Below, one piece after another: positions 1 to 64,000 of a DNA stretch of 64,000 nucleotides. How positions within the stretch are numbered: the stretch's first letter is position 1; every line of letters begins with the position of its first letter. Origin of the DNA: Octopus sinensis (lineage: Eukaryota); assembly GCF_006345805.1 (NCBI RefSeq), contig NC_042997.1:11408001-11472000 (forward strand). Reading direction: 5' to 3'. The translations under genes were made by a program, and so were the position numbers. The notes beneath the pieces are model-generated. The model had not been told where the DNA came from, ran no database searches, and saw nothing but the letters and a program-made list of their open reading frames with translations.

Positions 1-1890
1 TCACGTAAAATTCTTTTTAGTTTTGGGTCCTTGTATAGTATTAGTAGGTTTTGCATGATTGTGTTGAATGCTTCTTTGTTTCTGGGGTAGAGTAGTGTTT
101 TAAGGAGAGGTTTGTTAATGTCTTTGGTTTTTCTTAATGTCTTGGTGATGATAGATTTGGCACGTTTTATTCCATTATTAATGAGTTGGATTGGGTAGTG
201 TCTATCCAGGAGGATGTTTTTCAATTCTTGTAGTCTTAAATCTCTAGTTTTCTTTTTCTCTAAGACAATAGTGCAGATTCTTCTTGCAAGGTTGAAGGGG
301 ATGTTTGTTTTTGTGTGTCTAGGATGGCAAGAGCTAAAGAGAAGTTATTGTTTTGCATCTGTTGTTTTATAAAATATGTCTGTTTCGATTTTGTTGTTTG
401 TTTTTTAATTAGAATGTCTAGGAATAGAAGAGCCTCCTGGTTGTATTCCATTGTGAATTGAATGCTTGTGTTGATGCTGTTCAGAGGTGTTTTAAATTCT
501 AGGAGTTTGTTATTCCAGAATATGAAACAGTCATCCAGGTATCTCTTCCAATTCTCTTTAATGTATTGGGCGAGAGGGTCTCCAAATTTTCGCAGTGAAT
601 TCTGATATATTTTTTTCTCCAAGAATCCCATTGTGAGGTTGGCAATGGTAGGTGCTACTCTCGTGCCCATCGCAATTCTCGATATTTGGAAGTAGCAGTT
701 GGTGTCAAAAATGAAATAATTATTCTGGAGAATGAACTTAATTGATTTAATGATGAAGGTTTTGTTTATTCGTTCTGGTATTTCCTCTGGATGTAGTTCT
801 AGCCAGAATCAAATCGCTTCAGTTCCATAATCATGTAGAATGTTGGAGTATAGGTTTATAACATCGCAGGAGACCATGAGGGATTCTTCCCCGAATTTTA
901 TGGGAGATGGTTCAGCATGTCTAAATCATCTCTGATGTAGCTTCTAATATGTTTTAGATATGGCTTCAAGAGAATGTCCATGAAGTAACTTAATCTGCGT
1001 GTTTCACAGGATGGGCTGGCTATAATAGGTCGTAATTTTAAGTGTTCTGGTGTTGGTGTATGCATGTATGTATGTGTTGTGTGTATGTATGTATGTATGT
1101 ATGTATGTATGTATGTATGTATGTATGTATGTATGTATGTAGTGAGTTGTTGATGACTTCATCGATGGTTGGGCTTTTGTGGATTTTGGGGAGGCAATAG
1201 AAAAAGCTGGGTTTGTATTTGAAATTTGTTAGGAAATCTACTTACTTTTTTGTGAGGTCTTTCCCGTGGTTATGTATTAGTGAGGAGAGGTTTTTCATTA
1301 TTTCTAGGGATTGTAGTTGTTGATTTCTTCATAATACTCATTGTTGTTTTGTGTCCATAATTACCATTGCGCTACCTTTATCCGCTTTTTGATTGTAATT
1401 TCTTTGTGGTTTTGTAGTTTATTAATATCTTTCCATTGGATTTTGTTGAGGCTTCGGATGGTTTTCTGTTTGTGCAGGGTGTGATAGAGAAGGTTTTCGA
1501 TGTATTTGCAAAATTCATCAAGGCTTTTGTTTCTTTCTTTGTGGGGGGAGGGGGGGGTGTATTCGCTTTTGCTCTTGACCAGTGATTCATCCTGATCATC
1601 AAAGTCGGTCAGTACCTCTGCAAATCTTAATTTTTTGCAGAACCCCGAGACGCTGTCTTAATTTCACTTTGATTGGCTCTGCGGGGTGTCGGTGTGAATT
1701 TGAGTCCTTTGGAGAGGATGTCTATCTTAATGTTAGATAAGGATAAGTGGGAGAGGTTGATTACGTTGGGTTTCTCCTGTGTCTCGGGTTTCACCTTGTT
1801 ATCTGTTTCCTCTGGTGAGTGTCGAAAAAATTTTGGTTGTTTGGGTATGGGTTGCTTGTAGTGGGAGGGGGCTATATATATATAATCCAA
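1..1890 (-). mobile_element. Degenerate Penelope-like element (PLE) ORF: N-terminal region and reverse transcriptase, frameshifted, running off the window start
   Basis: Minus-strand ORF pieces carry PLE motifs: NVINLS...ILSKGLKFTPTP (1627-1890), MGTRVAPTIANLTMG, WKRYLDDCFIFW and FLDILI (260-670), then SSCHPRHTKTNIPFNLARRICTIV in a shifted frame. There are several stops and frameshifts, and a (GTAT)n run interrupts it at ~1058-1140. Confidence 0.9.
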
Positions 1891-1972
1891 TATAATATAA
1901 TATTAATATAATATATAGAAACAAAAATGTACACATATGTATGTGTATATACATACATACATACATATATAT

Positions 1973-3720
1973 ATCATCATCATCATCATCGTCGTTTAAC
2001 GTCCGTTCTCCATGCTAGCATGGGTTGGACGGTTCGACCGGGGTTCTGGGAAGCCAGAAGGCTGCACCAGGCTCCAGTCTAAATTGGCAATGTTTCTACA
2101 GCTGGATGCCCTTCCTAACGCCAACCACTCCGTGAGTGTAGTGGGTGCTTTTTACGTGCCACCTGCACAGGTGCCAGGCGGGGCTGGCAACGGCCACGGT
2201 CAGATTGGTGTATTTTATGTGCCACCGGCACGGAAGCCAGTCGAGGCGGTGCTGGCATCGGCCACGAGTCGGATAGTGCTTTTTACGTACCACCAGACCA
2301 GGGATCCTGGCTGGTTCAATTCGATTTCGATTTCGCTTGCCCCAACATGTCTTCACAAGCAAAGGGGGTTGGCAAGGGTGCCTGTCGTATGGTCGCATTG
2401 GAGTTTTTACGTGCCACGGCCACGAGTCGGATAGTGCTTTTTACGTACCACCAGACCAGGATCCTGGCTGGTTCAATTCGATTTCGATTCGCTTGCCCCA
2501 ACATGTCTTCACAAGCAAAGGGGGTTGGCATGGGTGCCTGTCGTACGGTCGCATTGGAGTATTTTACGTGCCACGGCCACGAGTCGGATAGTGCTTTTTA
2601 CGTACCACCAGGCCAGGATCCTGGCTGGTTCAATTCGGTTTCGATTTCGATTTCGATTTCGCTTGCCCCAACATGTCTTCGCAAGCATGGGGGGGGGGGG
2701 GGTTGGCATGGGTGTCTGTCGTCGGATGAGGTTCTATATCGACTTCGCTGCCTCAACCGTCTTTGTGTCCAAGGGAGGAAAGGCATTCATAAGTGGGCTG
2801 GGCTCACTTGTCCTGCCTGGTCTTCTCACGTACAGAATATTTCCAAAGGTCTCGGTCTCTGGTCATTTCCTCAGTGAGGCCTAAAGTTCGAAGGTCGTGC
2901 TTCACCACCTCGTCCCAGGTTTTCCTGGGTCTACCTCTTCCACGGGTTCCCTCAACTGCTAGGGATTGGCACTTTCTCACACACCTATCTTCATCCATTC
3001 TCGCCACATGACCATACCACGCAATCGTCTCTCTTGCACACCACAACTGATGCTTCTTAGCAAACATTTCTCTCAAGGTGCTAACGCTCTGTCGAGTATG
3101 TACACTGACATTACACATCCATCGGAGCATACTGGCTTCATTCCTCACGAGCTTACGCATGTCCTCAGCAGTCACAGCCCATGTTTCGCTGCCATGTAGC
3201 ATGGCTGTTCGTACACACGCATCATACAGTCTGCCTTTTACTCTGAGCGAGAGGCCTTTAGTCACCAGCAGAGGTAAGAGCTCCCTAAACTTTGCCCAGG
3301 CTATTCTTATTCTAGCAGTTACACTTTCAGCGCACCCACCCCCCTACTGACTTGGTCACCTAGATAACGGAAGCTATCAACTACTTCTAGTTTTTCCCCC
3401 TGGAAAGTGACGGAAGTTTGTTTTCTGCAGATTTTCGGAGGTTAATGCTCCCGAGCATCTGCCACATACAAAAACTATCTTCCCAGTTAGCCTACCTTTG
3501 ACATTGCTGCACCTCTTATGTGTCCATAGCTTACACTGGGTACATCTTATAGAGTTTCTACCTACACCTTTTCTACAGATCGAGCAGGGCCATCTTCCTG
3601 AAGATATTTGTGGATTGTCTACCTTTCTACTTATTAGTACTTTGGTTTTAGCTAGGTTGACTCTAAGGCCCCTTGATTCTAAACCCTCCTTCCACACCTG
3701 GAACTTCTCCTCCAGTTCTG
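1973..3720 (-). mobile_element. 5'-truncated RTE-clade LINE: end of RT, PHD-like Cys/His finger, C-terminal domain, long 3' UTR, (ATG)n tail
   Basis: ORF 3377-3697 has GLRVNLAKTKV followed by CSICRKGVGRNSIRCTQCKLWTHKRC...CGRC. ORF 2804-3265 has LYDACVRTAMLHGSETW...WYGHVARM...GTRGRGRPRKTW. A (CAT)n tail lies at ~1973-1990, and both ends abut TA-rich microsatellite. Confidence 0.9.
2260..2725. repeat. ~158-bp tandem repeat (about 3 copies) inside the RTE 3' UTR
   Basis: Units begin GGCCACGAGTCGGATAGTGC at 2260, 2418 and 2575. Each contains a CCAG..CCAGG/CCTGGCTGG hairpin. Confidence 0.9.
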
Positions 3721-3827
3721 ATATATATATATGATATAATTAGGGAACTCTTTATCTTATATTAAACATTTAATACTTTTTGATAGTTATATAATTTTAA
3801 AAAATAAATAAATAAATAAATAAAATG

Positions 3828-3876
<49 letters not shown>

Positions 3877-4057
3877 TTAAAATTTATAAGTTTAAATTAT
3901 TTAAATAATTTTTAAAATTTTAACTTTAATTTAAATATTTTAATTTGGAATTTTATATTTTTTATACTTTATATTTTTTAAATTAATTTTATTTCTATGT
4001 ATTGGCTTATGATTTTCACTGTTTGATTTGCCTAATAGTGGTTTTATCTCAAATTTA

Positions 4058-4119
<62 letters not shown>

Positions 4120-4532
4120 ATATATATATATTAATATATATATATATATATATATAGATATCAACAATTGAGGGTAAAATTAATTAATTAATCATTGAGA
4201 GAAATTTTCTTTAAGTAGTAGAAATGCTAAGAAAAAAATTTTTTTTTGGCTGCTTTTCTACTAAGTTCAGTATGTGGCGAAGTAATTTATTTTACTAAGC
4301 CCTAATTATATAATGTATATATATATATATATATATATATATCTATATATATATATATATATATATATAGATCAACGATCAAGGCGACTAGAAATCCAAA
4401 GGACTGTATACTAAGTTAACTATAGTTGCAGAGCAAATAGTTTTATTGTACTGATTTAACGTTTAGTAAAGAATGCCAGTGTATAAAACTATATAATTGT
4501 GACTTTTAACAATCATTTCCTTCTATTTCTAG

Positions 4533-5023
4533 ACGAAACGAGTACTTTATCACCCCCTTTGTTAGAAGAATGGAAGATTCTCTACTACAAGCTGCCAATT
4601 ACCGTTGTGGTGATCATCTTTTTAGCCAGTACTTCCATTCTTGTGTCACGTCTAGTAGACAGAGTCTATAATACTTACAAAGACAACTGGGCTATACGCG
4701 AAGACGTCGCTGATGTGAACTATCAAACAAAAGAACTGATTAGAAACAAAATGAAAGTCAATGCTGAGACAAACACCGACGATTCTGGAGTTACCAACGT
4801 TTGGCTAAAGAAATACATAAATCTTTGGATGCAACGTGTTGCCGAGAAAAAGCGCACTGAAAGAGTTTCCAATGTCATCACATCGCAGCATAGGAAGAGC
4901 GTATCGGTGGCTGGCACGTCAGAAATGATGGAACCAGATGTTATCTCTCATGTTGTCGTGATTGAAGTTGGATCTAGTCGATGTCCTTCGAACAGCGACC
5001 TTAAAGCAACTGGATATATATAA
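4533..5023 (+). CDS. Probable terminal coding exon of a host membrane protein (one TM segment plus cytoplasmic tail); family not recognised
   Basis: A pyrimidine tract and AG acceptor (tttccttctatttctag) end at 4532. An open, non-repetitive frame of ~160 codons follows to TAA at 5023, with the hydrophobic stretch LPITVVVIIFLASTSILV. It resembles no TE protein I recognise. Confidence 0.55.
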
Positions 5024-5048
5024 CTGTCAGTTTTTTTTTATATTACTT

Positions 5049-5432
5049 ACTAGCAGTATCGCCCGGCGTTGCTCAGGTTTGTAAGGGAAATAACTATAAA
5101 GCATTTTTAGAGAGTTATAGCCAAAAAATAGCAAAAAAATGGAAAAAAATGATGGTAAATTTTTTTTTAGTTAAAAAAGGTGGAGTTGCGTCCCCTAGAC
5201 AGTTTGCGGTTTGTGTTTCTGATTCTCGACCCCATGTCGAATTTATCGATTTTTTTCAGAACTGGGGGAACTTTTCAAAATTTTCGCTGCGTTAGTTTTG
5301 AATTATGACATTGGGCTATGTGTGTGTCAAGTTTCATCAGAATCGGTTGAAAGCCGTGGTCAGGGTGAGGGTACAAGCAAACAGACACACAGAAACACGC
5401 ACAGACAAACTGCCGTTTATATAGAGAGAGAT
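5049..5432 (+). mobile_element. Non-autonomous Helitron/Helentron-like element (HINE/DINE-like)
   Basis: Starts ACTAGCAGTATCGCCCGGCGTTGCTC.GGT with a subterminal hairpin and ends with an (ACAG)-like microsatellite plus TTTATATA..AGAT. The same termini occur at 17853 and 33180. Confidence 0.65.
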
Positions 5433-5605
5433 AACAAAGGCTTATTGTTAAAATTGACGCATGTTTCTGTTAGATGGTTTGATTATAATTTGAGATTTCA
5501 AGACTTCGCTGCTGGCAGTAAAATGTATGTTTTCCTTATGAAGAAAAGAGGAAAAAAAGCGATAACGTTTATTTAATTTTTATTTTGTACTCTAAGAATT
5601 ACGTG

Positions 5606-5668
<63 letters not shown>

Positions 5669-6364
5669 AGAGAGATGATGATGATGATGATGATGATGAA
5701 ATTATCCTCCTTCAATCACAGCTATTTTATGGCGTTCCATTTCTTGGGAAATTACAACGCAAATGTTTCTTACGGATATTGCAATATTGATACAGAAAGA
5801 GACACACCTTGAACATTGTGTGTGTGTGTGTGTGTGTGTTTGTGGGTATGTATGTATGTATGTATGTATGTATGTATGTATGTATGTATGTATGTATGTG
5901 CGTGTATGTATTTATATATGCATAAATGTGTGTATGTATGTCTCCATGTATATATGCATGTATGTGTGTGTATGTATATATGTAAGCATGTATGTATGAG
6001 CGACGCTGATAACATGTAACTGAAAACAACCAGTGACATGGCCGGATCACCGTCGACTAAAGTGGTGACTCACTACGTCTGCTTGTTATCTGGGCACCTT
6101 GACAAAAGCTGTGAAAGTTCGGATGAAGTGAGGTGAGTCAACGACCATTTAATAAACAAAGAAGGATTTAGAAAAATAACTGAGAATGGCCAGTGGTATG
6201 TATTTCAACAACACAGACAAATACAGATATTTCAAATATTATACAGCGTAAATTCTTGATTTATCAAAATAATCTCCGCCTGTACAGGATGTATCGTAAT
6301 TATCAAATCACAATTGAGATCAGCTCTACTTGAGAAGGGGAGATAACCTCAAGATTCGTAGCTT

Positions 6365-6771
6365 ATTTTTTATTCTTTTACGTGTTTTAGTCATTTGACT
6401 GCGGCCACGCTGGAGCACCGCCTTAAAGGGTTTTAGCCGAAGTAATCGACTCCAGGACTTATTCTTTGTAAGCCTAGTTCATATTCTATCGGGCTTTTTT
6501 GCTGAACCACTAGCTTACGGGGAGGTAAACACACCAACATCAGTTGTCGAACGGTGATGGTGATGGTGGGACAAACACAGGCACAAAGACACACATACAT
6601 AAATACATACACATACACGCACTCACACACGACGTGCTTCTTTCAGTTTCCGTCTACCAGATCCACTCAGAAGGCTTTGCTCGGTCCGAAGCTATAGTAG
6701 GAATTATGGGGACGTAAACACACTAGCATCGGTGTCAAGCGATAGTGTGGGGACTGACACTGACACAGACA

Positions 6772-6855
<84 letters not shown>

Positions 6856-7008
6856 TACACACATACACACACATACTACGGGCTTCTTTCAGTTTCTGTC
6901 TACCAGATCCACTCAGAATGCTTTAGTTGGCTCCAGTCTATAGCAGAAGACACTCACACTCGCCCAAGGCGCCACGCATTAGGACTGAACCCGGAACCTT
7001 GTGGTTAA
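6365..7008 (-). mobile_element. Two adjacent partial copies of SINE family A
   Basis: Reverse-complement matches to the 7398-7838 element, with a central (CA)n. Confidence 0.85.
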
Positions 7009-7397
7009 ATTATGTAAATTACTTTGGCCATAAATGTGTTCTACTCTGTTTTGTTTAAATCTAACTCACTTGACCACTGGACGCAAGATTGGATAAATTG
7101 TTGTACTGCAGACCGCTATGGAGAAAGAAACGCTTGTCCACTACCGTCCTCTTATCTCAAGACAATAAGCCTTTTTTAAATTCCATAATGGCATGGCAAC
7201 TTTGGATAAATCTTGACTCTTTAGATTAGATTATCTCCCCTTCTCAAGTGGAAGTGGTCTTAAAATGCCATTTGCTGATTATAATAAATTCTCTAGATAA
7301 GGAGATAATTTTAATGATTCAAGGATATATGTTGTACGGTACCTGTCTTTGACCAATGTGTGTATGTTTGCACATGAATACATATGTGTTTTTAAAT

Positions 7398-7838
7398 AGG
7401 CGCAGGAGTGGCTGTGTGGTAAGTAGCTTGTTTACCAACCACATGGTTCCGAGTTCGGTCCCACTGCGTGGCACCTTGGGCAAGTGTCTTCTTCTACTAT
7501 AGCCTCGGGCCGACTAAAGCCTTGTGAGTGGATTTTGGTAGACGGAAACTGAAAGAAGCTTGTCGTATATATGTATTATATATATATATATATAATTATA
7601 TTATATATATATATATATATATGCGTGCGTGTGTTTGTGTGTCTGTGTTTGTCCCCCTAGCATTGCTTGACAACCGATGCTGGTGTGTTTATGTTCCCGT
7701 TACTTAGCGGTTCGGCAAAAAAGACCGATAATAAGTACTGGGCTTACAAAAAGAATAAGTCCTGGGGTCGAGTTGCTCGATTAAAGGCGGTGCTCCAGCA
7801 TGGCCACAGTCAAATGACTGAAACCAGTAAAAGAGTAA
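7398..7838 (+). mobile_element. tRNA-derived SINE family A, full length, with central (TA)n/(TG)n microsatellite and (GTAAAAGA)n tail
   Basis: Head AGGCGCAGGAGTGGCTGTGTGGTAAG...GGTTC(A/G)GTCCC is A/B-box-like. More than 15 related copies occur in the window. Confidence 0.9.
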
Positions 7839-8024
7839 ATGTGTACATGGTAGAAGAATGCTCTCACTTGAAGCCTTCGGTGTTTGCAGTCTTTGGTCAT
7901 CGTATCTTTTCACAAAGATGGTTGTGATCTGTAAACAGTAGGAACCAGAAAAAAACCCCCCAACAAAATAACAAAAAAGAATGAACACGCAATGCGCATG
8001 TGCACACTCAATTCGTAAAGGAGG

Positions 8025-8402
8025 GGAAGCACTCTGTCGGTTACGACGACGAGGGTTCCGGTTGATCTGAATCAACGGAACAGCCTGCCGTGAAATTAAC
8101 GTGTAGGGCTGAGCACTCCACAGACACTGTACCCTTAACGTAGTTCTCGGGGATATTCAGCGCTACACCGAGAGTGACAAGGCTGGCCCCTTGAAATACA
8201 GGTACAAACAGAAGCAGGAAGTAAGAGTGAGGAAAGTTGTGGTGAAAGAGTACAGCAGGGATCACCACCATCCCCCGCCGGAGTCTCGTGGAGCTTTAGG
8301 TGTTTTCGCTCAATAAACACTCACAACGCCCGGTCTGGGAATCGAAACCGCGATCCTACGACCGCGAGACCGCTGCCCTAACCACTGGGCCATTGCGCCT
8401 CC
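8025..8402 (-). mobile_element. tRNA-derived SINE family C, long-tail form
   Basis: Head GGAGGCGCAATGGCCCAGTGGTTAGGGC...GGTTTCGATTCCC, with TSD CAATTCGTAAA at 8009-8019 and 8403-8413. The same body occurs at 23805-24118. Confidence 0.9.
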
Positions 8403-8682
8403 CAATTCGTAAAACAGAAGACAAGAATAAACACGCAATGCTCATGTCAAAACAAAACGGAATAGAATAAAAACGTAATGTCAATAGGTTATATGATGGT
8501 CTGCATGCCACGTCTGACACCAGCTTTGCGGCAATTTTCTTGTTTGTTTTCTTTGTTGGTAGTTTAACGGCTTCGAACATTCAGAAACACTCGCGTTGCA
8601 CAAGCGTTTGTCACTATAAAATTTGATGTCATGCCACTTTTTGCATTCCTTTCTATTCATTCTCTTATTCTCTTGTACTCCT

Positions 8683-8926
8683 TTATTTGTTTCAGTCATT
8701 TGACTGCGGCCATGCTGGAGCACCGCATTTAGTCGAGCAACTCGACCCCAGGACTTATTCTGTGTAAGCCTAGTACTTATTCTATCGGTTCCTTTTGCCG
8801 AACCGCTAAGTTACGGGGACGTAAACACACCAGCACCGGTTGCCAAGCGATGTTGGGGGGGGGGAACAAACACAGACACGCAAACATATACACACGCATA
8901 TATATTATATATATATAATATATTAT

Positions 8927-8958
<32 letters not shown>

Positions 8959-9101
8959 CGACGGGCTTTTTTCAGTTTCCGTCTACCAAATCCACTCACA
9001 AGGCTTTGGTCGGTCCGAGGCCATAGTAGAAGACAGTTGCCTATGGTGTCACGCAGTGGGACTGAGCCCGGAACCATGTGGTTGATAAGCAAGCTACTTA
9101 C
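8683..9101 (-). mobile_element. SINE family A copy
   Basis: Reverse complement of 7398-7838. Confidence 0.9.
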
Positions 9102-9149
9102 CTTTATTTTATTGTTTTTATAATTTTTTGTTTTTTTATTGTTTATAAC

Positions 9150-9585
9150 TCTTTACTCTTTTACTCTTTTACTCTTTTACTTGTTTCAGTCATTTGACTG
9201 CGGCCATGCTGGAGCACCGCCTTTAGTCGATCAAATCGTCCCCGGGACTTATTCTTTGTAAGCCCAGTACTTTTTCTATCGGTTCCTTTTGCCGAACCGC
9301 TAAGTGACGGGGACGTAACACACCAGCATCGGTTGTCAAACAATGTAGGGGGGGACAAACACACACACACACAAACACCACACACACACACCACACACAC
9401 ACAACCACACACACACACAAATATATATATATATATACTAGACAGGCTTCTTTCAGTTTCCGTCTACCAAATCCACTCACAAGCATTGGTCGGCCAGGGC
9501 TATAGCAGAAGACACTTGCCCAAGATGCCACGCAGTGAGACTGAACCCGGAACCATGTGGTTGGTTAGCAAGCTACTTACCACAC
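9150..9585 (-). mobile_element. SINE family A copy
   Basis: Reverse complement of 7398-7838, with a (TTTTACTC)n tail. Confidence 0.9.
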
Positions 9586-10227
9586 AAATTATTGTTTTTA
9601 TACACGAACACATACACACACATACTCACGTATCCACGAACACACATATACCTCCCACACACCACACACTTACATGCACATATACACACACACATACACA
9701 CACGCATGCATACACATATACACACACACAACCTGTCACACGTCTCCACTTTCACACACACATATACACACGCACGCACATACACACATGCACATACGCA
9801 CATACACACACACGCACATACATACGCACATAATACACGCACACACACATATACACACACACACCAGCACAGATTCCCACATATACCTCCAACAAACAAT
9901 ACTCAGCACCTTTCACTGACCATTCTTCCACATAGGTACATAGACACAAGAGCCACTCCTAATTCATTCTCTCTTGACCTTAAACAATACTAAGCCCTAC
10001 CACACACAGATTAACAGCCACAACCACACGCACACACACACACACACACGTGGTATCATTGCACACATACACACATACACACACATACCTCCTCTTGCAC
10101 TCTCGTGTCTTTGAAAGAACTTTTTCTTCACCCATTCCTTTCCGGTCATTCAAAATGTGACCGTGTGTGTACCGTTGACGATTTTTTGCCCTCCGTCTTC
10201 CCTTCTTTGGATCTTTCCTTTTCCTAT

Positions 10228-10262
10228 GTTTCTGACGAAGAGTTCCGCTCGAAACGTTAAAC
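10228..10262 (+). ncRNA. Minimal type I hammerhead ribozyme motif in a PLE-type terminal repeat (repeat ~10155-10365)
   Basis: GTTT-CTGACGA-A-GAGT tcc GCTC-GAAA-CG-T-T-AAAC. Stem I is GTTT/AAAC, stem II is GAGT/GCTC, and stem III is the palindrome ACGT (dimer type). Confidence 0.75.
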
Positions 10263-10362
10263 CCTCCTTCTTTCCTTCTTTTCTGAGCGTCCAATAATAC
10301 TATACTTGTCCCACGTCCTCGCGTTGTTGTGTTTTCTCTTTGTGTTTTCATGTTTGGATTAA

Positions 10363-10452
<90 letters not shown>

Positions 10453-11167
10453 ATATAATATATTTCCTCGCGCTCGCCAGTTACCTATCTCGTCCCAGCC
10501 AGAACAAAGGCCTTCGTTCGTCTTTTTCGTTTGTTCTCTTGTTTATTTTTGATTTCTCGTATTGCAATTTAATTCTCGTTATGTATTTTCTTGTACATGT
10601 ATCTTTATTTTGTATTATTTTTTTTTCTCTTGTATGTATTTTTTTGTGCAGATCTTTGTTACGTCCCTTTTTGTGTTACATTTTTTCTCGCTCGTTTACC
10701 CCTCTACGAGTTTATTTTATTTTAATTCTCTCGTATGAAGGCCTAGCTTTACTATACGTGTTCTGTCTCTGCCTTCGAAACACGTGTCTGCTAGCGACAG
10801 CTGATGAAGGGGATTTTTCCTTGTGCAGCATGTCCTGTACTTCGTTTTTCTGCTGCACATAATTGTTTTTCCCGTTTTCGTTTTCGTTTCGTTTTGTTCC
10901 ACGTCTCTGTCCTTCTGTTGTAACAAAATGTCTTTTCCGTTTTCGTTCTGTTGATTTTTTCGTCTTCCTGTGATGTCCTGTACGTATATATATTTTATAT
11001 ATGCATGTATATATACATGTAGATGTCGGTACGTACATATATGTTTGTATGTATGCATATATTTTATTTATTACACTATATATATATATATAATATGTGA
11101 TCGCGTGTGTATCGTTGGCGATTTTCTTTCTCCGCCTTCCCTTCCTTAGACTTTTCCTTTTTTCTAT

Positions 11168-11202
11168 GTTTCTGACGAAGAGCTCCGCTCGAAACGTTAA
11201 AT
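11168..11202 (+). ncRNA. Minimal type I hammerhead motif, second copy (repeat ~11095-11300)
   Basis: GTTT-CTGACGA-A-GAGC tcc GCTC-GAAA-CG-T-T-AAAT. The surrounding ~200 bp is a diverged direct copy of 10155-10365. Confidence 0.75.
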
Positions 11203-11296
11203 CCTCCTTCTTTCCTTTCCTGAGCGTTCAATAATACTATACTTGTTCCACGTCCTCGCGTTGTTGTGTTTTCTCTTTGTTCAGGTTTGGATTAAC

Positions 11297-11409
<113 letters not shown>

Positions 11410-11516
11410 CACTTGCCCAAGGTGCCACGCAGTGGTACTGAACCCAGAACCATGCCAAGCTACTTACCACACAGCCACTCCTGCGCCTTATTATTCATTA
11501 TTATTCTTAGATGAAT

Positions 11517-11655
11517 AAAACTGCTGGCATCAGTTGCTAGTTGTCCGAGCACTGCATCCTTCAAAACTTCCATGCTTCCTGAGATTCGCCAGCACTACAC
11601 CTGATTTTCTCCCCTCCATACACACGCAAGCATGTATCTGACTCATACATTGTAT
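11517..11655 (+). mobile_element. Short CR1 LINE 3' fragment
   Basis: Near-identical to 13347-13480. Confidence 0.85.
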
Positions 11656-12402
11656 ATATCTTTCTAAATAAAAGTCATACTCGTCACTTGGAAGCGAGTG
11701 TAACAAGGTACCATGCTATCACTAATTGTTTTAGGTGACTATGTAATCACTAACAGGCATAGACGCCTTCTCGGCCGTCCCACCCTTCACCCAGTAGAAC
11801 AGGTATGTGGAGGGAAAGAGGGGACTCCCAACACAAGGCTGGTACTAATTTTTCAGCGGAGTAGACAGAAGCAACGTGAAATAAAGTGCTTTGCTCGAGA
11901 AAACAACGCAGTATCCGGTTCAGTATCGAACCTACGATGTTATGATTGTGAGCCTAACATCTCTAACCACTAGATCAAGCATCTTTCCATTGTATCGTCA
12001 AAAGTACATTTTTAAACGTGTCTTTATATTTCAAAGACAGTAATATATTTCTGTTGCATCTCGGGAGGATCATTGAGCCAATAATAAACACACGCACTGA
12101 TTAAATCTCACGTGTATAATCAATTTTTCTATTTTGTTATGCTTCTGTTGTGTAATTTCTCTAATGTTGTTGCTGTCTCGAGAATATGTATTTTGTTTAC
12201 ATCATTTGAATACAGTTCAGTGGGCTGTCTATCGGTATTCTGCCGGACTTGTGTTTTGGAAGGCATACTATCTCTCATTTTAATTTTAAATTTCGTAGGC
12301 CGTTTACTATCTCTACTGAGACACAAAAAAATATATATTCCAACACACAAGTTCACATCAAGAATCCTGCAAATCTAAGACAAAAACGAAATGTATTTTT
12401 TA

Positions 12403-12803
12403 CAGGCGCAGGAATGGATGTGTGGTAAGTAGCTTGCTTACCAACCACATGGTTCTGGGTTCAGTCCGACTGCGTGGCACCTTGGGCAAGTGTCTTCTAC
12501 GATAGCCTCGGGCCGACCAAAGCCTTGTGAGTGGATTTGTTACATGAAAACTGAAAAGAAACCCGTCGTATATATGTATATGTATGTATGTGTGTGTATA
12601 TGTGTCTGTGTTTGTCCCCACAACATCGCTTGACAACCGATGCTGGGTTGTTTAGGTCCCCGTAACTTAGCGGTTCGGCAAAAGGAACCGATAGAATAAG
12701 TACTAGGCTTACAAGAAATAAGTCTTGGAGTCGATTTGCTCGCCTAAAGGCGGTGCTCCAGCATGGCCGCAGTCAAATGACTGAAACAAGTAAAAGAGTA
12801 AAG
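12403..12803 (+). mobile_element. SINE family A copy
   Basis: Colinear with 7398-7838. Confidence 0.9.
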
Positions 12804-12979
12804 AATTTAACTCCTTAAAACACGATTATTTGAAGTTAATCAAAAATGCTTGTTCTAAAATCTCTCAAAGATATCAACGCAGTAGTTGTCGGATGCAGCT
12901 GTGCATCGTTAACTAACCAGAGGAGATGTCTTCTTGGGGTTAAAATATCTCAGTAGAGTCCGTTCGAACAGACAACTAT

Positions 12980-13572
12980 AGTTATGGTAAGACCTCACCT
13001 GGAATTTGCATCACCGGTCTGGAACCCCTATCTTGCCCAGGATATCAATCGTCTGGAAGCCGTTCAGCGTCTTGCAACCAAAAGAATACCCCCCATCAGG
13101 CCTTTGCCATATTCTGAACGCCTTACTTCCCTGGGCATGGAGGACACATTGAAACTCCGATGTCTGGCAGCTGACTTGGCAGACACCCATAAAATTATCA
13201 ACCATCTTACAAACAATAACTCTGAGCACCTTTTCAAACTCCACCCGTCTAACACCCGTGGACATATTTACAAAGTCAGAAAACAGCACAGCTCTCATGA
13301 CTTTAGGAAACATTTTTTCACGCTGAGAGTTGCTGAAGCATGGAACAAACTGCCGGCATCAGTTGTTAGTTGTCGGATCACTGCATCCTTCAAAACTTCC
13401 ATGCTTTCTGAGATTCGCCAACACTACACCTGATTTCCTCCCCTCCATACACACACAAGCATGTATCTGACTCATACATTGTTCACTTTCCAGGCATTTG
13501 TACATTACTGCATATACTCTATATGCACTTTATGACAAGTTGTGGTGCACCTGAGCACTGTATACAATAATT

Positions 13573-13640
<68 letters not shown>
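12980..13640 (+). mobile_element. 5'-truncated CR1-clade LINE with (ATT)n tail
   Basis: ORF 12984-13433 has VRPHLEFASPVWNP...LEAVQRLATK...YSERL...TRGH...RKHFFTLRVAEAWNKLP, a typical CR1 ORF2 C-terminus. (ATT)n runs ~13575-13640. Confidence 0.92.
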
Positions 13641-14191
13641 TAAAATGGATACAAATATTACTTTTAAGTTAGCATTTTGAAACAAAGGGAGAGCACTTTT
13701 ACACAAAATATAACAGAGTTACTCCCAATAAAATTGTATTTTAAGACGTACGCCAACATGCAGTTTGAGAAGATTACTTTAGACGCGTTGTTGATGAGAG
13801 GCAGATGCTCATATTTATGGTATTTAGTTTCTGCTCATTAATTATTCCAATTTCAAGGCCGGCTGGTGTTTATTGTGTCCTTTGTTTTTAATCTCCTTTC
13901 TCGAGTTGATATAAATACGTATCGGTCTTGATTTGCAGTCCATTCAATAAAAAAGAGGCTTTGCAAATTGTAAGAAAATATTTTTAAGAAGAGAGGAATT
14001 AGTTTACTATTTACTATGCGGTTCTAAGAAGAATAAAAACATACAAACTGGCCGGGCTTAATAGCAAAATAATAGCAAAAATAAATAATAATAAAACTAC
14101 AAAATATACCATACAATGGAAGCCACTTATTGTAATCACCTTGGAACGGAGCCGTTTCCATAACGATAGCAAGCAGATATTACTGGTTTCA

Positions 14192-14344
14192 TAAGGCGGC
14201 GAGCTGGCAGAAACGTTAGCACGCCGGGCGAAATGCTTAGCGGTATTTCGTCTGCTTTACGTTGTGAGTTCAAAATCCGCCGAGGTCGACTTTGCCTTTC
14301 ATCCATTCGGGGTATTTAGCCCCTTGTGGGTAATAAAGAAATAT
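14192..14344 (+). mobile_element. tRNA-derived SINE family B, internally deleted copy
   Basis: Head AAGGCGGCGAGCTGGCAGAA, with TSD ATATTACTGGTTTCA at 14177-14191 and 14345-14359. The body GTCGACTTTGCCTTTCATCC resembles the Meta-type SINE central domain (from memory). Confidence 0.85.
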
Positions 14345-14582
14345 ATATTACTGGTTTCAAATTCTGACTGAGGGTCAGCAATTTCGAGGTAGAGGATAAG
14401 TCAATTACATCGACCCCCGTTCTCAAATGGAACTTATTTTATAGACCCCGAAAAGATGAAAGGCAAAGTCGATCTCGGACGGATTTGAACTCGGAACGTA
14501 AAGACGGACGAAATGCCACTTGTCATTTTTGCCCTGCGCGGTAGGAGACACCAATTTTGTTATCAATATTCGTTCGATAACA

Positions 14583-15349
14583 AGGCGGCGAGCTGGCAGA
14601 ATCGTTAGCACGCCGAGCGAAATGCTTTGTGGTATTCCGTCCGCCGCTGCGTTCTGAGTTCAAATTCCGCCAAGGTCGACTTTGCCTTTCATCCTTTCGG
14701 GGTCGATTAAATAAGCAGCAGTTACGCACTGGGGTCGATATAATTGACTTAATCCGTTTGTCTGTCCATATTTTGTCCCCTCTGTGTGTAGTCCCTTGTG
14801 GGCAGTAACGAAATAAGAAACGATAGTACGCCGGGCGAAATGCTTAGCGGTATTTCGTCTGCCGTTACATTCTGAGTTCAAATTCCGCCGAGGTCGACTT
14901 TGCCTTTCATCCATTCGGGGTCGATAAATTAAGTACCAGTTACGCACTGGGGTCGATGTAATCGACTTAATACGTTTGTCTGTCCTTGTTTGTCCTCTCT
15001 GTGTTTAGCCCCTTGTGGGTAATAAAGAAATAGGTATTTCGTCTGCCGCTACGTTCTGAGTTCAAATTCCGCCGAGGTCAACTTTGCCTTTCATCCATTC
15101 GGGGTCGATAAATTAAGTACCAGTTACGCACTAGGGTCGATGTAATCAACTTAATCCGTTTGTCTGTCCTTGTTTGTCTACTCTATGTTTAGCCCCTTGT
15201 GGGTAGTAAAGAAATAGGTATTTCGTCTGCCGCTACGTTCTGAGTTCAAATTCCGCCGAGGTCGACTTTGCCTGTCATTCTTTCAGGGTCGATCTAATCG
15301 ACTGGCCCCCCTCCACCAGAATTTCGGGCCTGTACCTAGAGTAGAAAAG
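14583..15349 (+). mobile_element. SINE family B multimer (about 3.5 units) within a single TSD
   Basis: TSD AATATTCGTTYGATAACA at 14565-14582 and 15350-15367. The body is repeated and the last unit ends in an alternative tail (...CCTAGAGTAGAAAAG). Confidence 0.85.
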
Positions 15350-15889
15350 AATATTCGTTTGATAACATTATCTGTGATTACAATATACGACCTTCCTTGC
15401 GATGGGTTTTCGAGAACGAATGGATATATAACAAATATAACAGGTATTTAACATCTATTTTAGTGAAGTAATAGAGTCAGCCTCTACATCAATGCTTCCC
15501 TGCCTGGGAATTTCAATGGATCTTGAAAATTCAAATAGAACACCACTTGCCTTTAAATACCAATACAGAAAAATTGTGTGTGTGTGCGTATGTGTATGTA
15601 GTGGGAGGAGTGGGTGGATGCTAGCCGATCAAGAGTTTGTGCTGGAGAAAAGGTTAGAAAACGCTGCTCAATGTGAACACTGTGATTTGCTAGAAATAGC
15701 AAACAAATTTCCCTCAAAAGACAGCCTACAGTTTAAAACAAAGTAAATAAAGAAAGACATATTGGAGAAATAAATAAATAAAAACACATCGGATAATGTT
15801 ATCCCAGAAAAAAAAAAAAAAAAGCAAGGAAAACTGGCCCTTGGATTTGCTAGAAATAGCAGGTCGAAAAACGAAACAAGGGTTGGTCT

Positions 15890-16066
15890 GTTGTCTCGAG
15901 AATATGCATTTTGTTTACATTATTTACATTTGACGGATATTTGTCCTCAGATTGTTTGTTGTTAACAACGTTTCGGCTGATATACACTCCAGCCTTCATC
16001 AGGTGTCTTGGGGGAAATTTCGAAACTGGGTTCTCATTCCTAAGGTAATTTTTCGATGTTGTTATT

Positions 16067-16110
<44 letters not shown>

Positions 16111-16340
16111 TATTATTATTATATTATTATTATTATTATTATTATTATATTATTATTATTATTAAGATCACTGCCTGAAATCGAACTCGGAATCTTGGGG
16201 TGGTAGCCCGCGCTCTTAACCACTAAGCCCATGGGCATATGGCGTAGTGGTAAGAGCGCGGGCTACTAACCCCAAGATTTCGAGTTCGATTTCAGGCAGT
16301 GATCTGAATAATAATAATAATAATAATAATAGTAATAATA
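15890..16340 (-). mobile_element. Composite short element: inverted-duplicated tRNA-like head, (AAT)n/(GAT)n, hammerhead-bearing tail
   Basis: tRNA-like arms lie at 16165-16229 (-) and 16241-16305 (+), with a hammerhead at 15964-16006 (-). The tail sequence recurs at ~12170-12205 and 32131-32235. Confidence 0.65.
15964..16006 (-). ncRNA. Minimal type I hammerhead ribozyme motif
   Basis: The minus strand reads ACAC-CTGATGA-A-GGCTG gagtgtatat CAGCC-GAAA-CG-T-T-GTT. Stem II is a perfect 5 bp and stem III is palindromic. Stem I is only 2 bp in this copy. Confidence 0.7.
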
Positions 16341-16607
16341 ATACACAGCCACTCCTGCGCCTATACTAATATACTAATATGATGGAATATTCCGTCGAAG
16401 ACGATGCATGAGCTTTCAGCTTTTGCCAAAAGACCTGCGCAGATGATTTGTTTATAGTGATTGCTGAGTAATGTGAAATGAAGTGTTTTGCTCAAGACCA
16501 CAACGCAGAACCCGATCCAAGAATTGAAACCGCCATCTCGCTATCGTGAGCGCAGCATCCTAACCACTAGGCCATGCGTCATCACGAGCACTGTGTAGCA
16601 CAATCTT

Positions 16608-16820
16608 TTCTACTCTAGGCACAAAGCCCGAAATTTTGGGGGAAGGGTGCTGGTCGATTAGATCGACCCCAGTACGCAACTGGTACTTAATTTATCGCCC
16701 CCGAAAGGATGAAAGGCAAAGTCGACCTCGGCGGAATTTGAACTCAGAACGTAGCGACGGGCGTAATACCGCTAAGCATTCCGTCCAGCGTGCTAACGAT
16801 TTTGCCAGTTCGCCGCCTTC
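16608..16820 (-). mobile_element. SINE family B copy with alternative tail
   Basis: Reverse complement of the family B head and body, with the tail seen at 15290-15349. Confidence 0.85.
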
Positions 16821-16960
16821 GCTATGTAGCACAATACAATACAGAAGTGCAGTAGTACAATGTGACCATTATATTATCACAATGCAGTCGTACAGTAATA
16901 CAGTATAACACACTACATTATAGAGCAGTATAACAGACAAGTTGTGCAGTACAGTTGAAC

Positions 16961-17421
16961 AGGCGCAGGAGTGGGTGTGTGGTAAGTAGCTTGCTTACCA
17001 ACCACATGGTTCCGGGTTCAGTCCCACTGCATGGCACCTTGGGCGATTGTCTTCTACTATAGTCTCGGGCCGACCAAAGATTTGTGAGTGGATTTGGTAG
17101 ACAGAAACTGAAAGAAGCCTGTCGTATATATATAGTGTAATAAATAAAATATATGCATACATCCATACATATATGTACGTACCTACATCTACATGTATAT
17201 ATACATGCATATATAAATATATATACGTGAGTACAGGACACCACAAATAGACGTAGAACTCAACGAGAAACGAAAACGGAAAAACAAGCATGGAACAAGC
17301 CATTTTTTTACAACAGAAAAACAGTACAAGACAAACTACACAAGGAAAAAAAACCCTTCATCAGCTGTCCCTAGTTCAACTCTAGCGTGTTTCGAAGGTA
17401 GGACTATGTGTGTGTGTGTGT

Positions 17422-17462
<41 letters not shown>

Positions 17463-17612
17463 TGTTGACGTCCCCGTAACTTAGCGGTTCGGCAAAAGAT
17501 GCCGATAGAATAAGTACTAGGCTTACAAAGAAAAAGTCCCGGGGTCGATTTGCTCGACTAAAGGCGGTGCTCCAGAATGGCCGCAGTCAAATGACTGAAA
17601 CAAGTAAAAGAG
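16961..17612 (+). mobile_element. SINE family A split by an insertion in its central microsatellite
   Basis: The 5' half is at 16961-17125 and the 3' half at ~17461-17612. The insert at ~17227-17405 is a reverse-complement relative of 10765-10985. Confidence 0.8.
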
Positions 17613-17852
17613 TACACTACATTAAAATAACGGCGCCGTACAGTATTGCAATCCTGTGTAATAAGTGCAACGAAACAGGAATAAGCATCGTCTTCACCCT
17701 TGCATATTACCATGCAAGTGTGATGATAATATTTATTACTTGTCCTTGAGATGCCTATAGCAGAGTCCACAACGCCACCAGCTTTGGCTTTCTCTTCTTT
17801 GTCCATTGAAATTAGTTTAGTTGACATGTTTTATAGCAATATCTTATATCAA

Positions 17853-18256
17853 ACTAGCAGTATCGCCCGGCGTTGCTCGGGTTTGTAAGGGAAATAACTA
17901 TATAAGCATTTTTAGAGAGTTATAACCAAAAAATAGCAAAAAAAAAATGCATTAAAAATGGAAAAAAAATGATGGTAAATTTTTTTAAAAAATCGTTGAC
18001 TCATCGTAGACATTTTTAGAGAGTTACTTCCCTTATATAATAGCGAAAAAATGCATTAAAATGGAAAAAAATGATGGTAAATTAAAAAAAAAATCGTAGA
18101 CTCATCGTAGACGCGCGCTAATACCCAGAAGGGCTCGATATGAATCACGACTATAAGATACCCGGTTTTGGTTAAACTGCACCGCAAAATGTGGGAGTAG
18201 TTAGGAATCTAAATCGTAGGAGACAGACACACAACTTGACTTTTATATATAAAGAT
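17853..18256 (+). mobile_element. HINE-like non-autonomous element with internal tandem duplication
   Basis: Same 5' ~120 bp as 5049, a duplicated ~105-bp block, and an end of AGACAGACACAC...TTTTATATATAAAGAT. Confidence 0.65.
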
Positions 18257-18500
18257 TATGAACTCAAAAGTGAACCTTTAACCTTAAATCGTCTGCTTCA
18301 TTGATAATTTGTAATTCATCAATGACTAATGTTTGTAATGAGTCATGCTTCTTCCTCTAATGTCGATCTAACAAACCATAGTAATATATCTTGTTTGAAT
18401 GCATCGGCAAAAAATTAAACAGAAAATTAAATAAACTATTTAGTTTTTGGATTTGGTTTGCAAGATTCTTTATATGAGTTAGTGTGTTGAAGTATATTCT

Positions 18501-18786
18501 GTTGTGCCTGGGGAGAGTTATTTTCTTTTTGTGACTTTTATAAATTAACACACTCACCAGTAAAATTTCCACTTATTTCTTATTTTTATTTTCCTAAAAT
18601 TTTCGTTGCGTCTTGCAACCTTTTCAATAGTCAAGACTATTGAAAAGGTTGCAAGACGCAACGAAAATTTTAGGAAAATAAAAATACGCAACGAAAATTT
18701 TAGGAAAATAAAAATAAGTGGAAATTTACCGCTGAGTGTGTTAAATTATAAGGCACAAAAAGAAAATGACTCTCCCCAGATACAAC
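18501..18786. repeat. Foldback palindrome with perfect 52-bp core arms
   Basis: 18581-18632 is the exact reverse complement of 18635-18686 (2-nt spacer). Diverged arms extend to 18501 and 18786, and there is a 30-bp tandem duplication at 18657-18716. Confidence 0.95.
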
Positions 18787-19267
18787 TAAATGAACTATAT
18801 TTGAATAGATTATATATTAATGACTTATATTTTTAATCTAAAATATTTTTTACGTTAATGATAAATAACAATAACAATATCGATCATACTGCCGTCCGAA
18901 AGCGATAAATCTATGTTAGTGAATTTTTAAAATTTTCGATGTTTATTACGACAATTGTGTTTCAGGTTAAAAAAAAAAAGACCAAAACGAACGCGCAATG
19001 AAAAGAGTTGTTTCCCTTGTATTGTTTGCCACAATATTAGTTTTAAAATCTGCAGTTTTGTGATACCAACGGAAGATAATTTTACTGAATTGAACAACAG
19101 TAAAATTGTTCCGATTTTTAGGTATCCCGGTCCTTCCCTACGTGGTTTTTGGAAGAACATTAGTAACCGAGGGAAAAAGAAACCAAAAAACAAGAAAAAC
19201 AGCAGTGCCTATGCATAATTTTAGGTTCAATAACACCCAGAAAGTTCGCTACACCTTGAGGTACCTA

Positions 19268-19514
19268 TTTCTTTATTACCCACAAGGGGCTAAACACAGA
19301 GGGAACAAACAAAGACAGACATGGGTATTAAGTCGATTACATCGACCCCAGTTCGTAACTGGTACTTAATTTATCGACCCCGAAAGGATGAAAGGCAAAG
19401 TTGACCTCGGCGGAATTTGAACTCACTACGTAACGACAGACGAAATACCGCTTAGCATTTCGCCCGGCGTGCTAACGTTTCTGCCAGCTCGCCGCCTTCT
19501 GCCAGCTCGCCGCT
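19268..19514 (-). mobile_element. SINE family B copy
   Basis: Reverse-complement match, flanked by TTGAGGTACCT on both sides. Confidence 0.9.
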
Positions 19515-19860
19515 ATACTTTGAGGTACCTGGATCGGTTGAACGGAAGAATTATGATCTTCCGCTAGCACTGAAGATCTCTAAAATGGTCAGTATACTAC
19601 ATATAATATTCAAGTTCATTGAGATTCAATTCTAAAAAAGAACTATTTTACATTCTCTCGAAAGTTTATTAATTCTTATGACGTCAACAATATCTGTGTG
19701 TGTGTGTGAGTAGGACTCCACCGCGTTACGGTTTCATCGGGTTACGGGATTTCGAGCTTATGAAGATTGTAAAGTATCACCTCTAATTCTAGTCTTAATG
19801 TCGCCTTTACCGGAACTCGGATAAATTTTATTTTATTTTTTTTTATTAAAAAATTTTTTT

Positions 19861-20082
19861 TTTATTGCCCACAAGGGGCTGAACATAGAGGGGACAAACA
19901 AGGACAGACAAACAGATTAAGTCGATTACATCGACCCCAGTGCGTAACTGGTACTTAATTTATCGACCCCGAAAGGATGAAAAGCAAAGTCGACCTCGGC
20001 GGAATTTGAACTCAGAACGCAGCAGCGGACGAAATAACACACAGCATTTCGCCCGGCTTGCTAACGTTTCTGCCAGCTCGCC
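19861..20082 (-). mobile_element. SINE family B copy
   Basis: Reverse-complement match ending GCCCCTTGTGGGCAATAAA plus an A-rich tail. Confidence 0.9.
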
Positions 20083-20187
20083 ACAAATTTTCGCAATTTA
20101 AAAAGACCGCTTCTCGGCGTTTTAGCTAAGATCAATGAACTGTTAACAATCGGAAAATCTATAATCACAATACGTTTATAGGACTGT

Positions 20188-20256
<69 letters not shown>

Positions 20257-20358
20257 CAGCGTTTGTCTATGGGTCACTACTAAATTTGAAGGTGTGTAGG
20301 GTGGAATTTTTAATGTAAATATTTGTTTACGTTTGTGTATATTTTCTCGAATCACAGT

Positions 20359-20413
20359 CTATGTATGTATGTATGTATGTATGTATGTATGTATGTATGT
20401 ATGTGTGTGTGTA

Positions 20414-20448
<35 letters not shown>

Positions 20449-20581
20449 GTGTGTGTGTGTCTGTGTATGTATGTATGTATACATGTATGTATGTATGTAT
20501 GTATACATGTATGTATGTATGTATGTATGTATGTGTGTATGTGTATGTGTGTGTGTATGTATGTATGTATGTATGTATGTA

Positions 20582-20614
<33 letters not shown>

Positions 20615-20995
20615 ATGTGTGTGTATGTATGTACGTGTGTGCGTGTATGTATGTATGTATGTATGTATGTATGTATGTATGTATGTGTGTGTGTATGTGT
20701 GTGTGTATGTATGTATGTGTGTGTGTATGTATGTATGTATGTATGTATGTATGTATACATGTATGTATGTATGTATGTATGTGTGTGTGTGTATGTATGT
20801 ATGTATGTATGTATGTATGTATGTATGTATGTGTGTGTGTATGTATGTATGTATGTGTGTGTATGTATGTATGTATGTATGTATGTATGTATGTATGTAT
20901 GTATACATGTATGTATGTGTGTGTGTATGTATGTATGTATGTGTGTGTATGTATGTATGTATGTATGTATGCATGTATGTATGTATGTATGTATC
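20359..20995. repeat. Compound (GTAT)n/(GT)n microsatellite, ~635 bp
   Basis: Directly visible; it produces the MYVC/HTYI pseudo-ORFs. Confidence 0.98.
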
Positions 20996-21414
20996 TTTGT
21001 GTGTATGTTCCCTTTCTCTTTTTACTGTAGAATAAATCTTGACCAGCAACCTTGACATTTCGCCCATACAGTTTCAGGTTGTCGACAAAGAAAAGGTGGG
21101 AGATACTTCTGGATCCATTATATGACCACTATGTTCTGTGAGCAGGTGTAATAGGGGTTTTAATGAGAAGATAAAGGGCAACACGGACAGGCTAACACCC
21201 TGAATGATACGTCTTTGGTAGTGAATAGTATCAGATCAGATTCAACTGATGTGAGAGACTGATCACCAACAACAATACAATTCAGAACAATATGACCACC
21301 ACCGTATGTATGTATGTATGTATGTATGTACGTATGTATGTATGTATGTATGTATGTATGTATGTATGTATGTATGTATGTATGTATGGGGGAACACGTA
21401 CATGTATGTATATA

Positions 21415-22030
21415 TTTCTTTACTACCTACAAGGGGCTAAACACAGAGGGGACAAACAAGGACAAACAAAGGGATTAAGTCGACTACATCGACCCAGTGC
21501 GTAACTGGTACTTAATTTATCGACCCCGAAAGGATGAAAGGCAAAGTCGACCTCGGCGGAATTTGAACTCGGAACGTAAGGGGAACACATACATGTATGT
21601 ATGGGGGAACACATACGCCACAGAAACCGGAAACCGGGCCCATGAGCCTGGCTAGGCTTGAAAAGGGCGTATAGATAGAAAAAAATAAATGTAGTGGGGG
21701 GCGGATGCAATGGCCCAGTGGTTAGGGCAGCGGACTCGTGGTCGGATGATCGCGGTTTCGATTCCCAGACCGGGCGTTGTGTGTGTTTATTGAGCGAAGA
21801 CACCTGAAGCTCCGCAAGGCTCCGGCAGGGGGTAGTGGCAACCTCTGTTGTACTCTTTCGCCCCAACTTTCTCTCACTCTTTCTTCCTCTTTCTTGAGTA
21901 ACGCAGCAATGGACTGGCGTCCCGTCCAGCTGGGGCGGGGTGTGAACACATACGCCACAGAAACCGGGAAACCGGGCCCATGAGCATGGCTAGGCTTGAA
22001 AAGGGCGCATAAATAAAAAAAATAATAAAT
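21415..22030. mobile_element. SINE cluster: family B (-, 21415-21578), family C tail fragment, family C short-tail copy (+, ~21697-22025)
   Basis: The short-tail form contains GATGGACTGGCGTCCCGTCCAG, resembling the V-SINE central domain (from memory). Confidence 0.8.
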
Positions 22031-22758
22031 GTGCACGGAAATAGCTAGAGAATTTTTTGGGTTCAAACTAAGACATTCATGGGGCAAAGTGTCCTTGAAC
22101 CTGGCAACCTTTTAATTAATTGTGATTATTCAGTAGTTACTCTAAATAATACATTTTATCGTGTCCCTTCAGTCTTTCATCTTATTTCGATTCTTACGTC
22201 CACAGCTACGTATGCGACAAATTGTTTTTGTTCTCACAAAACAGATCTTTTTGTGAGATCTTTTCTTTTAACTACGTATTCATTGTAGATAATTATTTAT
22301 CGCTGCTGCTTTTGGATTTGCCTACAGTTCAAGATATATAGAAAGAAGCCATCTAATGAAACTGAAGACAATAGTGCGAAAGAAACCGTAAGAAGATTAT
22401 GCTGAATATTAAACTTGATGGTTTAAAAAGCGTTGATGGAAAAAAAGACGAGCCACATTGCCAGACAAAAGATTAGCCACATTGCTAGACAAGAAGTTAG
22501 CAACATTGTCATGTGTGCAGTGCAAACAAGCATTGCAAAAGAGAGAAAATTAAGACAAGTGTTCAAGAAGCAATTCTGTAGTTCAGATTTTACATTTTCA
22601 TAGATCCAATGTGATGATTAAAATGGAACGACTCTGGAGTGTATCGATCGCGAATCTGACTCTAGTAATGTGCCAATAAGCAAGATGGTAGTTTGTAGAA
22701 AAAGGGAAATGAAACTTTTAATGAAAAAAACCTTTTCTCGTTAGCAAAGGCTAGTTTG

Positions 22759-23238
22759 GTGGAGGCGCGTGGCTTAGTGGTTAGGGTGTCAGCATTATGA
22801 TCGTAAGATTGTGGTTTTGATTCCTGGACCGGGCGTTTCCCGTTGCTCCAGTTCACTCAACTGGCAAAAATGAGTAACACTGCGATGGACTGGCGTCCTG
22901 TCCAGCTGGGGAACACATACGCCATTGAAACCGGGCCCATGAGCCTGGCTAGGCTTTAAAAAGGGCGCATTTATTTGTGGAGGCGCGTGGCTTAGTGGTT
23001 AAGGCGTCAGCATCATGATCGTAACATTGGGGTTTCGATTCCTGGACCGGGAGACGCGTTGTGTTCTTGAGCAAAACACTTCATTTCACGTTGCTCCAGT
23101 CCATTCAGCTGGCAAAAATGAGTAACACTGCGATGGACTGGTGTCTCGTCCAGCTGAGGAACACATGCGCCATAGAAACCGGGAAACTGGACCCATGAGC
23201 CTGGCTAGGCTTTAGAAGGGCGCATTTATTCATTTATT
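22759..23238 (+). mobile_element. Head-to-tail dimer of a short V-domain-like tRNA SINE (family C-related)
   Basis: Two copies starting GTGGAGGCGCGTGGCTTAGTGGTTA, with a single TSD AAAGGCTAGTTTG at 22746-22758 and 23239-23251. Confidence 0.9.
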
Positions 23239-23292
23239 AAAGGCTAGTTTGAAATGTTTAAGAAGCGCTTGAATATGTGCAACATAAAATGA

Positions 23293-23509
23293 CTCTTTTA
23301 CTATTTTACTCTTTTACTTGTTTCAGTCATTTGACTGCGGCCATGCTGGAGCACCGCCTTTAGTCGAGCAAATCGACCCCGGGACTTATTCTTTGTAAGC
23401 CCAGTACTTATTTTATAGGTCTCTTTTGCCGAACCGCTAAGTGACGGGGACGTAAACACACCAGCATCGGTTGTCAAGCAATGCTAGGGGGACAAACACA
23501 GACACACAA

Positions 23510-23540
<31 letters not shown>

Positions 23541-23713
23541 CATATATACGACAGGCTTCTTTCAGTTTCCGTCTACCAAATCCGCTCACAAGGCTTTGGT
23601 CGGCCCGAGGCTATAGTAGATGACACTTGCCCAGGGTGCCACGCAGTGGGACTGAACCCGGAACCATGTGGTTGGTAGACAAGCTACTTACCACACAGCC
23701 ACTCCTGCGCCTA
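23293..23713 (-). mobile_element. SINE family A, full length
   Basis: Reverse complement of 7398-7838. Confidence 0.92.
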
Positions 23714-23804
23714 TAACTGTTGAAGCTTCCGTAGCCAATAACGGTAGTTGCTATTGATTAACCTGAGCAGCTAAGATAATAACTACTGAAATGTATTAGA
23801 CACC

Positions 23805-24118
23805 GGCGTTGTGAGTGTTTATTGAGCGAAAACACCTAAAGCTCCACGAGGCTCCGGCAGGGGATGGTGGTAATCCCTGCTGTACTCTTTCACCACAACT
23901 TTCTCTCACTCTTACTTCCTGTTTCTTTTGTACCTGTATTTCAAAGGGCCGGCCTTAGTCACTCTCTGTGTCATGCTGAATATCCCCGAGAACTACATTA
24001 AGGGTACACGTGTCTGTGGAGTGCTCAGCCACTTACACGTTAATTTCACGAGCAGGCTGTTCCGTTGATCGGATCAACCGGAACCCTCGTCGTCGTAACC
24101 GACGGAGTGCTTCCATCC
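23805..24118 (+). mobile_element. 5'-truncated SINE family C, long-tail form
   Basis: Matches 8025-8330, with TSD ATTAGACACC at 23795-23804 and 24119-24128. Confidence 0.9.
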
Positions 24119-24376
24119 ATTAGACACCAAAGCAAGTATACAATGTTGACTTCATGAGACTGCACTTTCCTGAAAGTCCATATTTGAACTTATATTTCTC
24201 GAGAAGAAGAAAATCAAACAAACAAACAAACGAACAACAAGATTTAAAGTTTCAAATTCATCTGACGCTTTTAGCGAGCGGAAATTTCGCTGGTGATATG
24301 AAATAAAGTCTCTGTATACGTTCATACTAGAACGTGGAAGAGGAGAAAAGAGGGAATTCTGTTATAAGCACGCCGT

Positions 24377-24416
<40 letters not shown>

Positions 24417-24504
24417 ACACACACACACAGACACACAGACACACAGACACACACACACACACTCACACACACACACACACAATGTTTGCTTTTATGTTTC
24501 TTTC

Positions 24505-24775
24505 TTTTACTTTCTTTTATTTGTTTCAGTCATTTGCTGCCTGCGGCCATGCTGGAGCACCGCCTTTAGTCGAATCAAATTGACTAGTACTTATTCTATC
24601 GGTCTCTCTTTGCCGAACCGCTAAGTTACGGGCACGTAAACACACCAGCATCGGTTGTCAAGCGATGTTGGGGTGGGGTGCAAACACAGACACACAAACA
24701 TATCTATCTATATATATATATATATATACATATTTACGACGGGCTTCTTTTCAGTTTTCGTCTACCCACTCCTGC
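24505..24775 (-). mobile_element. SINE family A, partial or deleted copy
   Basis: Reverse-complement match with internal deletions. Confidence 0.85.
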
Positions 24776-24799
24776 TGTGTGGTAAGTAGTTTAGTTATA

Positions 24800-26810
24800 G
24801 TAGCTTGCTAACGCACACGCGCTGTTAGTCAGTTTCTTCCAGTTGAACCAGAGGGGACGTGAGTTAGCTAGCTCCGTCCAATTACAGAAAAAAGACCAAA
24901 AACAGAGAAAGCTGTGGAGGTAAGTGACTTTGTTTGTTGTGAGCTGGGCATAATTTATTGCGTGCGAATTATTTTTTCAGTAGATTGTGTCCAGCTCTGA
25001 GACAATTTCACCTGCTCTCGGCGGCTGCTGTTTTTGTGTTTATTGAAAAAAAAAAAAAAACCAGTGGAGGGGCGTATCTTCGTCCGAATGATTGGAACCC
25101 AATACAGTTGAAGTTACCGTTGGCGGTGGCCAGTGTTGTGGTCGGTTTTGTTGGATTTATTTTACCATTGGACGGCCAGGAGTACCTTTTCGGCCGAAAA
25201 ATTGTTTCCTTTGTCGGATTTTGAACACTCTTCTTCGAGCTATCATTTATTAAAAAAAAAAAAAATTTCTTGAACTGTTAATTATTTTATTTCTTCTCTT
25301 CTGATGTGTTTTTCTTCTTCTTTTGTGTCTTATCTTATTTTTATACCTTGAACTTTAATTGAACTTTGTGTCAATGACAAAGGAACTTCTTGTGTGGGAG
25401 TTGACACCTCCCAAAAAATATTTAAAAGAGCTTGAAAGGAAGACCGTGGTGTTGAGAACATACTCGAAGTCGCTCGACACCATAGCCGTCTTCCCAAAGG
25501 CCACCATTTTGAACGAGCTGGCGGACTACATGCCAGCCGTTAAATTTATCTCACGGGGAGTGAAATACGCAACGGTCTGGTTGCTATTTGACTCCCCAAA
25601 AGAAGCTTGCGACTTTGCAAGCCAGCCCCTTCAGGTCAAAGAAATATTGTTTCTCCCAAACTATATGGGAGAAAAATTATTGAGGGCTTGGATCTGCGGC
25701 CTACCACCCGGAGTTGAGGACTCTATCCGCCGGGGTCTGGGTGGTAGCAGTGCCAAGCTGCTAAATGTAAAAGTGTTGCCTGCGGCTGATTGGGAGGGAT
25801 CGAAAGCTGTTTTGACCCTATGGACCCAATCAGCCGAAAGTCTGGTTTTTCCAGATTTCTTGAGGATGGCCGGGTCCAGGTATCCGGTGATGCTTGAGGG
25901 ACGCCCCCCCCAAGTGTCACCTGTGCCTGGAGACCGGTCACATTAAGAAGAACTGACCCAGGGACCAAAGTAGGATCCTGGAGCAGTTAATGGTGGAATC
26001 TCTCCCTGCTCCCCCAATGGAGGGAGAGAAACAGAACGAGGAAATTGCTACATCCTCAAAAAAGAAAAGAAAGATGGGCAACAATGGTGACCCACCGAAA
26101 GACCCGGGAGCTGCGGGAGAAAAAGAGGACCCGTTGTGTGCAACACAGGAACCTCACCCTCCCGCGGCCCAGGGAAAAAAAGGAAAAAAAAGAAGAAAGA
26201 GAAACGGGACGCCGCCGGCGGATTGTAACACGCAGACGGCGTCTCCCATGCCTCCTCAGGCGGGTGTGCCGCCGGAGAATCAATATGTGGTCCTCTTCCA
26301 CAAAGGAGGAACGCTTGAAAACGAGATAGGTAAATTGAGAAGGAGAGGCCAATGGGAGGGACTTCGGTCCTGCACGAAGGACCCCGAGTGGCCTTCGCAG
26401 GTGGCTGCGGAGGTCCTATGGGATACCGATCTGTGAAGGATCGTGAATTCCTTCCCGGAGGACTCCTTTCAATTTATACCTGCATGGTACGGCCTGACAA
26501 AGAATGATTGCCTCAATGAAACAATAGCGCTGGTCGGCCGGGTGACTTGAACTTTTTGAATGTTTTAAAAAGAAAAATTGTATCACATTGAGAAAGAGAT
26601 TCATTGCCTCATTGTGACATTGTGAAATTTTGTGACTTTTTGAATTTTTTGAAAAAAGAACATTGTCTTAGAGAAGCGGAAGTCGGCGGGCGCTTTCGTC
26701 TTCTCCCATCACCATCTTTGTTCCATCACCATCATTCATACCATCAATGTCTACGTCCAGCCCGCAAAGCTACATCTATGTACTGCCTTCATGGCAAATT
26801 TAATGAATAA
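24800..26810 (+). mobile_element. ORF1-only L1/Tx1-type non-autonomous retrotransposon (HAL1-like)
   Basis: A 16-bp direct repeat AAGTAGTTTAGTTATA lies at 24784-24799 and 26811-26826. Inside are a ~570-bp 5' UTR, a gag-like ORF1 and a short 3' UTR ending in a TGCC-ttcat-GGCA hairpin and AATAAA. There is no EN or RT. Confidence 0.7.
25374..26550 (+). pseudogene. LINE ORF1/gag-like protein with CCHC zinc knuckle, disrupted
   Basis: Removing one C from the C8 run (25904-25911) gives EGRPPKCHLCLETGHIKKN*P (CX2CX4HX4, last C replaced by a stop), in frame with ORF 25990-26436. The frame stays open past the TGA at 26434 until 26550. Confidence 0.8.
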
Positions 26811-26953
26811 AAGTAGTTTAGTTATAATTAAAAAAAAAACAATTTTACATATTAATCTATGGGTTACTCTATACTTTTAGTAGAAGACGATAGAGTTCAA
26901 CAGTGTTCATGTTTAAGAATAACAGAGGGATAGATAGATAGAGAGAGAGAGAA

Positions 26954-27011
<58 letters not shown>

Positions 27012-27660
27012 CTCAAGTCAAATCAGTGATTACATTTCCGAACCACGGTGTCGTTTAACTGGTCTTTCTGTCGACTATTTCATCTGAATTTGAACTCAGA
27101 ACGCGAAGACGGGCGAAATGCCGCTAAGCATTTTGTCTGGCGCGCTAACGATTCTGCCACCTCCCCTCCTTATTTTATTCATACATCAGCATGGCCGCAG
27201 CTCTGAACTGAAACTAGAAAAAAGAAATATTGATGGTCATTTTAGGCAGTGCATCTGGACTATATTTTATGCATATTAGTGATTAATCTAATTCCTTATA
27301 TATTTGTTCACGACAGCAACAAAAGCAACAGACTCCATTTTTCTGGGCACCAAAGATCACAGTTCAAGAGATGGCGAAAGAAGTCACTGTGTACCCGGTT
27401 CCGGAAACCGACCACAAAGCACCCTTTACTTCCTACCATAACCGGACATCATTTTGTGACAAATGTATGTAACTGATTTTCAGTCAGTTAGAGAGGGTTC
27501 GAAAGGGAAAAGAAAAATGAACCCTAGCAAGAGACTATTAAACAAAAGTGGGGATGAAACCCACTTCAGGACGATGACAACGACAACGTTGTCAACATGG
27601 AATTTGCATTCCTTCGAATGAGTAACCAGCACCTAGATTTATTTAAAGAATGAACAATAC

Positions 27661-28221
27661 AGGCGTAGGAGTGGCTGTGTGGTAAGTAGCTTGCGTCCCC
27701 AAAGTCCATCCCCTCCTCACCGTGGTGGGGACGCTGGCAACGGGTAGTGTCAGAGCTATGCCGTCGGGAACTTCGGTTCCTGGTAGGGCCACCCAAGGCG
27801 GATTGGTCTGACACCGAGTGGTATTAGGGTCACAACCCGGCAGACGGGGCTCTGGTGAAAATCCTCGGAGTGTCTGTTTCAGCAACAGGCGGCTCCTCGG
27901 TCGTTCTGTCCTTGCGTCTGCGGACAATCTGCGGCAAACAGGATATCTCTACATGCGGGATTGTTGGAGACCGCTTATGAAACCCACATATTCCAACGAA
28001 ACTTTTTCCAAGGAAGAAGCCGACTCAACCCGCCAAGGGTAAATGTCGCAACAAGTACAAGTACAAGTAAGTAAGTAGCTTGCTTACGAACCATGTGTTT
28101 CCGGGTTCAGTCCCACTGCGTGGCACCTTGGGCCAGTGTCTTCTGCTATAGCCTCGGGCCGACCAAAGCCTTGTGAGTGGATTTGGTAGACGGAAACTGA
28201 AAGAAGCCTGTCGTATATATG

Positions 28222-28312
<91 letters not shown>

Positions 28313-28518
28313 ATATGTTTGTGTGTCTGTGTTTGTCCCTCCAGCATCGCTTGTCAACCGATGCTGGTGTGTTTACGTCCCCGTAACTTAGCGGTTCGGC
28401 AAAAGAGACCGATAGGATAAGTACTAGGCTTACAAAGAATAAGCCCTGGGGTCGATTTGCTCGACTAAAGGCGATGCTCCAGCATGGCCACAGTTCAAAT
28501 GACTGAAACAAGTAAAAG
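27661..28518 (+). mobile_element. SINE family A carrying a nested insertion in its head
   Basis: The head is at 27661-27694 and the SINE resumes at 28071. Confidence 0.9.
27695..28070 (+). mobile_element. ORF-less bipartite RTE-derived element (5' UTR plus (CAAGTA)n tail)
   Basis: TSD GTAAGTAGCTTGC at 27682-27694 and 28071-28083. The 5' motif GAGCTATGCCGTCGG...CCTGGTAGGGCCACCCAAGGCGG resembles RTE (BovB/Expander) 5' UTRs as I recall them. The tail is CAAGTACAAGTACAAGTAA. Confidence 0.7.
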
Positions 28519-29021
28519 AGCAAAAGAATAAAAGAGTAATAATAGGGTAGGAAATGAGATATTCTAACGACAGACTCTTAATAAAAGCAACGGCTCTTTA
28601 TTATAACCTGTGAATGATGAGTTCCCCGAGGTTGTCGCCCACATGGTAAATAATGACATGGTTAATGAGATTGTTAATACTCTGCTTGTTTAGCGAAGCT
28701 TTTTGTGTGGTTTTCATTGCGTCTCCAGAAATTGCATCACCGAATTGGCAGAGTTGCCAGAGTATCAGACGAAATAGGTAACGGGTTTTATTCAATCTCC
28801 TTGCGTAGCGAGTTCAGGTCCCGCCGAGACCAACTTTTGTCTTTTAATCCTTCCAGTATTGATAAATAAAGTATAGAGGTGGGGGACTGACTAGGTGTCG
28901 ACTGGTGAAATTGATAGGGCGTCGGACTAGATGCCTTTGTGATATTTGTCTCGTCTCTTTATGTTCAGACCCCCACCTTGGTTTACACAGGTGGTAGTCT
29001 TAATCCATCCCCGATTTAACA

Positions 29022-29148
29022 CAACAACCACCACCACCACCACCACCACCACCACCACCACAACCACCAATACCACCACCACCACCACCACCACCACCGC
29101 CACCACCACCACCACTACCATCACCTCCACCACCACCATTTCCACTAC
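29022..29148. repeat. (CAC)n trinucleotide repeat
   Basis: Directly visible. Confidence 0.95.
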
Positions 29149-29632
29149 CTGGTCGTAGGGTACCTTTAGCGGAGTCCACTCTGTTGCAAGCATTCACGCC
29201 GATTTGAGGATATAGTTTACCTCCACCCCACTGGTCTCAAGACCCTATAAAGGATCCCTTTCGCTGCCCCCCTCACAAGGCGGTAAATAATTTCTGAGAT
29301 GTGTGCAGTATTTGTGTTTTTGTATAATTCTTTCTACTATAGGCTCAAGGCCTGAAATTTGGGAGAGGCGGAGGAATGGAGAGGGGTCCAGTCGGTCACC
29401 TTGATCCCAGTACGCAACACTGGTTCTTATTTTATCGACCTCGAAAAGACGAAATGCAAAAATAAACTTCTGCAGTATTTGAACTCAGAATTTAAAACCG
29501 AAAGAAATGCCGCAAAGCATTTTTGTCCAGCTCAATAACAGTTCTGCCAGCTCATCACCTTCATATGTTTCATGATAATAAATTTATGCTGTTTTGTGTG
29601 TGTGTGTGTGGGGGGGGGGGTTAAAGATGATT

Positions 29633-30064
29633 TTCTTTTACTCTTTTACTTGTTTCAGTCATTTGACTGCGGCCATGACTGCGGCCATGCTGGAGCACCG
29701 CCGCATTTAGTCGAGCAAATCGACCCCCAGGACTTATTCTTTGTAAGCCTAGTGCTTATTCCATCGGTCTCTTTTGCCGAACCAAGTGACGTGGACGTAA
29801 ACACACCAGCATCGGTTGTCAAGCGATGTTGCGGGGATTGGGTGGGTTTTGGAAAACACAGACACACAAACACACTCGCATATATATACATATACATATA
29901 TACGACGGGCTTCTTTCAGTTTCCGTCTACCAAATCCACTCACAAGGCTTTGGTCGGCCCGAGGCTATACTAGAAGACACTTGCCCAAAGTGCCACGCAG
30001 TGGGACTGAACCCAGAGCCATGTGGTTGATAAGCAAGCTACTTACCACACAGCCACTCCTGCGC
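29633..30064 (-). mobile_element. SINE family A copy
   Basis: Reverse-complement match with a 12-bp internal duplication (TGACTGCGGCCA). Confidence 0.9.
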
Positions 30065-30125
30065 TTTTTGATAATTTGGTGTTGTTCGTGTTTGTTGTGA
30101 AAGCGTCTATAACTTGAAAAGTGAT

Positions 30126-30358
30126 AAGGCAGCGAGCTGGCAGAAATGTTAGCGCGCCGGGCGAACTGCTGAGCAGTATTTCGTCTGTCGTTACGTTCTG
30201 AGTTCAAATTCCGCCGAGGTCGACTTTGCCTTTCATCCTTTCGGGGTCGATAAATAAAGTACCAGTTTCGCATTGGGGTCGATGTAATCGACTTAATCCA
30301 TTTGTCTGTCCTTGTTTGTCCCTTCTATGTTTAGCCCCTTGTGGGTAGTAAAGAAATA
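30126..30358 (+). mobile_element. SINE family B monomer
   Basis: TSD TATARCTTGAAAAGTGAT at 30108-30125 and 30359-30376. Confidence 0.92.
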
Positions 30359-30479
30359 TATAGCTTGAAAAGTGATTATGTAGAACTGGTTGAGTAAAAC
30401 TTAGAGTTTTTGAACTGAAAGTGTCTTGTGTTGACTGTGTTAGGTACCAAATAAAATTATAGTTAGACGGTGTTTATGT

Positions 30480-30880
30480 TTTTGTTCATGTTCTATCTAT
30501 TGCAATTGTTATTAGCATTATTGGCACCATTTTTATGCTTTTCTCCGAATGCTTTATTTCCATTTCGAGGTCGCTGTACTTGCATAGGTTTACGAATACC
30601 TCTAGGGCGGTAACTTGGTCGGAAGGGATCGAGTTGTTTATAAGAGTGCATAAGTTTTCCTTTCTGTCTTTGATTATTAAATCTGGGAGGTCTGCTTTGA
30701 TCTCCTTCTAAATCTGGTTAGGCATGTCCTAGAGTATCGTAGCCATGTCATTGTAATATACCGGATTTGGTGAGTCCTTTGATGTAGAAACGTATGCATA
30801 TTGCCTAATAGATAAAGCTATCAACATTGTCATGCCTCTCGGATATGTTGTCTTTACTGCGACTGGACAGAGGAAATGAT
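30480..30880 (-). pseudogene. Relic C-terminus of an RLE-type (R4/Dong-like) non-LTR retrotransposon
   Basis: The minus strand reads RHDNVDSFIY*AIC...EIKADLPDLIIK...IPSD...LEVFVNLCKYSDLEMEI...KMVPIM, matching the RHD / RPDIVI / KxxKYxDL restriction-like endonuclease pattern. Confidence 0.7.
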
Positions 30881-31243
30881 GTGGTCGATTGTTTCTTCAT
30901 ATTGATTTCATAGCATGCAGTTGACATTAAGCTTTTATTTTATTATCTATTTTGTTAGTTTACTTTGTAGATTTTCTACAGCTAAAACCAGAATTCCGTT
31001 TTTGACTTTAGTTCCGAACGTTCGAAATATTAGTACATTTCCTCTTTGTCCACTCTCACAGGAATAATGATAATAGAAAGAGTTTTCTTTCAAATCTTTC
31101 TATTGTATTGTTTTCAGAATTCCACTTAGAATTTTTCTTACCTTTTCTTTTCTCTTTACTATGTCTTCACTATTCTACTTTGCATTTTATTGTTTCCGTT
31201 ATATATAAGTATCATATTTTCTTCGTGTTGCTTTATCAAACTA

Positions 31244-31809
31244 TTGGGTTGTCCGGAAAGTTCGTGCCGATTTTTAAAGGAATGAAAAAGGTCAACAAAT
31301 ACTTGCCATTACATTTTTAATCAACCAAATATGAACCATTTTGTTGCACAATGCGTCTCCATCTTTCCTTTAACTTCAAAATACCCTCTTCCTAGAATTG
31401 AGGTGGTTTCATGGCAAAGAATTCATCAAGGTATTCTTTTACGTCATCCAAAGAATTGAAATTTTTACCATTAAGACTATTCTGCAGAGACCTGAATAAG
31501 TGGAAATCTGAAGGAGCAATATCTGGTGAATATGGAGGGTGGGGTAACACATCCCAGCCGAGCTGCAGCAATTTTTGTCTGGTTCCCAAAGCATCAAGTA
31601 CCGAAAATGAACTTTCTTATCTTCCATTTTAAAGGGTTACAGAATTAACGCAGGTTATAGGAACATAAATCTTCTTCCACGAAAAGATAGCTTAAACTGT
31701 GCTCTAAATGGAGGTGTTGTCAAATTCTATTTTATGAACTCAACCATATTCTAAAATAAGTCGAAAGGTAAGCTTCTATAAATCGGCACGAACTTTCCGG
31801 ACAACCCAA
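31244..31809 (-). mobile_element. Internally deleted mariner element
   Basis: ~30-bp TIRs TTGGGTTGTCCGGAAAGTTCGTGCCGATTT with TA TSDs (31242-43, 31810-11). The transposase N-terminus MEDKKVHFRYLML is joined to the C-terminus WDVLPHPPYSPDIAPSDFHLFRSL. Confidence 0.95.
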
Positions 31810-32130
31810 TAATATATCTACTTTAGTTTGTTTCTAAGTAATTTCCTAGAGCCACAGTGGTTATATTGGAATAGTTCTTTATTTGCATGTTCTCCTTGCA
31901 CTTCGTGAATATAGCCTTCCTATATCAGTTTTAGGTTTTTAGTTTTGGAATACTGTTAATGGTTTTACCGTTTCCAATCGCAGCTCCTTCAATTTACTTC
32001 ACTTGAACTTACTTTTAGGTCAAGAAAATGATTTGCTCATTGGTTGGTGATTATGATCCATTTAACGAACACATCAATCACCCATAGACTGGTAATGTTC
32101 ATTTCTATATTTAAGAGATGAGGAATTATG

Positions 32131-32235
32131 TATATTATTTACATTATTTACATTCGACGGATATTTGTCGAACAAGATAAGGACAAACAAGACGAGGACA
32201 AATATCCGTCGAATGTAAATAATGTAAATAATGTA
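32131..32235. repeat. 39-bp inverted repeat made of the tail of the 15890-16340 element family
   Basis: Arms at 32131-32169 and 32197-32235. The sequence TTTACATTATTTACATT(C/T)GACGGATATTTGTC also occurs at ~15914-15945. Confidence 0.9.
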
Positions 32236-32794
32236 AATAGTGGTAATTTTCATGTATGATATTTGAAATTACCATAATACACTACAAGAATATTCTTAAT
32301 ACAGAGCAGATGTTATCTCAACCTCAGTTCTCTCATCATATACAGCTCTTTGACATTTCATGTACCGACCATCATTATATTATTGATATTACAAAGGCGT
32401 ACAGGAAAATCATTACCTTACAAGCGATTATTGTTTGTGAAGTGGATTTTAATAATTCCATTGACCAATCAATAAGTGAACAGAATAACTTTGGACCCTT
32501 TTGATCCTTCGGTTGGCCTTCAAGCCTAAAGGAGGTGATAATTAAAATTAGATCATTAAATTGAAGAAAATTCTGGTCGTAAAAACCAAGGGAGAAAACC
32601 CCTAAAATTTTAATATTTTTGTCAAGAGGCTCTTTTTTTTTTCAAATATGAGTGTAAACTGTAAATGATTTATTAACTTAGAACAATAGACATAATACAA
32701 GTTCTTACAAATGAAAGTCAATGAAAAGAAAAGAAAAGTGTAAAAACAAAGAGAAAGGGAACAGAAAAAAGAGGAAAGAGAGAAAAATGTACAA

Positions 32795-33180
32795 ATTTAT
32801 ATAAATAAAGCTGAAGTTGTCTGTATATGGCAGGTTTGGTAGCCTTCAACTAACATTATCTCCTCCGAGACCCTGCGGCGCAAGTTGACCAAAATTGAGA
32901 GTATGATAGAATGCTCTTCATTCTGTAAAAGAAAACAAATTCAAATCGGACCATGTTAAGACCAAAAATTATTTACATCAAAAAGGTGCTTTTTTTCTAT
33001 GAAAATCCCTATTTTTATGATTTTTTGACTGATGTGTCGCCATTTTTCGGTGTATTTCAACAAGAAAAATGTTCACTTAAAGGGAATAACAAGCAACATA
33101 ATGCAAAATTATTACTTTTCAAAGATTTCAATTCTAAAGGGTCGAAACAAAACCGAGCAACGCCGGGCGATACTGCTAGT
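32795..33180 (-). mobile_element. HINE-like non-autonomous element, different internal sequence
   Basis: The minus strand starts ACTAGCAGTATCGCCCGGCGTTGCTCGG and ends ACAGACAACTTCAGCTTTATTTATATAAAT. Confidence 0.65.
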
Positions 33181-33661
33181 TATATATAATACTCTTTTCT
33201 GAAATTTCCCCCGAATTCTTCTATTTTGAATTTTAAAAAAATTTCATCCATTTCTAAGTACTTCTTTGTGTTGTTTTGTTATGCTCTTTGAAGTCATTGT
33301 CTAAATCTACCTTAATGTTTTCACAATTATGATTTATTTAACTAATTATCTTTAAATTTCCAGTTAAATCTACTGACGAAGGCACGCAGTATTAATGTCA
33401 GGAGACCCGTCTCATGATCATAAGGTAATGAGTTTGATTCCAGAACCGGGCGGTGTATTGTGTTCTGCTGTGTATCATTTGTTATATTACTCCAGTCTAC
33501 TCGGTTGAAGATGAATAGTAGCAAATTGCTGGTGCATCCCGTCTCATTTTAGTTGGAGCATACTGGATATTTCATTGGTCGAGAGGGAGGCTGCTTGTAT
33601 TCGTGACAACACAGGCACCTAAATAATGAACAATAGCATGGGACATACTATCAAGTCATTC

Positions 33662-33703
<42 letters not shown>

Positions 33704-33728
33704 CATATCGAGGATGAGTAGTGGATAT

Positions 33729-33766
<38 letters not shown>

Positions 33767-33813
33767 AGAGAAAGAGGAGAGAGAGTAGATAGAGAGATAG
33801 GTAGATAGGCAGG

Positions 33814-33844
<31 letters not shown>

Positions 33845-34394
33845 GGGATAAAACAGAATCCCATGAGACTGGTGGTGGCTTGCATCGCCAAGACTTCTAT
33901 TGTTTAGAAAATTCAACAGAAATCGTACTATGAAATTGCCGTGGGGAGTGGATAATCTAACGTTTTGGAGAGAGTCCTACTTCAAGGTACAGCTGATAGG
34001 AGGGAAGTGAAAAAAAAACCTGCAGAGTTTTACATGTTGTATATTTGAAAAACTGGCTGCAACTGATGAGGAACGCAAGACAACACGAGCTTCATACTTA
34101 GACAAGAAGTAGCAGTCTGCCAAATTCATTCGCAAGGCATTAGTCGGCTTGCGACTGTAGTAGAAGACACTTGCACAAGGTGCCGCGTAATGAAGCTGGA
34201 ATCGAAACTACGTGGTCGCGAAGCGAAATTCTAAACCACACAGCCATGACTGGAAACTGACTGAGAAAATGAGAGAAAATAGTAGATAGAAAAGGAGAGA
34301 TTGATATAGATTATGTAAAGTGATTTATCAAGACACATATGAGATATTGTATTGATTTTATCCTGTCTTTCCTTCTTCCTCTCTTCCTACCAAT

Positions 34395-34407
34395 TTCTTT
34401 CTTTCGT

Positions 34408-34475
<68 letters not shown>

Positions 34476-34738
34476 TTCCCCCTCTCACTCTCACCCTTTC
34501 ACGTTTTTTCTCCCATATTTCTTTTTCCAGCCATACTTGACGTACCACAAAACTTTCTTGGTCTCTGTTCTTTTGGCATTGTCTCTCTCGCTCTCTTCTC
34601 TCTCGCTCTCTCTTCTCTCTCACTCTCTCTTCACAAATACACATGCATATACACATACCAAAGCATATTTTAAGTCTGTCTGTCAGTCAGTCTGTCTCTG
34701 TCTCTGTCTGTCTGTCTCTCACTAACGCTCTCCCCTTC

Positions 34739-34797
<59 letters not shown>

Positions 34798-34798
34798 G

Positions 34799-34861
<63 letters not shown>

Positions 34862-34982
34862 ACAACACTACACCTCTCTCTCGCTCTGTCTCTCTCTCTT
34901 TCTTTTTCTCTCTCTCTCTTCTCTCTCTCTCTTTCCCCCTCTCTGTACGTAGTTAATCTGTTGATACACACACCACACACAC

Positions 34983-35043
<61 letters not shown>

Positions 35044-35254
35044 TCATTATGCATTAACATGTAAAAATTCCTTTCAACATACATGCATTTTAAAAAATAT
35101 GTATGCATATATACATATGTGTGTGTGCGTGAGCATATGTATAATAAAGAAAGCGAGAGAGAGAGAGAGAGAAAGAGAAAGGAGAGAGAGGAAGGGTGAA
35201 GGAGAGGGAGGAGAGAGTGAGAAAAAGAGAGAGAACAGTTTTCTCAGGTATATA

Positions 35255-35285
<31 letters not shown>

Positions 35286-36050
35286 CAGATATTGTTAGCT
35301 GTTAATTAGTACTATAAATTCATTAATTACGTGCACTATACTTATCGACGTCATAGTTGTTTATCTCAGAAAATATACAGAAGCCTGGAAGCAAGTGATT
35401 AATGCATGTATTTACCGATAAATACTAACCGGCTGTTAGTATTTATGTTATTCTTTTGGGCCTGGGTAGTTTTGGTGGAAGTGACAAAACTAAAAAAAAC
35501 AAAACAAAAAAAAACAAAAGAGAAAAAGAAAAACAACTATCCAAAAAACAAACAAAGAACCCCCCCCCTGCAAAACCTAGAAATGAAACAAAACCAAGGT
35601 ATAACAACAGCAATGATAATGATGATGATGAAAATGATGATGATGATGATGATGATGATGACGGCGACGACGACGACGACGACGATGACGATGATGATGA
35701 TGAGGACAACAACGAAGACGATGATGATGATGAAGATGATGATGATGATGATGATAGACTTATCGCAAAAGTGTTTTCGAAATAGAAAATTTTAAATGCT
35801 ATACATATCTTCAGGGGCAATACGTTTTTTTATGTATGTATGCATGTATGTATGTATGTATGTATGTATGTATGTATGTATGTATGTATGTATGTATGTA
35901 TATTTTTCTTTGGGTGTTTTGAAAGTATTCTTTTTTCCTCTTTGCAGAATTCAACCCAGGTCACTAACAAAGGAGTTTTTGTTTAAGTCAGCTCTTGGCG
36001 TTTCTGATTAAGAATTGGTTGGTATGTGCATACATGTGCTATATATATAC

Positions 36051-36089
<39 letters not shown>

Positions 36090-36114
36090 TATATTATATA
36101 TATATATATATTAT

Positions 36115-36164
<50 letters not shown>

Positions 36165-36185
36165 GTGTATATATATATATACTAT

Positions 36186-36219
<34 letters not shown>

Positions 36220-36239
36220 ATGTATAATTATATTATATA

Positions 36240-36294
<55 letters not shown>

Positions 36295-36321
36295 GTATAT
36301 AATATATGTATATATATATAT

Positions 36322-36378
<57 letters not shown>

Positions 36379-36449
36379 GTATATATATATATATATGTAA
36401 TATATATATATATGTATAATATATATATATGTATAATATATATATGTTT

Positions 36450-36480
<31 letters not shown>

Positions 36481-36615
36481 GTATGTATGTATGTTTGTTT
36501 GTATGTATGTATATATGTGTATGTATGTGTGCGTATACATACACGTACATATATACTACATCCATCTATTCATTCATCCATCCATCTATCCATCCATCCA
36601 TCCATCCATCCATCC
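34395..36615. repeat. Microsatellite cluster: (TTTC)n, (CT)n, (TATC)n, (TA)n, (GA)n, (GAT/GAC)n, (GTAT)n, (CATC)n
   Basis: Directly visible. Confidence 0.95.
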
Positions 36616-37643
36616 TTCCACACATTCATACATCTATATATAAATTATTTCTGCTCTTTTATTCTTTTCCTTGTTTTAGTCGTTTGACTGCGCCCATGCT
36701 GGAGCACCGCCTTGGGTGTTTGACTCATTGCATGTTATATAGGTGTGTGATTCTATGCATGTTTTCCGGCCAGGTTCCTCAAACAAAGAATCCATGGAAT
36801 GTTTCACAAATTGTCACCAATCCTCTCACCGATTATATTTAGAGAATACGAATCAGTTTGCGTTGATTTTTTTTCCACAGAGAAACCTACCATTTCTAGG
36901 TTTTATGTAGAACTGTCGTTACGAAGCGCAGAGCACCTATGATAATAGGCATTAACGTCTGTATGAAGATTGTATGGTAAGTTTGTATGTACGTACGTAA
37001 GTTTGTATGTACGTACGTATGTATGCATACGTAGAAATACTCGGGTTGATGTATGAGGACGCAGTAAGGCCAGAAAGAAAGGCTGCACTTAACTTAAAAC
37101 CGTTGCAGGGGTATTACTGACACTACCCTGTCGGCGATGGGTAATAGACAGCCATCATGAATGTATAAATGAATGTTTGTCTGCATAGATAAAGAAATTA
37201 AATATATTTATCTTAGCATTTCGGCTTTTGGTTTGTGAATGTACCGTGTTTGTAAGTATATATATATATATATACGAGCACCCCCCCCCACTTCCAATGG
37301 ATGGTGCTGAGTTGTCAAACATTTAAACCAAATTTTCTCAAAACAACTTGTCCGACCGTCCCATAGGCCTTTGAGAAACATTGATTTAACCTAATTTTGA
37401 GACACCAGCAAAAGATGGATTTCGACTGATGTACTTGCGCATACAAATGCACGTTCCCACAGCTTTATTGATCACATTCTCACCAGGAATCGATTTTTGT
37501 AATTTTTTCAAGACTTATACATGTCCTGATACCGTCGGTATCTACATATCAAATTTGAGTGCAATCGGATGGAGGATACCCGAGATCCTAGAAGGCACAC
37601 ACACAGACAGACAGAACGGATTTTATATAATAGATATATCAAA

Positions 37644-37691
<48 letters not shown>

Positions 37692-37704
37692 TATATATAT
37701 GTAT

Positions 37705-38755
37705 ATAGTGGTTGTCTACTCCTTATGCAGAGTTTGACTACCTCTTGTGCTTACAACTTAGATCCCTCATGGCATCTGATGTGGCTTTTTAAACCAGACA
37801 ACGTATTGAAAAGACACCCACATAGATTGCATATCTGATTTCGACAACCAAGAGCTGCAGTTAAGTTCTGATCTTTGTGGATCTTAAAATGTCTTTTGAG
37901 GCCTCCGCTAGTTTTGCAGACCTTATGGCATACACGGCATTGAAATGTGTGCTCAAATATATGCAGGCAGAAAAGTTGGTGGCGGTTCGTTTTTCATGAG
38001 ATTTGAGCCCAGCAAAAAGAAAGGCATGGTCGGTCACAAACTGTGCACACAAAAGCTTTCACTCCACTCTGCACTTGTTCGCCATCCAGCTCGATCCGAA
38101 GCATAGGTTTCTATGGCCTTGGATCCATTCCAAGTGACTTCATAGTAGTCCCTATGTCATCCTTAAACCTCTTTTACAACCTCGCCATAAAACAGTTATT
38201 TGGGTTGCGTTTATCCGGCATTCGAACAATATGGCGTGACCACCTCATTTGGTTTTTCAGAATCATTGATTTAATTGAATTAATCTGTGTCTGGAGTAAA
38301 AAAAAATCCCCATTTAATATGCGGCGAAGGCATATTTGGTGGAATCGTTCTAACAGTTTGAAATGTCTTTCATAATACGTTCATGTTTCAGAAGAATACA
38401 TCAGGAATGGTAAGGCAAACGATCTGTAAAGAACCAATTTTGTGTTGTTATTTATGTCGTTGGAAAAGTGCATTGTTCATTTGACATTTCGGGAAAAGTG
38501 CATTGAGCAGAATTATGCCCTATACCATTGCTTTGTTGATTTAAGCAAGGCATTCAATACTGTTAATCGAAATTCTCTGTGGCTAATACGAAAGAAAATA
38601 GGTTGCCCAGAAAAATTTGTAAGCGCGATCAGGGCATTGCATCAATATATGAAGACTAGAGTTAATTTTGGTGGTAGGCTTTCTGAATCTTTTGCCGTAG
38701 AAAATGGAGTAAAGCAAGGAGACCTTGATGCACCCACCCTCTTTACAATTGAAGG
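37705..38755 (-). mobile_element. Degenerate RTE/BovB-like LINE with inverted 5' segment
   Basis: The minus strand at ~37705-38440 encodes C-terminal motifs (ERHFKLLERFHQICLRRIL, LFYGE, GLKSHEKR). The plus strand at ~38470-38750 encodes RT motifs (EKCIEQN...FVDLSKAFNTVNR...GVKQGDLDAPTLF). Confidence 0.8.
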
Positions 38756-38879
38756 GGTCTTGTGGCGTGAATGAAATATTGAGAATGTAGTGGTAGTATT
38801 AAATAGATAGAGAGTTGAGAAAAGATGCATGTGTTAAAATGAAGAGAATGCTCAAAAGGAATAGGGGAGGCGAGTTAAT

Positions 38880-38995
38880 TCGTACCTGGAGAACGCTCGT
38901 AAAGCGAAACTAGTAAACAGACAATAAAACTCGTAAAAGCTCGTAAACCCGGGGTCTCGTAAAACGGGCCCTCGTAAAATGAAGTATCATTGTAT
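38880..38995. mobile_element. Possible pogo/Tigger-type terminus with subterminal CTCGTAAA repeats
   Basis: Five CTCGTAAA motifs are followed by TGAAGTATCATTG|TA, resembling a degenerate CAGTG..ACCTCG TIR. Confidence 0.4.
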
Positions 38996-39783
38996 ATGCA
39001 TGTTTATATATATATATATGTATGTAAGTATGTATGTATATATGAATGTATATACATGCTACATGCATACATATACACTATATGTAATAATTGAATTATT
39101 CCTATAAAAAGAGGATTTTTCTAAGTAAAGAACAACGCCCCATTATTGGAATTTTTAAAACAATAAAAAGGAGTAATGAATTACACTTTGAATTTTAGAA
39201 AAGCCTTACATATATGAACTGTTCTTATTACAAAACGAATTTGTCCGATACGTGTTAGATAATGTGTTTCTTAACCTGAAAACTTCACCTTTTGTCGACT
39301 GTTAGTTAAACACTAACAGTCGACTGTTAATTAAACACTAACAGTCGGCGAGCTGGCAGAAACGTGCGTACAATATGAGAGATTGTTTTGCAAAAGGAAA
39401 GCTTTTATGGCGGCGAGCTGGCAGAAACGTGAGTGTGCCGGGTGCAATGCTTAACTGTATTTCATCTGTCTTTACGTTATGCGTAGGAGTGGCTGTGTGG
39501 TAAGTAGCTTGCTTACCAACCACATGATTCCGGGTTCAGTCCCATTGCGTGGCATCTTGGGCAAGTGTCTTCTACCATAGCCTCGGGCCGACCAAAGCCT
39601 TGTGAGTGGATTTGATGGACGGAAACTGAAAGAAGCCCATCGTATATATGTATATATTTATATATATGGCATTATTATACATACATGCCACACGCTAAGA
39701 GGGACAAAATTAGTCATTTCTACCAAAAAATTTTACTAATCCCACCGAATGCAATTTTTCAAAGTAAGACATTTAAAAATATG

Positions 39784-39830
39784 GACTTGTATCACCTGTG
39801 ATTTCATACCTCTGTATTCATCAGCAAGCC
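39784..39830 (-). ncRNA. Type I hammerhead ribozyme (left-arm copy)
   Basis: Exact reverse complement of 40150-40196. Confidence 0.85.
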
Positions 39831-40149
39831 TGGACGTATCATAAATAAACGACCCTACCTCGTCTAAGCCGAGCAGCTAACTGATCAACATCAACGAAGC
39901 ACATGGGTGAGTTTACATATATTACATCTGGTAAATGGCAGACTTTTACGAATTGCATTCGGGAAAGGAAAAGTTTTTTCGGAATAAAAATTTAGCAATT
40001 AAGGACAATTCCTTTCTCGAAATGCAATTCGTAAAAGTCTGCCATTTACCAGATGTAATATATGTAAACTCACCCATGTGCTTCGTTGATGTTGATCAGT
40101 TAGCTGCTCGGCTTAGACGAGGTAGGGTCGTTTATTTATGATACGTCCA

Positions 40150-40196
40150 GGCTTGCTGATGAATACAGAGGTATGAAATCACAGGTGATACAAGTC
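40150..40196 (+). ncRNA. Canonical type I hammerhead ribozyme
   Basis: GGCTTG-CTGATGA-ATAC agag GTAT-GAAA-TCA cagg TGA-T-A-CAAGTC. All core nucleotides are present and stems I, II and III pair. Predicted cleavage is after A40190 (AUA). Confidence 0.88.
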
Positions 40197-41249
40197 CATA
40201 TTTTTAAATGTCTTACTTTGAAAAATTGCATTCGGTGGGATTAGTAAAATTTTTTGGCAGAAATGACTAATTTTGTCCCTCTTAGCGTGTGGCATGTATG
40301 TATAATAATGCCCTCTATATATAAATTATGTTCAATAAGAAAGAATTATTTTCGAAATTTTTTCTCTTATGAGGTCTTTCACGCTATCTATCCGATAATT
40401 TCTTGTTAAGTTTTCCTTATTAAGAAGTTGTCCTTAATTGCTAAATATTTATATATATGTATACGTGTCTGTGTTTGTCACCCCAACATCGCTTGACAAC
40501 CGATGCTGGTGTGTTTACGTCTCCGTAACTTAGCGGTTCGGCAAAAGAGACCGATAGAACAAGTACTAGGCTTACAAAGAATAAGTCCTGGGGTCGATTT
40601 GCTCGACTAAAGGCGGTGCTCCAGCATGGCCACAGTCAAATAACTGAAACAAGTAAAAGAGTAAAAGAGTAAAAGACTTAATAACACAGCCAAGTACACC
40701 AATAATTATAGGCAGAATCGGAAGTGTATAATCTGTTTATAAATGCAGCTTAAAGCCGTGGACTATAATGTTCTCTTTTTCATTAGTTTTGAATGGAATA
40801 GATTAAGTTAGGCTGCTGACTTCCTCAAGAGTACATTTTTTTTTCTGTCTCAAGCATTCAGGACTTGTTTGTATCTAGTGGAAATTTAGACTGAAATTCA
40901 CTACCAATATTTATTACAGTAGAATATATAAATATATATAAATATATACAAATCAGGAATATTTTGTATATTTGTTCCAGGGTATTCTTTTTTAAAAATG
41001 CATTGTGTATTGTTTTGACAACAACGCCAAGCCACATATTTACTGATATAATTTTGGTCAATTGCTGATTACTCGTGATGTGTAAATGACTTCTAGAAAA
41101 ATATTACGTGATCGATATTTTCGTATCTACATGGTTTAATTGATTTCGTTGTTTCTAGTATTCAACAGGTATTTAGTAGCTATGTCATGCACTTGGATTA
41201 CAAATGCACAACCTTCGAAATTCATTGAGGCGAGTGCTACACTTCCTGA

Positions 41250-41800
41250 TCGTGTTAGTATCATTGTGAAGCTTTCAGAAAATACCACGCGTCTATATTT
41301 TTTCGATGGTTTCCAGAATGTTTCTCTTTCAGATCTTTGTTGAAGTACGTTCGTTCACCAGTTTCGAAGTCGCATGAAACATCGACGGGAACCGATTCTG
41401 TCTCTGGACTGACCTTAAACCTCTTATTTTATCTTTTCTTCATAGAGTCAATCGATGACACTATTTCTATGGAAGTTGTCACGATGTTGCGAATTTTAAG
41501 TTGATGGAATGGATATCTTATAAAGTGAAGTATCCCAAATATTGGCACCAGTTTCTACAAATGCAATATAAGAGATTGTTTTGGAAGAGGAAAGAAAGCT
41601 TTCTGCCATATTTTTAAAGGTTAGCTCTATGGTCTATATCAATGTTTGCGATATGTGTGTATTATACATTTTAACAGATACTTAGGCGAGTAGATACGTG
41701 CGTTTATTTAGTACTCCCTGTATGAAACAGAAGGTATAGAGAGACAATAGTCAACGTTTTTCATTCCCTGACATTCTACTAATTTCCTTGGCCAAGTACC
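41250..41800 (-). pseudogene. Possible very old L1/Tx1 ORF2 relic
   Basis: Only weak motif echoes (ARIYSPK..., IDHRA, LYEEK, FETGERTYF) across frameshifts. Confidence 0.25.
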
Positions 41801-42213
41801 ATCGCTTACCAGCTGAAAAATATTGTTATTAATCTAACGGTTTCTCTGCATTGTAGCTGTTTCCGGTGTAGATCTTTAGATAATCAACAAAAGAATTGTA
41901 AATTACATTCGCATCTTAGCTATTAAGGCAAGCCAGATAGTATATATTGTTTTTTTTTTCTGAGATGGTCTTTCCTTTTATCTTCCAGCTTGAGGGTAAG
42001 TGGGAAATTTATGGCTAATGATACTTTGTTAATATAGTTGGTTTCACTAACGTAGTTTCTCTTTTGACTCCATTACCGAAAAATGACTATACCAATGGAT
42101 CATCATGATCATCATTATTCACAATGTTTGTTACAAGCTTATGAAAGTAGTGGAAATTTTTATTACTCCAAATATGGTATGTAGCGGCTACTAGAATGAA
42201 TTGCATACATCCT

Positions 42214-42492
42214 ATTTCTTAATTGCCCACAAGGGGCTAACTGGCACTTAATTTATCGAACCCGAAAGGATGAAAGGCAAGGGGCTAAACATAGAGGGGA
42301 CAAGCAAGGACAGACAAACGGATTAAGTCGATTACGTCAACCCCAGTCCGTAATTGGTACTTACTTTATCGACCCCGAAACGATGAAAGGCAAAGTCGAC
42401 CTCGGCGGAATTTGAACTCAGAACGTAACGGCAGACGAAATACTGCTATGCATTTCGACGGGCGTGCTAACGTTTTTGCCAGCTGGTCGCCT
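42214..42492 (-). mobile_element. SINE family B copy with rearranged tail
   Basis: Reverse-complement match with an internal duplicated block near 42240-42285. Confidence 0.85.
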
Positions 42493-42908
42493 TTTTGAAT
42501 TGCATACATCCTGGTATACCATAAATGTTATTATGTCACACATCAATGGTCTTTCATGCATGAGAAATTCGGCAAAAGCAGCATTATTTTCATTGCCTCT
42601 TTTTAATTGGTATCGACTGGAGGATGGGGTTGTGGTCGTTGCATTTGTAGGGCCTCCTATGTCGATGAGACGGACGATGTTAATCTTCCACTTGAAAGTT
42701 GCAAACTGGAGATTTCAGATAAAAAACAACCCCAAACGAAACAACACAACCAAACAGGGGTGGAACGGGAATTTCAAACTTTCTGGGGATAAAGATTAGA
42801 TATAGCGATTAGTGCTGATTCTGGTAGTGGTTGGATTCAATATGGGTAGCAAGAACCGGTGAGACAAGTGAGTGTAGTGTATCTGAGCGACGGTGGTATG
42901 CAACCAGC

Positions 42909-44424
42909 CAAGGCGGCGAGCTGGCAGAAACGTTAGCACGCCGGGCGAAATGCTTAGTGGTATTTCGCCTGCCGCTACGTTCTGAGTTCGAATGCCACCG
43001 AGGTCGACTTTGCCTTTCATCCTTTCGGGGTCGATTAAATAAGTACCAGTTACACACTGGGGTCGATATGATCGACTTAATCCGTTTGTCTGTCCTTGTT
43101 TTTCCCCTCTGTGTTTAGCCCCTTGCGGGTAGTAAAGAAATGGGTATTTTGTCTGCCGCTACCTTCTGAGTTCAAATTCCGCCGAGGTCGACTTTGCCTT
43201 TCATCCTTTCGGGGTCAATTAAATAAGTACCAGTTACACACTGGGGTCGATATGATCGACTTAATCCGTTTGTCTGTCCTTGTTTGTCCTCTCTGTGTTT
43301 AGCCCCTTGCGGGTAGTAAAGAAATGGGTATTTTGTCTGCCGCTACCTTCTGAGTTCAAATTCCGCCGAGGTCGACTTTGCCTTTCATCCTTTCGGGGTC
43401 AATTAAATAAGTACCATTACACACTGGGGTCGATATGATCGACTTAATCCGTTTGTCTGTCCTTGTTTGTCCTCTCGTGTTTAGCCCCTTGCGGGTAGTA
43501 AAGAAATGGGTATTTTGTCTGCCGCTACCTTCTGAGTTCAAATTCCGCCGAGGTCGACTTTGCCTTTCATCCTTCGGGGTCAATAAATAAGTACCATTAC
43601 ACACTGGGGTCGATATGATCGACTTAATCCGTTTGTCTGTCCTTGTTTGTCCTCTCTGTGTTTAGCCCCTTGCGGGTAGTAAAGAAATGGGTATTTTGTC
43701 TGCCGCTACCTTCTGAGTTCAAATTCCGCCGAGGTCGACTTTGCCTTTCATCCTTTCGGGGTCAATTAAATAGGTACCAGTTACACACTGGGGTCGATAT
43801 GATCGACTTAATCCGTTTGTCTGTCCTTGTTTGTCCTCTCTGTGTTTAGCCCCTTGCGGGTAGTAAAGAAATAGGTATTTTGTCTGCCGCTACCTTCTGA
43901 GTTCAAATTCCGCCGAGGTCGACTTTGCCTTTCATCCTTTCGGGGTCAATTAAATAAGTACCAGTTACACACTGGGGTCGATATGATCGACTTAATCCGT
44001 TTGTCTGTCCTTGTTTGTCCTCTCTGTGTTTAGCCCCTTGTGGGTAGTAAAGAAATAGATATTTTGTCTGCCGCTACCTTCTGAGTTCAAATTCCGCCGA
44101 GGTCGACTTTGCCTTTCATCCTTTCGGGGTCAATTAAATAAGTACCAGTTACACACTGGGGTCGATATGATCGACTTAATCCGTTTGTCTGTCCTTGTTT
44201 GTCCTCTCTGTGTTTAGCCCCTTGCGGGTAGTAAAGAAATAGGTATTTTGTCTGCCGCTACCTTCTGAGTTCAAATTCTGCCGAGGTCGACTTTGCCTTT
44301 CATCCTTTCGGGGTCAATTAAATAAGTACCAGTTACACACTGGGGTCGATATGATCGACTTAATCCGTTTGTCTGTCCTTGTTTGTCCTGTCTGTGTTTA
44401 GCCCCTTGTGGTTGTAAAGAAATA
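42909..44424 (+). repeat. SINE family B tandem array: one head plus 8 units of ~184 bp in a single TSD
   Basis: Units start at 42959, 43143, 43327, 43509, 43690, 43874, 44058 and 44242. TSD GGTATGCAACCAGC lies at 42895-42908 and 44425-44438. Confidence 0.95.
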
Positions 44425-44794
44425 GGTATGCAACCAGCTAGCTCCTAAGAGAGGAGATAATTTGAGCTGTGGTGGAAAAATAGACGATGGATGTGTTCTA
44501 TAGGTTGACGTGTGTTCGTGTGTTGCTTAATGCTCGCCATTTAATTGAATCACTTTTATTGGATACGTTTTAGGATATTTGGTTGTGTAGCAACAACACA
44601 TTCCCAAATATGAGAATAATATATTGCAGGTGTCACATGATTTATAGAGGTCTAGATGTAGAAGGATGAAATATTTCCTGATCCTTTATTTATATTGTCG
44701 AACAGTTTCTAGGTCACCGTTTATAGAATCATTGCGGATTTAGCACAAGGTGGAGTAGAAAGGGGATAATTTTGGATGAGATTTACGGAGTGTG

Positions 44795-44908
44795 TGCAGT
44801 ATGGAATTGGGCGCATAGTATGGAATTGGATGCACAGTATGGAATTGGACGCACAGTATGGAATTGGGCGCACAGTATGGAATTGGGCGCACAGTATGGA
44901 ATTGGGCG
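44795..44908. repeat. 19-bp minisatellite (GCACAGTATGGAATTGGGC), about 6 copies
   Basis: Directly visible. Confidence 0.95.
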
Positions 44909-46319
44909 TAAATGCAGAGACTTTCTTATCTGGAGAAGACTTTGTTGGATCCCACAAGCAATCTCACTTCAATTAAATTTATTGTTCTTAGGATAGGATT
45001 CTCAACTTATCTCTTAGGTTGGAATTTTATTTTTGTCAGATTGCTAAATCGAAGCTTGCTTTGACAGGAAGCACGCTGGCTCATTTTCTACGAACTTCGC
45101 GGTAAATCAGAGGCTGATTATATCTCTCAAGTCCTTTTCTTTAGACTTAATTAGTTCCTTGCTGTTTTTCCTAACCACACTATTCTTATGGACAACTAAG
45201 TAATAACGCATTGGACCTGCACTTCTCCCAAAGTACATACAACAACGCAGTCTCATTTAACAACACCTAATACAATGGCTACACATTCTGAATGTGCCAC
45301 TGGACAATAGGTGGGAGAGATGGATGGTGTCTATATCTGTTCGTGACTGCATAGGCATCTAAAATAATTAGCGAAAATATGGTACATGTTGCCAAGCTGT
45401 TCTCATTTGCGGCTGACGGTGACTCTTTATCCTCTAACATTCATGCATATGGCTCCTTACTCAACACACCTAAACTTTCAAAGTAGCTTCAAATATTAGG
45501 CTTCAAAAACTTTAACAATCTCTCACGATGACTCGTGTATATTACAGTAGCCGACATTTCAGCTAATAGTTCAGTCTGATCTCTTGCATCAGTGCTTCAT
45601 GGCTTAAAAGAAGTAGGCAGCAACTGATCAGACTCAGATGCGACTTATATCAAAATATTGATTACATATTTTATGTTGTTGCTACTGATGCTACACAACC
45701 TCCAAAAAAAAAAATAATAAAAAGCTCACACACACACAAAACAAAGCAGAAAACAATCCAGGTGATTGGCAAAAACCGAAACCCCCCAGCATAATAGTCA
45801 CAACTCCAGAGACACTCTATCACCTCTCTCTGTCTTCTCTATAGTTACTGTAAGGGTCTCTGCTCCTCTGAACTAGCAAAGTGTGCTTCATCTCCAACTG
45901 TGTTAGCATTCTCTCTTCTTTTAGTCATCCTCAATAAATCTACATTAACCAGATCTCTTTTAGATCTTGCACTATACACCGTACTGAACCATTCCTCCAT
46001 AGATCTACAATCTTTAGAATTTCCTCTTGGTTCACATTTGATCACAGCATGCATCAACGGAAGGATCTTCAATCAGGATCTCAACTGCATTGATTCACTA
46101 TAGGTCGTGCTTGGTGTTTAAGTCTCGAATCATCCCTGGCGGGTAAAACTTAAAATCTATGATCAAAAGTACTCCAAGCATGACCACTGTCCTTCTCTCG
46201 AGCATTGAGTGTTTAGGCTTACTCCCTTAACAAGACTGGGTAATGTTACTGTTATTGTTAGTGAGTTAAGTACCCAACTAGTAACTCCTTCTTTGGCTAG
46301 TCAAGTTATAGACGAATAT

Positions 46320-46711
46320 AGGCGCAGGAGTGGCTGTGTGGTAAGTAGCTTGCTTACCAACCACATGGTTCCGGGTTCAGTCCCACTGCGTGGCACCTTG
46401 GGCAAGTGTCTTCTTCTATAGCCTCGGGCCGACCAAAGCCTTGTGAGTGGATTTGGTAGACGGAAACTGAAAGAAGCCTGTCGTATATATATACGTATGT
46501 GTGTGTATGGTTGTGTGTCTGTGTTTGTCCCCCTAGCATTGCTTGACAACCGATGCTGGTGTGTTTATGTCCCCCGTCACTTAGCGGTTCGGCAAAAGAG
46601 ACCTATAGAATAAGTACTGGGCTTACAAAGAATAAGTCCCGGGGTCGATTTGCTCGACTAAAGGCGGTGCTCCAGCATGGCCACAGTCAAATGATTGAAA
46701 CAAGTAAAAGA
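46320..46711 (+). mobile_element. SINE family A, full length
   Basis: Colinear with 7398-7838. Confidence 0.92.
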
Positions 46712-48289
46712 AAAAAAATATATCATAGTAAAGTGCACCATGCTTTTCTAGCTACAAGAGGAAGTACACGAATGAATTCGTCTATAGCCACGAACTCGCA
46801 GATTTAAATAATTAATTTATAGAATATTTCACGAATAGATGGCAGACAGAAGAATTTTAATTTCGGTTGACTTGTCTTCTCTCCAGGGAGTTTTTCCCGT
46901 CGTTCGTATACTTAAAAACCACTGAAATCGGATATCGTCGCTAGTATTTTGAGGTGTTACTGTCTCCTTCGTGACTTTTGAGGCTTTTGTAGATATTAGT
47001 GTGTTTGTGAGCTAAGTTCTAATGTGAGAAAGATTCAGTAGTGAAGTTAGCTACTAAGATCTCTTTAACAAATCTCTTTTTTTTTTTTATGTAAAAAGAA
47101 TAAAGAACCTCAGAACAAATAAGAAACTGTTTATTGCTATATAAAATAATTTTACTGCCAAGAATATTTCAAAAATATAAAATAACTATACGAAACAATA
47201 AATATATAAATATATAACATTATTCGCATACGGAATGATAAATCTATTGATAAGTTAGTTAATACATGCATACAACAAATGTAGACAGAAAGTATTGTCA
47301 TCAGAGAATAGAACCATAAGGATTGATCAAATAAAAACGACAATGTAGATGTATGGAGATCATGCTTTGTTTCATTTATTTATTTATTTATTTATTTATT
47401 GTCTTGTGAGTGTATGTGTGTATATTTTTTGTTGATGGTGCTAACTATTTCTACAGAGTTTCTCATGCTGAGTTTCATGAACTAATTTGAACGTGACTTG
47501 AAGCAAATTGTCATTAATTTTATTACAAAATAACGTCAGAATGTAACAGTCGTACTACTGTAAAGCTGGGATAATTTGTTCGACAAGGATGAATATGGAG
47601 AGAAAATAGTCAGTTATCTACAGATTTAGGCATCTGGAGAAACAACAGCGCAGAGACACAAAATGTAAGTGATGAGTAAGTAGGCTAATAGAACCCAATG
47701 ATGGTTATATTAGTTTGCTGAAATCATATTTGCTAAATGAAACATGTTACTGTTTTCTCTTCATTTAAACACCGTGTGGTACAGAGGTGCGTTTATAACA
47801 ACACGCCTCAATACCACACAAAAACATGCTGCTCTCGAAATAATAGCATTTTAACCCTAAAGCCCACTTATATAAAACCCAGTAAATCTTAAAACAGATT
47901 AGTGTCATTTGTCCCTTAGAAAATTAGCTTTGGATTTCGTGAGCTTCTTTGCATCTGGTAATGCCTTTTCAGCTAATTTACTCTTTACTTTTTCATTCAA
48001 ATACTCAAATACAAAGAATTATGATATAATTTATGAAATGTATAAAAATAATAATAATACATTTTCATCGAAATATAAAATGCTTCTCCACTCTATGTAA
48101 GATGTACTTTACTACCTGGGAACTTTATTTCAATTCTAGAGGCCAATTCTCTTAATTAATACGTACCGGAGTTATAGAAATGTATAGATCAAATGGGCAA
48201 CCCACTGTACATATACCAAAAGTATTTCCCTTGTTGGTAACAAATGGTACATGAAACACTTGTCTATAATTGATCAAGACACGTTTGAT

Positions 48290-50070
48290 ACTTTAAAGTG
48301 ATGGTAAGTGTTAATTCAATGAAAAATGGAGAAATAAGTTCTTATATAAAGAGGGTCCCTCAGGAAAACCATTGTGCATTGTTTGTGAAAATTATCTTAT
48401 CACAGAACATAAGACACCATCTTAATAGATACACCAAAATACAACACTGAAACTAATGTATTGGTTTGAGAGGCGGAAATAACATGTAATTGAAAGGAAG
48501 AAAGGAATAACATGTAATTGAAGGAAGTTGTGAATGTTTTTCGTTGAAAGAAACGTCCCATGAAATTACTTTAGCACTACCAAAAAGTGGAAGCCTTTCT
48601 TTCTGATAGAAAAGTAATTGTTAGGCCTTGTTTCCAAATATTTGAGATAAAAATGTTGAAAGAAATGGAGATAAATTGCTCTTTCAAATAAAGCAGTTAT
48701 GAGACTCACTGAACAATTCTCTCACGATGTATTTATGAAACTAGCAAGTGGAAGGTTTTTTTTTCTATGCTCGTACTTTATTTTCTGCAGATTTAGACGA
48801 AGCTATCGACATTTGTGTTTAGCATTTTTATAACAAGAATCAATATCAATTTAGAGTTGGTCATATATCGCTTATGAATAAAGCAAACAAGCGGATCAGA
48901 TATATTTGACAAAGTAAAGTCGTGCTTGTAAAACTTACAAATACATTTTAGTAGACTAATCAGTATTCTTAAGGACGGAGCTCTATCAAGGATCATTCAA
49001 ACCAGTGGATCTCTAAAACAGCATTGCATCATACACCAAAAGACGTTGCGTGGAAAAACATACTAAGCTTGCAGCATGTTATGTTAACAGTTGCAAAATG
49101 CACGAATAACGAGCAAGAGCATTAAACAGACAAGCATACAAAGAATATATGCAACGTGTTAGATTTGGAATATAGTGATCTTGTGTTCCATTGTTAGGTA
49201 AACTGGCTTTTGGATTTTTCACAAATTTTCATTTACCAGTAACCTAAAGAAATTTTATTCGAAGTTTTCTGGATGAAAATGAGGGAGTAATCTGAAAAAA
49301 GGGCTCTTTTATATAACTTTTGGGTATTTGGTTTTGTATTTTTTAGTTGATGTAATCAGCCAGCTCATTATCTTAATTTGAAACAAATAGTTTCCTAGCT
49401 TGGTAACTGATATCAAAATGAAAATAACAATTCGTCATATCTCTGCTAAAATGAGGATTTGAGCCAGTTTTCACGATATGTGGGATAAAGAGTCGCTGAA
49501 GAGGTCACAAGTGTGTGGGGAAAGACTTTTGCCAAAAAACTAAAATTATAATAATAATAATAATGCTGAAGTGAAGACCAAGTGTATAGTGTATAATTGG
49601 CAAAATATGACCATTCCCAAGTATAACAATATCTGTTTCAACACAGTATTTCACATCAAGAATCTTGCAAAAAAAATACATAAGCGTAATAAAAAAATTA
49701 CAGTTTTACAAAAAAAAAATGTTGAAATAAAAGTTAGGTTGCTGCAAGAATCTTTTGAAAATCGCTTTCATGATTTGCTAAAGAAAAAAAGGCGATATAC
49801 TAAAATTTATACAGTTATTTTTGGTTAGTGAACAAAAAATAATTAAAATTCCAAGTGACCTACAGATGGAACTTTTTGCTGTGAAGGCAAATTCCTTATT
49901 GAAGCGGAAGTTTGATGAGGTTTTCTCAGTTTTAAATGCAGTTGCAATGATTATTATTCTTTTTGAGCGTATTTGAAAGTAAATTTGCCCTGAGTTATAC
50001 CAATCGTTTCGGAAACGATATATAGTTGGGAGCAAAAAACATTTTCATCCATGAAACTGACAAAGAAATG
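48290..50070 (+). pseudogene. hAT (Buster/Charlie/SPIN, GTF2IRD2-like) transposase relic
   Basis: Ordered motifs across frameshifts: PLCIVC (BED finger), LDEA.DI, HCIIHQ, LQHVMLTVAKCTN, EYSDLVFHC*VNWL, FLVDV, NRFHDL, PSDLQMEL, EQ..FSSMK. Confidence 0.8.
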
Positions 50071-50857
50071 AACAAAAAATTTCGAAGAATTTTCTGTAAC
50101 TTTCAGTAATTGACTGAAGCCTAAACATTAAAAGCTTGCCTTGCTGGAGTATCACTCTGAAGGGTTTAGTTCATCGAATCAGTCTCAGTATTTTCTTAAA
50201 GTCAGGTAATTGTGTATAGTGACTTAGTGATTAAGGGTTCAATTCCTGGAATGTGTGGTACGTTATGTCCTTGACTAAGGCATTTCAATTCATGTTGTTC
50301 CAGTCTACCAGCTGATAATGAGTTGTTTCAGGTTCCATCTTATTGTGTGACACGTTGACTAAGTATCCTCTTCAGCGCCATGGGTTGACTAAAAACTTGA
50401 GGGTGAAATTTCGTGTGTGAAAAGTCGATGGAAAATAGTCGGAAAGTCCTTTCCTCTTCTTAGGTGGTAGATTTAATCCGTTGTCCAGATAATTCCTGTT
50501 CAAGACCAACACTTAGTCTTTGGGTGCCTTTAAGGCATCAAACTTTGGTGTAAGCATTTGGGTCACGAAAGGTGCCTTTTGCGGTGTTCGTTCCGGGTCT
50601 CAGTCTTTTGGCAGTAAATACTTGCGAAGATACTGGTAAAAAGCTGTATCGACCGATTGCAGTGTAGAACAGTGTTGTACGCAGGGAATTTCCAGAAAAG
50701 AATGTTTATATATATATAAATCTTTAGTTAATTATATTCAATGAGAATATTATATACTGAATTTATATTGAGTGCTTTATTGTACCAAAGTATTAATACT
50801 ATTAAAATATTTATATATTTAATACGAGCGATAATATACATATACATATATATATAT

Positions 50858-51591
50858 AAAACTCCCCAGAAAGATATACATGTGTGAAAAATAATTGTTG
50901 TATTAGAAATATATAAATAAATAAATATAAATATGTATAAGTATAAATATATAATGTATATGACAGTTTAAAAGTTTTGAATTAAGTATTTAAAGCATCT
51001 TACGATCGTTTCACAGAAGTGTTGTTCCTATAATGAAATCCTATATTGATAAGTATTTATAGACAACTCTTCTGCTCTTCAGAGATAAAAAATTTGAATT
51101 CTGAATAACATATCGATTGGTAGATTTTTTTAAAATTTGAAGTAATACTATAAAATGGTGTTTGTTTGAACGATAAATTATAAATTAAAAATTACTGCTT
51201 TTGATGATAGCCTTTAAATCCATGTATACTTCCTTGGTTATTCTTCTTCAATAATCCATAATATTCATATGTAAAATCCGTTATATTATCTTGTATTCCA
51301 TTTGGAATAGTTCATATAGTTAGTTTAGAAATGTGAAATTTGTATATACTTTAGTATAAGAATCTTGAAATTCATATATATCTTCTTGGTAAGTCCTCTG
51401 TAGCAATCCATAATACTTTTGACGTGGTAATTCCTCTGTAGCAATGCATAATGCTTTTGTATAAAATTCATTATATTATCCGGTAATCCAAATATAGTTC
51501 ATAATACAAAATCAAATTATATTTTAAATTATATGTGAAGTTATAATACAACAATAATTTTTCACACGTGTATATCTTTCTGAGGAGTTTT
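50858..51591 (-). mobile_element. Short element bounded by ~48-bp inverted repeats and containing a hammerhead
   Basis: 50858-50905 is a near reverse complement of 51544-51591. Confidence 0.65.
50997..51086 (-). ncRNA. Type I hammerhead ribozyme with long stem II and palindromic stem III
   Basis: The minus strand reads ATCT-CTGAAGA-GCAGAAGAGTTGT...ACAACACTTCTGT-GAAA-CGATCG-T-A-AGAT. Stem I is 4 bp, stem II is 12/13 bp, stem III is the palindrome ACGATCGT, and the triplet is GUA. Confidence 0.85.
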
Positions 51592-52104
51592 TTGATATGG
51601 ACTTCTTAATAATGATATATTATTATTAATTTTGTATCTTCTCATTTGTCTTGCTCGCTTACGTTCTGGCATTTGCTAAATTTTCTTGAGAACAATCTTT
51701 TCTTAGTGGTAAGACCACAGGGGGTCTACTTCTAGCATAATGGATGTCCACTTAATGGTCATCGCCCTTATATGTATGTAATATAATTTTTCTGAGTCTT
51801 CAGATTTTTCAATATGCTAGACCACTGGTTTTAAATTGATATTAATCAAGTTAATATTTAATTTTCACCCTCATTATTTTAGATTTATATATATATATGA
51901 GAATGAACAAATTTGTATGACTGTATGTAGATGCGCGTATACATACTCAGACATGTGAGCATGAGTAAACGTGTGTGAATGTGTACATATAAGTGTGTAT
52001 GAGTGTGCGCGTGAGTGTATGAAGATGTGCGTGAGTGTACGAATTTTTGCGTGCGTGTATGAACGCCAGCTTTCATCGATATATATATATATAATATATA
52101 TATA

Positions 52105-52184
<80 letters not shown>

Positions 52185-53280
52185 CACACTGTCTTCCCTT
52201 CTAATTAAATCAAAACTCCTCATCTCATACAAAATTTAATTCATAGCTCTATGAATGAAATTATGCCAAAACTTTACCATATATCAATTCTAAGACTTTT
52301 CCGAGAATATTGTTTTCATTTTCTCCAACTTTACAGTTCTTCAATACATTTATTTCTCGTCTTCATGACTCTACAAAATACTTGTGCCATTCATCTCTTC
52401 AATTATAATTGTGTCCTAACTACAATTATATCTGCATATATTCTACAACATAGTTAGTGCAAACTTATTAAGCATTTAGTTTCCAAAACAGCTTTTTCGT
52501 ATCCACCCCAGGCAACCCATCTGATCCTAAAATACAGTATTCATTATTATATAATGTAATTTTTATACATTACTATACATTATACTGTAATTATTATACA
52601 TATAGGCGTAGGCATAGCTGTATGTTAAAGAAGCTTGCATTGTTAGTGAGTGATTTCGAGTTCTGTCCCGCTGCGCGGTACCTTTGATAGGTGTTTTCTA
52701 TCAGTCCGGGGCCGACCAATGCCTTGTGAGTGAATTTAGTATACACACACCGAGTGGCCAGAAAACTTTTTGCTTGCTGTGTTTTTTTGAACTGTAGACT
52801 GTTTTCTTTCTTTCTTTAATCTTTTTTGTGACTTTATTTTTATTGAACTGTTTTCTTTTTTTCTTCCTTCCTTTTTGTTGTAACTTTCTTTTGATTTCTT
52901 TCTTTTTCTTCCTTCTATTTTTGAAATTTTAGTGAGGCTCAACAATTAGGCTCACCCCTACGGGAGACCTTCAACAATCAACAAAGCGACCCACGTCCAA
53001 CAGGGATCAAATAATGATCAACACGAAAAAAAAAAAAAAACAACTCTCAAAGACTGCTTAGCAACGCGAACTGTCAATCACTCGCAGCTCTTTAATTTAT
53101 AACAACGAGACAGTCCACTTTTAGTCATTTGAGGGGTGGTCGGAATCCTTCCACAACATTCTTTTAATTCATATTTATTACAACCTCCCTAATCACAATG
53201 GAAATTATTTATCTATCTCCTTAATTCTTGTATATATACATTTGCTTATACATATTTAAATATAAATCTAATCTGGTGTA

Positions 53281-53546
53281 GTGTGGCGGCGCAATGGTCC
53301 AGTGTTTAGGGCAGCGGACTCGCGGTCGGAGGATCGCGGTTTCCAATCCCGGACCAGGCGTTGTGTGGTGGCGACCCTTGTTGCACTCTTTCGCCCCTGT
53401 TGTACTCTTCCTGTTTCTTGAGTAACGCTGCGATGGACTGGCGTCCCGTCCAGATGGGGGGGGGGACATACGCCACAGAAACCGGGAAACCGGGCCCATG
53501 AGCCTGGCTAGGTTTGAAAAGGGCGCATAAATAAAAATTAAAAAAA
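53281..53546 (+). mobile_element. SINE family C, short (V-like) tail form
   Basis: TSD AATCTGGTGTA at 53270-53280 and 53547-53557. Confidence 0.9.
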
Positions 53547-53779
53547 AATCTGGTGTATTATCTTCCGTGTGTGTATGTGTGTCGCTGCTTACCTACTCAG
53601 CTCATGCTTTTCTATATAATTTTATTTTGTGTGCTATGACTCCTTTTTGTAAATGTATGGTCACTCGACAAGAAAGTATCCTACTTAAGTCTTCAACACA
53701 GCGGCTAGAATCATAAACCACACTATCTACTAGGCCATAACCGGTAATTTTCATCCGAGCTTTTATCAGTTAATAGCAT

Positions 53780-54240
53780 TCTCAAGATATCAGTAGTTTG
53801 ACCTATGGATGAGTGTCTTTATCTGGAACCAAGAGCGATTCCATTTGATGGGCATTACTAATAGCTGAATGCGATAGCTGGTTGCTCGAAGTAACTTTCG
53901 ATTGAGAAATGCAGCTGGAGCTAGCAGTCCACACAGTTTAGGAACCATACCAGCCAAGGACGGTAAAGTGGTTTTAATGAGAATCATTGCTTGGGTGAAT
54001 ACTGCAGAGACTCTGTGAACGTTTCATTATTTTCGAACCTGATACAGACTCGGGAATAATCTGTCAATCTGTCCTATTGCTGAGGATTTGATGGTGAAGG
54101 GTTTGATGGCGAATACGATAGCAAAGAGCACATCCTCATTCTTGGAGAATATGAATCTGAAACATTTTTCAAAGTACAGCTCCAGCATGTGTTATCCTCC
54201 AAGAGGCATATTATTTGACAAGCTCTGCATTACATGGCAC
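53780..54240 (-). pseudogene. Helitron Rep-helicase linker relic
   Basis: The minus strand reads RACQIICLLEDNTCWSCTLKNVSDSYSPRMRMCSFAI, PSNPQQ and LLRATSY, resembling Helitron EAC..xGLLEDDxxW...SPxxMRxLFA...LRETSY. Confidence 0.6.
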
Positions 54241-54283
54241 AAACATATCAAGCAACAGGTCTGATGTCCTGGAATGGGCGAGA

Positions 54284-55392
<1,109 letters not shown>

Positions 55393-55887
55393 CATGCAAA
55401 GGTATTGATGCAAATATATCATACTATTTTTTTTGCTGTAGAAGCTCGTGTCGTTAATTATCTATGAAATTTAATTATATAAATCCTCTGGCACCATATA
55501 TAAAAGGATTTTTGGAAGATTCTAGACTCGTCATGTTCTTTCAACACCCGATGCTAACTTTATTAAGAAATCTTACCGAAGATCTATCAGCATTATGACG
55601 AAATTCTATCAACTATCTTCAACGTGTAAGCGTTGATATGAATGATCGTTATGTGCTTGTGCATAGGCGTGTACAAGTGTATTTTACACACGCGCACATA
55701 TATTCACGCGGACATAAAAATATATCTGTATGTATGTATTGATAATAGATACGTACATACACACAGACACACATACGCACACACATACATACACATATAT
55801 GTATGCCTTTTTCTTTCTTATTTGTATTCATTAGCAAATTAAAGAATTTATCGCTTCCACGCTTTCTGAACTAAAAGTGAAAGTATG

Positions 55888-55989
<102 letters not shown>

Positions 55990-56719
55990 TACATACATAC
56001 ATATATATATATATATATTTATTTAACTGTTTATTCATTTTAATATTTTTTCCTTTCCTAACATTTTACATCTTTGTTAATCATTTCCTCTTCTTCTTCT
56101 TCTTCTTCTTCTTCTTCTTCTTCCCTCCATCTCCGTCTGTCATGTTTTACGTCTTGCAACATGGAACCACGTTATCTCAAGAAACAAAACAAAACAAAAC
56201 AACAACAACAAAAAAAAAGATGCCATCGAATGATAAAATTGCACAACGAAGTGCAAAAGAATACAAGATAAAAAAAAAATTGGAGCAGTTTGTTACTAGA
56301 AATTCTCTTCTGATTCTTTGTTGACTCTCATGGCTCCGGTTAGGAATCGAAACCCATAATGCTGGCTTAGTTCACTGTACAGCTTAATCTTCTGCTGTGC
56401 ATTGATCGACCCAGCATAAGGAACTTTAAAGTAAAAATCTTCTCATGGTGATAGGTGAGAAGTATATGAAATTGTAAAAAGTTCATTTCTTACGATATTT
56501 ATATAAGGAAGGATAACGAAAGATGAGAGTAAGGGGATGCGTCGAACAACTTTTGATAAATAAAAGCTTTGATGTCTAGAATAAAACGGAACAGAAATCT
56601 TGTTAGAATATTGTACTGAATTCTATTCTCCATACATGGCTGCTGAAATCACAGCATTTGGCAAAAATAACCTCTGCATGTAAGCATGCGCACGCGCGCG
56701 CAAACGCACAAACACATAT

Positions 56720-57108
56720 TCTTTTACTCTTTTATTTGTTTCAGTCATTTGAATGTAGCCATGCTGGAGCACCGCCTTTAGTCGAACAAATCGATCCCAG
56801 AACTTATTCGTAGTAAACCTAGTCCTCATTCTATCGGTTCTCTTTTGCCGAACTGCAAGATTATGGGGACGTAAACACACCACCAACGGTTGTCAAGCGA
56901 TGGTAGGGGGATAAACACAGACACACAAACATATACACACAAACATAAACACACACCCATATTTACATATATATATATATATATATATATATAGGAGGGA
57001 CTTCTTTCAGTTTCCGTCTACCAAATATATCTACAAGGCTTTGGTCGGCCCGAGGCTATAGTAGAAGACACTTACCCAAAGTGACAAGCAGTAGGACTGA
57101 ACCCGGAA
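56720..57108 (-). mobile_element. SINE family A copy (head continues at ~57301-57339)
   Basis: Reverse-complement match, with ~190 bp of unrelated sequence separating the head. Confidence 0.85.
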
Positions 57109-57363
57109 CAATTGTTCTTTTAAAAACATCATATGTAGAAGTATATACATGGAGACCCCTATTCGAAAAAAATACTTAAATACAAACAGCAGACCCCACT
57201 AAGCTCCCCGCCGCTCCAAACAGACGCTTTACCTGTGGTCGTGCTTCAAATGTTCAATTTTTCACGTACGACGTGACTTCCACTGCGACAACTTGGTAGC
57301 AGTAAGCGAGCTACTTACCACACAGCCACACTTGCGCCTAAATATATATCTATATGAATTATT

Positions 57364-57431
<68 letters not shown>

Positions 57432-57689
57432 AGACCGAGAGAGAGAGAAAGAGAGAGAAAACTTACTTGGAATGGATACGTGGCGTTCAATCATATAATA
57501 ATATACATAATATGTGTATATATACATATATATATATATATAATATATATATATATATTATATATATATATACATATATACATACATATATGTGCATACT
57601 TACATATATATATGTATATACATATGCATATATAGGCACAGGACATCAATATATCTATCTATCTATCTATCTGTCTATCTATCTGTCTG

Positions 57690-57758
<69 letters not shown>

Positions 57759-58309
57759 ATCTATAAAAACTTAGATAAACTTAGCTATGTTTCGACCAAA
57801 GATTGGTCCAGGCCATGTCTAACTTAATAGCACAACCTGATAGGATTAACTAAATCCTTTTTCAGCCAAGTTTTGTGGTATCATGGCCCATTCAGGTAGT
57901 GAGTTCTTGTTGGGTTATGTCGCAGTGTACATATATGCTGTGATCCTGAATTGGGAAGGGGACGTATGGCCCGTGGCCCCAGCCTTGGATGAACCTTGAA
58001 ACTAATGCTCAAGTCGTTGGGGCAATGCTGGCGGTATATCCTCATCGTACAAATGATATATAATATATATATATATATATAATCTTCGTGTTTAACCTAT
58101 TACGCGTATGTGCATCCACAGTTCCAAGCTATCAGACAGTTGGTAATTGGTAGACTGTCGGTTATATCAAACACCTGCCTGAAAACCCACAAACACTCGC
58201 GGAGTTTCTACAATTAAAGCAAAAGAGAATGGAGTGAGCAAGTTCTTTTATTTCGTTGATTTACAATCGTTTCATCAAAGAAGGGCATTCCAATACATAC
58301 ATACATACA

Positions 58310-58347
<38 letters not shown>

Positions 58348-58409
58348 AAGCTAAGCATATCAAGGTTAGAAATACAATATTGCCCGCTTCCGAAATGGTA
58401 CATATACCC

Positions 58410-58446
<37 letters not shown>

Positions 58447-58911
58447 AGTTGTCTGTCTAAGGAAGCGTAAATGTATGTGCGTGTAGATATTGTTAGAAAT
58501 AAATGCCTAAATGATAAGTTGAAAGGAATGAAGTTGCTGTGATTTTAATGGGAATGGGTAACAATATACACCAAAAAGATAGGCATGATGGCTATAGGTC
58601 TGTCTGTCTGTCAGTGTGTCTCTGTGTGTGTCCGCCTCGCTGTCTGTCTATATGTGCAATTGTATATCTGTATGAATGTATGCATTTATGATTTTATGAG
58701 TTCATTGTACGAATACAATAGGCGCAGGAGTGGCTGTGTGGTAAGTTGCTTACTTACCAACCACATGGTTCTGGATTCAAGGTCAGTGCGTGGCACCTTG
58801 GGCAAGTGTCTTCTACTATAGCCACGGGTCGACCAAAGCCTTGTGAGTGTACTTGGTAGATGGAAACTGAAAGAAACCCGTCGTATATATGTATATGTAT
58901 ATATATATATT

Positions 58912-58963
<52 letters not shown>

Positions 58964-59202
58964 GACTACGACTACTACTACTAATATAGGATGAAGTTTT
59001 TTTACAGGAAAAAAATTCATCAAAAAAAAAGTGGAAGCATATTAAAATACCTTTAAAGGTTAAAATTATAAACAACTTATAAACAAGGGCAAAAGAAAAT
59101 TATTCCTATGCCAATATGCTGATAACAGACTTTTAAATCGTCAATTTCCACATATTATTATATACCCACTACAGAAATTCGTTGTGCTGAAAGCTAACCA
59201 AC

Positions 59203-59279
<77 letters not shown>

Positions 59280-59377
59280 ACGGGAAGCTTTATGAAAATA
59301 AACAAAAGACGAAGGCAGGTGGAAAACAAACGAACAATTGTATTAGTATGGCGCTCAGGAAATATAAATAAAACAAG

Positions 59378-59415
59378 TCTTTAACGTTTCGAGCCTACGC
59401 TCTTCAACAGAAAGA
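59378..59415 (-). ncRNA. Minimal type I hammerhead motif with CUGUUGA core variant (repeat ~59280-59760)
   Basis: The minus strand reads TCTTT-CTGTTGA-A-GAGC gtag GCTC-GAAA-CG-T-T-AAAGA. It is related to the 10228 and 11168 family. Confidence 0.65.
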
Positions 59416-59772
59416 TACACAGAGAGAGAAAAACACAGAAAGAAGGAGAGAAAAAAAATGCGTGCAGTAGCTAACGAATCAACATGGCGATCTGATTTCG
59501 GCCAGAGGTCAAAGATCAAACATGAGACGCGAGAGCGAAATAAGGGGAGATAATAGGGTTGATAAAGGGTTGAGGGACCAGCTAAAAGTGCGTGGGAGGG
59601 GTCTGGATGTGTGTATGTATAGGGTTGGTGTATGTATTAGTATGTATAAGGGTGTGTGTGTGTGTGTATGTGTGTATGAGAGAGTATTAGTGCGTAAGAT
59701 TGGTCTGGACGTGCGTATGTATGGGGTTGGTGTATGTATTAGTATGTATTAGTATGTATTAGTACGTATTGG

Positions 59773-59826
<54 letters not shown>

Positions 59827-59829
<3 letters not shown>

Positions 59830-61036
59830 AGCATTAAAGACCCGTCGTTGCCGGGTCATAGTGCAAGTGCATGTATATATGTGTATATATATGTGTACAT
59901 ATTACATGTACATCTATATATATACATCTACACATGAAATACAAAATACAAAGTTATATCTTGATATCGCTAGTGATAACAATACTCAAAATATATAACA
60001 GACTGGAATTGTTAGCCCGTCTCTTGTAATTTCGATCAATTGGATCTTGTCCTCCCTCTTGTATAGAAGTGTGGCTACAATCCAGCCTACCTCTACTTCG
60101 GGGCGGAGTGGGAGGGCATTTTAAATTTTTTCCGGGACGTCCTACGTCCCAGATATAAAGGTAAAAATAAAATATTTCCACTTTCCAAGTTCGAGCCGAG
60201 TACTCCCTTGCAATATGGCAATATATATAGAGAGAGAGACAGTCATCACTCCGTTGACTCGAACCTTGCTTCTATTGTGGCGAATTTACCGCCTCTGATT
60301 AGATACCTTTCATAGTCGCACCAAGAAAATTTTCGAAGGTGCTTTCCTCTATGTGTTCAAATCTTTTTTCTCTACATTGTATACTTTATAGACAATAGTC
60401 TTTTCTTTAATTTAATTTTTTATTATCCATTTCTGCATGCTAATTTTATTTTTAATTTATTCCCATTCATGTGAAACCACTTATTCAAGTTCAAATCATT
60501 GATGCAATTTTATACCAATTGCTATTTTTATTTTTGTTATGTTGCGATTATATTATACTTTAGTTTGATTTTAATTATTACTTACTACATATAATTCAAT
60601 TGTTATTATTATTTTTATTGTTAAAGTGAAAGTATCTGACATAAAATAGAGAAACGTTTTTGTTTCACTTTTAACACGTAATACTGAAATAGTGGAGAAG
60701 ATATGATATTGCTATGGGCTCGCTCTAGGCAAGAAGTCGAACATTTTTTTTGACCATGAAACTACATGGACCCTAAGTAAGGTATGTGTAAAATTTGAAT
60801 GGAATTGGTTGTGTAGTTCTCAAGTTCTAGGGAATCGTAGTGGAGAAGATATGATATTGCTGTGTGCTCGCCCTAGGAAAAAAGTTCAAAACTTTTTTGC
60901 CGATGACACTCCCCGACCCTAAGTAAGGCATGTGTAAAATTTGAATGAAATTGGTTGTGTAGTTCTCAAGTTTTAGGGAAACACACAGACAGACAGACAG
61001 ACAGACACACATTCTCAGTTTTATATATATAAAGAT
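59827..61036 (+). mobile_element. Longer HINE-like element with ~148-bp internal tandem duplication
   Basis: Starts ACCAGCATTAAAGACCCGTCGTTGCCGGGT (hairpin) and ends (ACAG)n...TTTTATATATATAAAGAT. The block 60690-60828 is repeated at 60838-60975. Confidence 0.6.
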
Positions 61037-61320
61037 ATATATATATATATATGCGTGTGTGTGTGTGTTTGTAACCTCACCATCGCTTGACAACCGATGC
61101 TGGTGTGTTTCCGTTCCTGTAACTTAGCGGTTCGGCAAAAAAGACCGATAGAATAAGTCCTGGGGTAGATTTGTTCGACTAACGGCGGTGCTCCCGCATG
61201 TCCGCAGTCAAATGGCTGAAATAAGTAAAAGAATAAAAGAATAAAGGAATATGCGTACATACATACATACAAACATATATATACATACATACATACATAT
61301 ATATATATATAATATATATA

Positions 61321-61367
<47 letters not shown>

Positions 61368-61491
61368 ATATATGTATATATAATTACACAAACATATACG
61401 TATAAATATAATTGTACATGAGATCGTGTATGCATCTGTTCTTTTTTATATACATAGTTTAGATGACTATATGTCAATAAACATATATATT

Positions 61492-61524
<33 letters not shown>

Positions 61525-61663
61525 ATATATATTGCCATATTCATTTGATATATATATATATATTATATATATATGTGTGTGTGTGTGTATGAATATATGT
61601 ATATACATATATATATATATATATATAAACATATGCATGTATATATATATATATATATGCATG

Positions 61664-61699
<36 letters not shown>

Positions 61700-61947
61700 C
61701 ACACATATACATAAATGCATACATACATACACATGCACGTATTTATGCATATTTGTATGTACGTCTGTACCTATATATGTGTATATGTGTATATGTGTAT
61801 GTGTGTACATCTATGTGGATGAATGTATATATATATATATAAATGTATATGTATATATGCATATATATATATTGTTTATATTATATTATATATATATATG
61901 TGTGTGTGTATATACATACTCACATATATACATATACATACTCACAT

Positions 61948-61981
<34 letters not shown>

Positions 61982-62204
61982 ATATATATACATATATATA
62001 TATGTATCCATGGGTGGATGGAAGTGAGGGAGTGTAAAGAAAGATTGTGAAAGATATTGTACATTATTTCTTATTTATATGTGAAAGATAAGTAAAAGCA
62101 AAACAAAACACTACAACCCGAGGGTCAAAATCCGATAACGAGATATATAGTCAGAGAAAATTTCAAAAATTCTCTCTTGCTTTACAATTATTTATACCCT
62201 CAAA

Positions 62205-62808
62205 ATATTACTCTGCCCCTAACACCGTCATCATGTCATTAATACGAGAGACGACATCGTCGTCATCGTTCTCCGCATCTTCCTCCTCAGCATCAGTACC
62301 GCCTTCCACCACCACGACCACCGCCGCCGCAGCCTCCACCGCCTCCACCGCCACCGCCACCACCACATCATCATCTACATTATCATCGTCGTCGTTATCG
62401 TCGTAGTCGACATAGACATCTTCGCCATTATTCTCTTCCTCCTCCCCTCCATCTCCCCTCCTCTTCATCCTCACCACCACCACCACCACCACCACTACTA
62501 CGAGCACCATCACCAGCAACACCACAATCGCCGCCGCCGTTGTCTTGGTCGTCGTCGTCGTCGTCGTCATGGTCATTACCATCGTCATCATTTTGCTCAT
62601 CATTATCAATGTCATCGTCGTCGACGTCGCTATCCTCATCATCATCATCATCATCACCACCATCACCATCATCATCCTCCTTACCACATCCCCAACCATC
62701 AACTTCGTCGTCGTCGTCGCCATACTCTTAATCATTGCCATCATTTTCCTCCTCCTCCTCCTCATCATCATCATCATCATCTTCATCATCGTCTTCATCC
62801 TCATCGTC

Positions 62809-62844
<36 letters not shown>

Positions 62845-63376
62845 GTCGTCATCTTCATTTGTCATCGTCTTCATTCCTCTTCATCATCATCATCATCATC
62901 ATCGTCATCATCATCACCACCACCATCGTCATCATCATCATCATCACCACCATCGTCACCATCACCACCATCACCACCATTATCATCGTCACCATCATCA
63001 CCATCATCATCACCATCATCATCGTCGTCGTCGTCTTCTTCATTCGTCATCGTCTTCATTCCCCTTCATCCACCACGCTTCACCTCCTTATCGTTGTCGG
63101 CACTGTTTCATACTGCAGCAGTTGCAGCAGCCGCAGCATCAATAGTAGCAGCAGCAGCAGCAGCAGCAGCACTACCACCACCACCACCACCACCATAAAT
63201 AACAACAACAACAATAGTGACAAGAGCAAGAAGAATATAGAGTAGAGACAAAAGGTGAACTAGATATAAATTGCTTAACAAAATGAAAGACAAAAAAAAA
63301 AACAAAAACAGAAATAATACCAAAATAACAACAGTAGCAGAAACAGCAGCAGCAGCAGCAGCAGCAGCAGCCACAA

Positions 63377-63411
<35 letters not shown>

Positions 63412-64000
63412 TAACAGCAATAACAGAAACAGCTATGCGTAATAGTTTTAATAGGAAAATATTTGTTCCAGAGCTTTATGTGTAAAGCACGCTGGAAATA
63501 ATAAAACGAGAGCGATGACGAAAATGATGATGACGAAAATGGTGATGTCTATGGTGATGGTGATGATTTGTAAGGATAAAAATGATGACAGTGATGTTGG
63601 TTTTGATGATGGCAGTTGATGGTGGTGATGACGATGACGACGACGACGACGATGATGATGATGATGATGATGATGTCAATGATGATGGTGATGACTATGA
63701 TGATGATGATGATAATGACAATGGTGATCTCGATGATGATGATGATGATGACGACGACGACGATGATGATGATGTCAATAATGATGGTGATGACGATGAT
63801 GATGATAATGATGATGATAATGACGATGATGATGATGATGATGATGATGATGATAATGTCAATGGTGATGGTGATGACGATGATGATGATAATGATGATG
63901 ATAATGATGATGATGATAATGATGACGATGATGATGATAATGTCAATGGTGATGACGATGAGGATGATGATAATGGCAATGATGATAATGATGATGATGA
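62205..64000. repeat. Compound trinucleotide low-complexity region: (CAT/CGT/CAC/CCT)n, (CAG)n, (GAT)n
   Basis: Directly visible. Confidence 0.95.

Follow-up and report, generated by a model that had tools for sequence, protein, structure and literature searches.

An old ORF1-only retroposon family at a fixed base of a SINE-like repeat in Octopus sinensis, probably mobilised by a co-targeting LINE

The 64-kb stretch of the Octopus sinensis genome analysed here, hereafter the window, contains an element of about 2.0 kb. Judged from its sequence, this element belongs to an old and propagating family of ORF1-only retroposons related to L1/Tx1-type LINEs and represents a full-length but decayed copy. 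The best explanation of all observations, with a probability of roughly 0.85, is an old ORF1-only family that inserts at a fixed base of a SINE-like repeat and is mobilised in trans by an autonomous partner. The original prediction had recognised the ORF1-only element and its TSD; it had overlooked the fixed SINE base, the co-targeting partner and the two target-related sequences within the element, a look-alike at the 5' end and an antisense copy in the 3' UTR.

The window element is bounded by AAGTAGTTTAGTTATA, an exact 16-bp direct repeat present on the plus strand at 24784-24799 (left target-site duplication, TSD) and 26811-26826 (right TSD). Exact-repeat comparison returned it as the sole 16-mer outside low complexity common to both ends of the element, and the 16-bp TSD proposed earlier around a 2.0-kb unit was thus recovered exactly. 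The host SINE at 24737-24789 is rearranged. Its reverse-strand 3' part is joined to its reverse-strand first bases (24737-24774, minus strand, a rearranged or deleted remnant identified by blast of the flank against a SINE copy from elsewhere in the window), followed by a 15-bp forward head, CTGTGTGGT^AAGTAG (24775-24789, plus strand), which holds the family insertion site and has non-SINE flank downstream. Because the target retains only these 15 bp of the SINE head, the TSD can be fixed at 16 bp and the 13 bases after it recognised as element-borne. These bases, GTAGCTTGCTAAC (24800-24812, plus strand), form a canonical target copy that is not part of the locus's own target and therefore arrived with the element; recurrent left-junction variants elsewhere identify it as carried by the element.

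The remaining parts all lie on the plus strand. The 5' UTR (24800-25373) is one of several exchangeable types and may hold an internal Pol II promoter. ORF1 (25374-26550, ~391 codons) extends from the ATG at 25374 to the TGA at 26548-26550; two RRMs, a CCHC knuckle, a basic disordered linker and a C-terminal domain of ~90 aa are predicted in its product. The frame has decayed through a frameshift in a C-run (25904-25911) and in-frame TGA codons at 25954 and 26434; compared with each of four other copies, it also lacks 15 bp near 25718, a loss that keeps the reading frame. As the knuckle lies at 25915-25956 and the first stop takes the place of its last Cys, the CCHC motif is broken in the window copy. 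The frame of ~390 codons with one frameshift and two stops was hence described correctly, but its designation as gag-like applies only in the loose sense of a predicted pair of RRMs with a knuckle.

The 3' UTR (26551-26810) measures 260 bp. It includes the antisense target copy GCAAAGCTAC (26764-26773), which covaries with the target variant family-wide, and a terminal 4-bp hairpin (26784-26796) in common with the autonomous partner; an AATAAA spans the element/TSD junction (26806-26811) and no poly(A) tail follows it. The length, the hairpin and the AATAAA agree with the earlier description. The AATAAA overlaps the TSD, and the predicted stability of the hairpin region does not exceed that of shuffled sequences (z 0.22). 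The partner's ORF2 had no tblastn match in the whole 64-kb window, in agreement with the reported lack of endonuclease and RT. On either side of the insertion, at 24490-24700 and 27010-27230 of the window, lie other short repeats of very high copy number. Contigs of four sequencing runs from three other organisms covered the element body, and none of the joints listed from them represented an empty allele of the window element.

A DNA search of the octopus's own genome gave at least 61 matches with 40 of 2773 candidates scored, and exact tail motifs were counted at 667 sites of the GCTA type and 310 of the GCTTC type, compared with 0 for reversed controls. Full-length copies, ~2.0-2.4 kb between their repeats, occurred at unrelated loci, and 5'-truncated copies with their own TSDs exist. 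A search with the N-terminal half of ORF1 alone, blind to everything downstream, returned at least 151 matches. None of the 30 ORF1-selected loci fetched had an ORF2 match, and most of them reached the same tail ~1.4-1.55 kb past the ATG. At 20 loci picked for open frames, the intact frames comprised 393-439 aa, ORF2 was absent in every case, and the junction was located ~270-355 bp after the frame in 18. One locus (L078) yielded a weak RT match, an apparent exception only, as this copy is split by a 3.2-kb nested insertion. The tail motifs, the loci without ORF2 and the 20 intact frames bear out the predicted propagating family. The same ORF1-to-3'UTR junction recurred at many loci, the check that had been proposed against a one-off deletion, and such a deletion no longer accounts for the element.

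The family forms a long branch with 100% support on an ORF1 tree of 31 rows, and the other ORF1s sampled were 24-33% identical to it. No close autonomous parent was present among 21 ORF2 loci and 30 ORF1-selected loci, with 150 of ~9-10 thousand candidates scored per search. The partner described below has an ORF1 only ~27% identical to that of the family and only the last ~30 nt in common with it, which indicates an old independent lineage and not mammalian HAL1. A subfamily at six loci (L085, L093, L187, L191, L192 and L196) carries part of the 3' UTR in duplicate, so that an incomplete terminal hairpin also occurs ~250 bp upstream of the 3' end. A second, shorter family of ~1.1-1.4 kb uses the same target base and has a different tail (L145:6169-7579, minus strand; also L171, L250 and L235). 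The ORF1-like frame of its L145 copy is ~41% identical to that of the partner and far from the window lineage, with no space for an ORF2; this shorter family likely had an independent ORF1-only origin.

The structure model of ORF1 reached a mean pLDDT of 57, with values of 60-85 in the N-terminal half, and matched tandem-RRM proteins (E ~4e-5), the CCHC knuckle coming after the predicted RRMs. Pfam contained no family for the ORF1-only protein, and specifically no match to an L1 ORF1 family; homology was found to the ORF1 of resident two-ORF LINEs (E 5e-16). For the C-terminal domain, one weak match was obtained among 51 autonomous loci. The C-terminal parts, like the 5' UTRs, are interchanged among the ORF1-only subfamilies. 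Among the matches listed, the closest protein was an uncharacterised one of Octopus sinensis with 59% identity, and a single octopus protein was listed whether the query was an intact ORF1 or an alignment (A1). In public annotation, LOC115225585, listed as an uncharacterised gene of the host, is an ORF1 copy.

The dN/dS comparison among copies suggested by the original prediction gave a ratio of ~0.2 over aa 8-199 in every dS bin above 0.1, including those above 0.8 and beyond 1. It was based on 20 natural copies picked for long open frames, a selection biased against stops that hardly affects the ratio. Over the same residues and copies, shared changes had a dN/dS of 0.18 versus 0.42 for private changes (Fisher p 2e-5). 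The linker and the C-terminal domain were less constrained, with ~0.3-0.55 above a dS of 0.05. At the level of substitution patterns, purifying selection on ORF1 between ORF1-only subfamilies is thus shown.

Within a SINE-like repeat, the family inserts at a single position of the head, GGT^AAGTAG. The copies terminate in ...AATA followed by AAGTAGCTTGCT(A/T)ACCAACCACATGG, the head of this very abundant repeat, and 409 exact junctions compare with 51,408 exact empty sites. The TSDs span 14-16 bp at GGT^AAG[T/A]AG. According to PMC4494074, target specificity is recognised when one sequence type makes up >20% of the flanks; here AAGTA came next in all 30 tail-selected copies (22 in the SINE, three at the 5' end of another member and five in non-SINE sequence), and AAGAAG followed 27 of 30 TTC tails. 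The target repeat shows A/B-box-like words and CCTTGGG, the CORE word of CORE-type SINEs (PMC5786205). ARAGORN identified 0 tRNA genes in the window, and Rfam gave no tRNA match on a locus with a split SINE head (L002).

Particular left-junction variants recurred at independent loci (7, 4, 3 and 3 of 39), with an ordinary SINE on the right side wherever that side was correctly located; 16 of the 39 rows were left out of this left/right comparison, the junction finder having picked an internal false site. The recurrence of left variants opposite an ordinary SINE indicates that the 5' target look-alike came with the element, and every copy bears such a look-alike at its own 5' end. Copies also occur in head-to-tail arrays of up to five units. 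Arrays of three to five units with mixed subfamilies were observed at L145, L143, L144 and L148, and the autonomous partner is included in those of L145 and L152. At L010, a 5'-truncated copy has entered the SINE in opposite orientation, at a quasi-palindromic GGTAAG...CTTACC segment.

Among 30 junctions sampled by position, 19 had the tail type of the window element (type A) and 11 a second type (type B). ORF2 was located upstream of 10 of the 11 type-B tails, compared with none of the 19 type-A tails. Full-length type-B elements are 5.45-5.48 kb long, insert at the same base and have the same last ~30 nt as the ORF1-only family. Pfam assigned zf-CCHC to their ORF1 and Exo_endo_phos (APE), RVT_1 and zf-RVT to their ORF2, whose best solved relative was human L1 ORF2p (E 3e-65), with R2 at 6e-20. 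More than 30 copies of this partner are 97-99% identical in the endonuclease, and one (L152) has an open ORF2 frame of 1129 aa with an ORF1-only copy directly after it. The 5' parts of the partner and the ORF1-only family have nothing in common beyond the target look-alike and a short motif, GACG[T/C]G. We provisionally take the partner to be a Tx1-type element on the basis of sequence motifs and target specificity; an RT search returned 1151 matches, mostly unnamed, with no named Tx1 reference among them. Seven other Tx1-like loci have different flanks and tails. The common site, TSD length and terminus make it likely that the ORF1-only family is copied and inserted in trans by the endonuclease and RT of this co-targeting partner.

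Two origins without a dedicated ORF1-only family have to be set against this mobilisation in trans. A processed pseudogene of a host RRM/zinc-knuckle gene would agree with the predicted fold, which resembles host tandem-RRM proteins, and with the host-gene annotation of one copy, but the homology of the ORF to the ORF1 of two-ORF LINEs, the hundreds of copies at a single target base and the terminus in common with a LINE leave this origin, also named in the original prediction, with hardly any credibility. The copies might also have arisen separately, each by an internal deletion in an autonomous LINE, or have been amplified as passengers of the SINE; internally deleted autonomous copies are indeed known (L061, 4.5 kb), and the target repeat is itself mobile. 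Separate deletions or passive amplification are very improbable given the identical ORF1-to-3'UTR junction at many loci, 5'-truncated copies with TSDs of their own, copies at non-SINE AAGTA sites and the lack of an autonomous element with a close ORF1 among the sampled loci. For most copies they are already refuted by the absence of ORF2 from both sets of loci and by the purifying selection between subfamilies.

The reverse complement of the target is present in the 3' UTR ~45 nt from the end in the ORF1-only family and ~70 nt from the end in the partner. It can be compared between two target variants, since an older SINE variant, AAGAAG, has 3,817 empty sites and 112 junctions. Tails selected by GCTTC were followed by AAGAAG in 27 of 30 cases, by AAGTAG in none and by other sequence in three, and tails selected by GCTA (GCTAC type) were followed by AAGTA without exception (30/30). 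When copies were instead selected by target, those at AAGTAG comprised 19 with TAC only, two with both motifs, none with TTC only and nine with neither, and those at AAGAAG comprised 12 with TTC, one with TAC and 17 with neither. Pooled and de-duplicated, the ORF1-only copies amounted to 64 TAC/T, 29 TTC/A, 3 TAC/A, 0 TTC/T and 9 other, and the autonomous-type copies to 12 TAC/T, 2 TTC/A and 4 unscored. TAC-type copies occupied AAGAAG sites in 3 of 67 cases; their absence there from the tail-selected set (0/30) is no significant avoidance against a baseline of ~7%.

Complementarity of at least 7 nt to the copy's own flank was found in 67 of 105 ORF1-only rows (controls 0-8 of 105), a figure that is partly circular because some rows had been picked by the motif. 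Under motif-independent selection, it was found in 12 of 18 autonomous-type rows compared with 0 of 18 in three controls, and in none of the seven other Tx1-like loci. When the folded sequence was extended by 14 nt of flank, pairing between motif and flank formed in six of seven cases, and swapping the base cost 2-5 kcal/mol in those six. The read-through fold of the window copy was no more stable than shuffles (z 0.25), and that of the partner gave z -1.84. The terminal hairpin is conserved with one compensatory pair (UA in 24 versus GC in 6 of 31), largely within one subgroup. The tail/target covariation suggests that the antisense motif pairs with the read-through target RNA. We lean towards a function of the motif, and regard a role in steering target choice as doubtful.

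The covariation has a competing explanation, in which the endonuclease alone sets the target and the tail/target match is a by-product of age and of the spread of a single new tail by template switching. Both the GCTTC/AAGAAG copies and the sequences flanking them are indeed older (flank identity 0.88 vs 0.945), so age explains part of the match. The TAC tails sometimes seen at AAGAAG sites, the visible exchange of UTRs and C-terminal domains among subfamilies and the statement in PMC4494074 that the endonuclease is the main determinant of the target point in the same direction. If subfamilies exchange tails, switches could be overcounted and repeated change mimicked. Against a by-product, the motif occurs in different contexts, at its two distances from the end, and switches in both ORF1-only and autonomous tails, the latter with the complementarity in motif-unselected rows described above. 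In a phylogeny of the terminal 200 nt, built with the motif base masked from 90 rows after six long branches had been dropped from 96, the tail state changed six times, and monophyly was rejected for each tail state (AU p < 2e-4). Five independent pairs changed in the same direction in most random pairings and never in the opposite one, which amounts to only p 0.0625. Taken together, we consider target setting by the endonuclease alone unlikely but a serious competitor. At L203, three contigs from four putative RNA runs span the 3' junction with fewer than 31 bases on one side and without strand information, and they are compatible with read-through as well as with its absence.

Mobilisation in trans by the partner may proceed as follows. 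The ~2-kb unit would be transcribed, likely by Pol II, and transcription likely continues 10-30 nt beyond the junction AATAAA into the duplicated target. The element's own ORF1p, predicted to be RRM-RRM-CCHC, likely coats the element RNA in cis, and the partner's ORF2p likely recognises the terminal hairpin and tail that both elements have in common. ORF2p would then nick GGT^AAG[T/A]AG, the site at which the 14-16-bp TSDs are found. The read-through segment may pair initially with the covarying antisense copy in the 3' UTR and subsequently with the nicked primer strand; this two-step pairing would account for 3' junctions that are precise and lack poly(A). The look-alike brought by the element at its 5' end regenerates the site and gives rise to the head-to-tail arrays. 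More speculatively, Tx1-type LINEs and ORF1-only parasites that arose independently at least twice might form a guild whose landing site is picked partly by RNA; its transcripts would carry site copies at both ends, and the antisense copy would fold onto the read-through 3' tag and free it to the nicked DNA. Such a preference would be heritable, could be retargeted by base changes in the RNA and might have tracked SINE evolution through repeated compensatory changes; we hold this wider scenario only tentatively.

L1-type elements carry a poly(A) tail and have no strict target sequence, HeT-A forms head-to-tail arrays, and R1Bm reads through into the flanking target. ORF1-only LINE derivatives are known as HAL1 (from L1), HeT-A (from Jockey) and Ag-Sponge (from CR1) (PMC5786205; PMC5753468). 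The octopus family resembles HAL1, which arose more than once, in being non-autonomous, in encoding ORF1 only and in having spread as a family with TSDs. It differs in its ORF1, predicted to be RRM-RRM-CCHC and akin to resident Tx1-type ORF1s and not to mammalian L1 ORF1, and in being sequence-specific and free of poly(A) (it ends in ...AATA before AAG[T/A]A), in its cephalopod host and in the absence of a close parent among the loci sampled. The family works like HAL1 and lacks two features of HAL1 membership, so a literal HAL1-like identity, as first proposed, is not upheld. With HeT-A and Ag-Sponge it shares a single ORF1-type protein and the reliance on an autonomous partner, and HeT-A is targeted too (PMC5786205), but to chromosome ends and not to an internal SINE base. 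A LINE-derived ORF1 with a LINE-like 3' end and without RT, the class feature given by Kojima (2018), is found in the octopus family. The list of non-autonomous LINEs with ORF1 in the accessible part of PMC5786205 names no Tx1-type member; the family adds a site-specific, Tx1-type one to the short list formed by HAL1, HeT-A and Ag-Sponge. With ORF1 long kept under selection in an element that borrows ORF2, the family also bears on why ORF1 should be required in cis.

Precise integration can be helped by bases of the target that the RNA carries, as described for a co-transcribed flanking target (PMC4494074) and for primer pairing (PMC11194090), and in this respect the octopus family is similar to R1/R2. 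It differs from them by its internal antisense target copy, whose covariation with the target suggests an intramolecular stem or a strand-exchange step. The natural T/A pair of targets and tails, together with a young and intact-looking partner, makes the role of RNA in the targeting of APE-type LINEs testable by a single compensatory base pair. A contribution of RNA to target choice is relevant to retrotransposon-based tools for site-specific insertion.

Within the target-specific Tx1 clade, Tx1 inserts in Tx1D, Tx1-Mar in Mariner-N4_AMi, with SINEU as its dependant, and Keno in U2 (PMC4494074). As in the octopus, APE-RT LINEs of this clade target another repeat and non-autonomous dependants use the same target. 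The octopus system differs in that its target is a SINE head, its dependants encode ORF1 and its partner is a putative member of the clade; the accessible part of PMC4494074 makes no mention of a 3' UTR that carries the target in antisense. Neither an ORF1-only or SINE-targeting Tx1 element in cephalopods nor a Tx1 element with such a 3' UTR was described in the open literature searched; Repbase, supplementary files or subscription journals may hold such families. Annotation of Octopus vulgaris lists 13 recently active L1-Tx1 families, and the main text of that source as accessed contains neither 'target' nor 'ORF1' (PMC13282606). In Octopus sinensis, seven loci (L153-L156, L158, L164 and L168) represent at least three other Tx1-like two-ORF families with ORF2 60-67% identical to that of the partner. 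Some have open frames of more than 1100 aa, and all finish in AATAAAGA. The downstream flanks of L158 and L164 are similar to each other and may represent a second target.

What the first reader, a model, noticed from the sequence alone, without database searches (positions are those of the whole stretch)
39668..40446. 645-bp foldback with a fully canonical hammerhead on each strand, nested in a SINE
Seen in sequence: ~300-bp arms that are almost identical by eye, suggesting a recent origin or homogenisation. Each arm holds a hammerhead able to fold as a monomer (6-bp stem I, 4-bp stem II, true stem III, AUA site). The spacer contains a 19-nt inverted copy of the element's far end (39990-40008 vs 40428-40446), as expected from template switching during PLE-type reverse transcription. 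Inference: a transcript through both arms forms ~300 bp of dsRNA that masks the ribozyme and is a potential ADAR or Dicer substrate, whereas one starting in the spacer should self-cleave.
Basis: partly seen in the sequence, partly recalled or inferred. Interest (0 to 1): 0.75.

Follow-up and report, generated by a model that had tools for sequence, protein, structure and literature searches.

The report
Two-armed retrozyme insertion, Penelope-style
This hairpin is one routine insertion of a small, protein-less jumping element that carries a predicted self-cutting RNA; most of its fetched relatives also sit in TA repeats as two back-to-back arms ending at two fixed points, which likely records a Penelope-type enzyme copying one RNA from both DNA strands.

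Summary
The foldback is real: 292-bp arms with 1 mismatch, a type I hammerhead motif on each strand, and a 15-bp target-site duplication in the TA tract of a SINE. It is not special to this locus. It is one copy of a ~457-nt non-coding unit of non-LTR-retrozyme type (79 + 484 exact ribozyme cores in two subfamilies). Of the insertions examined, 42 of 76 and 26 of 40 are head-to-head and none tail-to-tail; 36 of 38 and 22 of 22 end at two different fixed sites ~125 nt apart. An autonomous Penelope-like element in the genome follows the same rule (14 of 15; 42-nt tail). Arms share private variants, and a third are not nested, which points to two cDNAs primed on one RNA. The 19-nt 'inverted far end' is the continuation of the permuted unit, not a template switch. 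No evidence was found for an ADAR/Dicer role, and this copy cannot excise a monomer. Cleavage, circles and the partner enzyme are untested; no read bridged the junction. The scan reported the same kind on other DNA of this genome (units of 352-600 nt).

The parts
39486..39653 (+). Host SINE, 5' half (A-box-like 39490-39500 and B-box-like 39533-39543; box consensus recalled)
   Evidence: 18 matches in the window, joined to 3' halves over a short microsatellite
39654..39668 (+). Target-site duplication, left copy (15 nt, TA-rich)
   Evidence: identical to 40445-40459
39669..40008 (-). Left arm: unit positions ~408-456 then 1-292, ending 4 nt short of fixed site A
39784..39830 (-). Type I hammerhead motif of the left arm (predicted cut after 39790)
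39990..40008 (-). The 19-nt 'inverted far end': unit 408-426 at the inner end of the left arm
40008..40009 (.). Head-to-head inversion junction, 0-1 nt microhomology
   Evidence: 27-mer private to this locus among the loci fetched
40009..40444 (+). Right arm: unit ~445-456 then 1-~426, ending at fixed site B
40150..40196 (+). Type I hammerhead motif of the right arm (core 40156-40162 and 40175-40178, predicted cut after 40190)
   Evidence: core intact in 104 of 115 segments, two compensatory pair changes
40313..40326 (+). Site A read through in the right arm (TA-rich internal stretch, one of the two fixed ends of the family)
40327..40444 (+). ~125-nt 'tail' between sites A and B, present on one arm only
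40445..40459 (+). Target-site duplication, right copy
40460..40678 (+). Host SINE, 3' half with 8-nt terminal repeats
   Evidence: (D3)

Best explanation
This is a single insertion of a ~457-nt non-coding, hammerhead-motif-bearing element of the non-LTR retrozyme type, and its foldback likely arose when a Penelope-like reverse transcriptase-endonuclease primed two cDNAs on one RNA. Inferred steps: the enzyme nicks both strands of a (TA)n tract about 15 nt apart; one 3' end primes at internal site A and the other at site B, helped by a few TA pairs; both cDNAs run towards the 5' side of the uncut (tandem or circular) template, through the ribozyme site; their ends are joined head-to-head, giving two overlapping arms and a target-site duplication. 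The hairpin is a by-product. This copy has one ribozyme per strand, so it could not excise a monomer, and any read-through RNA would meet the antisense arm first and mask the ribozyme.
For: Shown: family of 79 + 484 exact cores (controls 0). Tandem, permuted units; 74 of 76 and 38 of 40 insertions have a TA-rich flank; 42 of 76 and 26 of 40 head-to-head, 0 tail-to-tail; A+B in 36 of 38 (34 of 36 without two local duplicates; p 5e-9 against 50%) and 22 of 22. Arms differ at 54 of 6135 sites and share 144 non-majority variants, against 4.2% and 0.44% between loci. 11 of 34 A+B insertions, this one included, have non-nested arms; in L064, L069 and L079 one arm stops at the other's priming site. 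5' ends are not enriched at the ribozyme cut (2 of 112, 2.7 expected). An autonomous RT + GIY-YIG element sits in (TA)n with two ends 42 nt apart, paired a'+b' in 14 of 15 inverted copies. Literature: inverted 5' copy and tail on one end are PLE hallmarks (PMC8557442, PMC3846280); a PLE protein cuts and extends both strands and starts internally at two sites (PMC11167929); retrozymes are proposed PLE dependants (10.64898/2026.07.22.740005).
Against: No DNA similarity between the unit and the 64 PLE loci fetched, and no canonical hammerhead in that PLE family, so the partner is not identified. The tail is ~125 nt against 30-42 nt in PLEs. In vitro the anole PLE starts at a site not homologous to the target, whereas A and B are TA-rich. 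23 of 34 insertions are nested and also fit self-priming. Shared variants could in part come from gene conversion. No read bridged the junction. Cleavage is unproven: inactive fold favoured by 5-7 kcal/mol, no Rfam match, and 8 of 9 predicted Xenopus retrozymes did not cleave in vitro.
Confidence: 0.8

Rival explanations
1. Self-priming (snap-back): one cDNA folds back on itself, copies itself and is joined to the target at a TA-rich internal site, as proposed for Penelope palindromes.
For: Several junctions are near-perfect palindromes with matched inner ends (L024, L027, L062, L063, L072, L076); 23 of 34 insertions are nested; proposed in PMC3846280 (passage). It explains identical arms and different ends.
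Against: Needs one arm inside the other; 11 of 34, including this locus, are not nested, and four share 0-11 nt. It may still act at a minority of loci.
Confidence: 0.08
2. The foldback is a selected regulatory structure: a dsRNA substrate for ADAR or Dicer, or a switch that masks the ribozyme.
For: A read-through RNA is predicted to form a ~300-bp duplex that masks the motif; strong RNA editing in cephalopods is recalled, not tested.
Against: Same geometry at more than half of the insertions examined; first T4 at 39731 for a SINE transcript; no host gene identified; no A>G over T>C excess among copies (12.5 against 12.1 per 1000; this tests inherited editing only); the locus's private variant was seen in 2 of 4 DNA-type runs, a weak hint that it is not fixed.
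Confidence: 0.05
3. The foldback is an assembly or library artefact.
For: No listed contig bridged the junction; PLE inversions are known to trouble assemblies (PMC8557442).
Against: 15-nt duplication at both ends, each end at a family-typical site, arms differing at three places, non-nested arms, and dozens of like structures with different junctions.
Confidence: 0.03
4. The two arms are independent insertions, or a post-insertion inverted duplication.
For: The element targets (TA)n and carries TA-rich internal sites, so nesting could occur.
Against: One duplication flanks both arms; a private variant (40051) is in both arms and in no other fetched locus; no tail-to-tail case in 116; the A+B rule.
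Confidence: 0.04

Closest known systems
Metazoan non-LTR retrozymes (Cervera and De la Pena 2020, PMC7229834, passages read; Li, Clavereau and Pollet 2026, bioRxiv 10.64898/2026.07.22.740005, parts 1-3 of 5 read)
   Same: Short non-coding tandem unit with a type I hammerhead, low GC, highly self-paired monomer, duplication longer than 4 bp, co-occurrence with PLEs.
   Different: Unit 457-478 nt (150-450 typical in the 2020 paper, up to 972 in 2026); mostly short dispersed insertions, over half of those examined head-to-head with two fixed ends, which the parts read do not describe ('inverted' 0 times in PMC7229834); circular RNA and cleavage not shown; no pLTR relative found.
EN+ Penelope-like elements (Craig et al. 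2021, PMC8557442; Arkhipova et al. 2013, PMC3846280; passages read)
   Same: Partial tandems, inverted 5'-truncated copy head-to-head, tail on one end, microsatellite targets, duplications of about 8-15 bp.
   Different: No ORF; tail ~125 nt instead of 30-40; full stem III hammerhead instead of a minimal one.
Anole Poseidon PAc in vitro (Frangieh et al. 2024, PMC11167929, parts 1-2 of 4 read)
   Same: Both strands cut and extended, AT-rich target, two internal start sites bounding the tail, ribozyme cleavage not needed for insertion.
   Different: PAc start sites are not homologous to the target and no pairing of different sites within one event was reported; here sites are TA-rich and paired A+B.
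LINE-1 twin priming (recalled, not looked up)
   Same: Two primers on one RNA give a 5' inversion inside one target-site duplication.
   Different: There the second site is variable and arms hardly overlap; here both sites are fixed and arms overlap by up to a full unit.

Membership tests
Non-LTR retrozyme | Type I hammerhead motif in each unit | tested here: met
   core intact 104 of 115; stem I T-A to C-G in 13, stem II A-T to G-C in 8 (probably one event each); no Rfam match
Non-LTR retrozyme | Short tandem units of a few hundred nt, low GC | tested here: met
   457- and 478-nt units, up to about 10 in tandem; this locus itself has no same-strand dimer of ribozymes
Non-LTR retrozyme | No coding capacity | tested here: met
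   no stop-free frame of 120 aa or more over 39668-40446
Non-LTR retrozyme | Target-site duplication longer than 4 bp | tested here: met
   15 nt at this locus; not measurable at most other loci because both flanks are (TA)n
Non-LTR retrozyme | Highly self-paired monomer | tested here: met
   circular fold -118 kcal/mol, z -6.2 against 60 shuffles; minus strand -83
Non-LTR retrozyme | Self-cleavage | not testable with these tools
   prediction only; inactive pairing favoured by 5-7 kcal/mol
Non-LTR retrozyme | Expressed as circular RNA | not testable with these tools
   only contigs were available, none on record as RNA
Non-autonomous PLE derivative | PLE insertion signature: head-to-head inversion, tail on one end, microsatellite target | tested here: met
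Non-autonomous PLE derivative | Sequence relationship to the pLTR of an autonomous PLE | tested here: inconclusive
   none among 64 PLE loci, mostly one family; 150 of 10119 candidates were scored
Autonomous PLE | ORF for RT and GIY-YIG endonuclease | tested here: not met
   no ORF; insertions examined are bounded by (TA)n, not by RT sequence

The most novel reading that the evidence does not exclude
Penelope-type enzymes build their inverted ends by obligate two-site twin priming: a dimer holds one RNA at two fixed internal sites and gives one to each nicked strand. The spacing is set by the RNA (42 nt in the autonomous element, ~125 nt in this retrozyme). The retrozyme, perhaps as a circle copied for more than one lap, is a 457-nt minimal substrate for that reaction.
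Probability: 0.5. Interest if true: 0.6.

Novelty: new member of a known kind. Interest (0 to 1): 0.38.

Why it matters
The locus alone is ordinary. The family is useful: two papers read here name the origin of PLE tandem/inverted structures and the way retrozymes are mobilised as open questions (PMC8557442; 10.64898/2026.07.22.740005). A short non-coding template with two fixed start sites, and young PLEs with long open frames in the same genome, make both testable in the existing in vitro assay. It also warns against reading long ribozyme foldbacks in this genome as regulatory: they are a routine product of insertion.

Tried and rejected
Rfam: no match at gathering score in the window; no hammerhead family at E up to 1 in L086, L090, L146, L153. 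Sequencing runs: no RNA holder listed; two runs guessed to be RNA held short family pieces, not used as evidence. No listed contig bridged 40008/40009 in the 6 runs laid; tables were cut, so this proves nothing. The whole foldback and both flanks were never laid together, so empty-site alleles remain untested. My idea that the A+B rule proves a monomeric circular template (one A, one B per circle) was rejected because the 4-kb autonomous PLE shows the same rule and shared variants; a first by-eye reading, 44 that suggested many b'+b' pairs was an artefact of alignments running into TA tracts (corrected; one search was spoiled by the same effect). ADAR footprint among copies: none. Partner search: family accession not in the library; protein search gave PLEs without DNA similarity. 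Host gene: the one exon-like frame (4487-5023) had no Pfam match and no longer homologue. The bacterial promoter scan and tRNA scan were uninformative. Not-in-print check: searches listed no paper on cephalopod retrozymes or on head-to-head retrozyme insertions; subscription journals and the preprint's supplements were not seen and could hold such cases.

Full report
Observation. The two arms (39668-39959, 40021-40312) match at 291 of 292 sites. The 19-nt inverted match is there. The structure sits in the TA tract of a SINE and is bounded by a 15-nt duplication, 39654-39668 and 40445-40459. The host looks like an octopus (SINE recalled; earlier scan notes say so); I cite the genome as G000.

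What the element is. Reading the spacer on the minus strand shows the left arm running on from the element's 'far end' into its start, so the element is a permuted monomer of about 457 nt. A DNA search gave 2050 candidate places, 39 scored. The exact ribozyme core occurs 79 times and a second core 484 times; reversed controls 0. The second subfamily has a 478-nt unit, 87% identical. In 115 segments that cover the ribozyme, 104 keep the core; stem I has T-A in 96 and C-G in 13, stem II A-T in 106 and G-C in 8. These are probably two events inherited by subfamilies. The monomer folded as a circle gives -118 kcal/mol (z -6.2, 60 shuffles); the minus strand is at shuffle level. No long frame overlaps it. 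This meets the sequence-level definition of a non-LTR retrozyme (PMC7229834, passages; bioRxiv 10.64898/2026.07.22.740005, parts 1-3 of 5). Against: Rfam does not recognise the motif, the model prefers an inactive pairing by 5-7 kcal/mol, and that preprint saw cleavage in 1 of 9 elements tested.

The foldback is the family's normal insertion form. From loci L001-L090 I dropped 20 repeat fetches (including three extra contigs holding the L003 insertion) and pieces under 100 nt, leaving 76 insertions: 42 head-to-head, 34 simple, none tail-to-tail; 74 have a TA-rich flank. Outer ends fall at site A (unit ~297-309) or B (~424-432). Of the 38 inverted insertions with both ends at A or B, 36 are A+B, one A+A and one B+B; four more have one end elsewhere. 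Two are local duplicates, giving 34 of 36. Independent choice of ends could give at most 50%. As a replicate I took the first 40 new places listed for the second core (100 of 484 were listed): 26 head-to-head, 14 simple, 22 of 22 A+B, four with one end elsewhere. Sampling by best match and by core favours long insertions, so the inverted share is an upper estimate; the A+B pairing is not affected in an obvious way.

How the arms were made. In 32 loci with overlapping arms, arms differ at 54 of 6135 sites and share 144 non-majority letters; between loci the figures are 4.2% and 0.44%. This locus (1 of 281) is typical. Tandem neighbours within an insertion differ at 82 of 5588 sites, the two long arrays left out. 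So one template (or conversion) made both arms. Self-priming needs one arm inside the other; 11 of 34 A+B insertions are not nested, including this one, and in three the B arm stops at site A. Junctions show 0-5 nt overlaps, small palindromes or short inserts. 5' ends are not enriched at the cut site (2 of 112, 2.7 expected), so the template was not a ribozyme-cut linear monomer. Both sites are TA-rich and merge into the target tract. I infer two cDNAs primed from the two nicked strands at A and B.

The likely enzyme. An old PLE reverse-transcriptase fragment in the window (260-808) retrieved a young family with open frames of 800-850 aa, RT and a weak GIY-YIG match. It inserts in (TA)n and has two ends 42 nt apart; of 16 inverted copies among 34 hand-picked loci, 14 are a'+b', one a'+a', and one runs out of the fetched stretch. 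Its arms also share private variants. This is the known PLE pattern, an inverted 5' copy and a tail on one end (PMC8557442; PMC3846280), and fits a protein that cuts and extends both strands from two internal sites (PMC11167929). It also removes the argument that the rule proves a circular template. No DNA similarity to the unit and no canonical hammerhead was found in 64 PLE loci, so the actual partner is unknown.

Function of this copy. A transcript from either side meets the antisense arm first; the active ribozyme fold then costs 89 kcal/mol. That is geometry, shared by every head-to-head copy; 13 of 34 have 250 nt or more of shared arm. A SINE Pol III transcript would meet T4 at 39731 (terminator rule recalled). 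No host gene was identified. Copies show A>G 12.5 and T>C 12.1 per 1000. With one ribozyme per strand the copy cannot release a monomer. Reads: no listed contig bridged the junction. The variant at 40051, private to both arms among fetched loci, appears at depth 38 in X1 and 119 in X2 (flank about 37 and 62) and not in X4 or X5; the tool warns that depth is no copy number, so this is only a hint of presence in some samples and absence in others.

Novelty. Searches listed no paper on cephalopod retrozymes or head-to-head retrozyme insertions; unseen supplements and subscription papers may hold some. The scan's own notes report the same kind, with the same two-site rule, for other units in this genome; none matched this sequence or this place. 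My reading was written down before that look-up. Verdict: real, a new member of a known kind, ordinary as a locus, moderately interesting as a family because it makes the PLE insertion mechanism testable.

Noticed in passing
window 260-1900 (-): Decayed Penelope-like element with an RT fragment (Pfam RVT_1, E 7e-4), ending next to a TA tract near 1880; about 67% identical in protein to a young family.
   Followed up: partly
L121-L154 (e.g. L153:698-4641, L124:2347-5654): Young ~4-kb PLE family with a CxxC-type motif before GIY-YIG and no canonical hammerhead found; several copies show two long frames (about 495 aa and 811 aa) instead of one ORF, suggesting a frameshift or intron.
   Followed up: partly
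L089:2637-6013 and L090:2389-7499: Arrays of 7-10 units made in one insertion; L089 alternates two unit variants and some units carry changed core letters.
   Followed up: partly
window 40021-40048 and 40205-40232: A 28-nt imperfect inverted repeat inside the unit closes the long stem that carries the ribozyme; the core can pair with the 5' strand of stem III, a possible off state of the circle.
   Followed up: partly
L003-L006: The same insertion with the same flanks on four small contigs: segmental duplication or redundant assembly.
   Followed up: no
L010, L063, L077: Whole insertions duplicated in tandem together with their TA tracts.
   Followed up: no
window 4487-5023 (+): 178-aa open frame that reads like a real exon (hydrophobic stretch then soluble tail); no Pfam match, no longer homologue found.
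   Followed up: partly
window 39294-39434: Two short duplications (25 nt tandem, partly palindromic; 24 nt at 65-nt spacing) just upstream of the host SINE.
   Followed up: no
runs X1, X2, X4 over window 39960-40446: Summed contig depth of 1e5-7e5 over most of the unit against about 40-60 on unique flank suggests the family is far larger than the exact-core counts; depth is not a copy number.
   Followed up: no
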